Origin: an uncultured Desulfospira sp.
Lineage (GTDB): Bacteria; Desulfobacterota; Desulfobacteria; Desulfobacterales; Desulfobacteraceae
Length of the DNA: 64,000 nt
Reading direction: 5' to 3'
Assembly (NCBI GenBank): GCA_963663165.1
Contig: OY760175.1
Coordinates: forward strand, 800,001 to 864,000
Each line of letters starts with the position of its first letter. Position 1 is the stretch's first letter. Under the pieces are notes generated by a model. The model was not told where the DNA came from and did no database searches. It saw only the letters and a program-made list of their open reading frames with translations. Made by a program: the position numbers and the translations under genes. Below, in pieces: positions 1 to 64,000 of this stretch.

Positions 1-616
1 GAAACAGATTGTCCGTCAAAATGGTTAAATGGGGTTTATTGCCGTACGGAGGGATTTGAAAAAACAGCTCTTTTCTAAACAGCCCATATATGGGGTTTCC
101 CAGGTCAAGATTTCTGATAAGGCTGATGTAACGGTCTTCCGGGTTGTCCTGGTCAAGCCGGTAGGAATCAAAGTACAGGCTTTTGCTGTTATTATCCGGG
201 TTGAACAGCTCAACATGGGGATAGGCCACCGCGGCATCAGGGTGGGATTCCAGAGCATTGAGGCAGCGTTCAATCATTTGGGGCTTGCGTGAATCGTCTG
301 CGGCTGCCAGCAAAAAATATTTTCCCCGGGAAAGCAGTACGCACAAACGAAAATTTTCCCCCAGAATATTGTTGGAATTTCGCTGATACCGGACCCTTGG
401 GTCCCTGTCGGCCGCTGCCTGGCAGATTCTACCGGTCCCATCGGTAGAGGCATTGTCACAGATGATCAGTTCAAAATCCGTGAAAGTTTGAGACAAGACC
501 GTATCAATGGCTTCGCCAACGGTATCTTCCATATTGTAAACCGGCATTCCGACACTGACCAGCGGCGCGGCCCCATTAATGGAACCACTCATGGAACCAC
601 TTATGGAACCACTCAT
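1..616 (-). CDS. Glycosyltransferase family 2 protein (3' end runs off the window)
   Basis: Manual translation: MSGSISGSMSGSINGAAPLVSVGMPVYNMEDTVGEAIDTVLSQTFTDFELIICDNASTDGT...RGKYFLLAAADD, a typical GT2 N-terminus; AGGAG RBS upstream. Absent from the ORF track because it has no stop in the window. Confidence 0.9.
   Translation of the reverse strand, partial: MSGSISGSMSGSINGAAPLVSVGMPVYNMEDTVGEAIDTVLSQTFTDFELIICDNASTDGTGRICQAAADRDPRVRYQRNSNNILGENFRLCVLLSRGKYFLLAAADDSRKPQMIERCLNALESHPDAAVAYPHVELFNPDNNSKSLYFDSYRLDQDNPEDRYISLIRNLDLGNPIYGLFRKELFFQIPPYGNKPHLTILTDNLF
579..614. repeat. 3 x 12-bp tandem repeat ATGGAACCACTY in the GT2 start region
   Basis: atggaaccactc atggaaccactt atggaaccactc; encodes MSGS/ISGS/MSGS on the minus strand. 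Confidence 0.9.
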
Positions 617-631
617 GAATTCAACTCCTTT

Positions 632-3600
632 TTAGAATATATTTTCATAGCCAAAGATTTGCGCGGTTTCCCCGCAGATTTCCCAAAGCCGTTGTTTCAT
701 CTGCCCGGTCCAGTCGTTGGGAACGGCAAAACTGCCGGTCTGCTGGGCATTTAATTTTTTCTTTAGCACTTCATCCACCTGTTGGGCAGCAATTTCTTTT
801 AATCCTAAAAATTCGGATAATGCAAATAGAACCTGAGGTTTTTCAACCATGTCTTCAAACGTTAGGAGAAACACGTTTTCCTGTCCCAGGACGGGAAGCT
901 GCATTAAAATAAAGGTATAGGTTTTGTTCCACAGCCAGCAGACCTTTTCAAACTGGCTTAGGCTGTTCCAATCAGATAACGCCATTTCATCTTCCATGGG
1001 CCTTAACCGCCCCGTGTCCCAGGGATGGCCGTTATAATAATTTCGCCTCATCCCGGACCGGACAAAATCCCAGGGGTTGCGGATCAAAACGACAAATTTG
1101 GCATCCGGTATATCTTTGGCAATGATATCGCAAAAAGGCGTCATGTTGTGGTCTGTCTCGCCGTGAATCAGGCCGTTAGACCATGTGTTGTACATGAACT
1201 GTCCCCTGCCCCGCCAGAAGACATCCCTTCGTAGATCCTGGTTATCTCTTTGGCAATACGCCTCAAAAGTTTCATTGACCAGAAAAGGCAAGGGGTGGTG
1301 CCATACCCTGGCATTGGACGCCATGTCAAGCAGATGGGACAGGGTCTGGGTGCCGCACCGGCCCCCGGACAGGGTAAAAAAGGCGTTGCCGTACGGTTTG
1401 GCTGTTTCATGATACTTGCCGTAAACCGCCTGGGGCGAAGGCCCTTCTATGGCGGTGATACAATTTTGGACAGCGGACAGCACCCTGGATTCAGTTCCCT
1501 TTTCCAATAGATGGGGCATCATATAGTAGTACGGCGAAACCGCAGACTCGTACCCCCCCTCTTCAATGATGCGGTCATCGGGCAGATAACAATACAACCC
1601 GTTGGTATAGCCAAGGATAAACGTCTGGTCAGGGGAGCGGGTCAGGGCTTTCAGCTTCATCCCAAGTTGTGTTACCGGTTCTGCCGGAAAAGTAACCCAT
1701 GTAACGGTATTGCCAAGGGTTATCACCTGAACCTCAAGGGCAAGGGCGTTGGGATACTGTCCTGAAGGATAGGTGGCCGTAAGCCTTGTGGCCCATTCCC
1801 TTACAATAAAATCCGAATCCGGGTTGTTTTTCAAAGATTCTATGGTTGCTGCCGGCGGGATCGGCTTTAACGGCAGGAGCATTTTCTCTTTGGTGCAGCA
1901 AAGTCCCGATTGGGTTAATAAGGACAGCTGGTCATGCTCAAGAAACGGCAGGACCTGCTGTGCGGCTTTCTGGCCGTTTTTTTCGGCATCGGCCACTGAG
2001 GAGCAAAATACAGGCCGGTTCTCCTGTGCGGCATCCAAGGCACCGGCTTTAATATCGCCGGCCGCGCCTTGAAGGTACATCACATGGGCCACTTTCCCGG
2101 TCTGGATCAACGCCTGTCTTAAATATCCGGGAAAATCGGCAAAAATAACACTGGCATTGCCAATGCTGGTGGGATGACAGCCATGGTTGAGCAACAGTAT
2201 CCGCCTTTGGCTGTTAAGCCCTTCAACTAAAAGAAACGGCGCACTGGTGTCATACTCGCCCTTTTCATTGGGTTGGAACTTAACCTGCCCGTCCTGTTTG
2301 AGCCTGCGGTTAATACCGATATCCACCCCGCTGGCCTTTCCCGAGTAAATTTGGGATGGTTCAAGGGCATCATACATCGGCCCAAGGGACTGGGTGATCA
2401 GCTGCATAACGTCCCGGGCATAATTCTGATGAAACGGCCCAAGGGTCTGGGACGCATTGGATACAGTCCCGGGTGCATAATGGGTATGGGATGCATTTAG
2501 AATAATGGCTTCAGGGGGAATGGCCCAGTCTGCGGCAGCCTTTACGACCCCGTCAACCATTGGTTTGCCGAACCCGAACAGGTCTGCGCTCACAATCAGG
2601 AGCTTGGCGCCCTTATCATCTTCAATGAGCAGCATCTGCATTTTAAGGGGGGTGGCCACCTGGACGGCGTTGCGCACTCCCCCGGCCATTCCCTGGAGTG
2701 CCACCGGCTGCGCCTCACTGGCCTTGGGAGTGATATCCACTTCTTTAAAAGCCGTCTTATATAAAGGTGTGGTCTTTTCCTTGCCTGCACAATGATCTAT
2801 TTGGGGATCCGGGGTGCAGGATTCCTTTCCTGATGCCGAATATGGCAATGATTCTCGTTCAAGGGCGCCGGCCATATCCCTGCACAAGGTTGAAACCATC
2901 TGCCCTTTCCTGTTTTGGACCAATTTTTCACCAATGAGGCGATAACCCTTGGCCAGGTCGGCATTGGTATCCAGAGCCGTAATCTGCCCTTGGAGCTCGC
3001 GTTCAAAAAGAACCAGGGTTAAATCCAGAAAGAATTTCCAAAGGTTTTTGCCCAACATAAAGTTGGCCAGAATAACCGCGTCCTGAGTTGGGATGGCCTG
3101 ATAACTGTCCATGGTATCCAGATAACGCCCGGCCACACCTTCGAACATCGCTTCAGATGTTTCATCGCCATCGGTTTGGTGAATTTCCTGATCCTTTAAA
3201 TAAAAGAGGAGAAAAGACAACACCAGTTTATGGTTGCCGGGATGAATTTTTTCAAGATGATTCAGCAAAAAGGACGCCACCGGTTCAAGGGATTCAAAAG
3301 CTTCTTTCTGTTCAAGGGCCTTGAACAGCTCTCTTTGAAAGCCCGGCTTGTCCAGCATCCGGTCTTTACAATCTTCCCACACCGCTGAAAACCGCTCAAA
3401 TGATTCAGTGGATACCAGACCGGCCATGAGCCAGAAATAAACCGTGGTTTCAGCACTTTTAGACGTGGTGAAGACAAACCTTGTGCCGGCCCGGGCCGCA
3501 TCGTTCCTGAATTCATCCACCACCCTGAAATAATTTTGCCCGCCTTCAACGCAAAGGTCCAGCCGGCCAGAAAAATATCCCACTGCGGCAAGTTCATAGT

Positions 3601-4444
3601 AAAGATCCACTTCATCCGGGAGGACTTCAAGCCCTTTGCGGACAGCGGCCACAGCCTGGTCATACTGGCTTAATTTTAGATGGGCGCTGGCCATGCCGTA
3701 GTAAAGAGAATAGTAAAAAGAGGCCTCAATCGGTTGAAGGCCCTTTTGTTCTATGAGTTCAAGGCAGCGAGCGGCATATTGGATGGCCTTTTCCTTCTCG
3801 TCCATTTCCGAGTGGACCTGGAACAGGTAAAAATAGGCATCAAAATCATTGGGGTCCTGTTCGATTCGCTTAAAGAGCAGGCCGCTGGTCCGCCTGTATT
3901 TGGCCTGCATCTGTTCATCAGACAGGGCATACCCGTAATGAAACAGCTCAAGCTTCAGGTGCCCGGCCTTGCCAGAATACGACAGCCGATTGTGAACAAT
4001 CCCGACATATTTGATCCCCACGCGATTTCTAAATATCCGGATGGATTCCGTTGCCGACGTAATGCCCCCCTTCCGGTTCTTATCCAGCACTTTGATCAGA
4101 TAACAGTTTAAATCTTTAGGGGCCTTGGCCAGCAAGGCTTTAAACTCATTTTTTTTAAGCTGGTATGCGTTGAGTTCTTCATCGGCGTCAATTAGAAGAA
4201 TCCAGTCGCCGGTGGCATATGAAAGGGATTGGTTCCGGTGTTTGCTGAAATTATTTTCCCAGGGGTGGTGGTAAATCTTTGCGCCAAAGGATTGCGCGAT
4301 TTCAACGGTCTTATCGGTAGATCCGGTATCCACAATGATGAGTTCGTCAATGAGGTGTTTGATGCTGTTCAGGCATCTTGGCAGCATCTCTTCTTCGTTT
4401 TTGACCATCATGCAAGCTGAAATTTTAATGCCGTTTTTTTTCAT
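632..4444 (-). CDS. Multidomain protein: GT2 glycosyltransferase + TPR + neutral/alkaline ceramidase-like hydrolase + sulfotransferase
   Basis: N-term SACMMVKNEEEMLPRCL..DTGSTD..IDADE..HYGY (GT2-TPR type); middle NASHTHYAP, HGCHPTS, LQGAAGD, PAEP, GYTNG..YLP..GGYE (ceramidase-like); C-term SGGRCGTQTL and RNPWDFVRS (5'-PSB and 3'-PB PAPS motifs). Confidence 0.8.
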   Translation of the reverse strand: MKKNGIKISACMMVKNEEEMLPRCLNSIKHLIDELIIVDTGSTDKTVEIAQSFGAKIYHHPWENNFSKHRNQSLSYATGDWILLIDADEELNAYQLKKNEFKALLAKAPKDLNCYLIKVLDKNRKGGITSATESIRIFRNRVGIKYVGIVHNRLSYSGKAGHLKLELFHYGYALSDEQMQAKYRRTSGLLFKRIEQDPNDFDAYFYLFQVHSEMDEKEKAIQYAARCLELIEQKGLQPIEASFYYSLYYGMASAHLKLSQYDQAVAAVRKGLEVLPDEVDLYYELAAVGYFSGRLDLCVEGGQNYFRVVDEFRNDAARAGTRFVFTTSKSAETTVYFWLMAGLVSTESFERFSAVWEDCKDRMLDKPGFQRELFKALEQKEAFESLEPVASFLLNHLEKIHPGNHKLVLSFLLFYLKDQEIHQTDGDETSEAMFEGVAGRYLDTMDSYQAIPTQDAVILANFMLGKNLWKFFLDLTLVLFERELQGQITALDTNADLAKGYRLIGEKLVQNRKGQMVSTLCRDMAGALERESLPYSASGKESCTPDPQIDHCAGKEKTTPLYKTAFKEVDITPKASEAQPVALQGMAGGVRNAVQVATPLKMQMLLIEDDKGAKLLIVSADLFGFGKPMVDGVVKAAADWAIPPEAIILNASHTHYAPGTVSNASQTLGPFHQNYARDVMQLITQSLGPMYDALEPSQIYSGKASGVDIGINRRLKQDGQVKFQPNEKGEYDTSAPFLLVEGLNSQRRILLLNHGCHPTSIGNASVIFADFPGYLRQALIQTGKVAHVMYLQGAAGDIKAGALDAAQENRPVFCSSVADAEKNGQKAAQQVLPFLEHDQLSLLTQSGLCCTKEKMLLPLKPIPPAATIESLKNNPDSDFIVREWATRLTATYPSGQYPNALALEVQVITLGNTVTWVTFPAEPVTQLGMKLKALTRSPDQTFILGYTNGLYCYLPDDRIIEEGGYESAVSPYYYMMPHLLEKGTESRVLSAVQNCITAIEGPSPQAVYGKYHETAKPYGNAFFTLSGGRCGTQTLSHLLDMASNARVWHHPLPFLVNETFEAYCQRDNQDLRRDVFWRGRGQFMYNTWSNGLIHGETDHNMTPFCDIIAKDIPDAKFVVLIRNPWDFVRSGMRRNYYNGHPWDTGRLRPMEDEMALSDWNSLSQFEKVCWLWNKTYTFILMQLPVLGQENVFLLTFEDMVEKPQVLFALSEFLGLKEIAAQQVDEVLKKKLNAQQTGSFAVPNDWTGQMKQRLWEICGETAQIFGYENIF

Positions 4445-4634
4445 AATTATCTCAATTTCTATTCGAGACCAGAGGTCTCAAGCCCCTTTTTTAGATTGAA
4501 TATATTTTTGAAACGATACCGTTAATAGCCGGTTGTTCTTAAAGAAAATGGCCTCGTGCCGGATCAATTGTTAATGCCAGTACTGGTTAAAGATACTGCC
4601 AGAGCTTAACATAAAAATCAAGTATTTCTGGGGT

Positions 4635-4739
4635 GGGGCGGGCCACGATAACCGATTGACATTAAAGAATAATGGCGTAAAATAAAGGTTAAAAACACGC
4701 TTAATCGACTGTTTTTATGCCCAAAACACTCATTTAAGG
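4635..4739. repeat. Left RAYT-flanking repeat (inverted relative to 7004-7113)
   Basis: Reverse complement of 4635-4663 matches 7084-7112 at 22/29 positions; inner TAAAAACACGCTTAATCGACTGTTTTT resembles the reverse complement of 7031-7056. Confidence 0.65.
4656..4683 (+). promoter_or_regulatory. Sigma-70-type promoter for the RAYT gene
   Basis: TTGACA-16 nt-TAAAAT about 65 bp upstream of ATG 4748. Confidence 0.55.
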
Positions 4740-4857
4740 ACCTTTCAATGGCCCGAGCAAAAAGGCATTTCATCCCTGGTCATATCTGGCATATAACCCA
4801 TCGCTGCCATAAACGGGCCTTTCTTTTCAAATTTGCAAAGGACCGCGACCGGTTTAT

Positions 4858-5443
4858 TGTTTCTGTAAAAGGTTAAAACCCCCGCCTTTAGGCGGGTAGC
4901 ATTTTGCCAGTAGTTGTTTTATAGTGCTTTACATGAGCTATCGGCAAAACAGTCATACGAAGTTCAAAATAGAGTATCACTTTGTTTGGGTAACCAAATA
5001 CCGATATCACGTATTGCAGGGGGATGTTGCATTGCGAGTCAGAGAACTCGTACGCCAAACTTGTGAAAGGTTCGAAATCCACATTTTGCGTGGAGTTGTA
5101 AGCAAAGATCACGTTCACATCCTGGTTTCGGCACCACCGAACATTTCTCCTTCGGATATAATGCGTCGGATCAAAGGCCGAGTGTCTCGAAAAGTGTTTG
5201 AGGAATTTCCTCATTTGAAGAAACGGTATTGGGGCAAGCATTTTTGGGCCCGTGGGTATTTTTGTGTGACCGTTGGGGAGTTGACAAAGGAAATGATTCA
5301 GGAATATCTCGAACATCATTTTGAAAAAGACCCTAATGACCATTTTGATGTAGAGTGACGCATTTCAACCGGCTATTGCCGGTATCGCTGGACTTTCAGT
5401 CCGCGCTCTTAAACCCACCGGCTTTAAGCCGGTGGTTGTTTAG
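4858..5443 (+). mobile_element. IS200/IS605-family element (tnpA only, 586 bp)
   Basis: Subterminal hairpins CCCGCC-TTTA-GGCGGG (4881-4896) and CCACCGGCT-TTA-AGCCGGTGG (~5415-5435), both preceded by AAAC; no terminal IRs; inserted 3' of TTAT; boundary ambiguous by 2 nt. Confidence 0.9.
4933..5358 (+). CDS. tnpA: IS200-family Y1 transposase
   Basis: YHFVWVTKYR, DHVHIL (HUH), IKGRVSR, FWARGYFC, catalytic Tyr in IQEYLE. Confidence 0.95.
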   Translation: MSYRQNSHTKFKIEYHFVWVTKYRYHVLQGDVALRVRELVRQTCERFEIHILRGVVSKDHVHILVSAPPNISPSDIMRRIKGRVSRKVFEEFPHLKKRYWGKHFWARGYFCVTVGELTKEMIQEYLEHHFEKDPNDHFDVE

Positions 5444-6111
5444 TGAATGGCTGTATCAGGCCAAAAAACGTTACAACCGGTTAAGCGTGTTGGATTACAT
5501 GGTTACCTCCAACCACATTCATCTGCTTGTCTCAGATGCCGGCGGCCAAAATGTAATCCCGGATTCTATCAAACTGATGGCCGGAAGAACCGGACAGGAA
5601 TACAATATAAGAAAGCGCCGGCAAGGGGCATTCTGGCAGGACCGGTATCATGCCACTGCTGTGGAAAGCACCCGCCATTTACGCCGGTGCATCACTTATA
5701 TCGATTTAAACATGGTCCGCGCCGGTGCCGTTGATCATCCTGGAAACTGGAAATGGTGCGGATACAACGAAATACAGAATCCCAGGACCAGAAAGTCAAT
5801 TATCGATTTTAAGCGTCTCATGGGGTTGCTGGGATTTGACACCTATGAACAATTAAAAGACGCTCATACTGAATGGATCGATAAAGCCATCCGGGAAAAG
5901 AGAAACGATAGAGAGCCAGAATGGTCACAGGCCATTGCCGTTGGCAGTGAAGACTATATTAAAAAGGTTAAAAAAGCGCTTGGGTTTAAAGCCAAAGGGC
6001 GAAAAATCCGCGAGTCCGGCGAGGCTTTTGAAATTAGGCAGGAGATAGCTCCATATGAAGTCCCGGACAAAGATCAACCAGGCAATCACATTTTATGGGA
6101 TACCTGAAGGG

Positions 6112-6152
6112 CAGGCTTAATCGGCCCTTTTTCAATGGCCCGATCCTGACCC
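6112..6152. repeat. Partial copy of the RAYT-flanking repeat
   Basis: CAGGCTTAATCGGCCCTTTTTCAATGGC is a near-direct repeat of 7004-7030 CAGGCTTAATCGAGCCTTTTCAATAGC. Confidence 0.65.
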
Positions 6153-6181
6153 GAGAAAGAAATAAGGCACCGGCTGGATGC

Positions 6182-6529
6182 TCAGGGCAAATCCGTGACC
6201 AGTTTCAATCCAAGGCAAACCTGGTCAAACCTTTCCTTTGACAGGGTGCCGATTTTTTCTTTTAGGCTGAGTTTATCGACTGTTTTTATCTGGGTCATGT
6301 TAATCACAGAAGGTTTTGGTAGATTTGCTTCGCCTTTATGAAGACGGACGTTCCCTGGTAAGTCACCGAATTTCAAGGTAGAGGTAATGGCAATAACGAT
6401 AACCGTATTCAATTTACTGTCATTGAGTAAATCATTCTGAACAACAAGACCGGGGCGTCTTCCCATAGGTTCTGATCCTTTTGCCGGAGAAAAATCCACC
6501 CAGTATACGGACCCTTTCCGGATTACCAT
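6182..6529 (-). CDS. mazF: Type II TA toxin, PemK/MazF family endoribonuclease
   Basis: VYWVDFSPAKGSEPMGRRPGLVVQNDLLN..TVIVIAITS..LPKPSVINMTQIKTVDK. Confidence 0.92.
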   Translation of the reverse strand: MVIRKGSVYWVDFSPAKGSEPMGRRPGLVVQNDLLNDSKLNTVIVIAITSTLKFGDLPGNVRLHKGEANLPKPSVINMTQIKTVDKLSLKEKIGTLSKERFDQVCLGLKLVTDLP

Positions 6530-6777
6530 TCCTGGCCTTCCTCAGTGCTGCCACTCTCAAACCACCGGGTAAAATTGATCTGTTATTTTTGAATGGTCTT
6601 GTCTGAAAAGACGTGGTCATATGCATCCCGGATCTGTTGTTCTTTTTCAAATTTTATTTTTTCCCTAAGGACCAGAGAGATAAATTTACTTCTGGAAAGT
6701 CCTTTCCGGGAGCTGATCTCGTTGATCATGTCCACGAGGTCTTTAGGCATAGTAATGGCTATTTTCTGGGTATTCAT
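6523..6777 (-). pseudogene. Ribbon-helix-helix (CopG-like) antitoxin with internal TAA at codon 65
   Basis: MNTQKIAITMPKDLVDMINEIS..LSRSKFI; after TAA at 6583-6585 the frame continues QINFTRWFESGSTEEGQEW to a TAA overlapping the first codons of the toxin. Confidence 0.75.
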
Positions 6778-6808
6778 TTATTTTATCCTCTATTGGTATG
6801 ATGATAAC

Positions 6809-6837
6809 AGAATACTTATTAATCCGAACTGCGTCAA
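6809..6837 (-). promoter_or_regulatory. Sigma-70-type promoter of the TA operon
   Basis: TTGACG-17 nt-TATTCT, followed by GAGGA RBS. Confidence 0.6.
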
Positions 6838-7003
6838 CGTGAAATTTAGGTGTGGTCTTGCTTGCGAAGTTGTGGGGGGGGGGATTGATAAGGATTGATG
6901 AATAGTTTGAGGGGCAGGCTGGAAATCGCCGATTAAATAACAGTTCAGGGATATTTCTGTGCAAGAGGTAAAAAGCAACCCTCTACTGTTTTTCACCTAA
7001 GGC

Positions 7004-7152
7004 CAGGCTTAATCGAGCCTTTTCAATAGCAAAAAGGGTCGATTAAGCGCTTTTTAGCCCTCAAATTCGACCCTTTTTTCTAAAATTTCAGTATGTTGCC
7101 GTGGCCCGACCCCGGATCAATTCAGTATGTTGCCGTGGCCCGACCCCGGATC
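7004..7152. repeat. Right RAYT-flanking repeat: hairpin plus tandemly duplicated 32-bp terminus
   Basis: GCTTAATCGA..TCGATTAAGC hairpin (7007-7048); TTCAGTATGTTGCCGTGGCCCGACCCCGGATC exact at 7087-7118 and 7121-7152. Confidence 0.8.
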
Positions 7153-7169
7153 GCTCGCGGACAAGCGAT

Positions 7170-7793
7170 TTATGACCGTTTTCTGTTGTTAATTCTCAAA
7201 AGAGCGATAATTCCGCCACCTAGAAGCAAAAAGGAGGAGGGTACAGGGATGGCAGATCCGACATCAAGAGACTCAGGATCATAGGTCAAATTGCCATTTG
7301 ATAACAGCTCTTCCCCATAAGTAGTATTATAGTTTTGATCATTAACACCAAAATTTCCATAAGTATAGTAAAAATAAATATCTTGCTTACCATCTTTTTT
7401 CAGATCGCTCGAATAACTAATGTCAAAAGACGCTATCACGAATCCATCGGTGAGAACTCCACCACCAAAAGTCATCGCTGTTATATTACTGATCATATTT
7501 GGAGTGCCTGCTGAATCGTCTGCAGGGGTATCCACAGCGGGTCCCATAGCAGCGCTGTAGCCAGAAGGTTGATAAACCGTAAAGCTGGTTATATCAATAG
7601 TGGATTCATATCCGATAAAAAGGCTGTAGCTAGGAATAGACGACACATCACCTTCATCTGATAGAAATGTTAAGTTAACCGTGTCTTCATCCACAAAAGA
7701 TAGATCAAAGGACCACGAGGCGAACACATTGCTAGCGCAAAAGAGGCTGACAATCATCACCATAAATATCAAATAGTTTTTTTTCTTTTCCAA
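7170..7793 (-). CDS. Secreted PEP-CTERM-like sorting-domain protein, possibly cohesin-like
   Basis: Signal peptide (..SNVFA); C-term IPVPSSFLLLGGGIIALLRINNRKRS = Pro motif + TM helix + basic tail; beta-rich acidic body. Confidence 0.75.
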   Translation of the reverse strand: MEKKKNYLIFMVMIVSLFCASNVFASWSFDLSFVDEDTVNLTFLSDEGDVSSIPSYSLFIGYESTIDITSFTVYQPSGYSAAMGPAVDTPADDSAGTPNMISNITAMTFGGGVLTDGFVIASFDISYSSDLKKDGKQDIYFYYTYGNFGVNDQNYNTTYGEELLSNGNLTYDPESLDVGSAIPVPSSFLLLGGGIIALLRINNRKRS

Positions 7794-7816
7794 TTTAATT
7801 CTCCTTATATTTTAAT

Positions 7817-8575
7817 TCAATTGCAACTTTTCAGCCAATTCTTTTGTACTAAACCAAGGTCACCAATATTGACCCAACCATCGCCGTTGAGGTCCGCATT
7901 TGGATTCGAAATGTCTGAACCTTGTTTTAACCAGTCTTTTTGTACTGCTCCAAGGTCGGCAATGTTTACATTTCCATCTAAATTAACATCACCTTCTATG
8001 TAGCAAACAATTGTTGGTTCATCAAAATTCAATCGTTCTGTGTTGTCCAAAGGATCTCCGTCATTGGTACAAAAATTGACGTAATCACCGTCTTTTCCCA
8101 ACTCAACACTAATGGTTGGGGCTACTTCGGTATCTATTCTTTCAAAAACAACTGTGCCTAACAGGACCTTACTTCCAGCTACGCCATCGGTAGGGGAGTT
8201 TTCATCAATTTTCCCTCCGATAATTACAACTGCCCCCTCTGTTGATGTATCCGGATCAATGTAGGGATATTTCGTACCATCTGCTGTTCCAAAATACCAG
8301 TCTGTTTCATTTTTTGTAGCGGCTATTGTAGCAGCATTCAACTCTTCTGGTAAATAAGTAACTTTTACCCCATAACTGACCAACGGCTCAACAGCACTCC
8401 CATCAACACCAAATGATTCCGTAGTATCTGCATAAACCTTAAGTGTCAGTTCAGTGTCAGTATAGGTCCCTTCTGTAGAAATGTTTACATCAGTAAACCC
8501 AGAACCGCACATCAAAACAAGCAGAATCGGCAATGCCAGCAGCATCCCTTTAAACTTGCCTATTCCTTTAACCAT
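7817..8575 (-). CDS. Secreted protein with cohesin-like domain and C-terminal type I dockerin
   Basis: Signal peptide; duplicated Ca-binding repeats GDVNLDGNVNIADL and ADLNGDGWVNIGDL; cohesin-like pattern SYGVKVTY..G..LLGTVVF. Confidence 0.75.
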   Translation of the reverse strand: MVKGIGKFKGMLLALPILLVLMCGSGFTDVNISTEGTYTDTELTLKVYADTTESFGVDGSAVEPLVSYGVKVTYLPEELNAATIAATKNETDWYFGTADGTKYPYIDPDTSTEGAVVIIGGKIDENSPTDGVAGSKVLLGTVVFERIDTEVAPTISVELGKDGDYVNFCTNDGDPLDNTERLNFDEPTIVCYIEGDVNLDGNVNIADLGAVQKDWLKQGSDISNPNADLNGDGWVNIGDLGLVQKNWLKSCN

Positions 8576-8666
8576 TTTCCCCCCCTGTTGTTGCTTTGAA
8601 TAAATTTTGTATGGACAATTAAAAATCGTTACAGCTTTCGTCAAATCTTTATGCCATTTCTAAGTT

Positions 8667-8682
8667 TGCAACAACCGTACCT
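8667..8682 (-). promoter_or_regulatory. Sigma-54 (-24/-12) promoter
   Basis: AGGTACGGTTGTTGCA: GG-N10-GC, about 90 bp upstream of the dockerin gene. Confidence 0.6.
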
Positions 8683-8818
8683 AAGCACATAGGACAAAAC
8701 AAAAAACGACATAAATCTTTGATTGTTATATTTTCTTTTATTACCAGGCACTTAAATAATCCATAGCCAATAAAAATCCACAGAAGTTTTTTTCCGGTTT
8801 CCTGCCGCAATTGGCTTT

Positions 8819-8880
8819 TGTGAAAAAATGTTCATAACATTGAGAAGTTTTTTTCCTATGATTGTGAACTTTTTGTAACA
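8819..8880. promoter_or_regulatory. Candidate enhancer-binding-protein sites
   Basis: TGT-N12-ATA (8819-8836) and TGT-N12-ACA (8863-8880), 140-200 bp upstream of the sigma-54 site. Confidence 0.45.
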
Positions 8881-9020
8881 TTTTTTCCGGTCAGCAGTGC
8901 TTGAAGTTTGCCCCGGGTTTCCGGTCCGGGAAGCCTTAGTTAACCCTGGATATAGATCATTTGTTCGATATCAGACTTTGGGCGTTTGGTCAACCTTAAT
9001 TTCAGGGCAAATTCAATATA

Positions 9021-9077
9021 GCGGACTAAAAAGCCCTTAATCGACCCTTTTGGGTGCCAAAAACATGCGATTAAGAC
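9021..9077. repeat. Further copy of the RAYT-flanking repeat core
   Basis: CTAAAAAGCCCTTAATCGACCCTTTT..CGATTAAG, nearly identical to the reverse complement of 7032-7057. Confidence 0.65.
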
Positions 9078-9676
9078 TATCTTCCTGTTTCCGGGCCCGT
9101 TTTGAATTCAACATTCAAGTAAATTTCAGACAAATTCAGCTCACAGTTAACAGATTCTATTTTCACGCATTGTTCTTCTTTATCGTACAATTTGTAATGC
9201 CAAATGTCTTTGGTGCGGACATATTGTTCCACTGAATATTCGTATTGTGAAACCAGAATGTATTCTTTCAGGGTTGATACCTGCTGGTAGGCTTTAAATT
9301 TTTTTCCTCTATCATAACTTTCAGTAGATTCAGATAATATTTCCATAATGACAGCAGGGTTTATTAGGGTGTCAAATTCGTTGTCTTCAAATTCAGGTTC
9401 GCCACAATATATTACAATGTCCGGATAGACGTATTTATCTTCAATCTTTACACGCATATCATTAGAGAGAGGGCTACATGGGGATTTCGAACCTTTTAGT
9501 TTCATTCCTAACTCTCTTATGAGATTTACATTAATCTGGTTGTGAGTGAATTTTGCACCTACCATGGCAAATATTTCACCGTCATAAAATTCGTGTTTAA
9601 TATCCAGGGAACTTCTTTCCATTTCCAGATATTCAGAAGGTGTCATTTTACTTTTTTCTTGTGGGTGTGCAGTCAT
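9077..9676 (-). CDS. Uma2 family (DUF820) PD-(D/E)xK endonuclease-like protein
   Basis: KHEFYDGEIFAMVG, YVYPDIVIYC, EILSESTESYDRGKKF, LKEYILVSQ. Confidence 0.92.
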   Translation of the reverse strand: MTAHPQEKSKMTPSEYLEMERSSLDIKHEFYDGEIFAMVGAKFTHNQINVNLIRELGMKLKGSKSPCSPLSNDMRVKIEDKYVYPDIVIYCGEPEFEDNEFDTLINPAVIMEILSESTESYDRGKKFKAYQQVSTLKEYILVSQYEYSVEQYVRTKDIWHYKLYDKEEQCVKIESVNCELNLSEIYLNVEFKTGPETGR

Positions 9677-9677
9677 G

Positions 9678-9885
9678 TCATGATTCCTCAAGTGCAGCCT
9701 GCAAATATACCCGGATCATTTCCGGGGAATCAAGGTATTCACTGACATCAAATTCCCTTGTGGTGACCTTCTTTGTAAATCCAAAGATAGTCAATGCGCG
9801 ACAAAAAACGGGTTTTGAAGTTTTTATCTTTAATCCCGGCAAACCATTTATCAAGGGCTTTTGTCGTTTGAATTTCATATGTCAT
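9678..9885 (-). pseudogene. Collapsed addiction-module remnant (RelE-like killer N-terminus + antidote N-terminus)
   Basis: 9885-9748 MTYEIQTTKALDKWFAGIKDKNFKTRFLSRID (HI1419-type toxin start); other frame KVTTREFDVSEYLDSPEMIRVYLQAALEE (HI1420-type antitoxin start); both truncated. Confidence 0.7.
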
Positions 9886-10009
9886 ACCCTATTGTCTCTT
9901 ACAACAGAAAATAAGACAAGATTAATTTTATGGGAACCTATTATAAGAGATCATTACGAATGTGGTTAAAAAATAGATACATAGGGAGTCGTTTTTATGC
10001 CGGAGCCAA

Positions 10010-11188
10010 TCAAAGACCAAAATCCGGCAGGTTCTTCCAGCCCATGACATGAACCCCCTGGCGGACATAGGCCTGGTCCCCGCCGTAAATTAGAATGGAT
10101 TTTCCCACCTCATTTGACAGATCTGAAAAGGCATGCAGGTTATGGAAAAATTTTGAGGTGATGGTCTGCCCGGACTTTACTTCTATCTGGGTTATCGATC
10201 TGGGAGCGTCTTGAAAAAGAAAATCAATTTCAAGTCCCTTGTTTTCCCTGAAATAATAAAGCTCCTGCCCGATACCGGATGCATTGAGCTGCTTTTTTAA
10301 AAGCTCGTTAAAAATAAGGGTTTCAAAAAGAGCCCCTTTTAAAGGATGGGTGAAAATCTGACCCGGCTCGGTAATCCCGATCAGCCGGCAGGCAAGGCCG
10401 GTATCAAGGAAGTATAGTTTATGGCTTTTCACCAGCCGTTTATCATAGGATTTTTCAAAGGGCCTTACTAATCTGATGATATAACTGGCCTCTAACAGGG
10501 AGATCCACGCTCTGACGATTTCCCGGTTTACGCCGATATCGTTGCTGATTCCGTTAATATTTAAAACCTGGCCGGTTCTTCCGGCGCAAATTTTTAAAAA
10601 AATATCAAAATCCCGCTGGTTTTTGATATTGACCAGGCGTTTGACATCGCGATTGACATAAGTCTCGATGTAATCGTTCATTTCCTGGGCAGCATCCAGG
10701 TTGTCTTTGAAAATCCTTGGGTAAAACCCCGTGTAAAGGACGGTCTCCATTGTCTGGTCTTTAAGGGTTTCACCATAGGCCTCTTTGAGGCTAAAAGGAA
10801 GCAGCTTTATAATTCTTGTCCGGCCGGCCAGGGACTGGGCGGCTTTATTGGAAAGGTCAAGTTGGTCGCTGCCGGTTAAGATGAACTGTCCTTTTTTATC
10901 ATGGGCATCGACAATGGTCTGAATATAAGAGAAAAGTTCGGGAACACGCTGGGCTTCGTCGATAACAGCACCATCCGGGAAACGGTTTAAAAAACCGATG
11001 GGATCTTCAGTAGCAAACAGCCTTTCATCAATGGCCTCTAATGATACCATCTCCCGGTCGGGGAAAAGCATTTTGCACAGGGTGGTTTTTCCAGACTGCC
11101 TGGGCCCGACAATGGTTACTACCGGTTTTTGAGATACCGCTTTCCGAACTTTTTCAGAAATTTCCCTGTCAACCAGTTTACCGCTCAT
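10010..11188 (-). CDS. AAA+ ATPase (AAA_14 + DUF4143)
   Basis: GPRQSGKTT, IDEAQRVPELF, FILTGS, LAGR, KLYFLDTGL, EIDF..IEVKS. Confidence 0.9.
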   Translation of the reverse strand: MSGKLVDREISEKVRKAVSQKPVVTIVGPRQSGKTTLCKMLFPDREMVSLEAIDERLFATEDPIGFLNRFPDGAVIDEAQRVPELFSYIQTIVDAHDKKGQFILTGSDQLDLSNKAAQSLAGRTRIIKLLPFSLKEAYGETLKDQTMETVLYTGFYPRIFKDNLDAAQEMNDYIETYVNRDVKRLVNIKNQRDFDIFLKICAGRTGQVLNINGISNDIGVNREIVRAWISLLEASYIIRLVRPFEKSYDKRLVKSHKLYFLDTGLACRLIGITEPGQIFTHPLKGALFETLIFNELLKKQLNASGIGQELYYFRENKGLEIDFLFQDAPRSITQIEVKSGQTITSKFFHNLHAFSDLSNEVGKSILIYGGDQAYVRQGVHVMGWKNLPDFGL

Positions 11189-11329
11189 TTTGACCCTCCA
11201 GTACTGACTGTTTTTTTAACAATATGCCAGTGTGGTACAAAATGCAAATTTTTTTAACGTTTTGTACCGCATTCTTAAAAAAATCATTATGAACGACTGT
11301 ATGAAAAGGAAGCTGGAAATAAGTGAGTC

Positions 11330-11368
11330 AAAAAAACAGCCGGTTAGTAAATTTATCCTAACCGGCTG
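11330..11368 (-). terminator. Rho-independent terminator downstream of tRNA-Leu
   Basis: CAGCCGGTTAG / CTAACCGGCTG stem followed by T-run on the minus strand. Confidence 0.75.
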
Positions 11369-11379
11369 CTTTAAAAAAA

Positions 11380-11464
11380 TGGTACCGAAGAAGGGACTTG
11401 AACCCCCACGCCTCGCGGCACTAGATCCTAAGTCTAGCGTGTCTACCAGTTCCACCACTTCGGC
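11380..11464 (-). tRNA. tRNA-Leu (anticodon TAG)
   Basis: GCCGAAGTGGTGGAACTGGTAGACACG CTAGA-CTTAGGA-TCTAG, long variable arm, GGTTCAAGTCC, CCA end; 85 nt. Confidence 0.97.
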
Positions 11465-11535
11465 ATAGTATGCGGTTGCTAAGGGCTGGCTGCCGGAAAA
11501 AAAGCCTTTGGGCAGCGGCCCTGTGCAGGGAAGTA

Positions 11536-11564
11536 TTTGTATTAAACCCCTGGAAAAATGTCAA
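11536..11564 (-). promoter_or_regulatory. Sigma-70-type promoter for tRNA-Leu
   Basis: TTGACA-17 nt-TACAAA. Confidence 0.55.
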
Positions 11565-11667
11565 TAAAGAATTGTTTGGTTTATATGGCTTTCCCATAGG
11601 AATAAAGAATGGAGATTGGAGGAAAGAAGACCGGAAACCGGAAGTTGAGGTTTCCTTGGGCCAGGCG

Positions 11668-11714
11668 TAAAAGGAGGGGGCCATGCCCGGGAATCGCGGG
11701 CATGGCCCCCTCCT
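11668..11714 (-). terminator. Terminator after the cobB-HIT operon
   Basis: AGGAGGGGGCCATGCCC / GGGCATGGCCCCCTCCT perfect stem with short T-run on the minus strand. Confidence 0.7.
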
Positions 11715-11813
11715 ACATTGCATCTGCCGGAAATATACGGATGGATGATAGATGCCGGGTATTTTTAAAGGATGCGCATTCCGGTCTCCCGTCTCCGGTC
11801 TCCGGTTCTCCCC

Positions 11814-12158
11814 CTATGGATTATACCGCTTATGCCATCCGCCGATCAGGTGCAGGTGAAGGTGGAAAATTTCCTGGCCGCCCCCTTTTTCCACGTTGAA
11901 CAGCAGTTTGTAGCCGGCCCGGTCGGTCTCTTCTTTTTGGGCCATGTCCCTTGCCACCATGAACAGATGGCCGATGAGGGACTGGTCGCCGGCTTCCAGG
12001 TCATTGATACTTCTAATATGCTGCCGGGGCACGATGAGAAGGTGAACCGGGGCGGCCGGGTTGATATCCCGGAACACCACGCACAAATCATCCTCATATA
12101 AAAAGGTGGTGGGGGTTTCTTTGTTGACAATTTTGCAGAACAGGCAGTCGGGTTTCAT
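11814..12158 (-). CDS. hinT: Histidine triad nucleotide-binding protein
   Basis: DCLFCKI, DINPAAPVHLLIVP, HLHLHLIGG. Confidence 0.92.
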   Translation of the reverse strand: MKPDCLFCKIVNKETPTTFLYEDDLCVVFRDINPAAPVHLLIVPRQHIRSINDLEAGDQSLIGHLFMVARDMAQKEETDRAGYKLLFNVEKGGGQEIFHLHLHLIGGWHKRYNP

Positions 12159-12898
12159 GAATCCCCCTGAAGGCGGATTTCATCCATTAAGGTTTCCATG
12201 GCATGGACGGCCCGGTCCTCTAAGAAAATATCCGTTACCCGCCGGGTGTATTCCGACGGGCAGGGATTGATCTCAATAATCACCGCACCGTTGGACTTTG
12301 CCGCAGACGGAATCAGGTTGGCCGGGGCCACGGTGCCGGTGGTCCCGACCAAAAGAAAACAGTCGGCCTTTTCGGTTTCTTTAAAGGATAAGGACCGGGC
12401 CGGTTCCGGAATGGCTTCCCCGAAAAAGATGACATCCGGCTTTAACACACCGCCGCATCGTTCGCACAGGGGCGGCAGCCGGCTCAGGTCAATCTGGGAA
12501 ATTTTATACCGGGTTTTGCAGGACAGACAGACCAGCTTTTTTAAGGAGCCGTGAAACTCATGGACCACCTTTGAACCGGCATCATAGTGAAGGTTGTCCA
12601 CGTTCTGGGTGATCACCCCGTCAAGCTTGCCCTCGGCCTCTAATTCAGACAGGGAATAATGGGCCGCATTGGGCAGAATCGAACCAAACAGGTCATAAAA
12701 AATTTCCCGGATGACTTCCCAGGATTTCTGGGGTTCCTGAAGGAAATACCGGATGTCAAAGGTCATGGGGTCGTATTTATTCCATAACCCGTTTTCTCCT
12801 CTGAACGGCGGGACTCCGCTTTCAACGGAAATCCCGGCCCCGGTAAAGGCAATACACCGCCTTGACTTGAGGATTGCCTTTGCAGCTTTCTGGTACAC
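12155..12898 (-). CDS. cobB: NAD-dependent protein deacylase (sirtuin)
   Basis: TGAGISVESGVPPFRG, ITQNVDNLH, HGS, CxxC..CxxC, KPDVIFFGE. Confidence 0.93.
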   Translation of the reverse strand: MYQKAAKAILKSRRCIAFTGAGISVESGVPPFRGENGLWNKYDPMTFDIRYFLQEPQKSWEVIREIFYDLFGSILPNAAHYSLSELEAEGKLDGVITQNVDNLHYDAGSKVVHEFHGSLKKLVCLSCKTRYKISQIDLSRLPPLCERCGGVLKPDVIFFGEAIPEPARSLSFKETEKADCFLLVGTTGTVAPANLIPSAAKSNGAVIIEINPCPSEYTRRVTDIFLEDRAVHAMETLMDEIRLQGDS

Positions 12899-13041
12899 GG
12901 TTTTATCTCCTTTTGGGTTTACACTTTTCCTTGTGCCTGCTATTTAATTAGAGTGAATATGCCATAATCTGCTACTGTTGTACATGGCATATCCATACCA
13001 AGACTAACCGCTAATTGCTAACTGCTAAAAGCGTTGAAGCC

Positions 13042-13584
13042 ATGAACAGCATTAAGAACAAAGCCATTACCCCCGGTGACCTGGCCGGCAACCTGGCCAA
13101 TTTTGCCATTGACCGGACAGACTTAAAAGCGCTGCTGGCCGCCCTGCCCCCTTCCCATGGCCTGAACGATACAGCGGTTGAATATGAACTGGGGATATTA
13201 AAAATCTTAAGCGTGGGCTGGGGCATCTCCTTTTTCATGGCCGCCACAGATAAAAACAAGGCCGTGGTCTCCCAGACCTATTGGGAGGTCATAAGGGAAA
13301 TCTCGCAAAATATTTCCAACCTGACCGAAACCACCACGGGCCAGACCATTGATTATTTCAACATTCTAAAAGAGCGGCTGGACATTTATTTAAAAGGCAT
13401 GCAGCAAAGCCCTGAACAAACCACGGACCCGGCCGCAATTGTCGGACCTTTGTTTGCAGAGGCCTGCCACAGCCCGGGCAATGCCATTGCCATTCTCACC
13501 GGCACCAAAATGTTCACCCTGACCCTTGGGGCGGTTAAAGAATATTTAGGATCGGTCACGGTAGAAGACATCAAACTCAATTGA
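13042..13584 (+). CDS. Hypothetical protein
   Basis: 180-aa ORF with host-like codon usage; no recognised motif. Confidence 0.7.
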   Translation: MNSIKNKAITPGDLAGNLANFAIDRTDLKALLAALPPSHGLNDTAVEYELGILKILSVGWGISFFMAATDKNKAVVSQTYWEVIREISQNISNLTETTTGQTIDYFNILKERLDIYLKGMQQSPEQTTDPAAIVGPLFAEACHSPGNAIAILTGTKMFTLTLGAVKEYLGSVTVEDIKLN

Positions 13585-13615
13585 TCATCCATTAACCAAA
13601 GCGGTAACACATTCC

Positions 13616-14338
13616 ATGAAATCCAGACCTTCTTTGACCCCTTTGCGCCTTATAAAAGCCATTATTTATATCAATGCGGCCATGTTTGTGATCTGCCTGC
13701 TGTTCAGCGGCAGCGCCACCCGGTTTACCTTAAACCCCTTTAAAGCCCTGACCCCTTCCATGAATGTTCTTGAATTTATGGGGGCCACCGGCGTTCTGCC
13801 CATTGTCCGGTTTAAAGCCTGGTGGACCCTGATCACGGCCAACTGGCTCCACGGCAGCCTGCTCCATATTTTCTTTAACATGATGGCCTTTAGAACTGTG
13901 GGATCCCTGGTTATTCTGGAATACGGCATGTACCGGATGTTCACCATCTATACCCTGGCCGGTGCCGGGGGATTTCTGCTGTCCTACATGGGAAAGGTTT
14001 ATATGACCATTGGGGCTTCGTCCGGGATCTGCGGTTTGATCGGGGCCCTGCTCTACTTTGGCAAATCCAGGGGCGGGGAATGGGGCAGCCGGGTGTACAA
14101 GCAGACATCGGGCTGGATCATCAGCCTGGCCTTATTTGGATTTCTCATCCCCAACATCAACAACTGGGGACACATGGGCGGCCTTGTTTCCGGGATTTTT
14201 CTGGGCTGGATCTTTGCCTACAATGACCGAAGGCGCGAAAGTCTTGGGGACCGGGTTTTGGCCATTTTCCTCATGGTCATTACGGCCATTCTTTTGATCA
14301 TCCCGGTGATTGAGGGTATTTTTCTTAAATTGGGATAG
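13616..14338 (+). CDS. Rhomboid family intramembrane serine protease
   Basis: WLHGSLLHIFFNM, GASSG, HMGG; multiple TM helices. Confidence 0.92.
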   Translation: MKSRPSLTPLRLIKAIIYINAAMFVICLLFSGSATRFTLNPFKALTPSMNVLEFMGATGVLPIVRFKAWWTLITANWLHGSLLHIFFNMMAFRTVGSLVILEYGMYRMFTIYTLAGAGGFLLSYMGKVYMTIGASSGICGLIGALLYFGKSRGGEWGSRVYKQTSGWIISLALFGFLIPNINNWGHMGGLVSGIFLGWIFAYNDRRRESLGDRVLAIFLMVITAILLIIPVIEGIFLKLG

Positions 14339-14513
14339 GGACTTGGGACCTGGGATATGGGACCTGGGGATTGCTTTGGTGCCGGTTTTCTCAAATTTCA
14401 GGATTACACTTCAGATGCCAGACCAACGCCCATAGGCTTGCGGTGCCCCTGGCGTTCTCAAGGCTTCCAGTCCACGCCCCCCCCAAGTCCCAAGTCCCAT
14501 ATCCCAAGTCCCA
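14331..14513. repeat. Inverted arrays of the TGGGAYH heptamer
   Basis: tgggact/tgggacc/tgggata repeats at 14331-14370 and their complements at 14482-14513; same family at 42906-42967. Confidence 0.8.
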
Positions 14514-14582
14514 CCCCCCATTTTACACAAATTTTACAATATTCTCTTGAATTCGTAAGGGTTCTTCTCTATATCACGGCCT

Positions 14583-17500
14583 ATGAATTCTAAGGGGCGA
14601 ACACAGGGGCTGGCCCCCATTGCCGTTGTTTCAATGGCAGGGATCTTTCCGGGGGCGGGCCATATCAATGAATTTTTCACCCATATTCTGAACAAGCGAC
14701 AGGCTGTTATCCCGGTGCCCGAACACCGGTGGGCCGCGCCGTCCGGGATCATGGTGGAAAAAGGCCATGTTCCGGACAGGGCCGTATCAAACCGTGCCGG
14801 CATCATCACTGATTTTCAATTTGACCCGGCCGGGTTTCTGCTGCCCCAAGATCTTTTAACCGCCCTGGACCCGGTCCATCATTTGGTGCTTCAGGCGGGA
14901 CGTGGGGCCTTTGAAGGCTGCTACTCAAATTCTGATATTTTAAAAAAAACCGGGGTGGTGCTGGCCGCCATCAGCCTGCCCACGGACAGTTCCTCTTTAA
15001 TCTCCATGGAGATTCTCACCAAAAGAAACGCGGCGGTTCCCACTGGGCTGGATGCCCTCAGGGCCTCGGTTGTATCCGGCCCCGGTGCGGTGCTTTGCCG
15101 GGCTTTAGGGCTTTTGGGGGGCTGTTTCACCCTTGATGCGGCCTGTGCATCTTCTTTGTTCGCGGTTAAGCTTGCCTGTGAACAGCTCCGGCTTGGGAAA
15201 ACCGACATGATGCTGGCAGGCGGCGTGTCACGGCCGGACAGCCTCTATACCCAGGTGGGATTTTCCCAGCTGATGGCCCTGTCGCCTTCAGGCCGATGCG
15301 CCCCTTTTGACCACCATGCCGACGGGCTGGTGGTGGGGGAAGGCTGCGGCATTCTGGTCCTAAAACGGCTTAAAGATGCCCTGGACTGCGGTGACCATAT
15401 CTTAGGGATTATCCGGGGGGCCGGGGTATCCAATGACATTGAGGGCAACCTGGTGGCCCCGGCCACCGAAGGCCAGATCCGGGCCATGACCGCAGCTTAC
15501 GAATCCTGCCAGTGGCGGCCGGACCAGATTCAGTACATGGAGTGCCACGGCACGGGCACGCCGGTAGGGGATAAAATCGAAACCCGGAGCATTAAAACCC
15601 TGCTGGATCATTATCAATGCCCCAAAGCACGGCTGGCCATCGGGAGCGTCAAATCCATGATCGGCCACCTGCTCACGGCTGCCGGAGCCGCCTCGTTAAT
15701 CAAGACCCTTCTGGCCTTGACCCATAAAGTCCTGCCGCCCTCAGCCAATTTTGAAGCCTTCCCTGAAGACAGCCCCCTGACAGATACCCGGGTAACGGTT
15801 CAGACAACACCGGAAGACTGGGCACCGGAAAAGCCCGGACAGCCCCGGCGGGCCGGGGTATCGGCCTTTGGATTCGGCGGCATTAACGCCCATGTCCTGG
15901 TAGAAGAGTTTATCAAAGACCCGGTCCTTTATCCGGTTCCCCAATCCTTTCAACCGGACAAACTTGAACCCTGCGCCATTATCGGCATGCATGCCGTGAC
16001 CGGCCGGTGTTCCCATCTGCAGGAATTTGTGGATCTTGTTTTGGGCGGGTCTCTTCCCCAGTGGTCTGAACCCGGTGCCCGGTGGCCCCACCTAGTGGAT
16101 TCCGGGGCATCAAACATTGAATCCGCCTTGATTGACGCATTTACCATGGGGCTTGGGGAATTTCACATCCCCCCCAACCAGTTGGGCGATATCCTGCCCC
16201 AGCACCTGATCCTGCTCAAGGCGGTCAAAGGCGCCTTGGAAGATGCCGGCATTTGCCCAAGGCCCGAAGATCGATCCTTGCGAACCCGCATGGGCGGTGC
16301 CATGGGCATTGATTTTGACTTTAATGCCGCCAATTTCTTCATGCGCTGGAAGCTTTCCGGCAAAGATACCGCCGTCACCGATGATATTCTTGAAAATTTA
16401 AGCCCGCCCCTGACCTTTGACCGGACCTTAGGAGCCCTTGGCGGAATCGCGGCCTCAAGAACGGCCCGGGAATTTCAGCTTGGCGGCCCCTGTTTTACCC
16501 TGTCCGCAGGCGCTGCCTCAGGCATACGGGCCATTGAAACCGCCCTTTACTCCTTGAGCTGCAAGGAAACCCACACCTTTATCGCCGGGGGTGTGGACAT
16601 GGCCGGGGACATCCGGCCGTATTTGCTCAACCGGGCCTGTGACCCTTCGGATACCGGCCCGGTTTCTGAAGGGGCTGCCGCCATTGTATTAAAACGGCTG
16701 GATCAGGCCATCGCAGATAAGGACCGGATTTACGCTGTCATTACCGGGACCGGGTCGGGATCCGGCGGCCGGGTCCCGGGAGAAACCAGCCCGGATGGCG
16801 GGCCGGATACCATGGGCCTTACTGTTTCCCTTGAACAGCTTTTTTCAGGATCTTTAAAGCCTGACATTGATTTTATCGAGACCCACTCCAACGGCACCGG
16901 CCGGATCGGCCAGGCTGAAAGCCAAGGCCTTGAAAATTTCTTCAAGAAACGCTTCACCCGTCCGGTACCCTTAAGATCGGCCCTGCCGGTACTAGGGGAT
17001 ACCCGGTCGGTCTCAGGCCTGCTGTCGGTTATGAAAGCGGCTGTCTGCCTGTACAAAGGGCAGCTGCCCGGACACCGGTTTGCCGATAACTCATTTTTTC
17101 ATGCCCTGCCCCGGGATAAATTTGACCTTTCCCCTGATTTCATACGCCTGATTGCCCCGGAACAGCGACCCTTAAAAGCCCTTGCATCGGCGGTCAGCCT
17201 GGATGGCGTTTTCGGCCATGTTCTTTTAGAGCAGGGACCGGCCTGTCCGAGTTCTCCTGTTCTGGCCCCAAAAAATCCGCCGGTTAAATTCATGCGAATC
17301 AACACCACCCGGCCGCCCCTGTCGCCGGAAGCGCTTAATATTATGAATCAGGCCTTTTATAGCGAACCCGCACCGGCACCTCAGGTTTCTTTCCCCGAAA
17401 ACCATGACCCTCTGCAGCCCAATGATACCGGTTCGGTTCACCCTGAAATCATGGTAAAGGGAACCGCTGCCACGGCCCGGGCCCATGAAAAATTTTTAGA

Positions 17501-18842
17501 ATTCTCCCAGACCACCATGGCCTTGATGCAGGAGCAGTTTGCAACGCTTACCCGACATGCCGCCCAGGTGATGCAGGCGTCAGGACATCAGCCGGCGGCA
17601 GACATTTCTCCTGCCCCTGCCCCGCCCTTGCCCCTTTTGGACCGGGACATGTGCATGGAATTTGCCATTGGCAAGGCCGGAAAGGTTCTTGGGCCCCAAT
17701 TTGATATCATTGACACCTACCCGGCCCGGGTAAGGCTGCCCGGTGCGCCGCTGATGCTGGTGGACCGGATCATGGACATCAAAGGGGATATCTGCTCTCT
17801 TGGCCCCGGTAAAATCGTCACCCAGCACGATGTTAAGGAAAACGCCTGGTATCTGGACGGCGGGAAAACCCCGGTTTCCATTTCCATTGAGGCGGGCCAG
17901 GCCGACTTGTTTTTATGTTCCTATTTAGGCATAGACCATGCTGTTAAAGGAAAGCGAAAATACAGGCTCCTGGATGCCAGGGTCACCTTTCACAGGCCGC
18001 TTCCCCAACCCCATGAAACCATTGAATACCACATTGAAATTGACCGGTTTTTAAAACAGGGGGACATTTACCTGTTCTTCTTCCATTACAAAGGATACAT
18101 CAACGGTGAGCTTTTAATTTCCATGCGGGACGGGTGTGCCGGTTTTTTCACCGATGAGGAAGTCAAAAACTCCGGGGGGATCATTTTAAAACGGGAAGAC
18201 CGTGAACCGGTTCGGGGCGAAACCGCTCCTGAAAGCCGGTTTCTGGTTCCCGTTGAACGGGAAACCCTTTCCAGTCAGAAAGTAGATCATTTACGCCAGG
18301 GCAACCTTGAGGCGGCCTTTGGTCCCCTGTTCAAGGGCGTTACCCTTGGGGCCAACCAGCGGCTTCCCGGCGGTCAAATGCACCTCATTGACCGGGTCCT
18401 TGATCTTGACCCGACAGGGGGACGGTACGGTCTTGGGTCTATCACGGCCCAGGCGGATATCCATCCGGATGACTGGTTTTTAACCTGCCACTTTATTGAT
18501 GATATGGTCATGCCCGGCACCCTGATGTACGAGTGCTGCGCCCATGCCTTAAGGATTTTTGTCCAGCGCTCAGGCTGGGTCAGCCCCCTGGCCCAGGTTC
18601 ATTTTGACGTGCTGCCTCAAAATGAAAGCAATTTGAAATGCCGGGGACCGGTAACGCCTGACACCCGAAAAGCAAGATATGAAATTCATATCAAAAAAAT
18701 GGGGTTTGCCCCCAAACCTTATGTGATTGCAGATGCCCACATGTTTTCCGATGACTTGAGAATTGTATGGTATCAGGATATGGGAATGACACTGGAAGGC
18801 ATCACGAAAAGTGATTTGGAAAAATTTTGGAGAAAAGCATGA
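14583..18842 (+). CDS. PfaC/PfaBC-like PUFA synthase subunit (KS - chain-length factor - FabA-like DH - DH)
   Basis: KS DAACASS/ECHGTGT/GHLLTAAG; second KS lacks the Cys (LSAGAASG); DH motifs LMLVDRI, HLIDRV, WFLTCHF.DD.VMPG. Confidence 0.88.
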   Translation: MNSKGRTQGLAPIAVVSMAGIFPGAGHINEFFTHILNKRQAVIPVPEHRWAAPSGIMVEKGHVPDRAVSNRAGIITDFQFDPAGFLLPQDLLTALDPVHHLVLQAGRGAFEGCYSNSDILKKTGVVLAAISLPTDSSSLISMEILTKRNAAVPTGLDALRASVVSGPGAVLCRALGLLGGCFTLDAACASSLFAVKLACEQLRLGKTDMMLAGGVSRPDSLYTQVGFSQLMALSPSGRCAPFDHHADGLVVGEGCGILVLKRLKDALDCGDHILGIIRGAGVSNDIEGNLVAPATEGQIRAMTAAYESCQWRPDQIQYMECHGTGTPVGDKIETRSIKTLLDHYQCPKARLAIGSVKSMIGHLLTAAGAASLIKTLLALTHKVLPPSANFEAFPEDSPLTDTRVTVQTTPEDWAPEKPGQPRRAGVSAFGFGGINAHVLVEEFIKDPVLYPVPQSFQPDKLEPCAIIGMHAVTGRCSHLQEFVDLVLGGSLPQWSEPGARWPHLVDSGASNIESALIDAFTMGLGEFHIPPNQLGDILPQHLILLKAVKGALEDAGICPRPEDRSLRTRMGGAMGIDFDFNAANFFMRWKLSGKDTAVTDDILENLSPPLTFDRTLGALGGIAASRTAREFQLGGPCFTLSAGAASGIRAIETALYSLSCKETHTFIAGGVDMAGDIRPYLLNRACDPSDTGPVSEGAAAIVLKRLDQAIADKDRIYAVITGTGSGSGGRVPGETSPDGGPDTMGLTVSLEQLFSGSLKPDIDFIETHSNGTGRIGQAESQGLENFFKKRFTRPVPLRSALPVLGDTRSVSGLLSVMKAAVCLYKGQLPGHRFADNSFFHALPRDKFDLSPDFIRLIAPEQRPLKALASAVSLDGVFGHVLLEQGPACPSSPVLAPKNPPVKFMRINTTRPPLSPEALNIMNQAFYSEPAPAPQVSFPENHDPLQPNDTGSVHPEIMVKGTAATARAHEKFLEFSQTTMALMQEQFATLTRHAAQVMQASGHQPAADISPAPAPPLPLLDRDMCMEFAIGKAGKVLGPQFDIIDTYPARVRLPGAPLMLVDRIMDIKGDICSLGPGKIVTQHDVKENAWYLDGGKTPVSISIEAGQADLFLCSYLGIDHAVKGKRKYRLLDARVTFHRPLPQPHETIEYHIEIDRFLKQGDIYLFFFHYKGYINGELLISMRDGCAGFFTDEEVKNSGGIILKREDREPVRGETAPESRFLVPVERETLSSQKVDHLRQGNLEAAFGPLFKGVTLGANQRLPGGQMHLIDRVLDLDPTGGRYGLGSITAQADIHPDDWFLTCHFIDDMVMPGTLMYECCAHALRIFVQRSGWVSPLAQVHFDVLPQNESNLKCRGPVTPDTRKARYEIHIKKMGFAPKPYVIADAHMFSDDLRIVWYQDMGMTLEGITKSDLEKFWRKA

Positions 18843-19891
18843 GATATTCAAAGGTATTTATTGAATCTTTCGGGTATGAACTGGCCCCGAATATTGTCAC
18901 CACCACCGAACTTGAAGAACGGCTGGCCCCGTTTTTTGAGGCGGTGGGGTTTGAGCCCGGGCAATTGGAGGCCCTGACCGGTATCAAGGAACGGCGCTAC
19001 TGGGACGTGGACCATACCTTAGGGGAGCATGCCGCCGCCGCCGGGCAAAAGGCCATTGATGAGGCAGGCATTGACCCCGAAGACATTGGTGCCCTGGCTT
19101 ATTGCGGGGTCTGCCAGGACGGGTTTGAACCGGCCACCTCATGCGCCATTGCCGACCAGCTCAATATCGGCCGGACCGCTCATATTTACGATGTTAAATC
19201 CGCCTGTCTGGGCATGGTTACGGGCATGGTCCATGTGGCCAACGAGATTGAGCTGGGCAACATTAAGGCCGGTCTTGTGGTCTCCTGCGAGACCGCCCGG
19301 CAGATTGTGGACTCCACCATTGACGAAATCAACGAGAAAAAGAGCGTGGAATTTTACAAAGAAGCCGTGGCCACCATGACCGGGGGGTCAGGGGCCTGTG
19401 CCATCCTGCTCACAGACGGCAGCTTAGGGCGTGCCGATACCCAGCGCCACGCTGTCAAAGGCGGGGTGGTGAGAAACGCCATCCAGCACCATGCCCTGTG
19501 CCACTGGGGATTTGAAGAAAAGGGCATGCCCACCACCTCAAAAGTGATCATGCGGACCAAAGCCCAGGGCGTTCTGGAACACGGGGTAGGACTTGCCATG
19601 GAAACATATAAAGCATTCAGAAAAGAGTTTAACCTGCCCGAAGACAAGCCCGACAAGTTTATTGCCCATCAGGTCGGGGCCGGTCACCACCACCGGTTTT
19701 ACGACACCTTAGGCATTGACATTAAAAAAGATTTTTGCACCTATCCGTTTTTAGGCAACGTGGGCACGGTTTCTTTGCCCATTACCGCGGCCATCGCTGA
19801 TGAACGCGGATTTCTGAGACCTGGCGATCTTGTGGCCTTTGTCGGGGTGGGGTCCGGGCTCAACTCCTATTTTCTGGGGGTTGAATGGTAA
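18839..19891 (+). CDS. oleA: OleA acyl-CoA condensing enzyme (thiolase/FabH superfamily)
   Basis: LEALTGIKERRYW, FEPATS (Glu), DVKSACLG (Cys), HQVG, GNVGTVSLP, GVGSGLN; ATGA overlap with the upstream gene. Confidence 0.88.
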   Translation: MRYSKVFIESFGYELAPNIVTTTELEERLAPFFEAVGFEPGQLEALTGIKERRYWDVDHTLGEHAAAAGQKAIDEAGIDPEDIGALAYCGVCQDGFEPATSCAIADQLNIGRTAHIYDVKSACLGMVTGMVHVANEIELGNIKAGLVVSCETARQIVDSTIDEINEKKSVEFYKEAVATMTGGSGACAILLTDGSLGRADTQRHAVKGGVVRNAIQHHALCHWGFEEKGMPTTSKVIMRTKAQGVLEHGVGLAMETYKAFRKEFNLPEDKPDKFIAHQVGAGHHHRFYDTLGIDIKKDFCTYPFLGNVGTVSLPITAAIADERGFLRPGDLVAFVGVGSGLNSYFLGVEW

Positions 19892-20838
19892 CCCGTACAA
19901 TTAATGGCAAAGCCGTATCCAGAACCGGATTTGAGGATATTTACCCCTTTGAATCCCGGTTCATGACCGTTAACGGCCACCGGATGCATTATGTGGATGA
20001 AGGCGCAGGACCCGTGGTTCTCATGGTCCACGGCAATCCCACCTGGTCATTTTATTACCGGAACCTGATCAAGGGGCTTTGCCCGAAATTCCGGACTATT
20101 GTTCCCGATCATGTAGGGTGCGGATTTTCAGACAAGCCCCCCCACAGCCCTGGGCCCGACCTTAAACCGGGTACCTATGATTACACCCTGGGTTCCCGGG
20201 TCAGGGATCTTGATGATTTTGTCAACGGCCTGAACCTTTCAAAAGACCGCAAGATAAACCTCATCGTCCATGACTGGGGCGGCATGATCGGCCTTGCCTG
20301 GGCCCTTGATCACCTTAGCCGGGTGGACAAACTGGTCATTACCAATACATCCGGGTTTTTCCTGCCCGAGGGCAAGGCCTTTCCATGGATGTTATGGATA
20401 ATCAAATACCTGACGTGGCTTGCCGTTCCCGCGGTCCTGGGATTAAACATCTTTTCTTTGACCGCCGCCTTTGTCGGGACCAAAACAAGGCTGCCCCAAA
20501 AGGTGCGGCAGGGGTTGACCGCCCCGTATAATTCATGGAAAAACCGGATCGCCACCTTAAAATTTGTCCAGGATATTCCCGTAAGTCCCAAAGACAGGTC
20601 CGGGGTTATTGTGGATCATGTGGACAAAACCCTTCACCGGCTTGACCCTGAGAAATTATTGTTTTTATGGGGGGCCCGGGATTTTGTCTTTGACCTTCAC
20701 TTTTTCAATGAATTTAAACGAAGGTTTCCCACCGCTCAGTCCCATGTATTTGAGGATGCCGGCCACTATCTGTTTGAAGATAAACCGGAACAGATCCTGG
20801 CGCTGATTGATAAATTTTTTAAAGGGGCAAAGGGATAA
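19885..20838 (+). CDS. oleB: OleB beta-lactone decarboxylase (haloalkane dehalogenase-like)
   Basis: HGNPTWSFYYR, VHDWGG, RIATLKFVQDIP, WGARDFVF, DAGHY; context between oleA and oleC. Confidence 0.85.
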   Translation: MVTRTINGKAVSRTGFEDIYPFESRFMTVNGHRMHYVDEGAGPVVLMVHGNPTWSFYYRNLIKGLCPKFRTIVPDHVGCGFSDKPPHSPGPDLKPGTYDYTLGSRVRDLDDFVNGLNLSKDRKINLIVHDWGGMIGLAWALDHLSRVDKLVITNTSGFFLPEGKAFPWMLWIIKYLTWLAVPAVLGLNIFSLTAAFVGTKTRLPQKVRQGLTAPYNSWKNRIATLKFVQDIPVSPKDRSGVIVDHVDKTLHRLDPEKLLFLWGARDFVFDLHFFNEFKRRFPTAQSHVFEDAGHYLFEDKPEQILALIDKFFKGAKG

Positions 20839-20884
20839 TCATGATGTAAAAATCGAGGGCTTCTCCCTCTTTTTTTATATTCTC

Positions 20885-20957
20885 ACGCAAAGGCGCTAAG
20901 GCGCAAAGAATAACATGGTCTAAAACCATTAAACTTTGCGCCTTTGCGCCTTTGCGT
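20885..20957. repeat. Palindromic (CGCAAAGG)n / (CCTTTGCG)n intergenic repeat
   Basis: acgcaaaggcgctaaggcgcaaag ... ctttgcgcctttgcgcctttgcgt. Confidence 0.8.
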
Positions 20958-21060
20958 AAGTTCCTTTTTAAAGTGCCCCCGGTTTCCGATCTTTTCGGTC
21001 TCCGGCCTTCCCGTTTCCAACCTTTTTGACTTTTTGTAAAATCCGGGGTACAAAACAACC

Positions 21061-21768
21061 ATGCTTGGATTCGGTAAAAAAAAGGCCAAACAGGCCGGCG
21101 ATAATGACGCATCCGTAACCGAAGAAAAAGAAGACATATCCGGAGAGGAAACCAAATCCTCATCTAAAAAAGGGAAAAAAGGCGGCAAATCCAAAGGCCT
21201 TTTCACCAAAAAGAAAATTTTTCTTCTGATTATTCTGGTGATGCTCGGGACCGGCGGTTATTTCGGGTACACCGTTTTTATGGGACCAAAAGACGGGCAG
21301 GTCCGCTACGTCAAAAAGGAGCTTGGCCATGTGGGGCTCCCCCAGGAGATGCTTAAATTTACGTTCACCCAGATTCCGGACCTTTACCTTGCCATTCTTG
21401 ATTTTGATTCGGAAATGATGATTTTTGACAATGAAATCCAACGGATCCAGGCGGTGGGAGAAAAATACCCGGATCAGCAAAAAATCGCCGAAAAGGAAAA
21501 AAAGGTCTGGGAAAAATCCAGAGGCAGCCTGGTCAAAGAATTTTCAAAGATTGAAAAACCCATCAAAGAGATGTATGTCCTATACCAGGTCAACCCTGAA
21601 CAGGGGACCGCAAAGGTTGCCGAAAAGGGTGAAGAACTGGTAGCGACTGCCCGGAACGCCCTTGCCACGGCCCAGGAACAGACCCAAAAACTTAAACAGG
21701 ACGAGGCAGCAGCGCCTGAAGGCTTATTTCCCGGCCTGATCTACAAACTAAAAAAGAAATTTCTATGA
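21061..21768 (+). CDS. Hypothetical single-pass membrane protein with helical C-terminal domain
   Basis: Lys-rich N-term, one TM (IFLLIILVMLGTGGYFGY); stop overlaps the oleC ATG. Confidence 0.75.
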   Translation: MLGFGKKKAKQAGDNDASVTEEKEDISGEETKSSSKKGKKGGKSKGLFTKKKIFLLIILVMLGTGGYFGYTVFMGPKDGQVRYVKKELGHVGLPQEMLKFTFTQIPDLYLAILDFDSEMMIFDNEIQRIQAVGEKYPDQQKIAEKEKKVWEKSRGSLVKEFSKIEKPIKEMYVLYQVNPEQGTAKVAEKGEELVATARNALATAQEQTQKLKQDEAAAPEGLFPGLIYKLKKKFL

Positions 21769-23420
21769 CCTCATACGCCAATATCTCCTTAAGTCTTGAA
21801 CAGGCCAGATTAAATTTTCCTTATAAAAGAGCCGTGGTTTACCCTTCCGGACGGGACAAAAACAACCGGGTGCTATACAGCCAGCTAAACTTTACCCAGC
21901 TTGATGTTCTATCGGACCAGGCCGCTTTTGGCCTGGTCAGCATGGGCATTACCCGGGGGGCCCGGACCATTCTCATGGTACCGCCGGGCATTGATTTTTT
22001 TATTGCCATCTTTGCCATGTTCAAGGTCGGGGCAGTCCCGGTGGTGGTGGACCCGGGCATGGGCATCAACCGGATGCTCCAATGCCTGGAACAGGGAATG
22101 CCCAAGGCCTTTATCGGTATTGAAAAGGCCCATGTCCTTAGAACCTTTAAGCCCAAATACTTTCATTCGGTCAAGCACTGGGTAACGGTGGGGAAAAAAT
22201 GGTTCTGGAACGGACAGACCCTGAACCATCTGATCCAGGATACCAAAGAGCCTTTTCCCAAGGCGGCGACCACCGTCGATGAAACCGCGGCCATTGTCTT
22301 TACCACCGGCTCCACCGGCCCGGCCAAAGGCGTGGTCTACACCCACGGCAACTTTGACGCCCAGATCCGGCAGATCAAAGACCATTTTCATATCGGCCCC
22401 GATGAAATTGATCTGCCCACCTTTCCCTTGTTTGCCCTGTTTGACCCGGCCTTAGGGATGACGGCCGTGATTCCGGACATGGACCCCACCAAGCCGGCCC
22501 AGGTAAACCCCCAAAAAATCATTGAAGCCGTTGAAAACCACGGGGTCACCAACATGTTTGCCTCCCCTGCCCTGCTCAACCGGGTCGGGGCCTACGGCAA
22601 GGCGCACAAGATTAAGCTGCCGTCCCTTCGGCGGGTGGTGTCGGCAGGGGCACCGGTTTCACCGGCCAACATTAAACAGTTTTCATTCATGCTGTCTTCA
22701 GACACCCAGATTCATACCCCCTACGGGGCCACGGAAGCGGTTCCCATTATTTCCATCGGGTCAAAAGAAATCTTGACGGAAACCCAGCAATTGAGCGAAC
22801 AGGGCTTTGGCATGTGTGTGGGCCGGCCCATCTGCGATACCCAGGTCAGGATTATTGAAATCACGGACAAGCCCATTGCCAGGCTTGAAGATGCCAGGCC
22901 TGTTTCAGAAAACCAGGTGGGTGAAATCATTGTCAATGCCGAACTGGTTACCAGCCAGTATTTCAACAACCCTGAAGCCGATCGGCTGTCCAAGATCAAA
23001 GACCCGGACGGATCGGTCTGGCACCGCATGGGCGATCTGGCATGGATGGACTCCAAAGGGCGGCTCTGGTTTTGCGGCCGGAAAAACCACCGGGTGGAAA
23101 CCCCCAAGGAAACCTTGTTCACCATTCCCGTGGAGGCCATTTTCAATAATCACCCCAAAGTGTTCAGAAGCGCGCTGGCCGGGGTGGGCGCACCGCCTGC
23201 CCAGATGCCGGTGATCTTTATTGAGCCCAACACAAAGATTTCCAATAAAACCGTATTTATCAAAGAGCTTCAGGACCTTGCCGCTGCCAATCCCATGACC
23301 AGCGGCATAAAGCACATATTCATTGAAAAGGCGTTCCCCGTGGACATCCGGCACAACTCCAAAATTTTCCGGGAAAAGCTGGCGGTTAAAGCAAAAAAGC
23401 TGTTGGAGGGCGGTCGTTAG
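21765..23420 (+). CDS. oleC: OleC beta-lactone synthetase (AMP-dependent ligase)
   Basis: FTTGSTGPAKG, DLPTFPLFALF, PYGATE, WHRMGD, FPVDIRHNSKIFREKL. Confidence 0.88.
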   Translation: MTSYANISLSLEQARLNFPYKRAVVYPSGRDKNNRVLYSQLNFTQLDVLSDQAAFGLVSMGITRGARTILMVPPGIDFFIAIFAMFKVGAVPVVVDPGMGINRMLQCLEQGMPKAFIGIEKAHVLRTFKPKYFHSVKHWVTVGKKWFWNGQTLNHLIQDTKEPFPKAATTVDETAAIVFTTGSTGPAKGVVYTHGNFDAQIRQIKDHFHIGPDEIDLPTFPLFALFDPALGMTAVIPDMDPTKPAQVNPQKIIEAVENHGVTNMFASPALLNRVGAYGKAHKIKLPSLRRVVSAGAPVSPANIKQFSFMLSSDTQIHTPYGATEAVPIISIGSKEILTETQQLSEQGFGMCVGRPICDTQVRIIEITDKPIARLEDARPVSENQVGEIIVNAELVTSQYFNNPEADRLSKIKDPDGSVWHRMGDLAWMDSKGRLWFCGRKNHRVETPKETLFTIPVEAIFNNHPKVFRSALAGVGAPPAQMPVIFIEPNTKISNKTVFIKELQDLAAANPMTSGIKHIFIEKAFPVDIRHNSKIFREKLAVKAKKLLEGGR

Positions 23421-23483
23421 CTATTAAGCTGTTAGCCTTTAGCTATTAGCTGTTAGCGAATGGTTATAAGTCCTTATAGCTAT
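23417..23483. repeat. TTAGCYD heptamer array with conserved tail
   Basis: Ends in TTAGCGAATGGTTATAAGTCCTTATAGCTA, nearly identical to 61191-61220. Confidence 0.8.
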
Positions 23484-23487
23484 ATGT

Positions 23488-23572
23488 GGTGGGCAACACT
23501 TACGCTGGTTCGCTTTTGCCCACCTACAGGATTCCCGAAATCGGTAGGGGTGGGCACGCCCTTTGTGCCCAC
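23488..23572. repeat. REP-like palindromes (GTAG / GGTGGGCA..TGCCCACC)
   Basis: ggtgggcaa..ttgcccacctac and gtaggggtgggcac..gtgcccacc; related copy at 42801-42828. Confidence 0.7.
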
Positions 23573-23619
23573 CGCAGTGCTACCCCGATTGTCCGGCTGG
23601 AACCAGCTTTGCGGGCTCT

Positions 23620-23748
23620 GGTGTTTGGACGAAAAGTTGCCCATATGCAAGGCGCCAAAAAAATTTGAAACCGGAGCAGCCTTCAGGGCTGTGAGGATTT
23701 CAAATTTTTTTGCAACGCAGCAGATGGGTGACTTTTCGTCCAAACACC
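23620..23748. mobile_element. MITE-like element, 129 bp
   Basis: Perfect 18-bp terminal IR GGTGTTTGGACGAAAAGT extending imperfectly inward; internal IR AAAAAATTTGAAA/TTTCAAATTTTTT; no ORF. Confidence 0.75.
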
Positions 23749-23749
23749 T

Positions 23750-25051
23750 TTAATCGGGGAGCAGGTCATAGAAGTACATCATGACATCCGAGCGGGTAAT
23801 AATCCCGATAATCCGGTCATCCTGGATGACCGGAATCCGCCCCACATCATGCTTGATCATGAGGCGGGCCGCCTCAATGGCGCTGCGGTCATGGGCAATG
23901 ACAATGGGGTTCGGGGTCATGAAGGCCTTAATGGGGGATTTCATCTGGTTTGACTTTCGGATCCGTTTAAAATCCCTTCTGGAAACCACCCCGACAATAT
24001 TGTCGTCATCATCCACCACCGGCATGCCCGTACACCCTTTTTCCCTTAAGATCATGACCACTTTTTCCACCGGCGTGCTTTGATTGATGGTGATCACGGG
24101 ATAGGACATGATGTCCGAGAGCATAACCGAGGATTGCTGGTTTCCCTCAATCAGAGCGGTCAGGGTTTCCTGGACCGTATCGGGATTGACTGATTTGAGC
24201 AGGGCAGACCCTGCCCCGGGATGCCCGCCGCCCCCAAGGCTTTTCATAATAAGGCCCACGTTGATATCGTCCACGCCGCTGCGCCCGATCACCATGACCT
24301 TATTCCGTTCCACGTCTTTGAAAATCCCGAAGGCCGCATCCACGTTCACGATTTCCCGGTACATCTGCATGACCATGGCCAGGTTCTGTATCCGCCCTTT
24401 CAGCTCAACTTTGGGAAAGCTGATGGTAAAGCCGCCGATTTCCATTCGCTGGGCATCCTGGATCATCTCATGAAGAATGTCCTTCTGCTGCCGGCCATAG
24501 GCCTGTTTTAAAAAGGTGGCCAGAATATTCAGGTCGGCCTTTCGGTCTAACAGAAAGGCGGCGGCATAGGCGTCTTCGGCCAGGGTGGAGGGAAAGGACA
24601 GGTTGCCGGTGTCTTCGTAGAGCCCGAGCAGAAACAAGGTGGCCTGAATGGGGGTGAGCAGTTTGCGCTGTTTTTCAATTTCTTTGACCAGCAGGGTGAT
24701 GGCGGCCCCGGTCTCCCTAACGGTGTTCTCCTGGCCATCCATGTCCCCGTCCATATGGTGGTCAAACACAATAATCTTCAGATCCGGCTTTTCCTTTAGT
24801 TTTAACAACCGCCGGTCCAGCCGGTTCCAGGAATGGGTGTCCACTGAAATCAGCGTATTCACCTGGTCCAGATCAATTTCATCCGGGGTGTGAATTTCAA
24901 ATATATTTTTATGGATGGCCAGAAAGGCCTTTACATTGGCATTCAAGGAGCCCGGCATCACCGGCTTGGCATCCGGATAAATCAGGCCGGCCGCCACAAC
25001 ACATGCCAGGGCATCAAAATCAGATCCTTTATGGGTGGTAATCAGTTTCAT
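23750..25051 (-). CDS. DHH/DHHA1 phosphoesterase with CBS pair
   Basis: THKGSDFDA, VDT, FDHH, YEDTG, GGGGHPGAGSA, two CBS repeats. Confidence 0.88.
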   Translation of the reverse strand: MKLITTHKGSDFDALACVVAAGLIYPDAKPVMPGSLNANVKAFLAIHKNIFEIHTPDEIDLDQVNTLISVDTHSWNRLDRRLLKLKEKPDLKIIVFDHHMDGDMDGQENTVRETGAAITLLVKEIEKQRKLLTPIQATLFLLGLYEDTGNLSFPSTLAEDAYAAAFLLDRKADLNILATFLKQAYGRQQKDILHEMIQDAQRMEIGGFTISFPKVELKGRIQNLAMVMQMYREIVNVDAAFGIFKDVERNKVMVIGRSGVDDINVGLIMKSLGGGGHPGAGSALLKSVNPDTVQETLTALIEGNQQSSVMLSDIMSYPVITINQSTPVEKVVMILREKGCTGMPVVDDDDNIVGVVSRRDFKRIRKSNQMKSPIKAFMTPNPIVIAHDRSAIEAARLMIKHDVGRIPVIQDDRIIGIITRSDVMMYFYDLLPD

Positions 25052-25295
25052 AAGCCGTTAAACATATCTCATGGTTTGGTGTGAGCAATTTTCATTTCTC
25101 CAAGTTCAGGGTTCATCCTATCATAATGAGATCCCTTCTATAAAAACTTTTTTGCATTTGGGGCATTGAAAAAAAAGAGAAAAGACAAACATGACCTTTT
25201 GGTAATATTGGCGTCATCTTAAGATTATTTTTCACTGGTATAGTCCCCACAGAGTCAACAAGGAAATTTCATTCCTTTTTCCTCTCTCTCCTCCT

Positions 25296-25334
25296 ATAAA
25301 GCCGGGTTGGTTAACAACCCGGCTTTATTTTATT
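25296..25334. terminator. Strong hairpin, terminator-like
   Basis: ATAAAGCCGGGTTG-GTTAA-CAACCCGGCTTTAT followed by TTTATT on the plus strand. Confidence 0.75.
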
Positions 25335-25422
25335 AGGCTGAAGGTTGTTAGGCTGAAGACTGTTAGGATTAAAGGAAGTAAGCCATTGAACCTTCAGCCC
25401 AATCCCCTTCCGCCTAAACTCC

Positions 25423-26244
25423 TCAATAATCAAATCCGGGCTGGACTCTGATCAACTCCCTGGTATAGGGATGTTCCGGCCGGGTGATGATGTTTCTGGC
25501 CGTGTTCACCTCTACAATGTGTCCCTGGTTGATCACGGCAATCCGGTCACACAAATAATTGGCGGCCGCCAGGTTATGGGTAATGAAAAGAAAGGTTAAG
25601 CCTTTGGTTTCTCTGATCCGGGACAGCAGGTGAAGCAGCTGGATGGCAATGGTGGCGTCGAGCATGGACGTGGGTTCGTCGGCCACGATCACCTCAGGGT
25701 CCAGAACAATGGCCCTGGCAACAGCCACCCGCTGCCGCTGCCCCCCGGACAGCTGGTGGGGATACCGGTCCACATAATCCATGGCCGGGGTCAGGCCAAC
25801 GGTGTCAAGGGTTTCCAGCACTTTTTGCCGCCTGTTCTCTAAGGTTCCCATCCCATGGACGCTCAAGGGTTCAAGAATGGTCTGGCCAATGGTCAGATAG
25901 GGGTTTAAAGACTGGTAAGGGTCCTGAAAAATCATCTGAACCCTGGAGCGGTAATGTTTTAAAGCTTTTCCCGTTAACCGGTTAACCGGTTCGCCGTTGA
26001 GAAAAATTTGGCCTGAGGACGGCTGCTCAAGACGGACCAGAAGCCGTCCCACAGTGGTTTTTCCGCTGCCGCTGCGGCCCACCAGGCCGAGGATCTCCCC
26101 GGTCTCAAGGGTTAAATTGATGCTGTTCAAGGCCAGGACGGTTTGGGCTTTCCCCATGGAAAACAGCCCGGCCCCGGATTTATATGCCTTTGTGACCGCC
26201 TTTATTTCAACCAGGGGCGCCCTGGTGCGCCGTGTTTTGTTCAT
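25423..26244 (-). CDS. Oligopeptide ABC transporter ATP-binding protein (OppF/DppF-like)
   Basis: [27 protein letters not shown]. Confidence 0.92.
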
Positions 26245-27218
26245 GACACCCCCCTTGCCGCTGCCCTGGCGCAGCACAAAACCCGGTGGGTTTTTGAAAT
26301 GGTGATCCAGACCGGGGTTTCTCCCTGCCCGCACGCCAAAGAGCAATCCTTGCAGTTCACCGAGAACCGGCACCTTGAAGAATCTGTTAGGAGATCGGCG
26401 GGTTCGAACCGGTCCGGCAGGGCCACCTTCTTCTTATGGTCCAGGGTTAAATAAGAGGCCAGCAGAATTCTGGTATACGGGTGAGACGGATTGGAAAAGA
26501 CCTCCTTTTTGGTTCCTTTTTCAACCACCTGGCCGGCGTACATCACGCATATTTCTTCGCACACAGCAGCAATAACCGCCATATCATGGGAAATAAAAAC
26601 AAGGCCGGACCGGGTCTGTTCCTGGATCTGCAGAATGGCCTTCAGGATCTGGTCCTGGACAATGACATCCAGGGCCGTGGTGGGTTCGTCGGCAATAATG
26701 ATATCCGGCCTGCAGGCCAGGGCCATGGCAATGACGGCCCGCTGCTTCATTCCGCCTGAGTATTCATGGGGATAATCTCTAATCCGGTCCAGAGGGATTT
26801 CCACCTGGTTGAACACCTCTTTGATGCGCTGGTCCACTGGTTGTTTATCCATCCCGCCCCCATGGGCGAGGATGGCTTCCCTGACCTGTTCGTCCACCCT
26901 CAACACCGGGTTCAGGGCATTCATGGCGGCCTGGAAAATCATGGCAATTTGGTTTCCCCGGATCAGCTGCCATTGGGTCTGGCTGGCCTGGGCCAGATTT
27001 TCACCGTTAAACTCAATCCGGCCATTTAAAATTTTACCGTTTTCCGGCAGCAGCCCCATCAGGGCCATGCCCAAGGTGGTCTTGCCGCATCCGGATTCTC
27101 CCACAAGCCCTAAAGGCCTGGCCGGTTCAACGTCAAAGGAAACATTGTCCACGGCCCGGACAAGCCCTCTGACACTGTTATACCCGATACTTAAATCTTT
27201 GATACTCAGCAGCGGCAT
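26241..27218 (-). CDS. Oligopeptide ABC transporter ATP-binding protein (OppD/DppD-like)
   Basis: GESGCGKTT, YSGGMKQR, ADEPTTALD. Confidence 0.92.
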   Translation of the reverse strand: MPLLSIKDLSIGYNSVRGLVRAVDNVSFDVEPARPLGLVGESGCGKTTLGMALMGLLPENGKILNGRIEFNGENLAQASQTQWQLIRGNQIAMIFQAAMNALNPVLRVDEQVREAILAHGGGMDKQPVDQRIKEVFNQVEIPLDRIRDYPHEYSGGMKQRAVIAMALACRPDIIIADEPTTALDVIVQDQILKAILQIQEQTRSGLVFISHDMAVIAAVCEEICVMYAGQVVEKGTKKEVFSNPSHPYTRILLASYLTLDHKKKVALPDRFEPADLLTDSSRCRFSVNCKDCSLACGQGETPVWITISKTHRVLCCARAAARGVS

Positions 27219-27222
27219 GGGG

Positions 27223-28110
27223 CTATCCTTCCTTTCGAAGCCTGGGGTCCAGGATCTCGTCCATGGCCCTTCCCACCATATAAAAGGCCAGGGTCAGCAA
27301 AGAGATGCAAAGGCCAGGGGGGATCAGCCAGTAAGGGGCCTGGAACATATGGCCGGATTTCCAGACCCATTGGAGCATCATGCCCCAGCTCACCTGGCTG
27401 GGATCGCCAAACCCCAAAAATGACAGGGCCGCTTCCGTTAAAATGGCCGAGGTGACCCTGAAGGTCATGTACAAAAAGGCCAGGGGCAGGACATTGGGGA
27501 GCATGTGCCTGAAAATGATCCGGACATGGGATGCCCCGGCCACCCGGGACGCCTCAATAAAGGGGCGGTGTTTCAAGGAAAGGGTCTGGGACCGGATCAC
27601 CCGTGCCACGGCAGGCCACCGCAAAATGGCAATGATAAACACGATGATCCAGATATTGAACTGGCCGAACAAGGAGGACAAGATCAATAAGATCACAAGA
27701 GAGGGCATGACCATGATGATATCGGCCGTCCTCATAAGGAAGGCATCTATCAGGCCGCCGGCATACCCGGATACCATTCCCACCAGGGTGCCGATAACAA
27801 TGCTGAAAAAGGCTGAAGACAGCCCTACAATAAAGGCCACCTTGGCCCCTTCGAGAAGCTGGGCCAAAATATCCCGGCCCACGTTGTCCGTCCCGAGCCA
27901 ATGGGTCAGGCTTGGCCCTTTGGACATGATAATATCCGGATCAATGCCGGTCATGGGATCGTACATGGCACCGGCCAGGGGCAGGGCAAAACTTGCCAGG
28001 GCCATGACCATGAAAATAAACAACAGCCCTAACCCGGTTTTTCCCAACGGGTTTTGAATAAAGAGTCCGAAAATATGATAAATGCGGTTGATACGGTATC
28101 TGCTGATCAC
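27223..28110 (-). CDS. Oligopeptide ABC transporter permease (OppC-like)
   Basis: HWLGTDNVGRD, EASRVAGAS, EAALSFLG. Confidence 0.92.
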   Translation of the reverse strand: MISRYRINRIYHIFGLFIQNPLGKTGLGLLFIFMVMALASFALPLAGAMYDPMTGIDPDIIMSKGPSLTHWLGTDNVGRDILAQLLEGAKVAFIVGLSSAFFSIVIGTLVGMVSGYAGGLIDAFLMRTADIIMVMPSLVILLILSSLFGQFNIWIIVFIIAILRWPAVARVIRSQTLSLKHRPFIEASRVAGASHVRIIFRHMLPNVLPLAFLYMTFRVTSAILTEAALSFLGFGDPSQVSWGMMLQWVWKSGHMFQAPYWLIPPGLCISLLTLAFYMVGRAMDEILDPRLRKEG

Positions 28111-28121
28111 GTTATTGTCTC

Positions 28122-29096
28122 CTAAATCCGGATTCTTGGATCCAGCCAGGCGTAAAGGACATCCACCAGAAGGTTGGCCATGAGCACCACCAGGGAAATG
28201 AGCAGAAAGCAGGCCTGGGCCAACGGATAATCGTTGTTGCTCACGGCAAAAATCAACTCCCGCCCGATACCGGGCCAGGTAAAAATCTGCTCGGTCAAGG
28301 CCCCGCCGTTAATGGAAAAGGCAAGGCTTAAGCCGATGCTGGTGATCACGGGCAGGGCCGCGTTCCTGGCCGCATGCCGGTTCCGGACAACCTTTTCACT
28401 CAAGCCCTTGGCCCGGGCCGTAAGGATATAGTCCTCTTTTAACACCGAGAGCATGGAAGACCTCATGAGCAGCAGGTAGGAGCCCAGGTTGATGATAAAC
28501 AAGGTGATCAAGGGCAGCATCAGATGGGCAAGGACATCCAGGGTCCTGTAAAGCAGCGGCGCCTTTATCAGCCACAGCTCCGGTGACAGGACCCCGCCCA
28601 GTGGGAAAACCCCCAGCTTGTAGCCCAGAAACCAGAGCAGCAGCAGGGCAAACCAGGGAACAAACAGGGTATGGCAGGCCAGGGCACCGAAGGACATGGC
28701 GTTGTCCAGCCGCCCGCCTTTGTGCCAGGCGGCAATCTTGCCTAAAAACACCCCGGCCATGGCCGAAAGGATGGTGGCGGTGGTAAACAGCAGGATGGTC
28801 CAGGGCAGCCGGTCGGCAATAATATCAAACACCGGCTCCCCATAATGAAAGGAGAGTCCGAAGTTGCCGGTGAAAAACTGCTTTAAGTAGATGATGTACT
28901 GGTCCCATAAGGGTTGGTTCAACCCCATCTGCTCAATCATATGGGCCATGTCTTCCGGGGTGAGCATGGGATCCACCACCCTTGACACCGGATCTCCCGG
29001 TGCCAGGCGGAACAAAAAAAAGAACAGGGTGAGGATGACAAAAAAGATCCCCATCATTTCCAGGAGCCTGAAGGCCATCATTCGAAATGGTTTCAT
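28122..29096 (-). CDS. Oligopeptide ABC transporter permease (OppB-like)
   Basis: APGDP, YILTARAKGL, TEQIFTWPGIG, LDPRI. Confidence 0.92.
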   Translation of the reverse strand: MKPFRMMAFRLLEMMGIFFVILTLFFFLFRLAPGDPVSRVVDPMLTPEDMAHMIEQMGLNQPLWDQYIIYLKQFFTGNFGLSFHYGEPVFDIIADRLPWTILLFTTATILSAMAGVFLGKIAAWHKGGRLDNAMSFGALACHTLFVPWFALLLLWFLGYKLGVFPLGGVLSPELWLIKAPLLYRTLDVLAHLMLPLITLFIINLGSYLLLMRSSMLSVLKEDYILTARAKGLSEKVVRNRHAARNAALPVITSIGLSLAFSINGGALTEQIFTWPGIGRELIFAVSNNDYPLAQACFLLISLVVLMANLLVDVLYAWLDPRIRI

Positions 29097-30844
29097 TATT
29101 TCAGATCCTTTGGCTTAAGGCGGCAAAGAGACCAGATATGGCCGATGCCGTCAACCTTTTCCACCCAGCCGTCAACACGGCCGGTGTAAACGGCCTCAAC
29201 AATATCCGGGTTATAAAGGGGAATATAAGGCAGGTCTTCGGATAAAATGGCCTGCATCTGCCAGATCTGTTCTCTTCTCATCTTCAGGTCGGTGGTGACC
29301 TGCTGTTCATCGGCCAACCGGTCAAACACCGGGTTGTTATACCCGCTCATGTTCCATCCCCGGGGCTTGTCGTTTTTGCTGTAAAAAAAGGCCCGCAAAT
29401 AGTCCGGGTCCAGGTCCAGCTTTCCGTACCCCAGGACAAAGGCCTGAAAGTCATGGCTTGTCTTGACCGTGTCCAGCAACGCCCCAAAAGCCATGGGCCG
29501 GGCATAGGCCGGCACGCCTAAGTTCCGAAACCATTCCTGGATCATGGTTCCGGCAAAGGCCCGTTTAGGGTCATAATCGGCCGGCGGGGTTAAAATGACC
29601 ACCCGTTCCATTTCCCGGCCGTCGGGCATGATGATGGCCGACGGGGTTCTTGCTCGGCCCGCTTCGTCAATGGGTTCGGTTTCCCAGGTATAGCCGGCCT
29701 CCTTGAGCATGGCAACCGCCCCGGCCAGCCGTTGATCCGGGGCCATGTCGCTGCCGTATGGGACCACATGGGGGTTGGTCCAGTAACGGTTGCCCGAAGG
29801 GACAATGGTATTCATGGCCTCGCCGTAGGATTGAAGAATCCGCTTAAGGATAAATTCACGGTCGATCATCAAGGACAACGCCTGCCGCAACGTCTTGTCA
29901 TTAAACGGCGCTTTACGAAGATTAAACCCCAGATAATACAGGGCGCTTTTCCGGTTAAAGTAAAGGGATACCAGGGGATCGCGCTCAAGGCTTTTAATGT
30001 AGCCGGGCTGGATATCCCACCAGTAATAGTCAATATCCCCTTTTTGCAGGGCAAGGATGGCCACATCGCTGGTGCCGTAAATCTTGAACAGGATGTTGTC
30101 CATAAAAGGCCCAAGGGCCATACCGCCGATGGTCTGGCCCTGTCCGAAAAAATAAGCATTCCGTTTCATATGAATATACCCGCCTTTGCGGTATTCGGAC
30201 AATACAAAGGGGCCGGTCCCCAAAGGACATTCAATGTTCTGGGCCTGAAGGCTTCGCAGCGGTTTTTCACAGGTTTTGGCAAAGGCCGCCCGGTTTTCCC
30301 ACTCTTTTCTGGACACAATGGGAGAGGTCAGGACCCGGGGTTCAAATATAGCGGACGGCTCTTTGAGGTGGAACACCACGGTTTTGGGATCAGGGGTCTC
30401 ACAATGGGAAATGATCTTCCATTTACTGTAATACTTGGGGATTTTAAAATCAAACACCAGCTGCTGGGTGAACCGCACATCCTCACTGGTAAAAGGGGAA
30501 CCGTCTGACCATTTGGCATCTTTAAGGGTAACCGTGCAGGTGAGCTTTTCCCAGTCAAACACCGGGTCTTTGGCGGCAAGCCAGGGAATGATGTCAAGGG
30601 TCTTGGGATCCCGGCAAAACAAGGGCTGGTAGATCAGGGACAGGATCTTTTGTGAATTGGCATCGGTCCCGAGAAACAGGTTCAGGGAATTGGGTTCTTC
30701 GGGTATCCCGATTTTTAAAAAATTATCCGTGACCGGTTGATAACACGCCGATAAGGCCCAGGCGGCGGCAAACAGAAAAGCGGACAACACCAGACGATTT
30801 AATCGATGAGGCCTTGTCCCTTGAACCGGCAGATGACCCTTCAT
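29096..30844 (-). CDS. Peptide ABC transporter substrate-binding lipoprotein (family 5)
   Basis: Lipobox LSAC, KWSDGSPFTSEDV, GTGPF, DLPYIPLY. Confidence 0.9.
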   Translation of the reverse strand: MKGHLPVQGTRPHRLNRLVLSAFLFAAAWALSACYQPVTDNFLKIGIPEEPNSLNLFLGTDANSQKILSLIYQPLFCRDPKTLDIIPWLAAKDPVFDWEKLTCTVTLKDAKWSDGSPFTSEDVRFTQQLVFDFKIPKYYSKWKIISHCETPDPKTVVFHLKEPSAIFEPRVLTSPIVSRKEWENRAAFAKTCEKPLRSLQAQNIECPLGTGPFVLSEYRKGGYIHMKRNAYFFGQGQTIGGMALGPFMDNILFKIYGTSDVAILALQKGDIDYYWWDIQPGYIKSLERDPLVSLYFNRKSALYYLGFNLRKAPFNDKTLRQALSLMIDREFILKRILQSYGEAMNTIVPSGNRYWTNPHVVPYGSDMAPDQRLAGAVAMLKEAGYTWETEPIDEAGRARTPSAIIMPDGREMERVVILTPPADYDPKRAFAGTMIQEWFRNLGVPAYARPMAFGALLDTVKTSHDFQAFVLGYGKLDLDPDYLRAFFYSKNDKPRGWNMSGYNNPVFDRLADEQQVTTDLKMRREQIWQMQAILSEDLPYIPLYNPDIVEAVYTGRVDGWVEKVDGIGHIWSLCRLKPKDLK

Positions 30845-31827
30845 GGGGTGATCCCAATCTTTTGTTCGATAAAATCAACCACGCAATTTTCCAGTCTGGC
30901 CCCTGTCAAATGATTGATCCGGGGAATTCCCCCGGGGCTGACACAGTTGACTTCCACGAGTTTGTCGCCAATAATGTCGATTCCCACAAAATAAAGCCCG
31001 TCCTGAACCAGTTTGGGCTTGATCCGCTCACAAACGGCTATCTGGGCCGGTGTCAGGTCGTGCTTGAACACATGGGCCCCGGCATGGACATTGGTTCTAA
31101 AATCATTATCCGCCGAAAGCCGTCCCATGGCCCCTAAAATCTCCCCGTTGAGCAGCAGGACCCGAACATCCCCGTCTGTTTTGACGGCCTTGAGGTACTC
31201 CTGGACCATGATGGGCTTCCGCCGGGCATAGGGACGGTCCACCGTGACATAATAGTTGATCAGGGAGTTTAAATTTTCCCGGTCCCGGTTGCTGACCTTG
31301 ATAACCCCGTGGCCCCCGTGGCCGTGAAGGGGCTTGATGATCATGTCCCCGCCAAAATCATCAATGATTTTCTTAAGGCGGCTGGGGTCCCTGGACACAT
31401 GGGTCTCGGGAATAATGTCCGGAAAGTTAAGGATATATGCCTTTGAGTTGCCGTTGAGCTGGCCTAGGGTGGAATTGATCATGAACACCTTATCGCTCAC
31501 AGGCCCTAAAAATTCCATGGCTTCATGGTTGATGGGCGGGTCCTTTCTTAAAAACAGCACATCGAGATCCGTTACAATCTCGAAGATCAGCTCTTCGTTT
31601 TCCAGGCACAGGATCAGCTCGCTCCAGTAGGTTTTCAGGCTTAACCCGGGAGCAACGGTAATATTGCGCATTCTGGCCACCACCTGGTTTTTCCGGATAT
31701 AAATATCATGGGGCTCAAAAAAATAAACCCGGTGGCGGCGCTGGTTGCACTCGTACATGATATGGGCGGTGGTCTCCCATTGCGGATCAATCCCCCTTAA
31801 ATCATCCATTAAGAACCCGATGTCCAT
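30841..31827 (-). CDS. gshB: Glutathione synthetase-like ATP-grasp ligase
   Basis: FLMD, LRKDPP, IKPLHGHGG.GV, GDVRV, FRTNVHAG, FVGIDIIG..EVNCVSPGG. Confidence 0.8.
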   Translation of the reverse strand: MDIGFLMDDLRGIDPQWETTAHIMYECNQRRHRVYFFEPHDIYIRKNQVVARMRNITVAPGLSLKTYWSELILCLENEELIFEIVTDLDVLFLRKDPPINHEAMEFLGPVSDKVFMINSTLGQLNGNSKAYILNFPDIIPETHVSRDPSRLKKIIDDFGGDMIIKPLHGHGGHGVIKVSNRDRENLNSLINYYVTVDRPYARRKPIMVQEYLKAVKTDGDVRVLLLNGEILGAMGRLSADNDFRTNVHAGAHVFKHDLTPAQIAVCERIKPKLVQDGLYFVGIDIIGDKLVEVNCVSPGGIPRINHLTGARLENCVVDFIEQKIGITP

Positions 31828-32021
31828 CCTGTTTTTTCTCCATGAAAAGAAACGGTTTCTAAAAAATTTATTTTTATGCCAAAGCACTGTAGATGTCAAA
31901 CCGGACCTTTAGCGTTCAGGCCTGGAAAGAATGAAAACAGTGAAACTTTCACATCACAAAGAAGTATGATAATAGATGAATTATCCCAAAAGAAACATGA
32001 AAATATGAATGATCACCCCAT

Positions 32022-33578
32022 ATGATCCATAAACTGAGCCTGCGCATGCCGCCTGAAACAGCCGCCGATCCTGAAGCGATTCGAAAGGCCGCTGCCCAAC
32101 ATGTGCCCTGTGACCTGTCCGATATTAACGCTGTTCGCATTGATCGGCGCTCTCTTGATGCACGGGGCACAACCCCGAAATTCGAACTTATGGTATCGGT
32201 TTATTGCGGGCAGGCACCGCCTGACCCCTGCCCGCCCAAAGTGTATCCGCAAATCAAATCAAAACAGCGGGTGGTGATCGTGGGCGCCGGTCCCGCCGGT
32301 CTTTTTGCAGCACTCAGGCTGATCGAACATAACATTTGCCCCGTCATTCTCGAACGGGGAAAGGATGTGCGCAGCCGGCGCTTTGACCTTAAAGCCATCA
32401 ACGTTCAGGGCATCTGTGATCCGGACTCCAATTACTGCTTTGGGGAGGGCGGCGCTGGCACCTACAGTGACGGCAAGCTGTACACCCGGTCCACCAAGCG
32501 CGGCAAAATAGATGATATTTTGTCTGTCCTGGTCCGGCACGGCGCGGCCCGGGACATTCTCATTGACACCCATGCCCACATCGGCTCCAACCGGCTGCCC
32601 CGGATCATTGCCGCCATTCGGCAGACCATCCTTGACAGCAACGGTGAAATCCATTTCAATTCCCGGGTGACGGGCCTGATGATATCCCAAACCGGCATCA
32701 CCGGTGTGCGGACACCGGACAAAGAGGTTGCGGCCGATGCCGTAATTCTGGCCACAGGCCATTCTGCCAGGGATATCTATGGGCTGCTCAAGGAAAACGG
32801 GATATCCCTTGAATCCAAACCCTTTGCCGTTGGTGTGCGAATTGAGCATCCCCAGGCCCTGATCAATTCGATTCAGTACGGACGGAATGCGAAGAATCCC
32901 CACCTGCCCACGGCCAGTTACCGGCTGGCCTGCCAGGTCAACGGGGCGGGGGTTTATTCCTTTTGCATGTGCCCGGGGGGAATGCTGGTGCCAGCGGCCA
33001 CGGCCCCGGGCGAGCTGGTCCTTAACGGCATGTCCAATTCCGCCAGGAATCTTCCCCATGCCAATGCAGGGATAGTGGTGACCGTGGATAAACCCCTCTG
33101 GGAAAATCATAAGAATAAAGGCCCTCTGGCCGGCCTGTTGTTTCAGCAGGCCCTTGAAACCCGCGCCTATGCCGCCGGGGGAAAAACCATGGCCGCACCG
33201 GCACAGCGGCTGACGGATTTTCTGGCGGACAAACCCTCAATGTCACTGCCCCACACCTCCTATCTGCCCGGCGCGGTGAGTTTTCCGGTCAGACAGGTCC
33301 TGGGCGGGTTTATTACCCATGCCTTAAAGGACGGGTTTAAACAGTTTGACCGGAAGATGAGAGGGTTTATTACCAGCGAGGCCCTTGTCCTGGCGGTGGA
33401 AAGCCGCACCAGCTCACCGGTCCGCATCCCAAGAGATCCGGGGACCCGGATGCATCCTCAGCTTTCCGGGCTGTTTCCGGCAGGAGAAGGCTCGGGTTAC
33501 AGCGGCGGGATTGTCTCCAGCGCCCTGGACGGACAGCTCAGCGCCGATGCGGCCGCCGGATTCCTGGGGGCCGGATAA
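32022..33578 (+). CDS. FAD-dependent oxidoreductase
   Basis: GAGPAG, FGEGGAGTYSDGKL, ATGHSARD, FCMCPGG, GEGSGYSGG. Confidence 0.9.
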   Translation: MIHKLSLRMPPETAADPEAIRKAAAQHVPCDLSDINAVRIDRRSLDARGTTPKFELMVSVYCGQAPPDPCPPKVYPQIKSKQRVVIVGAGPAGLFAALRLIEHNICPVILERGKDVRSRRFDLKAINVQGICDPDSNYCFGEGGAGTYSDGKLYTRSTKRGKIDDILSVLVRHGAARDILIDTHAHIGSNRLPRIIAAIRQTILDSNGEIHFNSRVTGLMISQTGITGVRTPDKEVAADAVILATGHSARDIYGLLKENGISLESKPFAVGVRIEHPQALINSIQYGRNAKNPHLPTASYRLACQVNGAGVYSFCMCPGGMLVPAATAPGELVLNGMSNSARNLPHANAGIVVTVDKPLWENHKNKGPLAGLLFQQALETRAYAAGGKTMAAPAQRLTDFLADKPSMSLPHTSYLPGAVSFPVRQVLGGFITHALKDGFKQFDRKMRGFITSEALVLAVESRTSSPVRIPRDPGTRMHPQLSGLFPAGEGSGYSGGIVSSALDGQLSADAAAGFLGAG

Positions 33579-33673
33579 CCGCAATTATGTAAATAAAGAG
33601 ACCGGAGACTGGAAACAAGAGAGAATAAAGCAAGGAGTCGAAGCCCCTTTGTGGTGTTTGGCGAAAGCCAAAC

Positions 33674-33810
33674 CTCGGTGCCCTCTGTGGTTTAAAAATA
33701 TGAAATCCCGAAGGGGTTGAATTATTCTTCTTTAACCTCCTGGTTTTGTAAATTGTGGGCTTTGCCCACTCTTTAAATTTAACCACAGAGGGGCACAGAG
33801 TAGCACAGAG
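33674..33810. repeat. Inverted CACAGAG-type intergenic repeat
   Basis: ctcggtgccctctgtggtttaa ... ttaaccacagaggggcacagagtagcacagag. Confidence 0.65.
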
Positions 33811-33963
33811 TTTCAGTGCTGCGCACTGAAATTGCATTCGGTAAGCTCAAACCGTGGGAAAGTTACATGCGATTGCCCTGCTATTACGTCCCGTCCGGTT
33901 GCAAAAACCGGTTTTAATGGTTAATTTCTAAGGCAATCCATATTTTTAACAGGAGTTTTATTC

Positions 33964-36315
33964 ATGAGAACCCATACCCGCCTTGATTATCCATCCGGTC
34001 ACGCCACGTTGAGCCTGGTCCCGTTGATACGATTCTGGCAGGAGAAGATTATTGCCCGGTTTCCGGGCATGGCAACGGCGTTTGAGCAGATGATGAAAAC
34101 CATGCCCGTGGCGTTTGAATCAGACATTCATGATACCGGGGTGTTGAAGGACCACAGAGAATCCCTTGACGCACTGATGAGTGCCGTTGTACCGCCGGCA
34201 TCTTATGAAAAGGAGATGATGGCGGCCTTTATCCCCTGCTCTTTTAAATCTTTTTATGCCACCCCGGAATTTGAACGGCTGTTTCTGGACCCTTCGGGCT
34301 GTCTTGGCCAGACCCTGAAAAACGAGCTCACCTTTCACTCAAATAAAAAGCCCCTTAAGCCTTATCACCTGGTCCTGAACCGGATTTATGATTTCCCCTG
34401 CCCTTTTTTAACCACCGGGGATGTCAGAACCCTGGTAGAGGAAGCCACCGGCCTGACAAAATATTATGAGGATTCATACGACCATCAGTTTGTGGACCTT
34501 GTCCCCCTGGCGCCACCCAAGCCATTGAATGACGAAGACCGCAGGCAGATCATGGCCCATCTGACTGACGTTGACCTGTTAAACCAATTCATAAACCTGG
34601 ATCAATACGAATTTAAAGGATTTGTTATTTCCAGAATTCAGGATGTCACCCCAAAAGAAATCATTTCCGCCCTTGAGCGGGACCTGGTGGATGAGAACTC
34701 GGTTTTTTCTTCCCAAGGCATCCAGCTGCTGGAATCCCGGCTCCAGTCGTTGTTTAAAAAACCGGACTTGGGCGTGGCCATCGCCGCCCTGCAGGAAAAC
34801 CAGGTCATGATCACCAAGAACGACCACCACTCCAAGATCAACTGCCTGTTCGCCAACTCCCACCATATCCCTTTGGCAGACCTTCAAGACTCGGTCTGGG
34901 CAAAAGCGGCCCATGAGGCGTCGGTATTAAGGGTGCCTGACCTTTCGGCCAAAACACCCCTTAACCCCAATGAACAAGTGGCCGTGACCGCCGGCATAAG
35001 GTCCATGCTGCTGTCCCCCTTGTATTACCAGGGGGAGAAAATCGGCCTTCTGGAAATTTATTCGCCCTACCCCAATGACTTAAGCTCCTTTGACGCCATT
35101 CTCATGGAACAGATTTCCCCGTTGTTTGCCGTGGCACTGAAACGGGGGCTCGATGAGGTGGGCAAACATGTCCAGAGGGTGATCAAAGAACAGTGTACCG
35201 CGGTCCACCCATCCGTTGAATGGCGGTTTGAAAAAGAGGCCATGGCCCACCTTGAACGGGTCCGGAAGGGGGATACGGACTCTAAAATGAAAGATATTGT
35301 ATTCAAAGATGTGATCCCTTTTTACGGGGCATCAGACATCAGGGGCTCTTCCAAAGCCCGTAACCAGGGCATTCAGCAGGACATGACCCGCCAACTGTCC
35401 ATGGCCCGGGATATTATGGCTGCCGCCGCCCTGGAACGCCCCTGGCCCCTGTTAAATGAATATGCCAAAAGAATTGACAGCCTGACTTGCAAAATTGATC
35501 AGGGGGTGACCTCCAATGACGAAAACACGGTATTTTCCCTTCTCAACCATGAGGTTTTACCCACCTTTGGCTCTCTTACCGGAATCAGCAGCGAGATAGA
35601 CCGCATGATTGACCAATATAACCAAGCCACTGATCCGGTCACCGGCATGATCCATGACAAGCGAAAAGATTACGAAGACAGCGTGGCCGCATTGAATACG
35701 GTGCTTTCCAATTTTCTCGAGCGCGAGGACGCTAAAGTCCAGGCATCCTTTCCCCATTACTTTGAAAAACGGCAGACCGACGGGGTGGATTATATGATGT
35801 ACATTGGCGGTTCCATGACCCCGGACGGCAGGCTTTCGGGGTTTCATGTCAAAGACATGACCTTATGGCAGATCATGACCGCCTGCGGCCTGGCCGTTCA
35901 TGCCGAAAGAATCAAACCGGATCTTAAGATTGAACTGTCCACCTGCCACCTGATCCTGGTCAACCACACCCCCTTGTCCATCCGGTTCAGGTATGATGAA
36001 AAACGGTTTGATGTGGACTCGGCCTATAACACCCGCCAGGAAATCATCAAATCCCGGCTGGACAAAGCCCTGGTCAAGGGGTCAGGTCAGCGGCTGACCC
36101 AGCCCGGGAAAATTGCCCTGGTCTATTCAAGCCCCGGTGAAGGCAAACAAATCCGGCAGCACCTTGAATACCTGGCTGGCCTGGGAAAGACCAAAAAAGA
36201 AATTGAATCCTTTGATATTGAGGACCTGCCTGATGTCAGGGGGCTTAAGGCCATGCGGGTGACGGTAAACACTGAATCGGGCTTGGCGAAAAACATCATT
36301 CCGATTCGGGCGTGA
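33964..36315 (+). CDS. GAF-domain-containing protein of unknown function
   Basis: GIRSMLLSPLYYQGEKIGLLEI (GAF); conserved-looking blocks HPSVEWRF, SDIRGSS, FPHYFEKRQTDGVDY, DEKRFDVD. Confidence 0.75.
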   Translation: MRTHTRLDYPSGHATLSLVPLIRFWQEKIIARFPGMATAFEQMMKTMPVAFESDIHDTGVLKDHRESLDALMSAVVPPASYEKEMMAAFIPCSFKSFYATPEFERLFLDPSGCLGQTLKNELTFHSNKKPLKPYHLVLNRIYDFPCPFLTTGDVRTLVEEATGLTKYYEDSYDHQFVDLVPLAPPKPLNDEDRRQIMAHLTDVDLLNQFINLDQYEFKGFVISRIQDVTPKEIISALERDLVDENSVFSSQGIQLLESRLQSLFKKPDLGVAIAALQENQVMITKNDHHSKINCLFANSHHIPLADLQDSVWAKAAHEASVLRVPDLSAKTPLNPNEQVAVTAGIRSMLLSPLYYQGEKIGLLEIYSPYPNDLSSFDAILMEQISPLFAVALKRGLDEVGKHVQRVIKEQCTAVHPSVEWRFEKEAMAHLERVRKGDTDSKMKDIVFKDVIPFYGASDIRGSSKARNQGIQQDMTRQLSMARDIMAAAALERPWPLLNEYAKRIDSLTCKIDQGVTSNDENTVFSLLNHEVLPTFGSLTGISSEIDRMIDQYNQATDPVTGMIHDKRKDYEDSVAALNTVLSNFLEREDAKVQASFPHYFEKRQTDGVDYMMYIGGSMTPDGRLSGFHVKDMTLWQIMTACGLAVHAERIKPDLKIELSTCHLILVNHTPLSIRFRYDEKRFDVDSAYNTRQEIIKSRLDKALVKGSGQRLTQPGKIALVYSSPGEGKQIRQHLEYLAGLGKTKKEIESFDIEDLPDVRGLKAMRVTVNTESGLAKNIIPIRA

Positions 36316-37081
36316 CAACCAAATGCCCCGGATTTGGGAAAACAGACCCACCAGATAAAAGCCCATTCAGATCGGCGTACTGCCAGGTGTTGCCGCCATC
36401 GCCTGAAAAGCGGCACCCATAATAGTAAGTACCGGCTGTTCCCGCTGTGATGATTCCCACATATTCATCGTTATTTGAATACCCATTATAATTCAGGTTG
36501 CATTCAGCCGTCGTCCAGGTCATGTTCGCGGTATCAGGCGTTGATCCGATGCCAACTTGTGCCACCAGGACCGGGTGGGGATCACAGCCCATGGTCTGGT
36601 CGGTTAACCCTGAAACGTAAACCTGACCGTAAACATATATGGATGTCCCTGATACCGCTTGGGCGGACACCGGGTAAATCAGAATGGCCCAGTCAACGGT
36701 AAAGGTTTGGTTGGATAGACATTCGCTCTCATCGATTACGCCGTCACAATCGTTGTCGATACCGTCCGCACAAATTTCCTGCACACCGGGATTGATGCTG
36801 TAGGCCGCATCATCACAGTCACCGGTAACTGCGGTTAATTCAGATTCCGGATAGTAGTCTATCGGCTGGGCTTGAGCGTATTGAACCGTTCCATCTGAAT
36901 ACCCGTCACCGTCATAATCTTTATAATAGCCCAATGTACCGTAATATTGGGCAAATTGGGCCAAATCCGCGGCATCAATATCCCCATCGCCATCTGCGTC
37001 AAAACCACTGCCGTCAAAAGCATAAGCACTGATGGATAAAGCCATCCAGAAAACCAGTGCCGCGCCACAGATCTTTTTCAT
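36296..37081 (-). CDS. Secreted protein with EF-hand/dockerin-like repeat and MopE-like putative metal-binding motif
   Basis: Signal peptide; DADGDGDIDAADL; GDCDD..INPG.QEICADGIDNDCDGVIDE. Confidence 0.75.
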   Translation of the reverse strand: MKKICGAALVFWMALSISAYAFDGSGFDADGDGDIDAADLAQFAQYYGTLGYYKDYDGDGYSDGTVQYAQAQPIDYYPESELTAVTGDCDDAAYSINPGVQEICADGIDNDCDGVIDESECLSNQTFTVDWAILIYPVSAQAVSGTSIYVYGQVYVSGLTDQTMGCDPHPVLVAQVGIGSTPDTANMTWTTAECNLNYNGYSNNDEYVGIITAGTAGTYYYGCRFSGDGGNTWQYADLNGLLSGGSVFPNPGHLVVTPESE

Positions 37082-37195
37082 CACGCCTCCTGAATAGTTA
37101 CCAAAAATTTTAAATTCAAGATTCCAATGCGAATACATTTTTTTTATATGCGCCCAAGTATACAAAAACCATCAATCGTGGTAAAGCCTTAACTC

Positions 37196-40100
37196 ATGCG
37201 AAAAAAAGTCCTTGACCTCCTAAAGGTTTATGAAGAAGAAATCAGCCTGGTTTTATGGACAGCGGCCCTGCTGTTCATCATCCGGTGCGGCGGGATGATT
37301 TTAAACAACATGGCGGAAACCGCCTTTTTAAAGCGGTACGGTGTTGAGTTCATGCCCGTGGTCAATATGGCCAATGCCGTGGCCACCTTTTTTATCACCG
37401 GATTTTTAGCCGCCTTTCTAACCCGGATGCCCGGGGCCCGGCTGTTAATGGTTGTTTTTATTTTTTCAGGATTTCTCATTGCCGGGGTTCGGATGATCAT
37501 CCCTTTTGGATTTGATCTGGTTTACCCCTTTTTGTTCATGCTCAAAAGCCAGTTTGAGATGATCCAGGGCATGCTGTTCTGGAACATGTGCAACGATATT
37601 TTCAATACCCGCCAGTCCAAGCGCCTTTTTCCGCTCCTCACCGCCGGCGGGGTTATTGGCCTGATTTTAAGCAGCTTTGCCACGCCCTTTTTGGCCGCGA
37701 AATTCAGCCTTGACAACCTGTTGTACATTTATCTTTTCACTTCGCTTGCTGCCGCAGCCATGGTAAGGTCCATGGGAAAGCATTACCCGGCCATAATTTT
37801 CGGCGACAAGCCGGACAGACCGGTGGCGGAACAACCGTCCCTGACAGATGAATTTAAAAAAATCCTGCCCCTGATCAAGGAATCCACCCTGATTAAGATC
37901 GTGCTGCTCCTCAATTTCATGCCCAACGTGGTGATCCCCATTCTAAACTACCAGTTCAACTATGCCGTCAATGACCAGTTTGCCACGGAAGGGGCCATGA
38001 TCCAGTTTTTCGGATATTTTAAGGGAAGCCTGAACATTATCAGCTTGTTTATCCTGCTTTTTGTGGGGCGGATTTATGGAAAGTGGGGCCTTCCTGTGGC
38101 CCTCATGTTTCATCCCTTTAACTATATGCTGGCCTTTGCCGCGTTTTTGTTCCGGTTTGATGTTTTTTCCGCCATGTACGCCCGGATATCCACGGGTATC
38201 ATCCGGACCACCATTAATGTTCCGGCCAATTCCATTCTCATGGGGCTGTTTCCCGAATCTTACCGGAACCTGATCCGGCCCTTTTTGCGGGGCACTGTTG
38301 TCCGGGCCGCCCTGTTTACAGGCTCGTCACTGATCCTTGTCTTTGATGCCCTGTTTCATCCGAGATATTTGAGCCTGGTGGCCCTGCCCTTTGTTCTGGC
38401 CTGGTGTGCGGCCCCGTTTATCCTGCGGTCCCAATACGGATCTATTCTTCAAAACCTGATTTCAAATAACCTGCTGGACATTAAAAATTTTAATCCCAGA
38501 GAACTTTCCCAGGTGTTCAACCATAAAAAAGCCCTGGCCGACTTGGAACAGGGCTTTCTTAAGGCCAGAGGAAGGGATGCCATCTGGACCGCCGGCCTGT
38601 TAAAACAGCTGTCTTACAAAGGGTTGGACAAATTGATTCTTCAAACCCTTGACCGGCAGAACCCCGGTGACCAGCCGGCACTGATCAAACTGATGTCCCT
38701 TGATGCTCCGGATGAAATCAACCATAACCTTACCCGTTTCCTTGACCCTGAGAAGCCGGAAACCACCATAGCCATTCTTAAACGGCTTGCCCTTTTGAAA
38801 GGGGACCCTGTTTTTGGCCCCTTTCTGAAGGGGGTGGACCTGCATCCTTTTTTTTACAGCCCCCATCCGGTTCTCAGGGGCTTTGCCTGCGCCGGCCTTT
38901 ACCGGATGGACCCTGAATCCCATCAAGGATTTATAAAAGAATGGCTAACCGCATCGGATACGGATCTTTTGCAGTCCGGTATCATCAGTGCCGGGTTAAG
39001 CCGGAACCCCAAGTTTATCCCGGATCTGTTACAGATGCTGGACAACGCTCCCCCGGGGCAGTTGATCTGCGAAATCATTATTGCCCTTAAACGGCTCAAG
39101 GCAGAGAACCTGCAGGCCATTGCCCTTACTTACCTGTTTTATCCGGAACAACAGGTCAGATCCGCTGCCTTGAAATCTTTTAAAATTGTTGATGATCAAG
39201 CCTTGAAAACCGTTCTGCCGCTACTCGATGACCTGTCAGAAAATATTAGGCGGTTGGCCCGGACAAAAATTGAGAGCGCCCTTTTGGCCAATGACCGGCT
39301 GTCCGGGCAGGTCATGGTCAATTGCCTTGAAACCCCCTCTTCGAGAATGCGCAAAGAGTTGTTTATTCTTCTTGAAAATTTAGACATCAAGGGGTTTGAC
39401 GCCGTGCTGTTTGCAAAAACCCAGCTGTTTAAGGCCTGGGAATACCTGTCCATGGCCAAGGCGGTAACGGCCCTGCCCAAAAACCAATTTCAGCAGCTTT
39501 GCGAAAGACACTTGATCGAACAGCAGGAACGCACCCTGGAAAGCACTTTCCGGGTCCTTGCCATCCACGACCGGACCGGCCGGATGAGAACCGTTTATAA
39601 AGGCCTTTACTCCAACGATACCCGTCAGCGCAGCAATGCCGTTGAACTGCTGGGCAGCATTCTGGATACCAGAACCTTTAATATGGTGGCACCGCTTCTG
39701 GAAACCCCGGGCCTTCTGGCCTTAGACCAGGGTGAGAAATTTGTAAAAATCAAAAACCTGGCAGTGGATGGCAACCGCGCCATTTCAAAGCTGGTCTTTT
39801 CAAACGACTGGACCGATGTAATTTTTGGCATGGGCATGGCCCACGGTCACCCGGATCTGTTAACCCCGTATCAAGACAAATTAAGCCAATCGGACAATCC
39901 CGACATTGTAAAGGAATGCAAGATGATCCTGAACAAAAACAAGCACCTCAAATCCCAAAACCAATCCCATGATCCCAAGGAACTGACCATTGGAGAAAAA
40001 GTTCTGCTCTTAAAAGAGATCGAGATTTTCACGGGACTCAAAGCGGCGGAACTTGCCGCCATTGCGTCGGTTTGCCAGGAGCAGGCCTGTGAGCAGGGGC

Positions 40101-40423
40101 TGACGGTGATCCGGCAGGGGCAGCCTGGAGATATGGTATTTTTAGTCGTTACAGGACAGGTGGCGGTGATCAAAGAGTATGACGGCAAAGATGCGGCAGT
40201 ACTCGATCACATGGGCCCGGGGGATGCCTTCGGGGAAATGGCCCTGATTGAAGATGCCCCAAGATCCGCAACCATTAAGACCACGGAACCCTGCCGGTTT
40301 TTAACCCTCCATAAAGAGGAGTTCAAGGAGACGGTCATGGAGTTTCCCGGGATCGGCCTTAAAATCTGCTCTGTGCTTAGCCGGCGGATCCGGGACCTTC
40401 ACGAAAAATTCAAAACCTGTTGA
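37196..40423 (+). CDS. NTT/TLC-like MFS transporter fused to HEAT repeats and a cyclic-nucleotide-binding domain
   Basis: About 12 TM N-term with FWNMCNDIFNTRQSKRLFP; helical repeats; C-term IRQGQPGD..FGEMALIEDAPRSAT. Confidence 0.8.
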   Translation: MRKKVLDLLKVYEEEISLVLWTAALLFIIRCGGMILNNMAETAFLKRYGVEFMPVVNMANAVATFFITGFLAAFLTRMPGARLLMVVFIFSGFLIAGVRMIIPFGFDLVYPFLFMLKSQFEMIQGMLFWNMCNDIFNTRQSKRLFPLLTAGGVIGLILSSFATPFLAAKFSLDNLLYIYLFTSLAAAAMVRSMGKHYPAIIFGDKPDRPVAEQPSLTDEFKKILPLIKESTLIKIVLLLNFMPNVVIPILNYQFNYAVNDQFATEGAMIQFFGYFKGSLNIISLFILLFVGRIYGKWGLPVALMFHPFNYMLAFAAFLFRFDVFSAMYARISTGIIRTTINVPANSILMGLFPESYRNLIRPFLRGTVVRAALFTGSSLILVFDALFHPRYLSLVALPFVLAWCAAPFILRSQYGSILQNLISNNLLDIKNFNPRELSQVFNHKKALADLEQGFLKARGRDAIWTAGLLKQLSYKGLDKLILQTLDRQNPGDQPALIKLMSLDAPDEINHNLTRFLDPEKPETTIAILKRLALLKGDPVFGPFLKGVDLHPFFYSPHPVLRGFACAGLYRMDPESHQGFIKEWLTASDTDLLQSGIISAGLSRNPKFIPDLLQMLDNAPPGQLICEIIIALKRLKAENLQAIALTYLFYPEQQVRSAALKSFKIVDDQALKTVLPLLDDLSENIRRLARTKIESALLANDRLSGQVMVNCLETPSSRMRKELFILLENLDIKGFDAVLFAKTQLFKAWEYLSMAKAVTALPKNQFQQLCERHLIEQQERTLESTFRVLAIHDRTGRMRTVYKGLYSNDTRQRSNAVELLGSILDTRTFNMVAPLLETPGLLALDQGEKFVKIKNLAVDGNRAISKLVFSNDWTDVIFGMGMAHGHPDLLTPYQDKLSQSDNPDIVKECKMILNKNKHLKSQNQSHDPKELTIGEKVLLLKEIEIFTGLKAAELAAIASVCQEQACEQGLTVIRQGQPGDMVFLVVTGQVAVIKEYDGKDAAVLDHMGPGDAFGEMALIEDAPRSATIKTTEPCRFLTLHKEEFKETVMEFPGIGLKICSVLSRRIRDLHEKFKTC

Positions 40424-41303
40424 TGTGATGGCGAACTGTTTTTTCAGCAAACAGTATCATTTCAAGGGCAATATCTTTTCCCGTGGCCGCCTCAAGCCCC
40501 CTGAAACCCGGAGAATAATTCACTTCAATGACCAGGGGTGAGCCGGTCCGGTCAATCATCATGTCCACACCGGCAATCACAAGCTTGCAGGCCCTGGCTG
40601 CGGCCACGGCACACTCCGCCCATTGTTCCGGGATATTTAAAATTCCTTTGGCATGGCCGGACTGGTGGATATTGGCCCTGAAATCATTGGATTTCGGGGT
40701 CAGCGCCATGCCGGCGGCCGCTTTTTCCCCAATGACCAGAACCCTGATGTCCTTGCGTTGTTCAGGGGGAAGAAACGTTTGGAGCAGCACCCCCTTGGCA
40801 GGATTTAACTGTTCTTTAAGATAAGTCTCGGCCATGCCTTTATGATCAATTTTAGCCACCCCGTCACCGCCCATGCCGTCCACCTGTTTGGCCACCAGGG
40901 GATAGCCGCCAAGACGGTCAACGGCATTGAAAAATTTGTCCGGCCGGGTAATAAAGCAGGTCTCAGGGATGGGAATGGCGGCCTCTTTTAAGGCCTGAAG
41001 GGTTTTGAACTGGTTTTTGGCCAGGGTGATGCCCGCCACACCGTTGGCCAAAAGAACGCCCATGCGTTCAAAATGGTTGAGCAGAACAAATCCGTAATCT
41101 CCCATGGGAGAGCCCTGGCGGGGGAAAATAAGATCGGGGGGCTGGTCCATGCCGTCAAAGGAGGGGCCGTTTTCATCTAAAACAGGGACCAGGTGATAGG
41201 GGTTAATCACCCGCAGGTCGTGCCCCCTGGACCGGGCCGCCTGTTTAAGCCGCCTGGAGGGATGAAAGTGATGATCATTGACACTGATAACGGCCAGTCT
41301 CAT
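40410..41303 (-). CDS. RimK family ATP-grasp ligase
   Basis: IPIPET, GGYPLVAK..GMGGDGV, DIRVLVIG, DFRANIH, GVDM..EVNYSPGFRGLE. Confidence 0.88.
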   Translation of the reverse strand: MRLAVISVNDHHFHPSRRLKQAARSRGHDLRVINPYHLVPVLDENGPSFDGMDQPPDLIFPRQGSPMGDYGFVLLNHFERMGVLLANGVAGITLAKNQFKTLQALKEAAIPIPETCFITRPDKFFNAVDRLGGYPLVAKQVDGMGGDGVAKIDHKGMAETYLKEQLNPAKGVLLQTFLPPEQRKDIRVLVIGEKAAAGMALTPKSNDFRANIHQSGHAKGILNIPEQWAECAVAAARACKLVIAGVDMMIDRTGSPLVIEVNYSPGFRGLEAATGKDIALEMILFAEKTVRHHINRF

Positions 41304-42535
41304 TGGTTCAGCTCTGGAATTTGAGAAATCATATGCTCGGGCACCCATACCCCCATGGGCTTGTTCAGTTTGGTGCTAAAATAGGTCAGCACCTTCCGGG
41401 TGTTGTTTCTTATGGCAATTTTCTGAACCGCCAGGTTTTTTTCATCAATAATCGAGAACACCTTATACGGGGCCGCATTGGCGGTCAACCCTGCCAGCAG
41501 CTCTTTGCCCACGCCATGTGCCCGGTATTCGGGGCGAACCGAGGTATACCCCCTTTCCACAAAACCGGTAAAATCCACCCCGGTCATCTTTTTTAAGCGG
41601 GCGATAAATTCAATTCTAGGGTGTTTGAGGCTGGAGTTGCCCACAATCACCCCGTTTTCCATGGCGTATCCGATCAGATGGGCCTTTTCAAGGTTGGCCC
41701 TGACATGGGTGATGTCAACGGATCCGCCGGCATCCACCATTCTACAGATTTCATCCAGAAATCCAGGGGGCAGGTCTTTGGGCGGCTCAAAGGTATAGGT
41801 GATCGCACTTCCCAGCCGGATCAACCGGGATGTGTCAGGCGCCAGTCGAAGCCCTGAAAGTTCCTTGACCGAATAAAGGTTAAGGCCGGCCAGAATCCCC
41901 TGTGCCTTGCCAAGGATTTTCCAGACCGGTTCCCCTGGAATAGGCGCTGTTTTTGAATAGGCCTGATATTTTAAAACATCCTGGGATGACGTGTTTACCG
42001 CATCATCACTGTCATAAGAGTGGACAATATTGGCATTGTCAAACATAAATTTTTTCATGTCAGTGGAAAGGTTTCCGGTGATCAGATTCTTGCCTGCCAC
42101 ATGGTTCCAGATCTCCAGTTTGGACACCTTCCACAGTCCCTGGGTATCAAAGGTTTTTAAGTTTTCAGGACAAATCCAGACCATCAGTCTCAGCCCGAGT
42201 GAAGAAAGATGGGTTATTGTTTCAAGATCGGTATCCGGCAAAGGGGCGCCAAGCTCCAGGACAATGCCGAATTTTATCTGTCCATGGTTCTCGTCAAGCC
42301 ATGGCGTAAGTTGGGGCAGATAAGCGGACACGCCTGCCCGGTTGTCCGGTGAAATGGTGTCAAAAATAAAGCCGGTAACACCATTTTCAGTGATTCGGCC
42401 ATTTAAAAAACGCTTAAAATCGCGGCTGTCCTGAAAATCAGATATACAGACCTGTTCAATCCGTTCCTGTTCAAGTTCAGGATAAAAGGGCAGGTCTTTG
42501 ACGGACAGCTGGTGGGTTTCGGGCATGGTTGTCAT
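41300..42535 (-). CDS. Protein with C-terminal GNAT acetyltransferase domain
   Basis: GYTSVRPEYRAHGVGKEL (acetyl-CoA motif A); N-terminal ~240 aa unassigned; ATGA overlap with the RimK gene. Confidence 0.7.
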   Translation of the reverse strand: MTTMPETHQLSVKDLPFYPELEQERIEQVCISDFQDSRDFKRFLNGRITENGVTGFIFDTISPDNRAGVSAYLPQLTPWLDENHGQIKFGIVLELGAPLPDTDLETITHLSSLGLRLMVWICPENLKTFDTQGLWKVSKLEIWNHVAGKNLITGNLSTDMKKFMFDNANIVHSYDSDDAVNTSSQDVLKYQAYSKTAPIPGEPVWKILGKAQGILAGLNLYSVKELSGLRLAPDTSRLIRLGSAITYTFEPPKDLPPGFLDEICRMVDAGGSVDITHVRANLEKAHLIGYAMENGVIVGNSSLKHPRIEFIARLKKMTGVDFTGFVERGYTSVRPEYRAHGVGKELLAGLTANAAPYKVFSIIDEKNLAVQKIAIRNNTRKVLTYFSTKLNKPMGVWVPEHMISQIPELNQ

Positions 42536-43003
42536 CGCAAGTTTTTGTTTGAAAACTCAATCCAGTGGATATCTGACCTTTACACGCCCGGCATTATTTT
42601 TTCAATGGTTTTTCTGATGGTTTGGCACCAAACCACAAAATCGGCACCCAAACCAATTTTTTTACCGGTAAATTTTATGATGTAAAAAAAGGAAACCGGA
42701 AGGAAGGGAGACGGGAAACCGAAACCGTCAAGTTCCCTGGTTTGAGCGGTAGGGTTGGAGCGATAGAGGTCGGATGCCGGGTTCCCTTGGAGCCCGGTCG
42801 GGTGGGCAAAAGCGAAGCGTTGCCCACCATTGTCCGTATAACATTTTGTTTTTGAAGGACAAATAAAACGGGCTCACGCTAACTACCGGCTTGAGACTCG
42901 GTTTATGGGACTTGGGTAGGCCGTGGATACTGCAATCCCCAAGTCTCATATCCCAAGTCCCAAGTCCTTTTTTTTGAAGATTAACCACCTGCCAAGAGCT
43001 TTC

Positions 43004-43043
43004 AAAAAAAACTGCCGCTTCCACAGGCATGTGGAAGCGGCAG
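43004..43043 (-). terminator. Rho-independent terminator of glnK-amtB
   Basis: CTGCCGCTTCCACA / TGTGGAAGCGGCAG stem followed by T8 on the minus strand. Confidence 0.85.
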
Positions 43044-43075
43044 GTCGGGCTAAAGGCCGGAATTAAAGGAGAGGA

Positions 43076-44491
43076 TTAAGCTTCGCCGGCCAGGTTTTTG
43101 GCGGAATAGCTGGCAGCGGATTCGGAGAGCTTGCTGCCGCCGGAGCCGGAGGAAAAAGACCCCATGCCGCCATGGTTAATGGTTGTAAAGTCAGGATAAG
43201 CACTGCCGCCGTGTTCTGTAGAATCAAGCCCTTCAAGTTCTTCTTCCATGGAAACCCGAAGACCAACTGTCATGTCAATAATCTTGAACAGCGCATAAGC
43301 AGTGCAGAAAGTCCAGACAAAGCAGGCCACAATACCGATGACCTGAACACTTAAAATTTTAAAAGTAACGCCTTCAATGTTGAAGAGACCGGCAGCCAGG
43401 GTACCCCAGGCACCGTTGATACCGTGAACTGAAATGGCACCCACCGGGTCGTCAATCTTGATTTTGTCAAAGAACAGAACAGCGAACACAACCAGGACAC
43501 CGGCAACCAGGCCGATAATGATGGCACTTGAGGGGGTGACGTTGGCGCAGCCGGCGGTAATACCAACCAGGCCAGCCAGGGCACCGTTAAGGCTCATGCC
43601 GACTTCGGGCTTGCCAAACTTGATCCAGGAAACAATCATGGCCGCAACACAGCCGGCGGCAGCAGCCAGGTTGGTGTTAACAAAAATCATGGCAATGTCT
43701 TTGCAGGCAGCGGTGGTAGAGCCGGGGTTAAATCCGAACCAGCCAATCCACAGGATAAATACGCCAAGGGCTGCCAGGGGGATATTGTGACCAAGAATGG
43801 GCTTAACATTGCCCTTTGCATCATATTTGCCAAGACGGGGCCCAAGAACCAGGGCACCGGCCAGAGCAGCCCAGCCACCCACAGAGTGAACTACCGTGGA
43901 ACCGGCAAAGTCGATGAAACCAAGGCCTTCAAGCCATCCGGAACCGTTGAACAGGCTGCCCCATGCCCAGGAACCAAAAATCGGGTAAATCAGAGCAGAT
44001 ACAACCGCCGTGTAAATCAGGTAAGAGGTAAATTTGGTTCTTTCAGCCATGGCACCGGAAACAATGGTAGCGGCGGTGGCGGCAAATACGACCTGGAACA
44101 TCCAGAATGCCAGAACCCACGGATCCCCGCCCACTTCAAAATCGCTTAAGAAAAAGCCGCTGGTGCCAAAAAAACCGGTTTTGGAGGCACCGAACATCAG
44201 GCCAAACCCAATGGCCCAGTAAAACAATGACCCCATGGAAAAGTCCATTAAGTTTTTCATCATAATGTTAATGGCATTTTTGGCCCGGGTAAATCCGGCT
44301 TCCACCATGGCAAATCCAGCCTGCATAAAAAAGACCAGGGCTGCGGCAATCAGGGTCCAGACATAATCGGCATGGGTCTGTACAAGTTCAATGGCTTCCT
44401 TGTTGGTCAGAACTGTAGGGGCATCATCGCCGGCCCAAACCGTAGAAATCGTACAGATTAAACTAAGGGTAATCATAACCAGATATTTCAT
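43076..44491 (-). CDS. amtB: Ammonium transporter
   Basis: FMQAGFAMVEAG, DFAGSTVVHSVGG, WFGFNPGS, DDPVGAISVHG. Confidence 0.96.
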   Translation of the reverse strand: MKYLVMITLSLICTISTVWAGDDAPTVLTNKEAIELVQTHADYVWTLIAAALVFFMQAGFAMVEAGFTRAKNAINIMMKNLMDFSMGSLFYWAIGFGLMFGASKTGFFGTSGFFLSDFEVGGDPWVLAFWMFQVVFAATAATIVSGAMAERTKFTSYLIYTAVVSALIYPIFGSWAWGSLFNGSGWLEGLGFIDFAGSTVVHSVGGWAALAGALVLGPRLGKYDAKGNVKPILGHNIPLAALGVFILWIGWFGFNPGSTTAACKDIAMIFVNTNLAAAAGCVAAMIVSWIKFGKPEVGMSLNGALAGLVGITAGCANVTPSSAIIIGLVAGVLVVFAVLFFDKIKIDDPVGAISVHGINGAWGTLAAGLFNIEGVTFKILSVQVIGIVACFVWTFCTAYALFKIIDMTVGLRVSMEEELEGLDSTEHGGSAYPDFTTINHGGMGSFSSGSGGSKLSESAASYSAKNLAGEA

Positions 44492-44536
44492 TTTTTAAAA
44501 TCTCCTTAAAATAAATAATATTAATGGTGTTAACGT

Positions 44537-44914
<378 letters not shown>

Positions 44915-44949
44915 TTAATTTGTCCTTCGTTATGCTTGAATTTTATTAG

Positions 44950-44965
44950 AGCAAAACAGGTGCCA
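44950..44965 (-). promoter_or_regulatory. Sigma-54 promoter of glnK-amtB
   Basis: TGGCACCTGTTTTGCT. Confidence 0.85.
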
Positions 44966-45064
44966 AGATGAAAAAAAGTTTTATTTTTTAGATAACTATT
45001 TGAAAATATGGGTGATAAAATTATCAGACAAGCATTAGGAGAGCTTGCAGGACTATTTATGAAA

Positions 45065-45101
45065 TTACAATTATGGAATATTTTTTATTCCCAAATTGTA
45101 A
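45065..45101. promoter_or_regulatory. Palindromic candidate regulator site upstream of glnK
   Basis: TTACAATTATGGAATA ... TATTCCCAAATTGTAA (14/16 inverted match). Confidence 0.5.
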
Positions 45102-45298
45102 CTTCATAGAAGCGACAAAAAATTGCACGAATTTAGCTACAATTTTGTTATTACATTCAAAAATAACGATAAGCGAACAGGAATATTCGCATGCATCAGG
45201 CGGACTGATGGGGAATCGTTCCGGACCAAAATTGAATTGGAGACCGTAGACCAGAAGGTTTCACCCGGGACACTGGAACAGCGGATTCCCTTGTTAAT

Positions 45299-45430
45299 GG
45301 CGGGTTTCGCTACGCTCAGCCCACCCTGCCGGACGAACACGGACAGTCACGGACGATCACAGACACACAGACGGACACAGACCTGAGCCATGTCCGTGTC
45401 CGTCCTTGTTCGTCCGTGTCTGTCCGTGTT
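45299..45430. repeat. REP-like palindrome plus inverted (CACRGAC)n array
   Basis: ggcgggtttcgctacgctcagcccaccct; cacggac/cacagac repeats and gtccgtg complements. Confidence 0.7.
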
Positions 45431-45507
45431 TTTTTCATCAGGCCCGTTACAACCTCAGAACTTTGAGGAATCGCAACACCGGCTTTCCTGTTTCCGGCTT
45501 CCAGGTC

Positions 45508-46236
45508 TTACCGCCCGCAATGGCAATAGCTTGAAAGCCCGAGAATCCTGGCTGGGGCGCTGATGGTCACCCCGAAAAACACGGCCGGTTTCCCGGAATT
45601 GATAAAATGGGTAATGGACCCGTTGACGATGGTCGACCCGGTGGCAAAGATCATGTCGCACCAGTTAAGGCCGTCTTGAAAATTTTCGCCAGACTCTATG
45701 GTGACGCCAAACTTTACCGTCCCCACATTGTCCGGGTCAAGATCAAGGGCACGCATGGTATTCTGACGGGCCAGATACTCCAGGAACCTTGGCTGAAGGC
45801 CGACCAATAAAATCTTTTTGCCGGAAAATTCCGGCTCTTTAATCAGGTTTTCGGCACATTCCACCGGTTCCTTGTCTTTGCAGTGGATGGTCTTGCCGCA
45901 AAGGTCTAAGGACCGGTATACGGCATTAAGGCCTGCGATAAAAATCGCCCGTTCATTGGTTTTGGTGTGGTCTATGTTCAGCAGCCCGTCCACTGTCAGG
46001 GTAATATCCGTATACTCATCGGTAAATGCCTGGCCGGCCGCACCATCAAACATGGCCTCCATCATGACCTCCCTTCCCTTGATAATGGGATAATCATCAT
46101 GATCGGGCTTGCCGATGGCCTCATTGGCGGTCAGGGGCTTGCATTTAATATCAATCTTTTTATCGGCCAGGTGATGACGGTCAGCTTCTGATCTTAACGC
46201 CTCTTTTAAGCGAATGTAAATCTCATTAATATCCAT
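45508..46236 (-). CDS. DUF364-like Rossmann-fold protein
   Basis: EAIGKP..DYPIIKGRE, ATGSTIVNG; follows modABC. Confidence 0.7.
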   Translation of the reverse strand: MDINEIYIRLKEALRSEADRHHLADKKIDIKCKPLTANEAIGKPDHDDYPIIKGREVMMEAMFDGAAGQAFTDEYTDITLTVDGLLNIDHTKTNERAIFIAGLNAVYRSLDLCGKTIHCKDKEPVECAENLIKEPEFSGKKILLVGLQPRFLEYLARQNTMRALDLDPDNVGTVKFGVTIESGENFQDGLNWCDMIFATGSTIVNGSITHFINSGKPAVFFGVTISAPARILGLSSYCHCGR

Positions 46237-46301
46237 TGTCGTTCCTTAACTTTGATGATTTATAGCCTCAAGTGTTTATTTTGAAGCCCTATTTGATTTA
46301 A

Positions 46302-47015
46302 TCAGCAAAAGGGCTTGGAAATATAATGCTCGGGCATTCCATTAAAGAAGGGTACCATATTTTCCGGCATCAAATCCATTTTTTGCCAAAATTTTTTTAA
46401 CCGCCCGTCTTCCATGACCAGAACCCGGTCGGCTAGCTGCCGGGCTTCCTTCAAATCATGGGTGACAAACAAGGTGGTCAGCTCTAACTGTTCTTGAATT
46501 CGCTTAAATTCGGCCCTGAGATACTGGGCTGTTTCGTAATCCAGGTGAGACAAGGGTTCATCTAGAAGCAGCAAATCAGGCTTTCCGGCAATGGTTCTGG
46601 CCATGGCCACCCGTTGTTTTTCACCGCCGCTGATCTGGGCAGGGTAACTTTTGGCCAGTTTTTTTATCCTGAACAGCTCAAGAAGTGAGCCAACTTTTTC
46701 CTGAACCTGGGCCTTTTTCAGTCCCAGGGTTTTCATGGCAATCTTTATGTTCTGGGATACCGTCATGTGGGGGAAAAGATAAAGATCCTGAAACAGATAA
46801 CCGATCCTGCGGCGATGGGACGGCAGGCAATGAACCGGCCGGCCATCCAGCAGAATCTGCCCGGAATGGGGAATAAACCCTGCCAGGATATTTAGAAAGG
46901 AAGATTTCCCGGCACCGGACGGGCCGATGAGCACCATTAGTTCACCCTTCCGGATCTCAAGGTGGTCAACCTTGACAAAAGAGGACTTGATGTCGTTTAC
47001 GACCAGATGGCTCAT
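46302..47015 (-). CDS. modC: Molybdate ABC transporter ATP-binding protein
   Basis: GPSGAGKS, LFPHMTV, ISGGEKQR, LLDEP; operon context. Confidence 0.8.
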   Translation of the reverse strand: MSHLVVNDIKSSFVKVDHLEIRKGELMVLIGPSGAGKSSFLNILAGFIPHSGQILLDGRPVHCLPSHRRRIGYLFQDLYLFPHMTVSQNIKIAMKTLGLKKAQVQEKVGSLLELFRIKKLAKSYPAQISGGEKQRVAMARTIAGKPDLLLLDEPLSHLDYETAQYLRAEFKRIQEQLELTTLFVTHDLKEARQLADRVLVMEDGRLKKFWQKMDLMPENMVPFFNGMPEHYISKPFC

Positions 47016-47028
47016 GGACAAATCTCCT

Positions 47029-47808
47029 TTAAAAATGTAGTGCTTTGTTGCGGGCACCCAGCCATTTGAGGATCATGAGCAGCCCGACCCCCAGGCAGAT
47101 CAAAAGCCAGGCGCAGATAACGGCAAGCTCAATTTCTCCGCTGGTCAGGTTGAGGTAAACGGCAATGGGCAATGTTTCGGTTCTCATTCTCGATGCCCCG
47201 GCCACCATCAGGGTGGCCCCGAATTCCCCTAAGGTTCTGGCCCAGGCCAGGACCGCCCCGGCCAGGATGCCGTTGCGGGCCATGGGCAGGACAATGAGGC
47301 AAAAAACCCGGATATCGGACAATCCGAGCATGGCGCCGGCCTGTTCATACTTTTCATCAATTCCCTCAAAGGTGGCCCGGCAGCTTCGGATAACCAAAGG
47401 GGTGGCAATAAAGGTCTGGGCCATCACCGCCCCGGACGGGGTAAACAAAAGGTCCACCCCCATCCGGTGAAGCAGGTTTCCGGCCAGATGGGGCGAAAGC
47501 AGAAAGAGCAGCCCCATCCCTGTGACCAGCGGGGTCATGACCATGGGAATGTCCAGAAGGGAATCCACGGCGAATTTACCCGGAAAGGATTTCCTTGCCA
47601 TCAAATAGGCCACTGGAAGTCCCAGGACCATTGAAATGCCCACGGACGAAACCGATGTGGTCAGGCTCAGTTTAAGGGCAAAACAGGTTTCCGGGTTCAG
47701 AAGCGCCTGAAAAAGGTCCGCCATCCCGATTTGGGATACCAGGGCAAATAAAACCCCTAAAATCCCCAGACAGCAGATGCCCAGTATGCCATAAAACAGG
47801 GCGATCAT
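47029..47808 (-). CDS. modB: Molybdate ABC transporter permease
   Basis: DIPMVMTPLVTG, WARTLGEFGAT, TLPIAVY. Confidence 0.88.
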   Translation of the reverse strand: MIALFYGILGICCLGILGVLFALVSQIGMADLFQALLNPETCFALKLSLTTSVSSVGISMVLGLPVAYLMARKSFPGKFAVDSLLDIPMVMTPLVTGMGLLFLLSPHLAGNLLHRMGVDLLFTPSGAVMAQTFIATPLVIRSCRATFEGIDEKYEQAGAMLGLSDIRVFCLIVLPMARNGILAGAVLAWARTLGEFGATLMVAGASRMRTETLPIAVYLNLTSGEIELAVICAWLLICLGVGLLMILKWLGARNKALHF

Positions 47809-48560
47809 CAGGGCAAGGGCAGGAACCCGAATTTTGTAAAATGACCGATCCCTTCGTCGCTTGAAACAAAATCACGGAATTGCTCAGCCAAAGCCGTATC
47901 CTTAGCGGTTTTCAACACAGAGATGGCGATGATTTCAGGTGTGAATAAATCACCCGGGATCTCAAACATATCAATGGTATCTTTATGCATAAACGCATTG
48001 GCCCTGGCGACAATGGCCGCATCCACGTTCTCCTGCACCACATAAAGGGTTAACTGGTTGACGGTGGCACCATAGACGGTCACATTGTCCAGGATCTGTT
48101 TTTCAAGGCCTGCCTTTTTAATGATATCCATGCTGGTCCGGCCAAGGGCCATGGCCTTGGGATCGCCCATGGCCAGTTTGATCCCGGGCTTTGCCATGTC
48201 TTCCAGGGTCTTAATGCCCTTGGTTGCATTTTTAGGCACGCCAATCACCGGGGTGTGAAGCACCACTTTTTTATCCGACAGGACCAGGTCTTTTTCCTTT
48301 AATTTTTCAATATAAAAGTAAGACCCGGGCATGAACAGGTCTCCCTGCTGGGCAGAAAGATAGCGGGACATCTGTTTTCCGGATCCGCCGTAATTCACAA
48401 TCACCTTGTGCCCGGTCTGTTTTTCGAATTTTTCAATGAGTTGATCCGTGGGTTTTCGTAATCCGGCACCGGCATACAAAAACAGTTCGGCAGCAACGCC
48501 TTCAGCGGCAAACAACAGTGAGATTCCAATGGCGATCAGCATGAGCGGTCTTTTTTTCAT
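47808..48560 (-). CDS. modA: Molybdate ABC transporter substrate-binding protein
   Basis: YAGAGL, NYGGSG, GDP..ALG, ATVNQ. Confidence 0.88.
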   Translation of the reverse strand: MKKRPLMLIAIGISLLFAAEGVAAELFLYAGAGLRKPTDQLIEKFEKQTGHKVIVNYGGSGKQMSRYLSAQQGDLFMPGSYFYIEKLKEKDLVLSDKKVVLHTPVIGVPKNATKGIKTLEDMAKPGIKLAMGDPKAMALGRTSMDIIKKAGLEKQILDNVTVYGATVNQLTLYVVQENVDAAIVARANAFMHKDTIDMFEIPGDLFTPEIIAISVLKTAKDTALAEQFRDFVSSDEGIGHFTKFGFLPLP

Positions 48561-48757
48561 TATCTTTCTCCTCTATTTCAATTAACCAACACAAGGCTAT
48601 TCTTTATCAATGTAATTTTTAAACGTCAATATACTTTTTTTAATTACATCATCCCTGTTCAAATTGAAACGAAAAAAATAAGGTTGGGTTAAGGTGAATA
48701 TAGAGAATGGGGACTGAAAGAAGAAAGACCGGATGAGGCGGTGTTGTTGGCTCGGTC

Positions 48758-48826
48758 GTAGGGGCGATTCATGAATCGCCCTTTCATGAATAACCTTTAC
48801 GTGGGCAATTCATAAATTGCCCCTAC
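48758..48826. repeat. Inverted GTAG-type REP doublet (REPIN-like)
   Basis: GTAGGGGCGATTCATGAATCGCCC ... GGGCAATTCATAAATTGCCCCTAC. Confidence 0.8.
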
Positions 48827-48868
48827 ACCACCATCACCTATAACATGATAATCCAGGATTCAATTATT

Positions 48869-51651
<2,783 letters not shown>

Positions 51652-51900
51652 CTTTGACCTCATCAATGATATCGTACAGCCACATGATATCTTCTATGGA
51701 CAGGCGGCCGGCTTTTGACGGGGCCCGGTCTGTACCGTCTTTTTTCTTTAAAATTCTGGGGCCGACCTGGACTTTGGGCTCACCGTCCCCATACTGATGG
51801 ATGGAAATCAAAAGCCCGGTTTCTTCATTTTTCCACTCTGATAATTTCTTGTCCTTTTCAGGATCATAACCTGCCATATGTCATGGTCTCCTTGTTTGAT

Positions 51901-51983
51901 AGCAGTTAGCTGTCAGCCATTAGCTTTTAGCAATCAGCTGTTAGGGTGAAAAGCTAACGGCTGATTGCTTAAGGCTAACGGCT
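51901..51983. repeat. Inverted TTAGCYD heptamer arrays
   Basis: ttagctg tcagcca ttagctt ttagcaa tcagctg ... gctaacggctga. Confidence 0.7.
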
Positions 51984-51993
51984 TTCCAATCCG

Positions 51994-54069
51994 TTAAATT
52001 TTTGAAAAATCGGCAATGGGTTTAAATATCCCGGACACAGAAGCCAACAGGGCAATCCGGTTGTTTTTAAGCTGTTCATCATCGGCAAACACCATAACAT
52101 CATCAAAAAACTGGTCCACATGAGGTCTTAAGCCTGCAATTTCTTTTAGCGCATGATCATAGTCGCCGGAGGATATCAGGGACGTCACTTTGGATGAAAC
52201 TTCTTGGGCTGCTTTGTAAAGGCCAGTCTCGCTGGGGTCCTGGAACCGGGATTCATCCACCGTTAAACCGGACAGGTCTTCGGCCTTTTTAAGGATGTTT
52301 TCCACCCGTTTAAAGGCAATGGACAGGGGTTCAAAATCCGGGTCCTGTCTTAAATTATCCAGGGCCTTTACCCGCAGCAGCACGTCGGGAAGGTTGTCAA
52401 AGGAGGCGGCAAGGGCGGAATTGACCGCCTCTTTGGAATACCCCTGATCGGTGAGAATGTTGACCATCCGGCTTTCCAGGAAATCCTTGACCTGGCCTGA
52501 AATCTCTTTGATTTTAGACGGATCATCCACAAACGGGGCAAGGCCGGTTTCAATAAGGCGTCCTAGACTTGCGGTTAAGTTTTCTTCCAGCACGATCTGG
52601 ATAATGCCGATGCCCTGGCGGCGCAGGGCATAGGGATCGGCCCCGCCCGTAGGAATCAGGCCAACGGAAAAACAGCCGCAGATGGTATCGAGCTTATCGG
52701 CAATGGCCAGCACAACAGCCGTGGGATTTTCCGGCAGCTGCCCGCCGGACTGGACCGGCCGGTAATGCTGTTCAACCGCATCGGCGACCTCGGAATCTTC
52801 GCCGGCTTTGCCCGCATAAACCCGGCCGATAACACCCTGAAGCTTGGTAAATTCAATGACCACCTGGCTGACCAGGTCTGCCTTACAGATCTGGGCCGCC
52901 CGGACCGCCTTGGTTTTCAGCGCGTCTTTATCCGCGTTTCCGGATACATCGGCCAGATATTCAACCAGTTTCCCAATTCGCTGGACCTTGTCATGAACAG
53001 AGCCGAGTTTTTCCTGGAACGTGACATTTTTGAGCTTTTCGGCAAACTGGTCCAGGCTTGACGTAAGATCGGTCTCATAAAAAAACTTGGCATCGGAAAG
53101 CCTTGCCCGAAGGACCCGGCCATGGCCGGCTGCCACCAGCTCCATGTCTTTGGCCAGGGTGTTGTTGACCGCAATGAACATGGGTTTGAGACGGCCTTGT
53201 TCATCAATTAAGGCAAAGTATTTCTGGTGCTCTCTCATGGCCGTGATCAGGACCTCATCCGGCACTTCAAGAAAGATGTCGTCAAACTTTCCCACCACCG
53301 GATAAGGGACTTCCACAAGGTTGGTCACAATGTCAAGCAGCTCGGGGTCATCCAGGATTTGGGCGCTGTTTTCCTTTGCCAGCTGGTTGATCTTGTCCGT
53401 GAGCAGGGTCTTTCGTTTTTCAATTTCGGGGATTATACCGGCGGATTCCGCCACCTGGACATATTCATCGGCCGTGTTCACCTTAAATTTTGCAGGGTTC
53501 ATGAAACTGTGGCCGAAAATCTCGTTACCCGAGGCAATATTGCCCACCTTAAACTTGAGGACCTGGTCTCCTAACAGCCCCACAAGACTGATAATGGGCC
53601 GGGCAAAGCTGATGGAAAGGCTGCCCCACCGCATGCTTTTGGGAAAGGGAATGGCAAGGATCTGTTTTTCGAGCATGGCTTCAATGATGGTGCCTGACGG
53701 CTCACAGGTTTCCGCCACCACGGCGGTCAGATACCGGCCCTTGTCGGTATCTTCGACGTTAAGCTGATCCACGCTGATGCCGGCTTTATCGGCAAACTTC
53801 TGGGCCGCAATGGTGGGCTTGCCGTCGGCGTCAAACCCTACTTTTTCAGGCGGGCCGGTCAAAACGCTGGTCTTTTCCTTTTGCTGATCCGCTACACCTT
53901 CGATGATCAGGGTGAGCCGCCGGGGGGTGCCCATGATCTTTGAAGGGCCGTGATCAATTCTTGCCCGGGAAAGGGCATCGGCCATGCTGTTTTGAAAAGC
54001 GGTCAGGGCCGGTACAATATATCCGGCCGGAATTTCTTCACATCCGATTTCAATTAACAAGGTACTCAT
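51994..54069 (-). CDS. glyS: Glycine--tRNA ligase beta subunit
   Basis: LLIEIGCEEIP, TPRRL, FPKSMRW, HQKYF, DPYALRR. Confidence 0.97.
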   Translation of the reverse strand: MSTLLIEIGCEEIPAGYIVPALTAFQNSMADALSRARIDHGPSKIMGTPRRLTLIIEGVADQQKEKTSVLTGPPEKVGFDADGKPTIAAQKFADKAGISVDQLNVEDTDKGRYLTAVVAETCEPSGTIIEAMLEKQILAIPFPKSMRWGSLSISFARPIISLVGLLGDQVLKFKVGNIASGNEIFGHSFMNPAKFKVNTADEYVQVAESAGIIPEIEKRKTLLTDKINQLAKENSAQILDDPELLDIVTNLVEVPYPVVGKFDDIFLEVPDEVLITAMREHQKYFALIDEQGRLKPMFIAVNNTLAKDMELVAAGHGRVLRARLSDAKFFYETDLTSSLDQFAEKLKNVTFQEKLGSVHDKVQRIGKLVEYLADVSGNADKDALKTKAVRAAQICKADLVSQVVIEFTKLQGVIGRVYAGKAGEDSEVADAVEQHYRPVQSGGQLPENPTAVVLAIADKLDTICGCFSVGLIPTGGADPYALRRQGIGIIQIVLEENLTASLGRLIETGLAPFVDDPSKIKEISGQVKDFLESRMVNILTDQGYSKEAVNSALAASFDNLPDVLLRVKALDNLRQDPDFEPLSIAFKRVENILKKAEDLSGLTVDESRFQDPSETGLYKAAQEVSSKVTSLISSGDYDHALKEIAGLRPHVDQFFDDVMVFADDEQLKNNRIALLASVSGIFKPIADFSKI

Positions 54070-54070
54070 C

Positions 54071-54952
54071 TTAATTTTTTCCTCCCCGGTTCAGTAACGG
54101 ATGGCCCATCTCTTCTCTCTGGGCCACGTAGAGTTTGGATGCCAACCGGGCAATATCCCTGATCCGTTTGATAAATCCTGTCCGTTCCGTCACACTGATG
54201 GCGCCCCTGGCATCCAGGAGATTAAAGGTGTGGGAACATTTTAAACAGTACTCATAGGTGGGGATCACCAGGCCTTTTTCATAGATCCTGTGGGCCTCGG
54301 TCTCATATTTTTTAAACAGGTCAAACAGCAGGTCCACATCGGCGATTTCAAAGTTATAGGTGGACTGTTCTACCTCCTGCATATGGTAGACGTCCCGGTA
54401 AAAGATCTCGTCGTTCCATTTAAGGTCAAACACATTGTCCACCCCCTGCAGGTACATGCAGATTCTTTCAAGGCCATAGGTCAGCTCCACGGGTACCGGG
54501 TTGACCTCAAGGGAACCGGTCATCTGAAAATAGGTAAACTGGGTGACTTCCATGCCGTCCAGCCAGACTTCCCAGCCAAGGCCTGACGCCCCGAGGGTAG
54601 GCGATTCCCAGTCATCTTCCACAAACCGGATATCATGCTCTAAAGGATCCACCCCAAGGACCCTTAAAGAATCCAGATACTGGGCCTGGACATCCGGCGG
54701 AGAGGGTTTTAACAGGACCTGGTACTGGTAGTAGTGCTGAAGCCGGTTGGGGTTCTCGCCGTACCGGCCGTCGGTAGGCCGCCGTGACGGCTGAACATAG
54801 GCCACTTTCCAGGGTTCCGGGCCAAGGGCCTTTAACAGGGTGGTCGGATGAAAGGTGCCGGCCCCCACTTCCATGTCATAGGACTGAATCAGGACACACC
54901 CTTTATCAGCCCAAAATTTATTCAAGTTTAAAATGACATCTTGAAAATTCAT
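54071..54952 (-). CDS. glyQ: Glycine--tRNA ligase alpha subunit
   Basis: [30 protein letters not shown]. Confidence 0.97.
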
Positions 54953-54955
54953 AGG

Positions 54956-56005
54956 TTATCCGTTTTTTATAAGTTTAATGCCTTGGTGATCTATCCTTGT
55001 ATCAAGAATCTGTCCGTTTTGTACACCATCAAGTATGCCTTGCCAGGATTTTTTAAGTCCTTCAATGTTTTGAGCGCTTCCCACAGCCCAGACACACCCG
55101 CCGCCGCCGGCACCGGTGAACCTTGCCCCGCAATGGTTTTGTTTTGCCGATTCAAACAATTTTTTACCGGTATTGTCAAGGACATCCGGGGTCATATCAA
55201 GACGAAGGGCGGTTTCTTCATTCATGAAAGCCGCGGCCTCATCCCAGGCCTTGCGTTTTAAGACCGAAAAAAAATCTTTGGTCAGGCCTGCAATTCTCTC
55301 AAACCCTGATCGTGAGGTTCCCTTTAAAAACGAATCAACCCATTTGCCGTTGATGTTTTTTGACTCATGGGGAATGCCGCAGTAGGCCACCAGAATGTGC
55401 CGGTTAAGGCCGTCTGTCTCCTGAGGGGTTTCATAAAGGGGGGTTTTCTCAAAAACAGGACCGGTCTGCCCCATTTTCCAATGCCAGAGGTTGACCCCGC
55501 CAAAAGCGGCGGCAGCCTGGTCCTGAACCCCGCAGGGAACCCGGGCCACGCTGGATTCAATGGTGTGGGACAGCCAGGTTAAATGAACCGGGTCAACGGG
55601 CTTATCCATGGCTGCATATAAAGCCGCTAAAATGGCCACAGAGGCGCAGGAAGATCCCCCCAAAGCGCTTCTGGGCGGGGAAGAGGATTCAATCCTTATT
55701 TCAAGCCCATGGGCATTGACAAACTGGGCACAGGCAAACATCAGCCCCATGGGATGGGTAAAATCCGCCTTTCCCTGATCAAAACTGGCGTCTTCAAACC
55801 CCAAAGAGGAAATTTTCACCTTTCCTTTGACATAAGGCGTCAGGGTCACTGTGGTTCTCAGGTCCAGGGCCATGTTAAACCCGGCCGGGAACAGATGGGA
55901 CAAGGGAAGATAGAAAGTGGAGATATCCAGGGTGCCGCCAAAATCAATCCGGCAGGGAACGGAAGCGGTCACGGGCCCTGATTCTAACCTGGGTTGAAAA
56001 TTCAT
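54956..56005 (-). CDS. GHMP-family kinase
   Basis: PCRIDFGGTLD, PPRSALGGSS, GVQDQ, GAGGGG. Confidence 0.85.
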   Translation of the reverse strand: MNFQPRLESGPVTASVPCRIDFGGTLDISTFYLPLSHLFPAGFNMALDLRTTVTLTPYVKGKVKISSLGFEDASFDQGKADFTHPMGLMFACAQFVNAHGLEIRIESSSPPRSALGGSSCASVAILAALYAAMDKPVDPVHLTWLSHTIESSVARVPCGVQDQAAAAFGGVNLWHWKMGQTGPVFEKTPLYETPQETDGLNRHILVAYCGIPHESKNINGKWVDSFLKGTSRSGFERIAGLTKDFFSVLKRKAWDEAAAFMNEETALRLDMTPDVLDNTGKKLFESAKQNHCGARFTGAGGGGCVWAVGSAQNIEGLKKSWQGILDGVQNGQILDTRIDHQGIKLIKNG

Positions 56006-56841
56006 TGTTCCTGCCTTAAGCGGTGTAAAAATTTCAAGGTTTTCATCTCCCGGCCAATGTGAAAGGGAATAAAAGCCTCCATCAGGGCCGCCCCCTCTGT
56101 CATGGCAAAGGATGAAAATTTAATCCGGTCGGCCCTGGCCATGTCTGAGGCGTTCATCCAGGCCAGCTGCTTTAAGGTGCCCTTTGAAATATAAAGAAAG
56201 TGCCCTTTGTCCGAAAGCCCGCCCATATCCCGGGTGCCGGTGTCTGGTTTTAAACAGGCATCACAGATAAGCTTTCCGTCTTTTAAATCAAACCGGATCC
56301 TGTCCTGGGCAATGGCATCCAGTCTTCTATCACAAGATTCACACCGGTCAATCACCGGGCTGAATCCGGAAATGCCCATGAACCGGATCTGGTACAACAG
56401 GTTTAAAATCCCCGGGTCAACAGCAGAGCGGTCCAGCATGTCAAGGCTGAACAACAACAGCTCAAACAACCGTGTCTGCACCCTGCCCTCTTCAAGCCAT
56501 GAATATATAAGTTCCACCCAGTAACTGGCATAGGCGGTTTTAAACAGATCATACCGGATTTGGATAAATCCGTTCTCAATCCCTGACTGGGTCAGGATGA
56601 TCAGCCCGTTTTTATTCTTTTTGGGGTACCGGCACTGAATATGGTTAAGGGAAAACATATCCAGGGCCCCGGAAAAACGCCGAACACTCTTTTTGGCGTT
56701 TTTGGCAATCACACTGATCTTGCCCATGGTCCGGGTCAAAAAGGTAATGATATAGTCGTGGTCACCGTATTCGATTTTTCGAAGCAAAATGGCATCTGTG
56801 CTGAACTCCTGCCCGGGATCGTTAATGCCGGCACCATCCAT
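56002..56841 (-). CDS. recO: DNA repair protein RecO
   Basis: AILLRKIEYGDHD.IITFLT..GKI..AK.AKKS.RRF; CxxC..CxxC; start uncertain. Confidence 0.92.
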   Translation of the reverse strand: MDGAGINDPGQEFSTDAILLRKIEYGDHDYIITFLTRTMGKISVIAKNAKKSVRRFSGALDMFSLNHIQCRYPKKNKNGLIILTQSGIENGFIQIRYDLFKTAYASYWVELIYSWLEEGRVQTRLFELLLFSLDMLDRSAVDPGILNLLYQIRFMGISGFSPVIDRCESCDRRLDAIAQDRIRFDLKDGKLICDACLKPDTGTRDMGGLSDKGHFLYISKGTLKQLAWMNASDMARADRIKFSSFAMTEGAALMEAFIPFHIGREMKTLKFLHRLRQEQ

Positions 56842-56846
56842 GCCCG

Positions 56847-58211
56847 TTAGATATCCATGAGAAGTGTGGCAATTTTGAAATAGCAAAATACGCTGACAAT
56901 ATCAATTGAAGTGGTCACAAACGGGCCTGTGGCCACGGCCGGATCAATATGAAACTTTTCAAAGGCCAGGGGAACTGTAGACCCCACCAGGGCCGCCACA
57001 CTCATGGAACAGATGACCGCAAGCCCTACGGCAATGGCCAAAGACAGGGAAAAGGGCTCATGGACAAAGGAAAGCCTGGCCACAAGGCCGATGAAAAGGC
57101 CGTAGGTTAATCCCAGGATCAGGCCAACGGTCAGCTCCTTGGATACCACCCGGGAAAAATCATGGATATTAATCCGGCCCGTGGCAATTCCCCGGACCAC
57201 AATGGTTGAACTCTGAGTACCGATGTTGCCGCCCATGCCCATGATGACCGGAATAAACGCGGCAAGCCCCGCAAATTTGGAAAGGGCATGTTCAAAGCCG
57301 CCAATGATGAAAAAGGCGGCCAGCCCGCCCAGGCAGGAGGCCAGAAGCCAGGGCAGCCGGATCCGTGCCCCTCTGAGCACGGTCTGGGTTTCCACATATT
57401 CTTCACCGACACCGGCCATTTTCAGCATATCTTCCGTGGCGGCCTCATGGAGAATATCAATAACGTCATCAACGGTCACGATCCCCACAATACAGTTTTC
57501 ATCATCCACTACCGGAACCGCCAGGTAATCATACCGGGAGACCAGCCGGGCCACCTCTTCTCTGTCCGTGTAAGTTTTGACCGAGACCATGTCCGTTGCC
57601 ATGAACTCTTTTAGCGGTGTCTCAGGCGCCGTCACCACCAGCTGCCGAAGGGAGCTGACCCCCACCAGTTTGCCGTAGGCATCCACCACATAAATGTAAA
57701 AGGGCATTTCAACGTCAAGATATTTGTTTTGAAGGGCCTCAATGACCTCCTTTGCCTTGACGTCTTCTTCTAACGCCACAAAATCCGTGACCATGAGGCT
57801 GCCGGCCGTGTCCTCGCCGTAGCTCATAAGCTGTTCAACGTTGTCGGATTCCTCTTTCTGCATCTTGGCCAGGATCTGGTCGGAAAGCTCTTCGTCCAGG
57901 CACCCCAGAAGCTCGGCAGCATCATCCGACGGCATATGGTCAAACACCTGGACCAGTTTTTCAAAATTCACGTTTTTGACAAACTCAAGGAAAACCGATT
58001 CGTCCAGTTCTGAAAACAGCAGGCCGATTTTTTCAGGGTCTTTAATCAGATCAAACAACTTTTTGCGGTCCACGTCGGACAGATCCCTGAACACGATGGA
58101 CAGGTCCGCCATGTGGGTCTTATCAATAATCTTGACAAGCTGACGGGTGGCACCCCGGCGAAGCAGCCGTTTGATACTGGTGCTCAGTATTCTTATTTGT
58201 TCGATATTCAT
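56847..58211 (-). CDS. mgtE: Magnesium transporter MgtE
   Basis: CBS pair, RLPWL, MGGNIGTQ, DPAVATGPFVTT..D. Confidence 0.95.
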   Translation of the reverse strand: MNIEQIRILSTSIKRLLRRGATRQLVKIIDKTHMADLSIVFRDLSDVDRKKLFDLIKDPEKIGLLFSELDESVFLEFVKNVNFEKLVQVFDHMPSDDAAELLGCLDEELSDQILAKMQKEESDNVEQLMSYGEDTAGSLMVTDFVALEEDVKAKEVIEALQNKYLDVEMPFYIYVVDAYGKLVGVSSLRQLVVTAPETPLKEFMATDMVSVKTYTDREEVARLVSRYDYLAVPVVDDENCIVGIVTVDDVIDILHEAATEDMLKMAGVGEEYVETQTVLRGARIRLPWLLASCLGGLAAFFIIGGFEHALSKFAGLAAFIPVIMGMGGNIGTQSSTIVVRGIATGRINIHDFSRVVSKELTVGLILGLTYGLFIGLVARLSFVHEPFSLSLAIAVGLAVICSMSVAALVGSTVPLAFEKFHIDPAVATGPFVTTSIDIVSVFCYFKIATLLMDI

Positions 58212-58238
58212 AGAAAGATCCTGTTATAATATAGGGGC

Positions 58239-59183
58239 TTAAAGCATTATCTTGACGTGGGCATGTTCTTTTAAGGATTCAATCCATTGGGCAAATTTTT
58301 CCTTTCCCAACTGATTGTACAGGATCTGCTGTATCTCTTCTGAAGCCTGCTCAAGGGTTTTGCCCCCGGACATGATAATGTCCTGGACATAGAGGATCTG
58401 AAAGCCCTGGGGTGTATCAATGATATCGGTATGACCGCCTTTTTTTACGCCTTGCAGGGCCTGTTTGATGTTCTCGCTTAAGCCGTCAATTTCAAAGGCC
58501 CCTAAATATCCGCCGTCAGAGGCATTGGACCCGGTGGAGTATTCGCCGGCAAGGTCTTTGAACGATGCGTTGTGTTCAAGCTGTTCTTTGACTTGTTTTA
58601 TTTTATCCGCATCTTCCATGATGATATTTCGAAGTTCGTATTTTTCCACCCCCTTGAACTCATCGGCATGTTGAGCATAATAGGCGGCAATATCCGAATC
58701 CGTGATAATTACCTTGGACCGGACGGCCCGGTTAATGAGCCGGGACTGAATGATTTCCTGACGGACATTCTCCTTGTACTCCTCAAGGCTTAAGTTCTCA
58801 CTGGCCAGGGCGCTTTCAAGACCGGCCTGATCCAGACCGTGCTGGGCCATAAAGTTTTCTACCGCCGTATTCACCTCAGCATCGGTGACTTCAACCTGGT
58901 ACCGATCGGCTTCCTGATTTACCAGGATCTTGTCGATGAGCTGGTGGAGCATATTGGTTTTCATGGTGCCGAGCAGTTCTTCCTTGCGCTTTTGGGTACT
59001 GTTGCTGGCTTCAATCTTTTCTTGATAAAGGGCTGTCTTTCTTTCAAGCTGAACCTGGGTGATAATCTCATTGTTGACAATGGCAACAATCCGGTCAACG
59101 ACCTCTTCGCCTGCCGCCTGCCCGGCCAGAACCAGAACCAATGCAAAACCCATCAAAAACCATTTTTTAATCATCGAAACCAT
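58239..59183 (-). CDS. SurA-like parvulin peptidyl-prolyl isomerase
   Basis: VDRIVAIVNNEIIT, SFKDLAGEYS..GGYLG, TPQGFQI. Confidence 0.88.
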   Translation of the reverse strand: MVSMIKKWFLMGFALVLVLAGQAAGEEVVDRIVAIVNNEIITQVQLERKTALYQEKIEASNSTQKRKEELLGTMKTNMLHQLIDKILVNQEADRYQVEVTDAEVNTAVENFMAQHGLDQAGLESALASENLSLEEYKENVRQEIIQSRLINRAVRSKVIITDSDIAAYYAQHADEFKGVEKYELRNIIMEDADKIKQVKEQLEHNASFKDLAGEYSTGSNASDGGYLGAFEIDGLSENIKQALQGVKKGGHTDIIDTPQGFQILYVQDIIMSGGKTLEQASEEIQQILYNQLGKEKFAQWIESLKEHAHVKIML

Positions 59184-59928
59184 CCTTTTCCTTATGGGGA
59201 TTCAATAAAAACCGGGTCACTTCCTTTTCATTGATTTGTGCCGGATATGCTGTTTTAATCTGCTCAATCCACTCACCGTAAAGGGCCTGCCGTTTTTCCC
59301 GCTTTAATCCGGTCAGCAGCTGTTCACCCAAGGCCTTTAATTGTGCTTCCTCATCCAAAAGACCGGGATTTTCTCCATCGAGATTGCCGTCATTAAGTGT
59401 CTTATAATATGAAACCAGATCATCCGGGGTGATGGTAATGGCCTCATCGAGCTGGGTATAGACCAGTTTTTCAATCACCAGGTTCTTTCGAAGTTTTTCT
59501 TTCCAGACCCGGTATGAGACGGCATTTTCTAACAGCATCTGCTCAAAGCTGTCATCCGGATAATCCTGGCGCAGCCGTTTTTCAGCCTGGTCCACCTCCT
59601 GGTCTGAAACCGCTATCCCCTTTTGCTGCGCGGCATTCATTAACTGACACTGCTCGGTTAACCCCATGACCAGATCCATGATCATGGTATTATAGTCGTT
59701 TGGATAATCTTTAATATTGTACGGGTAAGCCAGCAGTTTGAGATCAAGTTCATCAAAAAATTCGTCCCGGTCCACCACAATACGGCCGCTTTTGATCACA
59801 AACTCAGGCTCAACCGATTCCGGCGGAGAGGCTTTGCAACCGACCGCCTGAAAAATCATCATAATGATGGCCAGGAGGACATAACCATTTAAAGATCCAT
59901 TCTTCCGGATAGCACACTCTCCTTTCAA
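59167..59928 (-). CDS. SurA N-terminal-domain lipoprotein
   Basis: AVGC lipobox, AQQKGIAVSDQEVD; adjacent to the SurA-like gene. Confidence 0.75.
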   Translation of the reverse strand: MKGECAIRKNGSLNGYVLLAIIMMIFQAVGCKASPPESVEPEFVIKSGRIVVDRDEFFDELDLKLLAYPYNIKDYPNDYNTMIMDLVMGLTEQCQLMNAAQQKGIAVSDQEVDQAEKRLRQDYPDDSFEQMLLENAVSYRVWKEKLRKNLVIEKLVYTQLDEAITITPDDLVSYYKTLNDGNLDGENPGLLDEEAQLKALGEQLLTGLKREKRQALYGEWIEQIKTAYPAQINEKEVTRFLLNPHKEKDGFDD

Positions 59929-60060
59929 ACGCCTGGCTGTAACGGCAAAACAAATCCTTTAATCATAACCGGACCGGTCCCCGCCATTTTAACCCCGGAC
60001 CGGACCCAATTTTTTTTAAGTCAAGAACATTACCATTAAGGCCCATTTTCCGCAAGCCCA

Positions 60061-60161
60061 ACAAGAGACAAGAAAATAGAAACAAGAGACAAGAAGATGG
60101 AAAGCCCGGCATTGTCCTGTCCCTACTTTCTTGTATCTTGTTTCCAGTTTCCAGTTTCTTG
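60061..60161. repeat. Inverted (GARACAA/GAAACTG)n heptamer arrays
   Basis: acaagagacaagaaaatagaaacaagagacaag and complements; related copies near 33597 and 61705. Confidence 0.65.
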
Positions 60162-61115
60162 AAAGCATGCCGTTAAATGCTTGATATCCCCCCCGGTGGC
60201 TTCAAGCACAGGCTCTTTTTCCCGGCATATGGGCATCACATCCGGGCACCGGGTATGGAACCGGCACCCGGGCGGGGGATTTTCTACAGACGGGATTTCA
60301 CCTTTTAACACCATCCGTTTTCCGGTTTTTTCCGGGTCCGGTACGGGAACGGCTGACAACAGAGCCCTGGTATAAGGATGGGCCGGCCGGGTATAGATGG
60401 TGCCGGCATCGGCAATTTCAACCATCTTTCCAAGGTACATGACGGCAATCCGGTCTGAAATATGCCGGACCACAGACAGGTCATGGGAAATAAAGACATA
60501 GGTCAGGCCAAGGGTTTCCTGAAGGTTGAGCAGAAGATTTAAAATCTTGGACTGGACCGATACATCCAGGGCCGATACCGGCTCATCACAGACAATGATC
60601 TGAGGGGACATGCTGATGGCCCGGGCAATGCCGATGCGCTGGCGCTGCCCCCCTGAAAATTCATGGGGAAACCGGGAAAGGACATCAGCGGGCAGCCCGA
60701 CTTTTTCAAGAAGGCCTGAAACCTCATTTTCCAAATCCAGGTTGCCGGCCCCGTGAATCCTGTATTTTTCTTCTAAAATCTGCTGGATGGTCTGCCGGGG
60801 ATTCAGGGACTCAAAGGGGTCCTGGAAAATCATCTGAAGCTGCCTGGACAGTTTTTTCCTGTTTTTGGCATCCAGCTTTGAGACGGTGCCGCCGTTGACC
60901 CGGATCTGCCCGTCGGTTAACTCGTACAATCCCAGGATACACCGGCCCAAGGTGGTTTTTCCGCATCCGGATTCGCCCACAATCCCCAAGGTTTCCCCTT
61001 TTTCAACTGAAAAAGAAACCCCGCTGACCGCATGGACCCAGCCGGTCCGGCGCTGGAACACCCCCGAATATACCGGGAAATACTTTTTTAGATTTTCAAC
61101 TTCAAGAATGGGCAT
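60123..61115 (-). CDS. Oligopeptide ABC transporter ATP-binding protein (OppF-like, no adjacent partners)
   Basis: GESGCGKTT, FSGGQRQR, CDEPVSALD, PPPGCRFHTRCP. Confidence 0.93.
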   Translation of the reverse strand: MPILEVENLKKYFPVYSGVFQRRTGWVHAVSGVSFSVEKGETLGIVGESGCGKTTLGRCILGLYELTDGQIRVNGGTVSKLDAKNRKKLSRQLQMIFQDPFESLNPRQTIQQILEEKYRIHGAGNLDLENEVSGLLEKVGLPADVLSRFPHEFSGGQRQRIGIARAISMSPQIIVCDEPVSALDVSVQSKILNLLLNLQETLGLTYVFISHDLSVVRHISDRIAVMYLGKMVEIADAGTIYTRPAHPYTRALLSAVPVPDPEKTGKRMVLKGEIPSVENPPPGCRFHTRCPDVMPICREKEPVLEATGGDIKHLTACFQETGNWKQDTRK

Positions 61116-61134
61116 GTTCCGATCCTGTGGGATT

Positions 61135-61243
61135 TTAGCTGTTAGCTGTTAGCTGTTAGCCGTTAGCCGTTAGCCGTTAGCCGTTAGCCGTTAGCGAATG
61201 GTTGTAAGTCCTTATGGCTAAAGGCTAATGGCTGATAGCCAAA
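61135..61243. repeat. Tandem heptamer array (TTAGCTG)3(TTAGCCG)5 with conserved tail and inverted copies
   Basis: Read directly at 61135-61197; further copy at 61601-61643. Confidence 0.9.
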
Positions 61244-61304
61244 AGCTTCTTTTTAGCTGTTCCGGGGCTGTTATACCATCTTTTTTTTTGAAAATCGAGA
61301 AAAG

Positions 61305-61344
61305 CAATGCCAGCTTCCGTGATTAAACCGGAAGCTGGCATTGT
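61305..61344. terminator. Hairpin terminator downstream of the 72-aa gene
   Basis: CAATGCCAGCTTCC / GGAAGCTGGCATTG. Confidence 0.65.
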
Positions 61345-61389
61345 AAAAAAATTGAATCTGAAAAAGTGGGGAATGGGTACGGGTTAGCT

Positions 61390-61608
61390 TTACGCCTGAA
61401 CCGCCACCAAGGCGACGCCCAGATTTTTTTCAAGGGCCTGGATTTTTTCAAGGGTTGCATTTTCCAGGGTGGTGGGCTTTGTATCGTGGCAGGAAAACGC
61501 CAGCATGGTAACCCCTAACTCTTTTTCCAGATCTTTGATCTGGGCCACATCCTGATCCTTTAAATTTGAAAGACTGCAAATCATGATATCCTCCTTGTTT
61601 TTAGCCAT
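61390..61608 (-). CDS. Small hypothetical protein with internal duplication
   Basis: QIKDLEKELGVTMLAF / KIQALEKNLGVALVAV; start may be the ATG at 61584 behind AAGGAGG. Confidence 0.7.
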   Translation of the reverse strand: MAKNKEDIMICSLSNLKDQDVAQIKDLEKELGVTMLAFSCHDTKPTTLENATLEKIQALEKNLGVALVAVQA

Positions 61609-61901
61609 TAGCTATTAGCTTTTAGCCGTTAGCTTTTAGCTGTTGGCAGGCTGTATCAGCCTGGTATTTACATTTTGTTGTAAACTTATAGGTGTTTTTA
61701 TAAGAAACTGGAGACAAGAAACAAGAGACAAGAGGGCGAAGCACCTGCGGTGCCCAATTTATAGTCTACCGTTGCTGGTATCTTCAGTTTCATTATTCGT
61801 TGTGGGCTTGTGGCCCATGGCAGTTATAGCATATAATTTAAATAGAAAATCGGGATTGGACAAGAAGGGAATAGTCAGGGGTTAATGACGGGCAAAACCT
61901 G

Positions 61902-62759
61902 TCATTGTGATAAGGATTTTAAAAAGATGTTCAAGTTGGTGGCGTTGTGGGTTAAGCCCAGTTTTTTGCGTAAATTGCGCCGGTGAAAATTAACCGTGGT
62001 CAAGGAAAGGTTCAGCAGGTCTGCCATCTGCTTGGAGGATTTATCCTGTTTGATCAACGAGGCAATTTTGATTTCCTGGGGCGTAAGAATCGCTTCCACA
62101 TTGGAAACCCTTCGCAAAAATGGGGAGGCAATGTGATTGAGTTCCAATTCAATCAGTTCCAAAAGTTCCTTCTCAGGCCCTTTGGAAACGGCCTCTCTAA
62201 GCTGGTCAAGATAGGGCAGAACCGTAAATTTTATATTCTGAAAAAATGTGGTTTCCATTTGTTTGGCATCTTCATCCCGCTGCCGGAGGATGGCCCGCAG
62301 AGCCGCATTGGCCTCTTCCAAATGAATGGATTTTTGCTCAAGCTCCTGTTCCCTTTCCTTGAGCTGCTGCTCTGCAAGCTTTAAAGAAGTGATATTTTCA
62401 TGGCTGATCACCACCCGTAAGGGGTCGGAACCTGCAGCCCTGATGGCCCGCATATAAAACCAGCGTTTTTCCCCGGGCGAATGGCACGGATAATCCATAA
62501 CAAACTCGTCCACATCCCCGTTAATCACCCTCCGGATGCCTTTGGCCACGCTCCGGGCGGCCTGCCCTTCCCCGTCCCCTGCCATGTCACAGATATCAAG
62601 GTAATTGATATTCACCATATCCGGTCTGACCCCGATCTCATTTAACCGGGCAAATTCCTGCCATGCCCGGTTGGTTTCAATGATGATGCCGTTTTCATCA
62701 ATAATGGCAATGTGGGCGGACAGGGAATTTAAAATGGTTTCAGCGTAATTGATGGTCAT
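61902..62759 (-). CDS. PAS-domain LuxR-family transcriptional regulator
   Basis: ILNSLSAHIAIIDENG..NRAW..YPCHSP..RWF; LTPQEIKIA..TVNFHRRNLRKKLG. Confidence 0.88.
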   Translation of the reverse strand: MTINYAETILNSLSAHIAIIDENGIIIETNRAWQEFARLNEIGVRPDMVNINYLDICDMAGDGEGQAARSVAKGIRRVINGDVDEFVMDYPCHSPGEKRWFYMRAIRAAGSDPLRVVISHENITSLKLAEQQLKEREQELEQKSIHLEEANAALRAILRQRDEDAKQMETTFFQNIKFTVLPYLDQLREAVSKGPEKELLELIELELNHIASPFLRRVSNVEAILTPQEIKIASLIKQDKSSKQMADLLNLSLTTVNFHRRNLRKKLGLTHNATNLNIFLKSLSQ

Positions 62760-64000
62760 GGCGCTCCGGGGGGTTGGCTTTTTTCCGGTATGGGCCTGCC
62801 ATGGGGATCTGTTTCGGGCTGCCCGAGTTTCTGATCAATATAGGCGGCGGCATTCCCGCCGAGATGTTCAAGCCTGTGGGCCGTGGCATGAACCTCATGT
62901 TCCGGTGTACCGATCTGTTTGAGATAGGTTTCCCACAGCCGGTGGGCCCGCAGCATTTTTTGGGCTTCATCCTTTCCTTTAGGGGTAAGGGCATAGCCTT
63001 GTTCCGTCAAGGTTAACTCCCCGTCCTGGATCATCTTTTTTAATACCCGGCCCATGTTTTTAACCGGCCCGGCATATTTTTGTATAAGGACCAAAGGGGC
63101 GGGCCCGTCATGTCGCAGCACCGTTGTCAGGATATCTTCAACCAATTGCTGTGGAATGAGGCTGCGCATCCGCATCCACCGCGATAACAGGCCGTACTTG
63201 GGGGCAACCACCAGCACCACCAGAAACTGAACCGTGCAAAACAGCATGATGGCCCCGCCCCCCGAAGAATCCAGCCAGACACAAAGGTAAAGGCCGCCGA
63301 TAACACTGGTGACACCGAACAGGGCCGACAGCCACATCATTTTGTCCAGACGGTCGCTTAAGAGATAAGCCGTTGCCGCCGGCGTAATTAAAAGCCCCAC
63401 CACAAGGATCACCCCCACCATGCTCACCGCAGAAACCACCACCAAAGAGACCAGGGTGGTCAAAAGATAATCCAAGGCCAGCACCGGCAGTCCGATGGAG
63501 GCCGCCATAACCGGGTCAAAGGTGGTCAGCTGAAAATGGCGGAAAAAAAGGACCAGCACCGTTAAAACGAAAGCGGCCACAAAGGCGCTGACCCAAAGGT
63601 CGGTATCGGCCACCCCTAAGATATCCCCCATGATAAAGTGCATCAGGTCAATGTGAATATAATGCCTGAAAATAGACACCGCCACCACGCCCAAGGCAAA
63701 AATCCCCGTGTACATAATGCCGATGGCGGCATCCTCCTTGACCCTGGAAATCCGGGAAACAAAGCTGATCAGTGCCACCGTAGTCACCGCAGCCATAAGA
63801 GAGCCTAACAGCATGCCCGGAGCATGGGCCTCCAGGCCGAAAAACAGCTTCATGATCAAATAGCCGCCGGCCACGCCGGCAATCATGGCATGGGACAGGG
63901 CATCCCCTAGAAAGGCCATGCGGCGAAGCACCACAAGACAGCCCACCACGCCGGCCACCACGGCTACAATACAGCCGCCGATCAGGGCCTTTTGAAAATA
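62756..64000 (-). CDS. Mn/Zn/Fe ABC-3 permease fused to a DtxR/MntR-like domain (5' end outside the window)
   Basis: GDALSHA, EDAAIG, VGVILV..LITPAATA; C-term LTPKGKDEAQKMLRAHRLWETYL..AHRLEH..LGQPETDPHGRPIP. Confidence 0.88.
   Translation of the reverse strand, partial: YFQKALIGGCIVAVVAGVVGCLVVLRRMAFLGDALSHAMIAGVAGGYLIMKLFFGLEAHAPGMLLGSLMAAVTTVALISFVSRISRVKEDAAIGIMYTGIFALGVVAVSIFRHYIHIDLMHFIMGDILGVADTDLWVSAFVAAFVLTVLVLFFRHFQLTTFDPVMAASIGLPVLALDYLLTTLVSLVVVSAVSMVGVILVVGLLITPAATAYLLSDRLDKMMWLSALFGVTSVIGGLYLCVWLDSSGGGAIMLFCTVQFLVVLVVAPKYGLLSRWMRMRSLIPQQLVEDILTTVLRHDGPAPLVLIQKYAGPVKNMGRVLKKMIQDGELTLTEQGYALTPKGKDEAQKMLRAHRLWETYLKQIGTPEHEVHATAHRLEHLGGNAAAYIDQKLGQPETDPHGRPIPEKSQPPGAP

Follow-up and report, generated by a model that had tools for sequence, protein, structure and literature searches.

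A probable decayed TIRtron with duplication scars at its repeat tips and variable gene cassettes between them

In the 64,000-nt stretch of an uncultured Desulfospira genome analyzed here (the window), a RAYT-type transposase gene and a set of accessory genes are separated by copies of one long end repeat (TIR), and we conclude that the locus is probably a decayed TIRtron, whose predicted enzyme likely nicks one strand 5–8 nt outside a GGGG tip and joins the end to other DNA, accessory genes accumulating or being swapped between outward-facing tips. The cargo between repeats differs among close relatives, so the family likely builds integron-like arrays without an integrase. The element is of an already known kind, the TIRtron; the arrays and tip scars are new relative to the available parts of the TIRtron reports. 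The predicted cut site, an intact enzyme gene with its ends (L013), and a natural array (in genome G060) make the role of such a RAYT-like enzyme directly testable.

Layout of the locus and its transposase

The left 107-bp TIR, whose outermost part is the tip, lies at 4634–4738 (+), with a flank pentamer and one stutter unit (a 5–8-nt duplication scar) immediately outside it (4624–4633, +; loose end at 4624), and contains a sigma70-like promoter (4656–4683, 11/12 matches) pointing at the transposase. The TIRYT/RAYT transposase gene follows as a 5′ part of 37 codons (4748–4858, +) and a 3′ part (5445–6107, +) that codes for the HUH motif (NHIH) and the catalytic Tyr (YIDLNM). It is a pseudogene, split by a nested IS200-family element (about 4858–5443, +, ends ambiguous by 1 nt; tnpA at 4924–5358) inserted after TTTAT. 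This element is present in three near-identical copies in the genome, is missing from the orthologous site of the relative G001 and from read contigs X3 and X6, and has the subterminal hairpins and guide-directed target choice of the IS200/IS605 family. The window's RAYT gene is dead, and events there probably occurred earlier or in trans.

Downstream are an internally deleted right TIR (6112–6152, −), in which the inner arm runs directly into a tip pointing toward mazEF, and then mazF (PemK family; 6182–6529, −) and a mazE-like antitoxin gene whose codon 65 is a premature stop (6523–6777, −). A stutter-like scar, after which the transposase stop region is repeated (6873–6920, +), may be a decayed forward tip; a minor allele differs here (joint 6880->7004). 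The full right TIR (7008–7113, −) has 93% identity to the G001 right TIR and is bordered by a pentamer and a 34-nt tip duplication (stutter; 7114–7152, −). Beyond it are a gene for a cohesin-like PEP-CTERM surface protein (7170–7793, −), a dockerin gene (7817–8644, −), a forward TIR that lost its tip by microhomology deletion (8994–9075, +), and an adjoining Uma2-family gene (9077–9691, −). A Uma2-family gene also adjoins a TIR at genome position 1380688.

All four repeat copies of the original prediction were found where it placed them, and its inverted termini at 4635 and 7084 match at exactly 22/29 positions. The copies at 6112 and 7004, paired in that prediction as brackets of mazEF, are in place, but 6112–6152 is an inverted copy with an internal deletion; the 9021 copy is also in place, as a forward copy, but its tip is gone. 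In the predicted cohesin/dockerin pair the dockerin holds, but Pfam finds no cohesin domain in the 7170–7793 protein, which ends in a PEP-CTERM tail (E 0.021 for PF07589, under the cut-off) and lies closest, among Atlas clusters, to those of PEP-CTERM and cohesin/PEP-CTERM proteins.

Residues H61, H63, and Y122 are invariant across 30 homologs of the transposase, which matches PF01797 and also NF047646 (E 4e-19, yet under that model's cut-off). The best Foldseek match of its structure model is E. coli TnpA-REP (4ER8); the model was built from a 30-sequence input, the single-sequence prediction having a pLDDT of 37. The NHIH and W[QE] motifs are present, with NM in place of NP, and the C-terminal tail is folded and helical in the predicted structure, with no HTH by Pfam. 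As predicted, related RAYTs share the TIR ends: an upstream TIR is present at 48 and an inverted downstream TIR at 51 of 66 related loci, with both at 40, and in 39 of those 40 the ends are tight around the gene, such that cargo is rarely inside the element. The repeat also tracks this RAYT clade, with at least two exact tips in 13/15 genomes that carry the gene versus 7/45 that do not. An intact natural gene with both ends is available at L013:6757-7758 (the gene itself at 6872-7642), near-identical whole elements are found at L116/L117 and in G002 and G062, and there are nine shared flank pairs among 131 flanks.

A dispersed end repeat with scars at its tip

The TIR is 107 bp long, and its tip has the consensus GGGGTCGG(A/G)CC over 172 termini. 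An HMM search of the 6.74-Mb genome identified 57 non-overlapping copies at 29 loci and none in the reversed genome, so the family is not a chance one; it is dispersed genome-wide rather than confined to this cassette, and G001 has 52 matches (overlapping matches counted). It occurs as whole elements, 235–270-bp mini-elements, and single ends. Only the exact tip pattern is informative, with one mismatch giving no more matches than the reversed control. TIRs are not associated with tRNA genes (2/29 loci versus a null of 1.8).

The end hairpins of the original prediction were not borne out: none is conserved, strong folding is limited to TIRs of the 7008–7113 type, and seven of ten TIRs fold no better than shuffled sequences. 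Neither a GTAG in the tip consensus nor a conserved attC-type single-strand fold among the folded TIRs was found. A/T tracts in the TIR are phased at 10.5–11 bp, which suggests that binding involves bent duplex DNA and not a hairpin. Flank pentamers and the TIR interior do not covary as guide pairing would require (best z 3.1 in 1260 tests), and the TIRs show no sign of guide-directed target choice as in IS200/IS605.

Stutter is present at 26 of the 43 tips in this genome and at 44/115 tips in relatives, compared with ~6% of random sites, 7/43 inner ends, and 0/28 copies of a control motif (most of which lie inside one repeated element). The scars share a boundary, as 125 of 150 stutter units begin 5–8 nt outside the tip. 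Sibling TIRs in different contexts have 4–7 flank nucleotides in common in 82/147 pairs, versus 191/16,894 non-sibling pairs, and both boundaries of the near-identical whole elements fall at about −5 to −9. In 10/10 hand-chosen pairs, which are not independent and involve a mixed-strain assembly (G001), homology between G000 and G001 is lost no more than 13 nt outside the tip, against a crude background of 0.01 per 15 nt; in five of these, there is a break at the inner end too (+98 to +125). This count excludes six identical TIRs in L134, a 99.9% block, because matching read contigs have a depth of ~13, compared with ~123 for the main strain. There is no target-site duplication: 5-mers are repeated in 0/27 cases and 4-mers in 7/27 (control 2.5), the latter with no constant offset. 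Tip-anchored duplications range from 34 bp to 1.63 kb, which would fit the one-ended read-through capture of IS91/ISCR elements, but homologous recombination can amplify such units.

By analogy with HUH chemistry and model 7B of PMC3333891, the nick would leave a 5′-phosphotyrosine on the element and a 3′-OH on the flank. Extension of the 3′-OH and subsequent resealing could yield tip duplications of 5 nt to >1 kb, whereas joining to a distant 3′-OH could move the element, delete adjacent DNA, or trap a foreign fragment between two tips.

Cargo between tips and how it may have arrived

The orthologous G001 site has an intact transposase gene and lacks mazEF; its PEP-CTERM gene is a different one, and it carries an additional AbiE pair. 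Its left tip has ~130 extra nt outside, with several stutter units; the mazF of our site is located elsewhere in G001, free of TIRs. The gene in place of 7170–7793 is unrelated, only the sorting tail being alike, and both PEP-CTERM genes terminate 4–18 nt from the tip array. The dockerin gene shares its 5′ part with G001 (81% at the DNA level), the 3′ part being replaced. The 8994 forward TIR is intact in G001, with stutter, and is followed by the AbiEi/AbiEii pair; the window lost this pair and the last tip by 3–5-nt microhomology deletions. Read contigs carry other alleles joined at the pentamer, with the cassette order shuffled. Gene content between repeats thus varies among relatives, and empty-site alleles exist, both as anticipated. 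The claim that every module boundary coincides with a repeat stands in part, with some boundaries instead being microhomology deletions (two in the window) or edges of other mobile elements. Of the TIR-bearing islands by which G000 and G001 differ, six have edges that do not lie at tips; one of the six carries a tRNA-linked duplication of 186 bp. We dropped the L130 insertion of HigBA and a TIR as a tip event because of a 186-bp duplication next to a tRNA, and the G001 stretches L150 and L151, chosen by guessed synteny, are not orthologs of the RHS array.

Oriented cassette arrays with variable content and order are present, as the proposed cassette accumulation implied, but the cargo is positioned between outward-facing tips; in only one of 40 relatives is it inside the inverted ends. 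In the G060 array a 264-bp mini-element alternates with eight consecutive 0.7–1.0-kb segments, seven of them toxin–antitoxin modules and the eighth the transposase gene itself, which lacks its own ends there and lies between two tips. Of 54 PemK, PIN, and ParE toxin genes, 12 lie within 1.5 kb of a TIR (null 0.95) and 42 are not near one, and other TIR families have no such enrichment (3/54); PEP-CTERM enrichment is not significant (4/62, p 0.057). A likely reason for the excess of toxin–antitoxin modules is their resistance to loss. A listed cargo family is nearby at just 10/29 TIR loci, the neighbors of related TIRtrons are mostly ordinary metabolic genes or unknowns, and the G002 copies flank metabolic blocks. 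Three captured modules have TIR-free homologs elsewhere. No tyrosine-recombinase integrase was found among 11 proteins around the locus or the G060 array proteins scanned.

On the first reading of the locus, outer inverted repeats bracket the transposase together with cargo, and the block moves as one. The tips at 4634 and 7113 do enclose the RAYT and mazEF, L113 has ~1 kb inside its ends, and the 1.63-kb tandem unit of L117 consists of the element plus downstream DNA, but the tight ends of 39/40 relatives leave no space for cargo, the genome has no second copy of the block, and at the G001 site mazEF is missing although the element is present, which shows that the block was not acquired in one piece; we consider this origin highly unlikely. 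Still more improbable is that the TIR is an att site and the RAYT a passenger; a recombinase of the tyrosine or serine type, encoded elsewhere, would then act on the TIR and cross over at its inner CTTAA..TTAAG palindrome. Neighbors in the same orientation (21/28 cases), inner-end breaks, shuffled cassette order, and the cassette-like placement of the RAYT in G060 would all fit, but the repeat is found together with this RAYT clade and on both sides of its genes, no recombinase is among the 11 proteins scanned near the locus, the TIRs share no attC-like fold, and the scars are at the tip and not at the palindrome.

A passive origin of the arrays also seems unlikely, if less so. The TIRtron and its mini-elements would hop into AT-rich variable islands, with the enzyme moving its own ends only and leaving scars, while genes arrive via IS elements, integrases, or transformation, repeats act as recombination anchors, and toxin–antitoxin modules are kept by addiction. 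Consistent with this, 72% of TIRs fall in low-GC windows, neighbors are diverse, the six islands have edges elsewhere than at tips, the window has its microhomology deletions, and half of the ten pairs break at the inner end. Against it, 30% of TIRs have a toxin gene close by, compared with only 7.7% of low-GC windows, two unrelated PEP-CTERM genes stop 4–18 nt from the same tip array, and the one-to-one alternation in G060, end-stripped transposase included, requires every segment to have a tip junction at either side.

We therefore favor the decayed TIRtron with joining at its tips, and tentatively extend it to capture: the TIRYT may be an integrase-free gene-capture platform, in which a Y1 HUH enzyme ligates activated tips to the 3′-OH of almost any DNA and fragments are caught between tips, with toxin–antitoxin, defence, polymorphic-toxin, and surface-protein genes gathering in arrays that grow and are reshuffled. 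It would be a functional counterpart of integrons in several phyla, with the stutter array a dated record of activity. Against the favored reading, the TIRs alone would allow swapping via homologous recombination.

Relation to known systems

Integrons are oriented arrays of small, repeat-separated modules that are rich in toxin–antitoxin systems and variable in content and order. The arrays described here share the orientation, the small repeat-separated modules, the toxin–antitoxin richness, and the variability, but no integrase was found beside the array and there is no attC-like fold; the junctions are nested duplications rather than precise crossovers, and cargo occurs in both orientations. 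IS91/ISCR rolling-circle elements use an HUH enzyme, have one sharp end, capture adjacent DNA, and make no target duplication. Our element resembles them in its HUH enzyme, a sharp end, and the lack of a target duplication, and differs in its small Y1 enzyme with an IS200/RAYT fold and in having two similar inverted ends rather than ori and ter.

The original prediction of a different, unknown RAYT-linked system gives way to the TIRtron/TIRYT (Di Nocera 2013, PMC3733652), which is equated with TnpA-Y1 subclass 2.1 (PMC6006769) and with RAYT group 1, the largest RAYT group (PMC5581495). In TIRtrons, too, a Y1 HUH gene is enclosed by long inverted repeats tipped with GGGG, which are also dispersed singly, paired, or clustered; the C-terminal tail is likewise long, and the elements are common in deltaproteobacteria. 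Some TIRs, not all, share the tip GGGGWSAS (PMC3733652), from which GGGGTCGG[AG]CC differs at one position. Subclass 2.1 is characterized by NHxH, W[EQ], Y--NP, and an HTH-like C-terminal tail (PMC6006769); our Tyr motif is YIDLNM instead of Y--NP, and a further difference is our 107-bp ends with phased A/T tracts. Cargo, arrays, tip scars, and a mechanism are all absent from the portions of the TIRtron literature consulted, and we found no biochemistry on RAYT group 1 in the literature.

REPtrons (REP-RAYT groups 2 and 3, including E. coli TnpA-REP; PMC3333891, PMC8266576) have the same fold and chemistry, and the published nick, extend, and reseal model of REP amplification (PMC3333891) fits the tip duplications seen here. 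They differ from our element, in which no GTAG-footed hairpins or guide pairing were found; its whole elements are multi-copy and lie in differing contexts, whereas REPtrons of E. coli reportedly do not travel as one unit (PMC3333891, PMC8266576). MITE-flanked gene units (IMU, PMC3184786) are similar in that non-coding mini-elements of comparable size, moved in trans, flank genes, but they have IS-type ends and a 5-bp target duplication, whereas our family forms long arrays with no target duplication. If capture occurs as we tentatively propose, it would be a new route to accessory-gene arrays, beside integrons and rolling-circle elements.

The transposon unit and its relatives

All four repeat copies of the original prediction lie where described, and the 22/29 match between inverted termini is exact. 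The predicted RAYT transposase gene is present at window positions 4748-6107, but it is split by a nested IS200-family element that sits after TTTAT. This short tnpA-only element occupies 4858-5443; its three genome copies are 99.8% identical, each following TTTAT. A second RAYT paralog (genome positions 4910635-4911432) likewise lies between inverted repeat copies and has Arg in place of an otherwise invariant Trp, and both transposase gene copies in this genome (G000) may be inactive. By an HMM trained on the copies in the genome, the repeat is 107 bp long, starting with the tip GGGGTCGG[AG]CC and ending with a loose CTTAA..TTAAG palindrome. Genome-wide profiling with this HMM gives 57 non-overlapping copies at 29 loci in G000, and none in the reversed genome.

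Using the intact homolog of a close relative (G001, a mixed-strain assembly) as query, we kept the best 80 of 132 matches (78 loci), of which 66 loci have sufficient flank, including the query's own locus, a duplicated pair (L053/L057), and two loci of one contig (L116/L117). The repeat is found upstream in 48/66 and inverted downstream in 51/66, with both ends present in 40. One suggested check was whether related RAYTs share these ends around variable cargo; the ends are shared, but 39 of the 40 two-ended loci are tight around the gene. The repeat is also tied to the RAYT clade, with at least two exact tips in 13 of 15 genomes with the gene versus 7 of 45 without (60 other genomes of the order; Fisher p 1e-6, with kin not independent). 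The HUH motif and Tyr122 do not vary among 30 homologs, and a structure model of the transposase (pLDDT 85) has E. coli TnpA-REP as its top match. The window unit is a TIRtron, a Y1 HUH (RAYT/TIRYT) transposase gene between inverted terminal repeats. Whole elements occur in more than one copy (92-99.9% identity) in L116/L117 and in genomes G002 and G062, and their surroundings vary; single ends occur too, as do mini-elements 235-270 bp long. A sequence match to a sigma70-like promoter in the left end of the window's element is only suggestive, as in relatives 14/35 upstream and 11/41 downstream ends match the -35 box with at most one mismatch. Besides HUH, Cys20, His21, Cys119, His106, and His135 are invariant in the homolog alignment (A3), and an extra metal site in this clade is possible.

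The tip boundary and its scars

The GGGG-type tip is probably the active boundary of the repeat. The pentamer just outside it is repeated upstream, interspersed with truncated repeat starts, at 26 of 43 tips in G000, and at least twice at 16; the corresponding values are 5.9% and 0.3% at random sites, and 7/43 and 0/43 at inner ends. Such stutter occurs at 44/115 tips in relatives and at none of 28 copies of a control motif, and 125 of 150 stutter units start 5-8 nt outside the tip. Tip families of other G000 RAYT genes stutter likewise: four such genes (contig C1 3023500, 4888200, 4834900, and 4421500) each have their own GGGG-tipped, stuttering end family, and a PEP-CTERM-like gene has its stop codon directly against one of these tips.

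Among sibling repeats whose contexts differ, 82/147 pairs have 4-7 flank bases in common, as against 1.1% of non-sibling pairs (pairs overlap). In 10/10 hand-picked G000/G001 pairs, homology is lost no more than 13 nt beyond the tip; examples are an indel of 356 nt located at the pentamer and a stutter that has grown by 117 nt, with the oldest pentamer outermost. Five of these pairs have a further break close to the inner end. The count omits three pairings between paralogs and the six copies in L134, which are identical. The G001 block L134:3996-19901 is 99.9% identical to G000 within 90% flanks, and its read depth points to a chimera with a minor strain or to recent transfer. We found no target duplication, guide pairing, or conserved hairpin, but A/T phasing is strong (10.5-11 bp; autocorrelation 0.51 at lag 11).

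Genes between tips

The orthologous G001 site (~90% identity) has an intact transposase gene with tight ends. It lacks mazEF, which G001 carries elsewhere without a repeat; other sequence stands in place of the PEP-CTERM gene and of the dockerin gene's 3′ part, and the last repeat is followed by an AbiEi/AbiEii pair. Empty-site alleles, suggested as a check, are seen also in read contigs from two studies, which add a third, minor allele. Cargo had been placed inside the inverted ends, whereas it lies outside them, since mazEF sits between the decayed right end's tip and a scar that we read as a probable decayed forward tip, and the PEP-CTERM/dockerin pair sits between two outward-facing tips. 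Loss of the AbiE pair and of the last tip occurred via 3-5-nt microhomologies, two differences that are not tip events. A premature stop in mazE (6523-6777, minus strand), with the same letters in contigs of read run X1, removes the last 20 residues; mazF looks intact. At 632-4444 (minus strand) lies a 1270-aa glycosyltransferase-TPR-ceramidase-like-sulfotransferase fusion, whose G001 counterpart has 950 aa; within the stretch that was compared, DNA homology is limited to 1.6 kb at the 5′ end.

Across G000, adjacent repeats share orientation in 21/28 cases; the genes that they separate are of toxin-antitoxin, AAA_14-DUF4143, PEP-CTERM, and RHS types. Of 54 PemK, PIN, and ParE toxins, 12 lie within 1.5 kb of a repeat (null 0.95), and toxins of these types are near 30% of repeats versus 7.7% of low-GC windows; PEP-CTERM enrichment is not significant (4/62), and the other G000 tip families have no toxin enrichment. 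Read contigs of one array reveal altered order, an allele shorter by 9 kb, and alleles whose joint falls at the pentamer. Hybrid mini-elements of ~130 bp, with one end from the window's repeat family and the other from another TIR family, lie in RHS toxin-immunity regions (C1 913000, 1225445, 1245771, and 1246273). In four places within C1 1778184-1814250, RHS genes or their 5′ fragments begin directly after the repeat, which points to duplication of 6-kb units anchored at the tip. A reverse-transcriptase-like ORF, presumably of group II intron type, adjoins a repeat lacking its first 11 nt (C1 1366168-1367904). DUF218 genes adjoin tips beside polysaccharide genes in G001 and distant G060 (G000 C1 558751-561210, L132, L159:13637-14290); those of G001 have homologs in G000.

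G060, chosen for having the most tips (30), is thus a best case rather than typical. A 264-bp mini-element in one orientation (82-95% identity) alternates there with eight segments, each 710-1009 bp long, which hold HEPN/MNT, MNT, HigBA, BrnTA, HigBA, FitAB-like VapBC, the transposase gene itself, and VapBC; two separators are single ends. Both HigBA modules have repeat-free homologs in a genus relative, and smaller cases occur in G031 and G033. In two long G060 arrays (C1:3813681-3827200, L159; 3756415-3780885, L160 and L161) the mini-element alternates with toxin-antitoxin, nucleotidyltransferase, GmrSD, and polysaccharide genes.

Enzymatic capture or passive recombination

HUH enzymes generate a 5′-phosphotyrosine and a 3′-OH, and a model in which DNA is nicked, extended, and resealed has been put forward for the amplification of BIMEs (PMC3333891). 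These steps at the tip would yield duplications like those seen; were the tip end joined to a distant 3′-OH, the element would move, adjacent DNA would be deleted, or DNA would be captured between tips. Enzyme action at tips and gene capture is the reading we favor, with moderate confidence, for the observed anatomy, tip boundary, scars, and variation. Repeats could instead be litter or recombination anchors, with the enzyme moving only its own ends. In six repeat-bearing islands that are variable between G000 and G001, the edges do not lie at tips; ~10 of 119 neighbors of related elements are toxin-antitoxin or defense genes, the others being metabolic, transposases, or unnamed; G002 elements flank metabolic blocks; and ordinary recombination at repeats can produce swaps. 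We regard this passive alternative as less likely. Among the titles and abstract openings searched, with few subscription journals covered, none mentions cargo arrays or tip scars, and the name TIRYT occurs in two works; the repeat/RAYT feature of the window is itself real, and belongs to a kind already known and barely studied.
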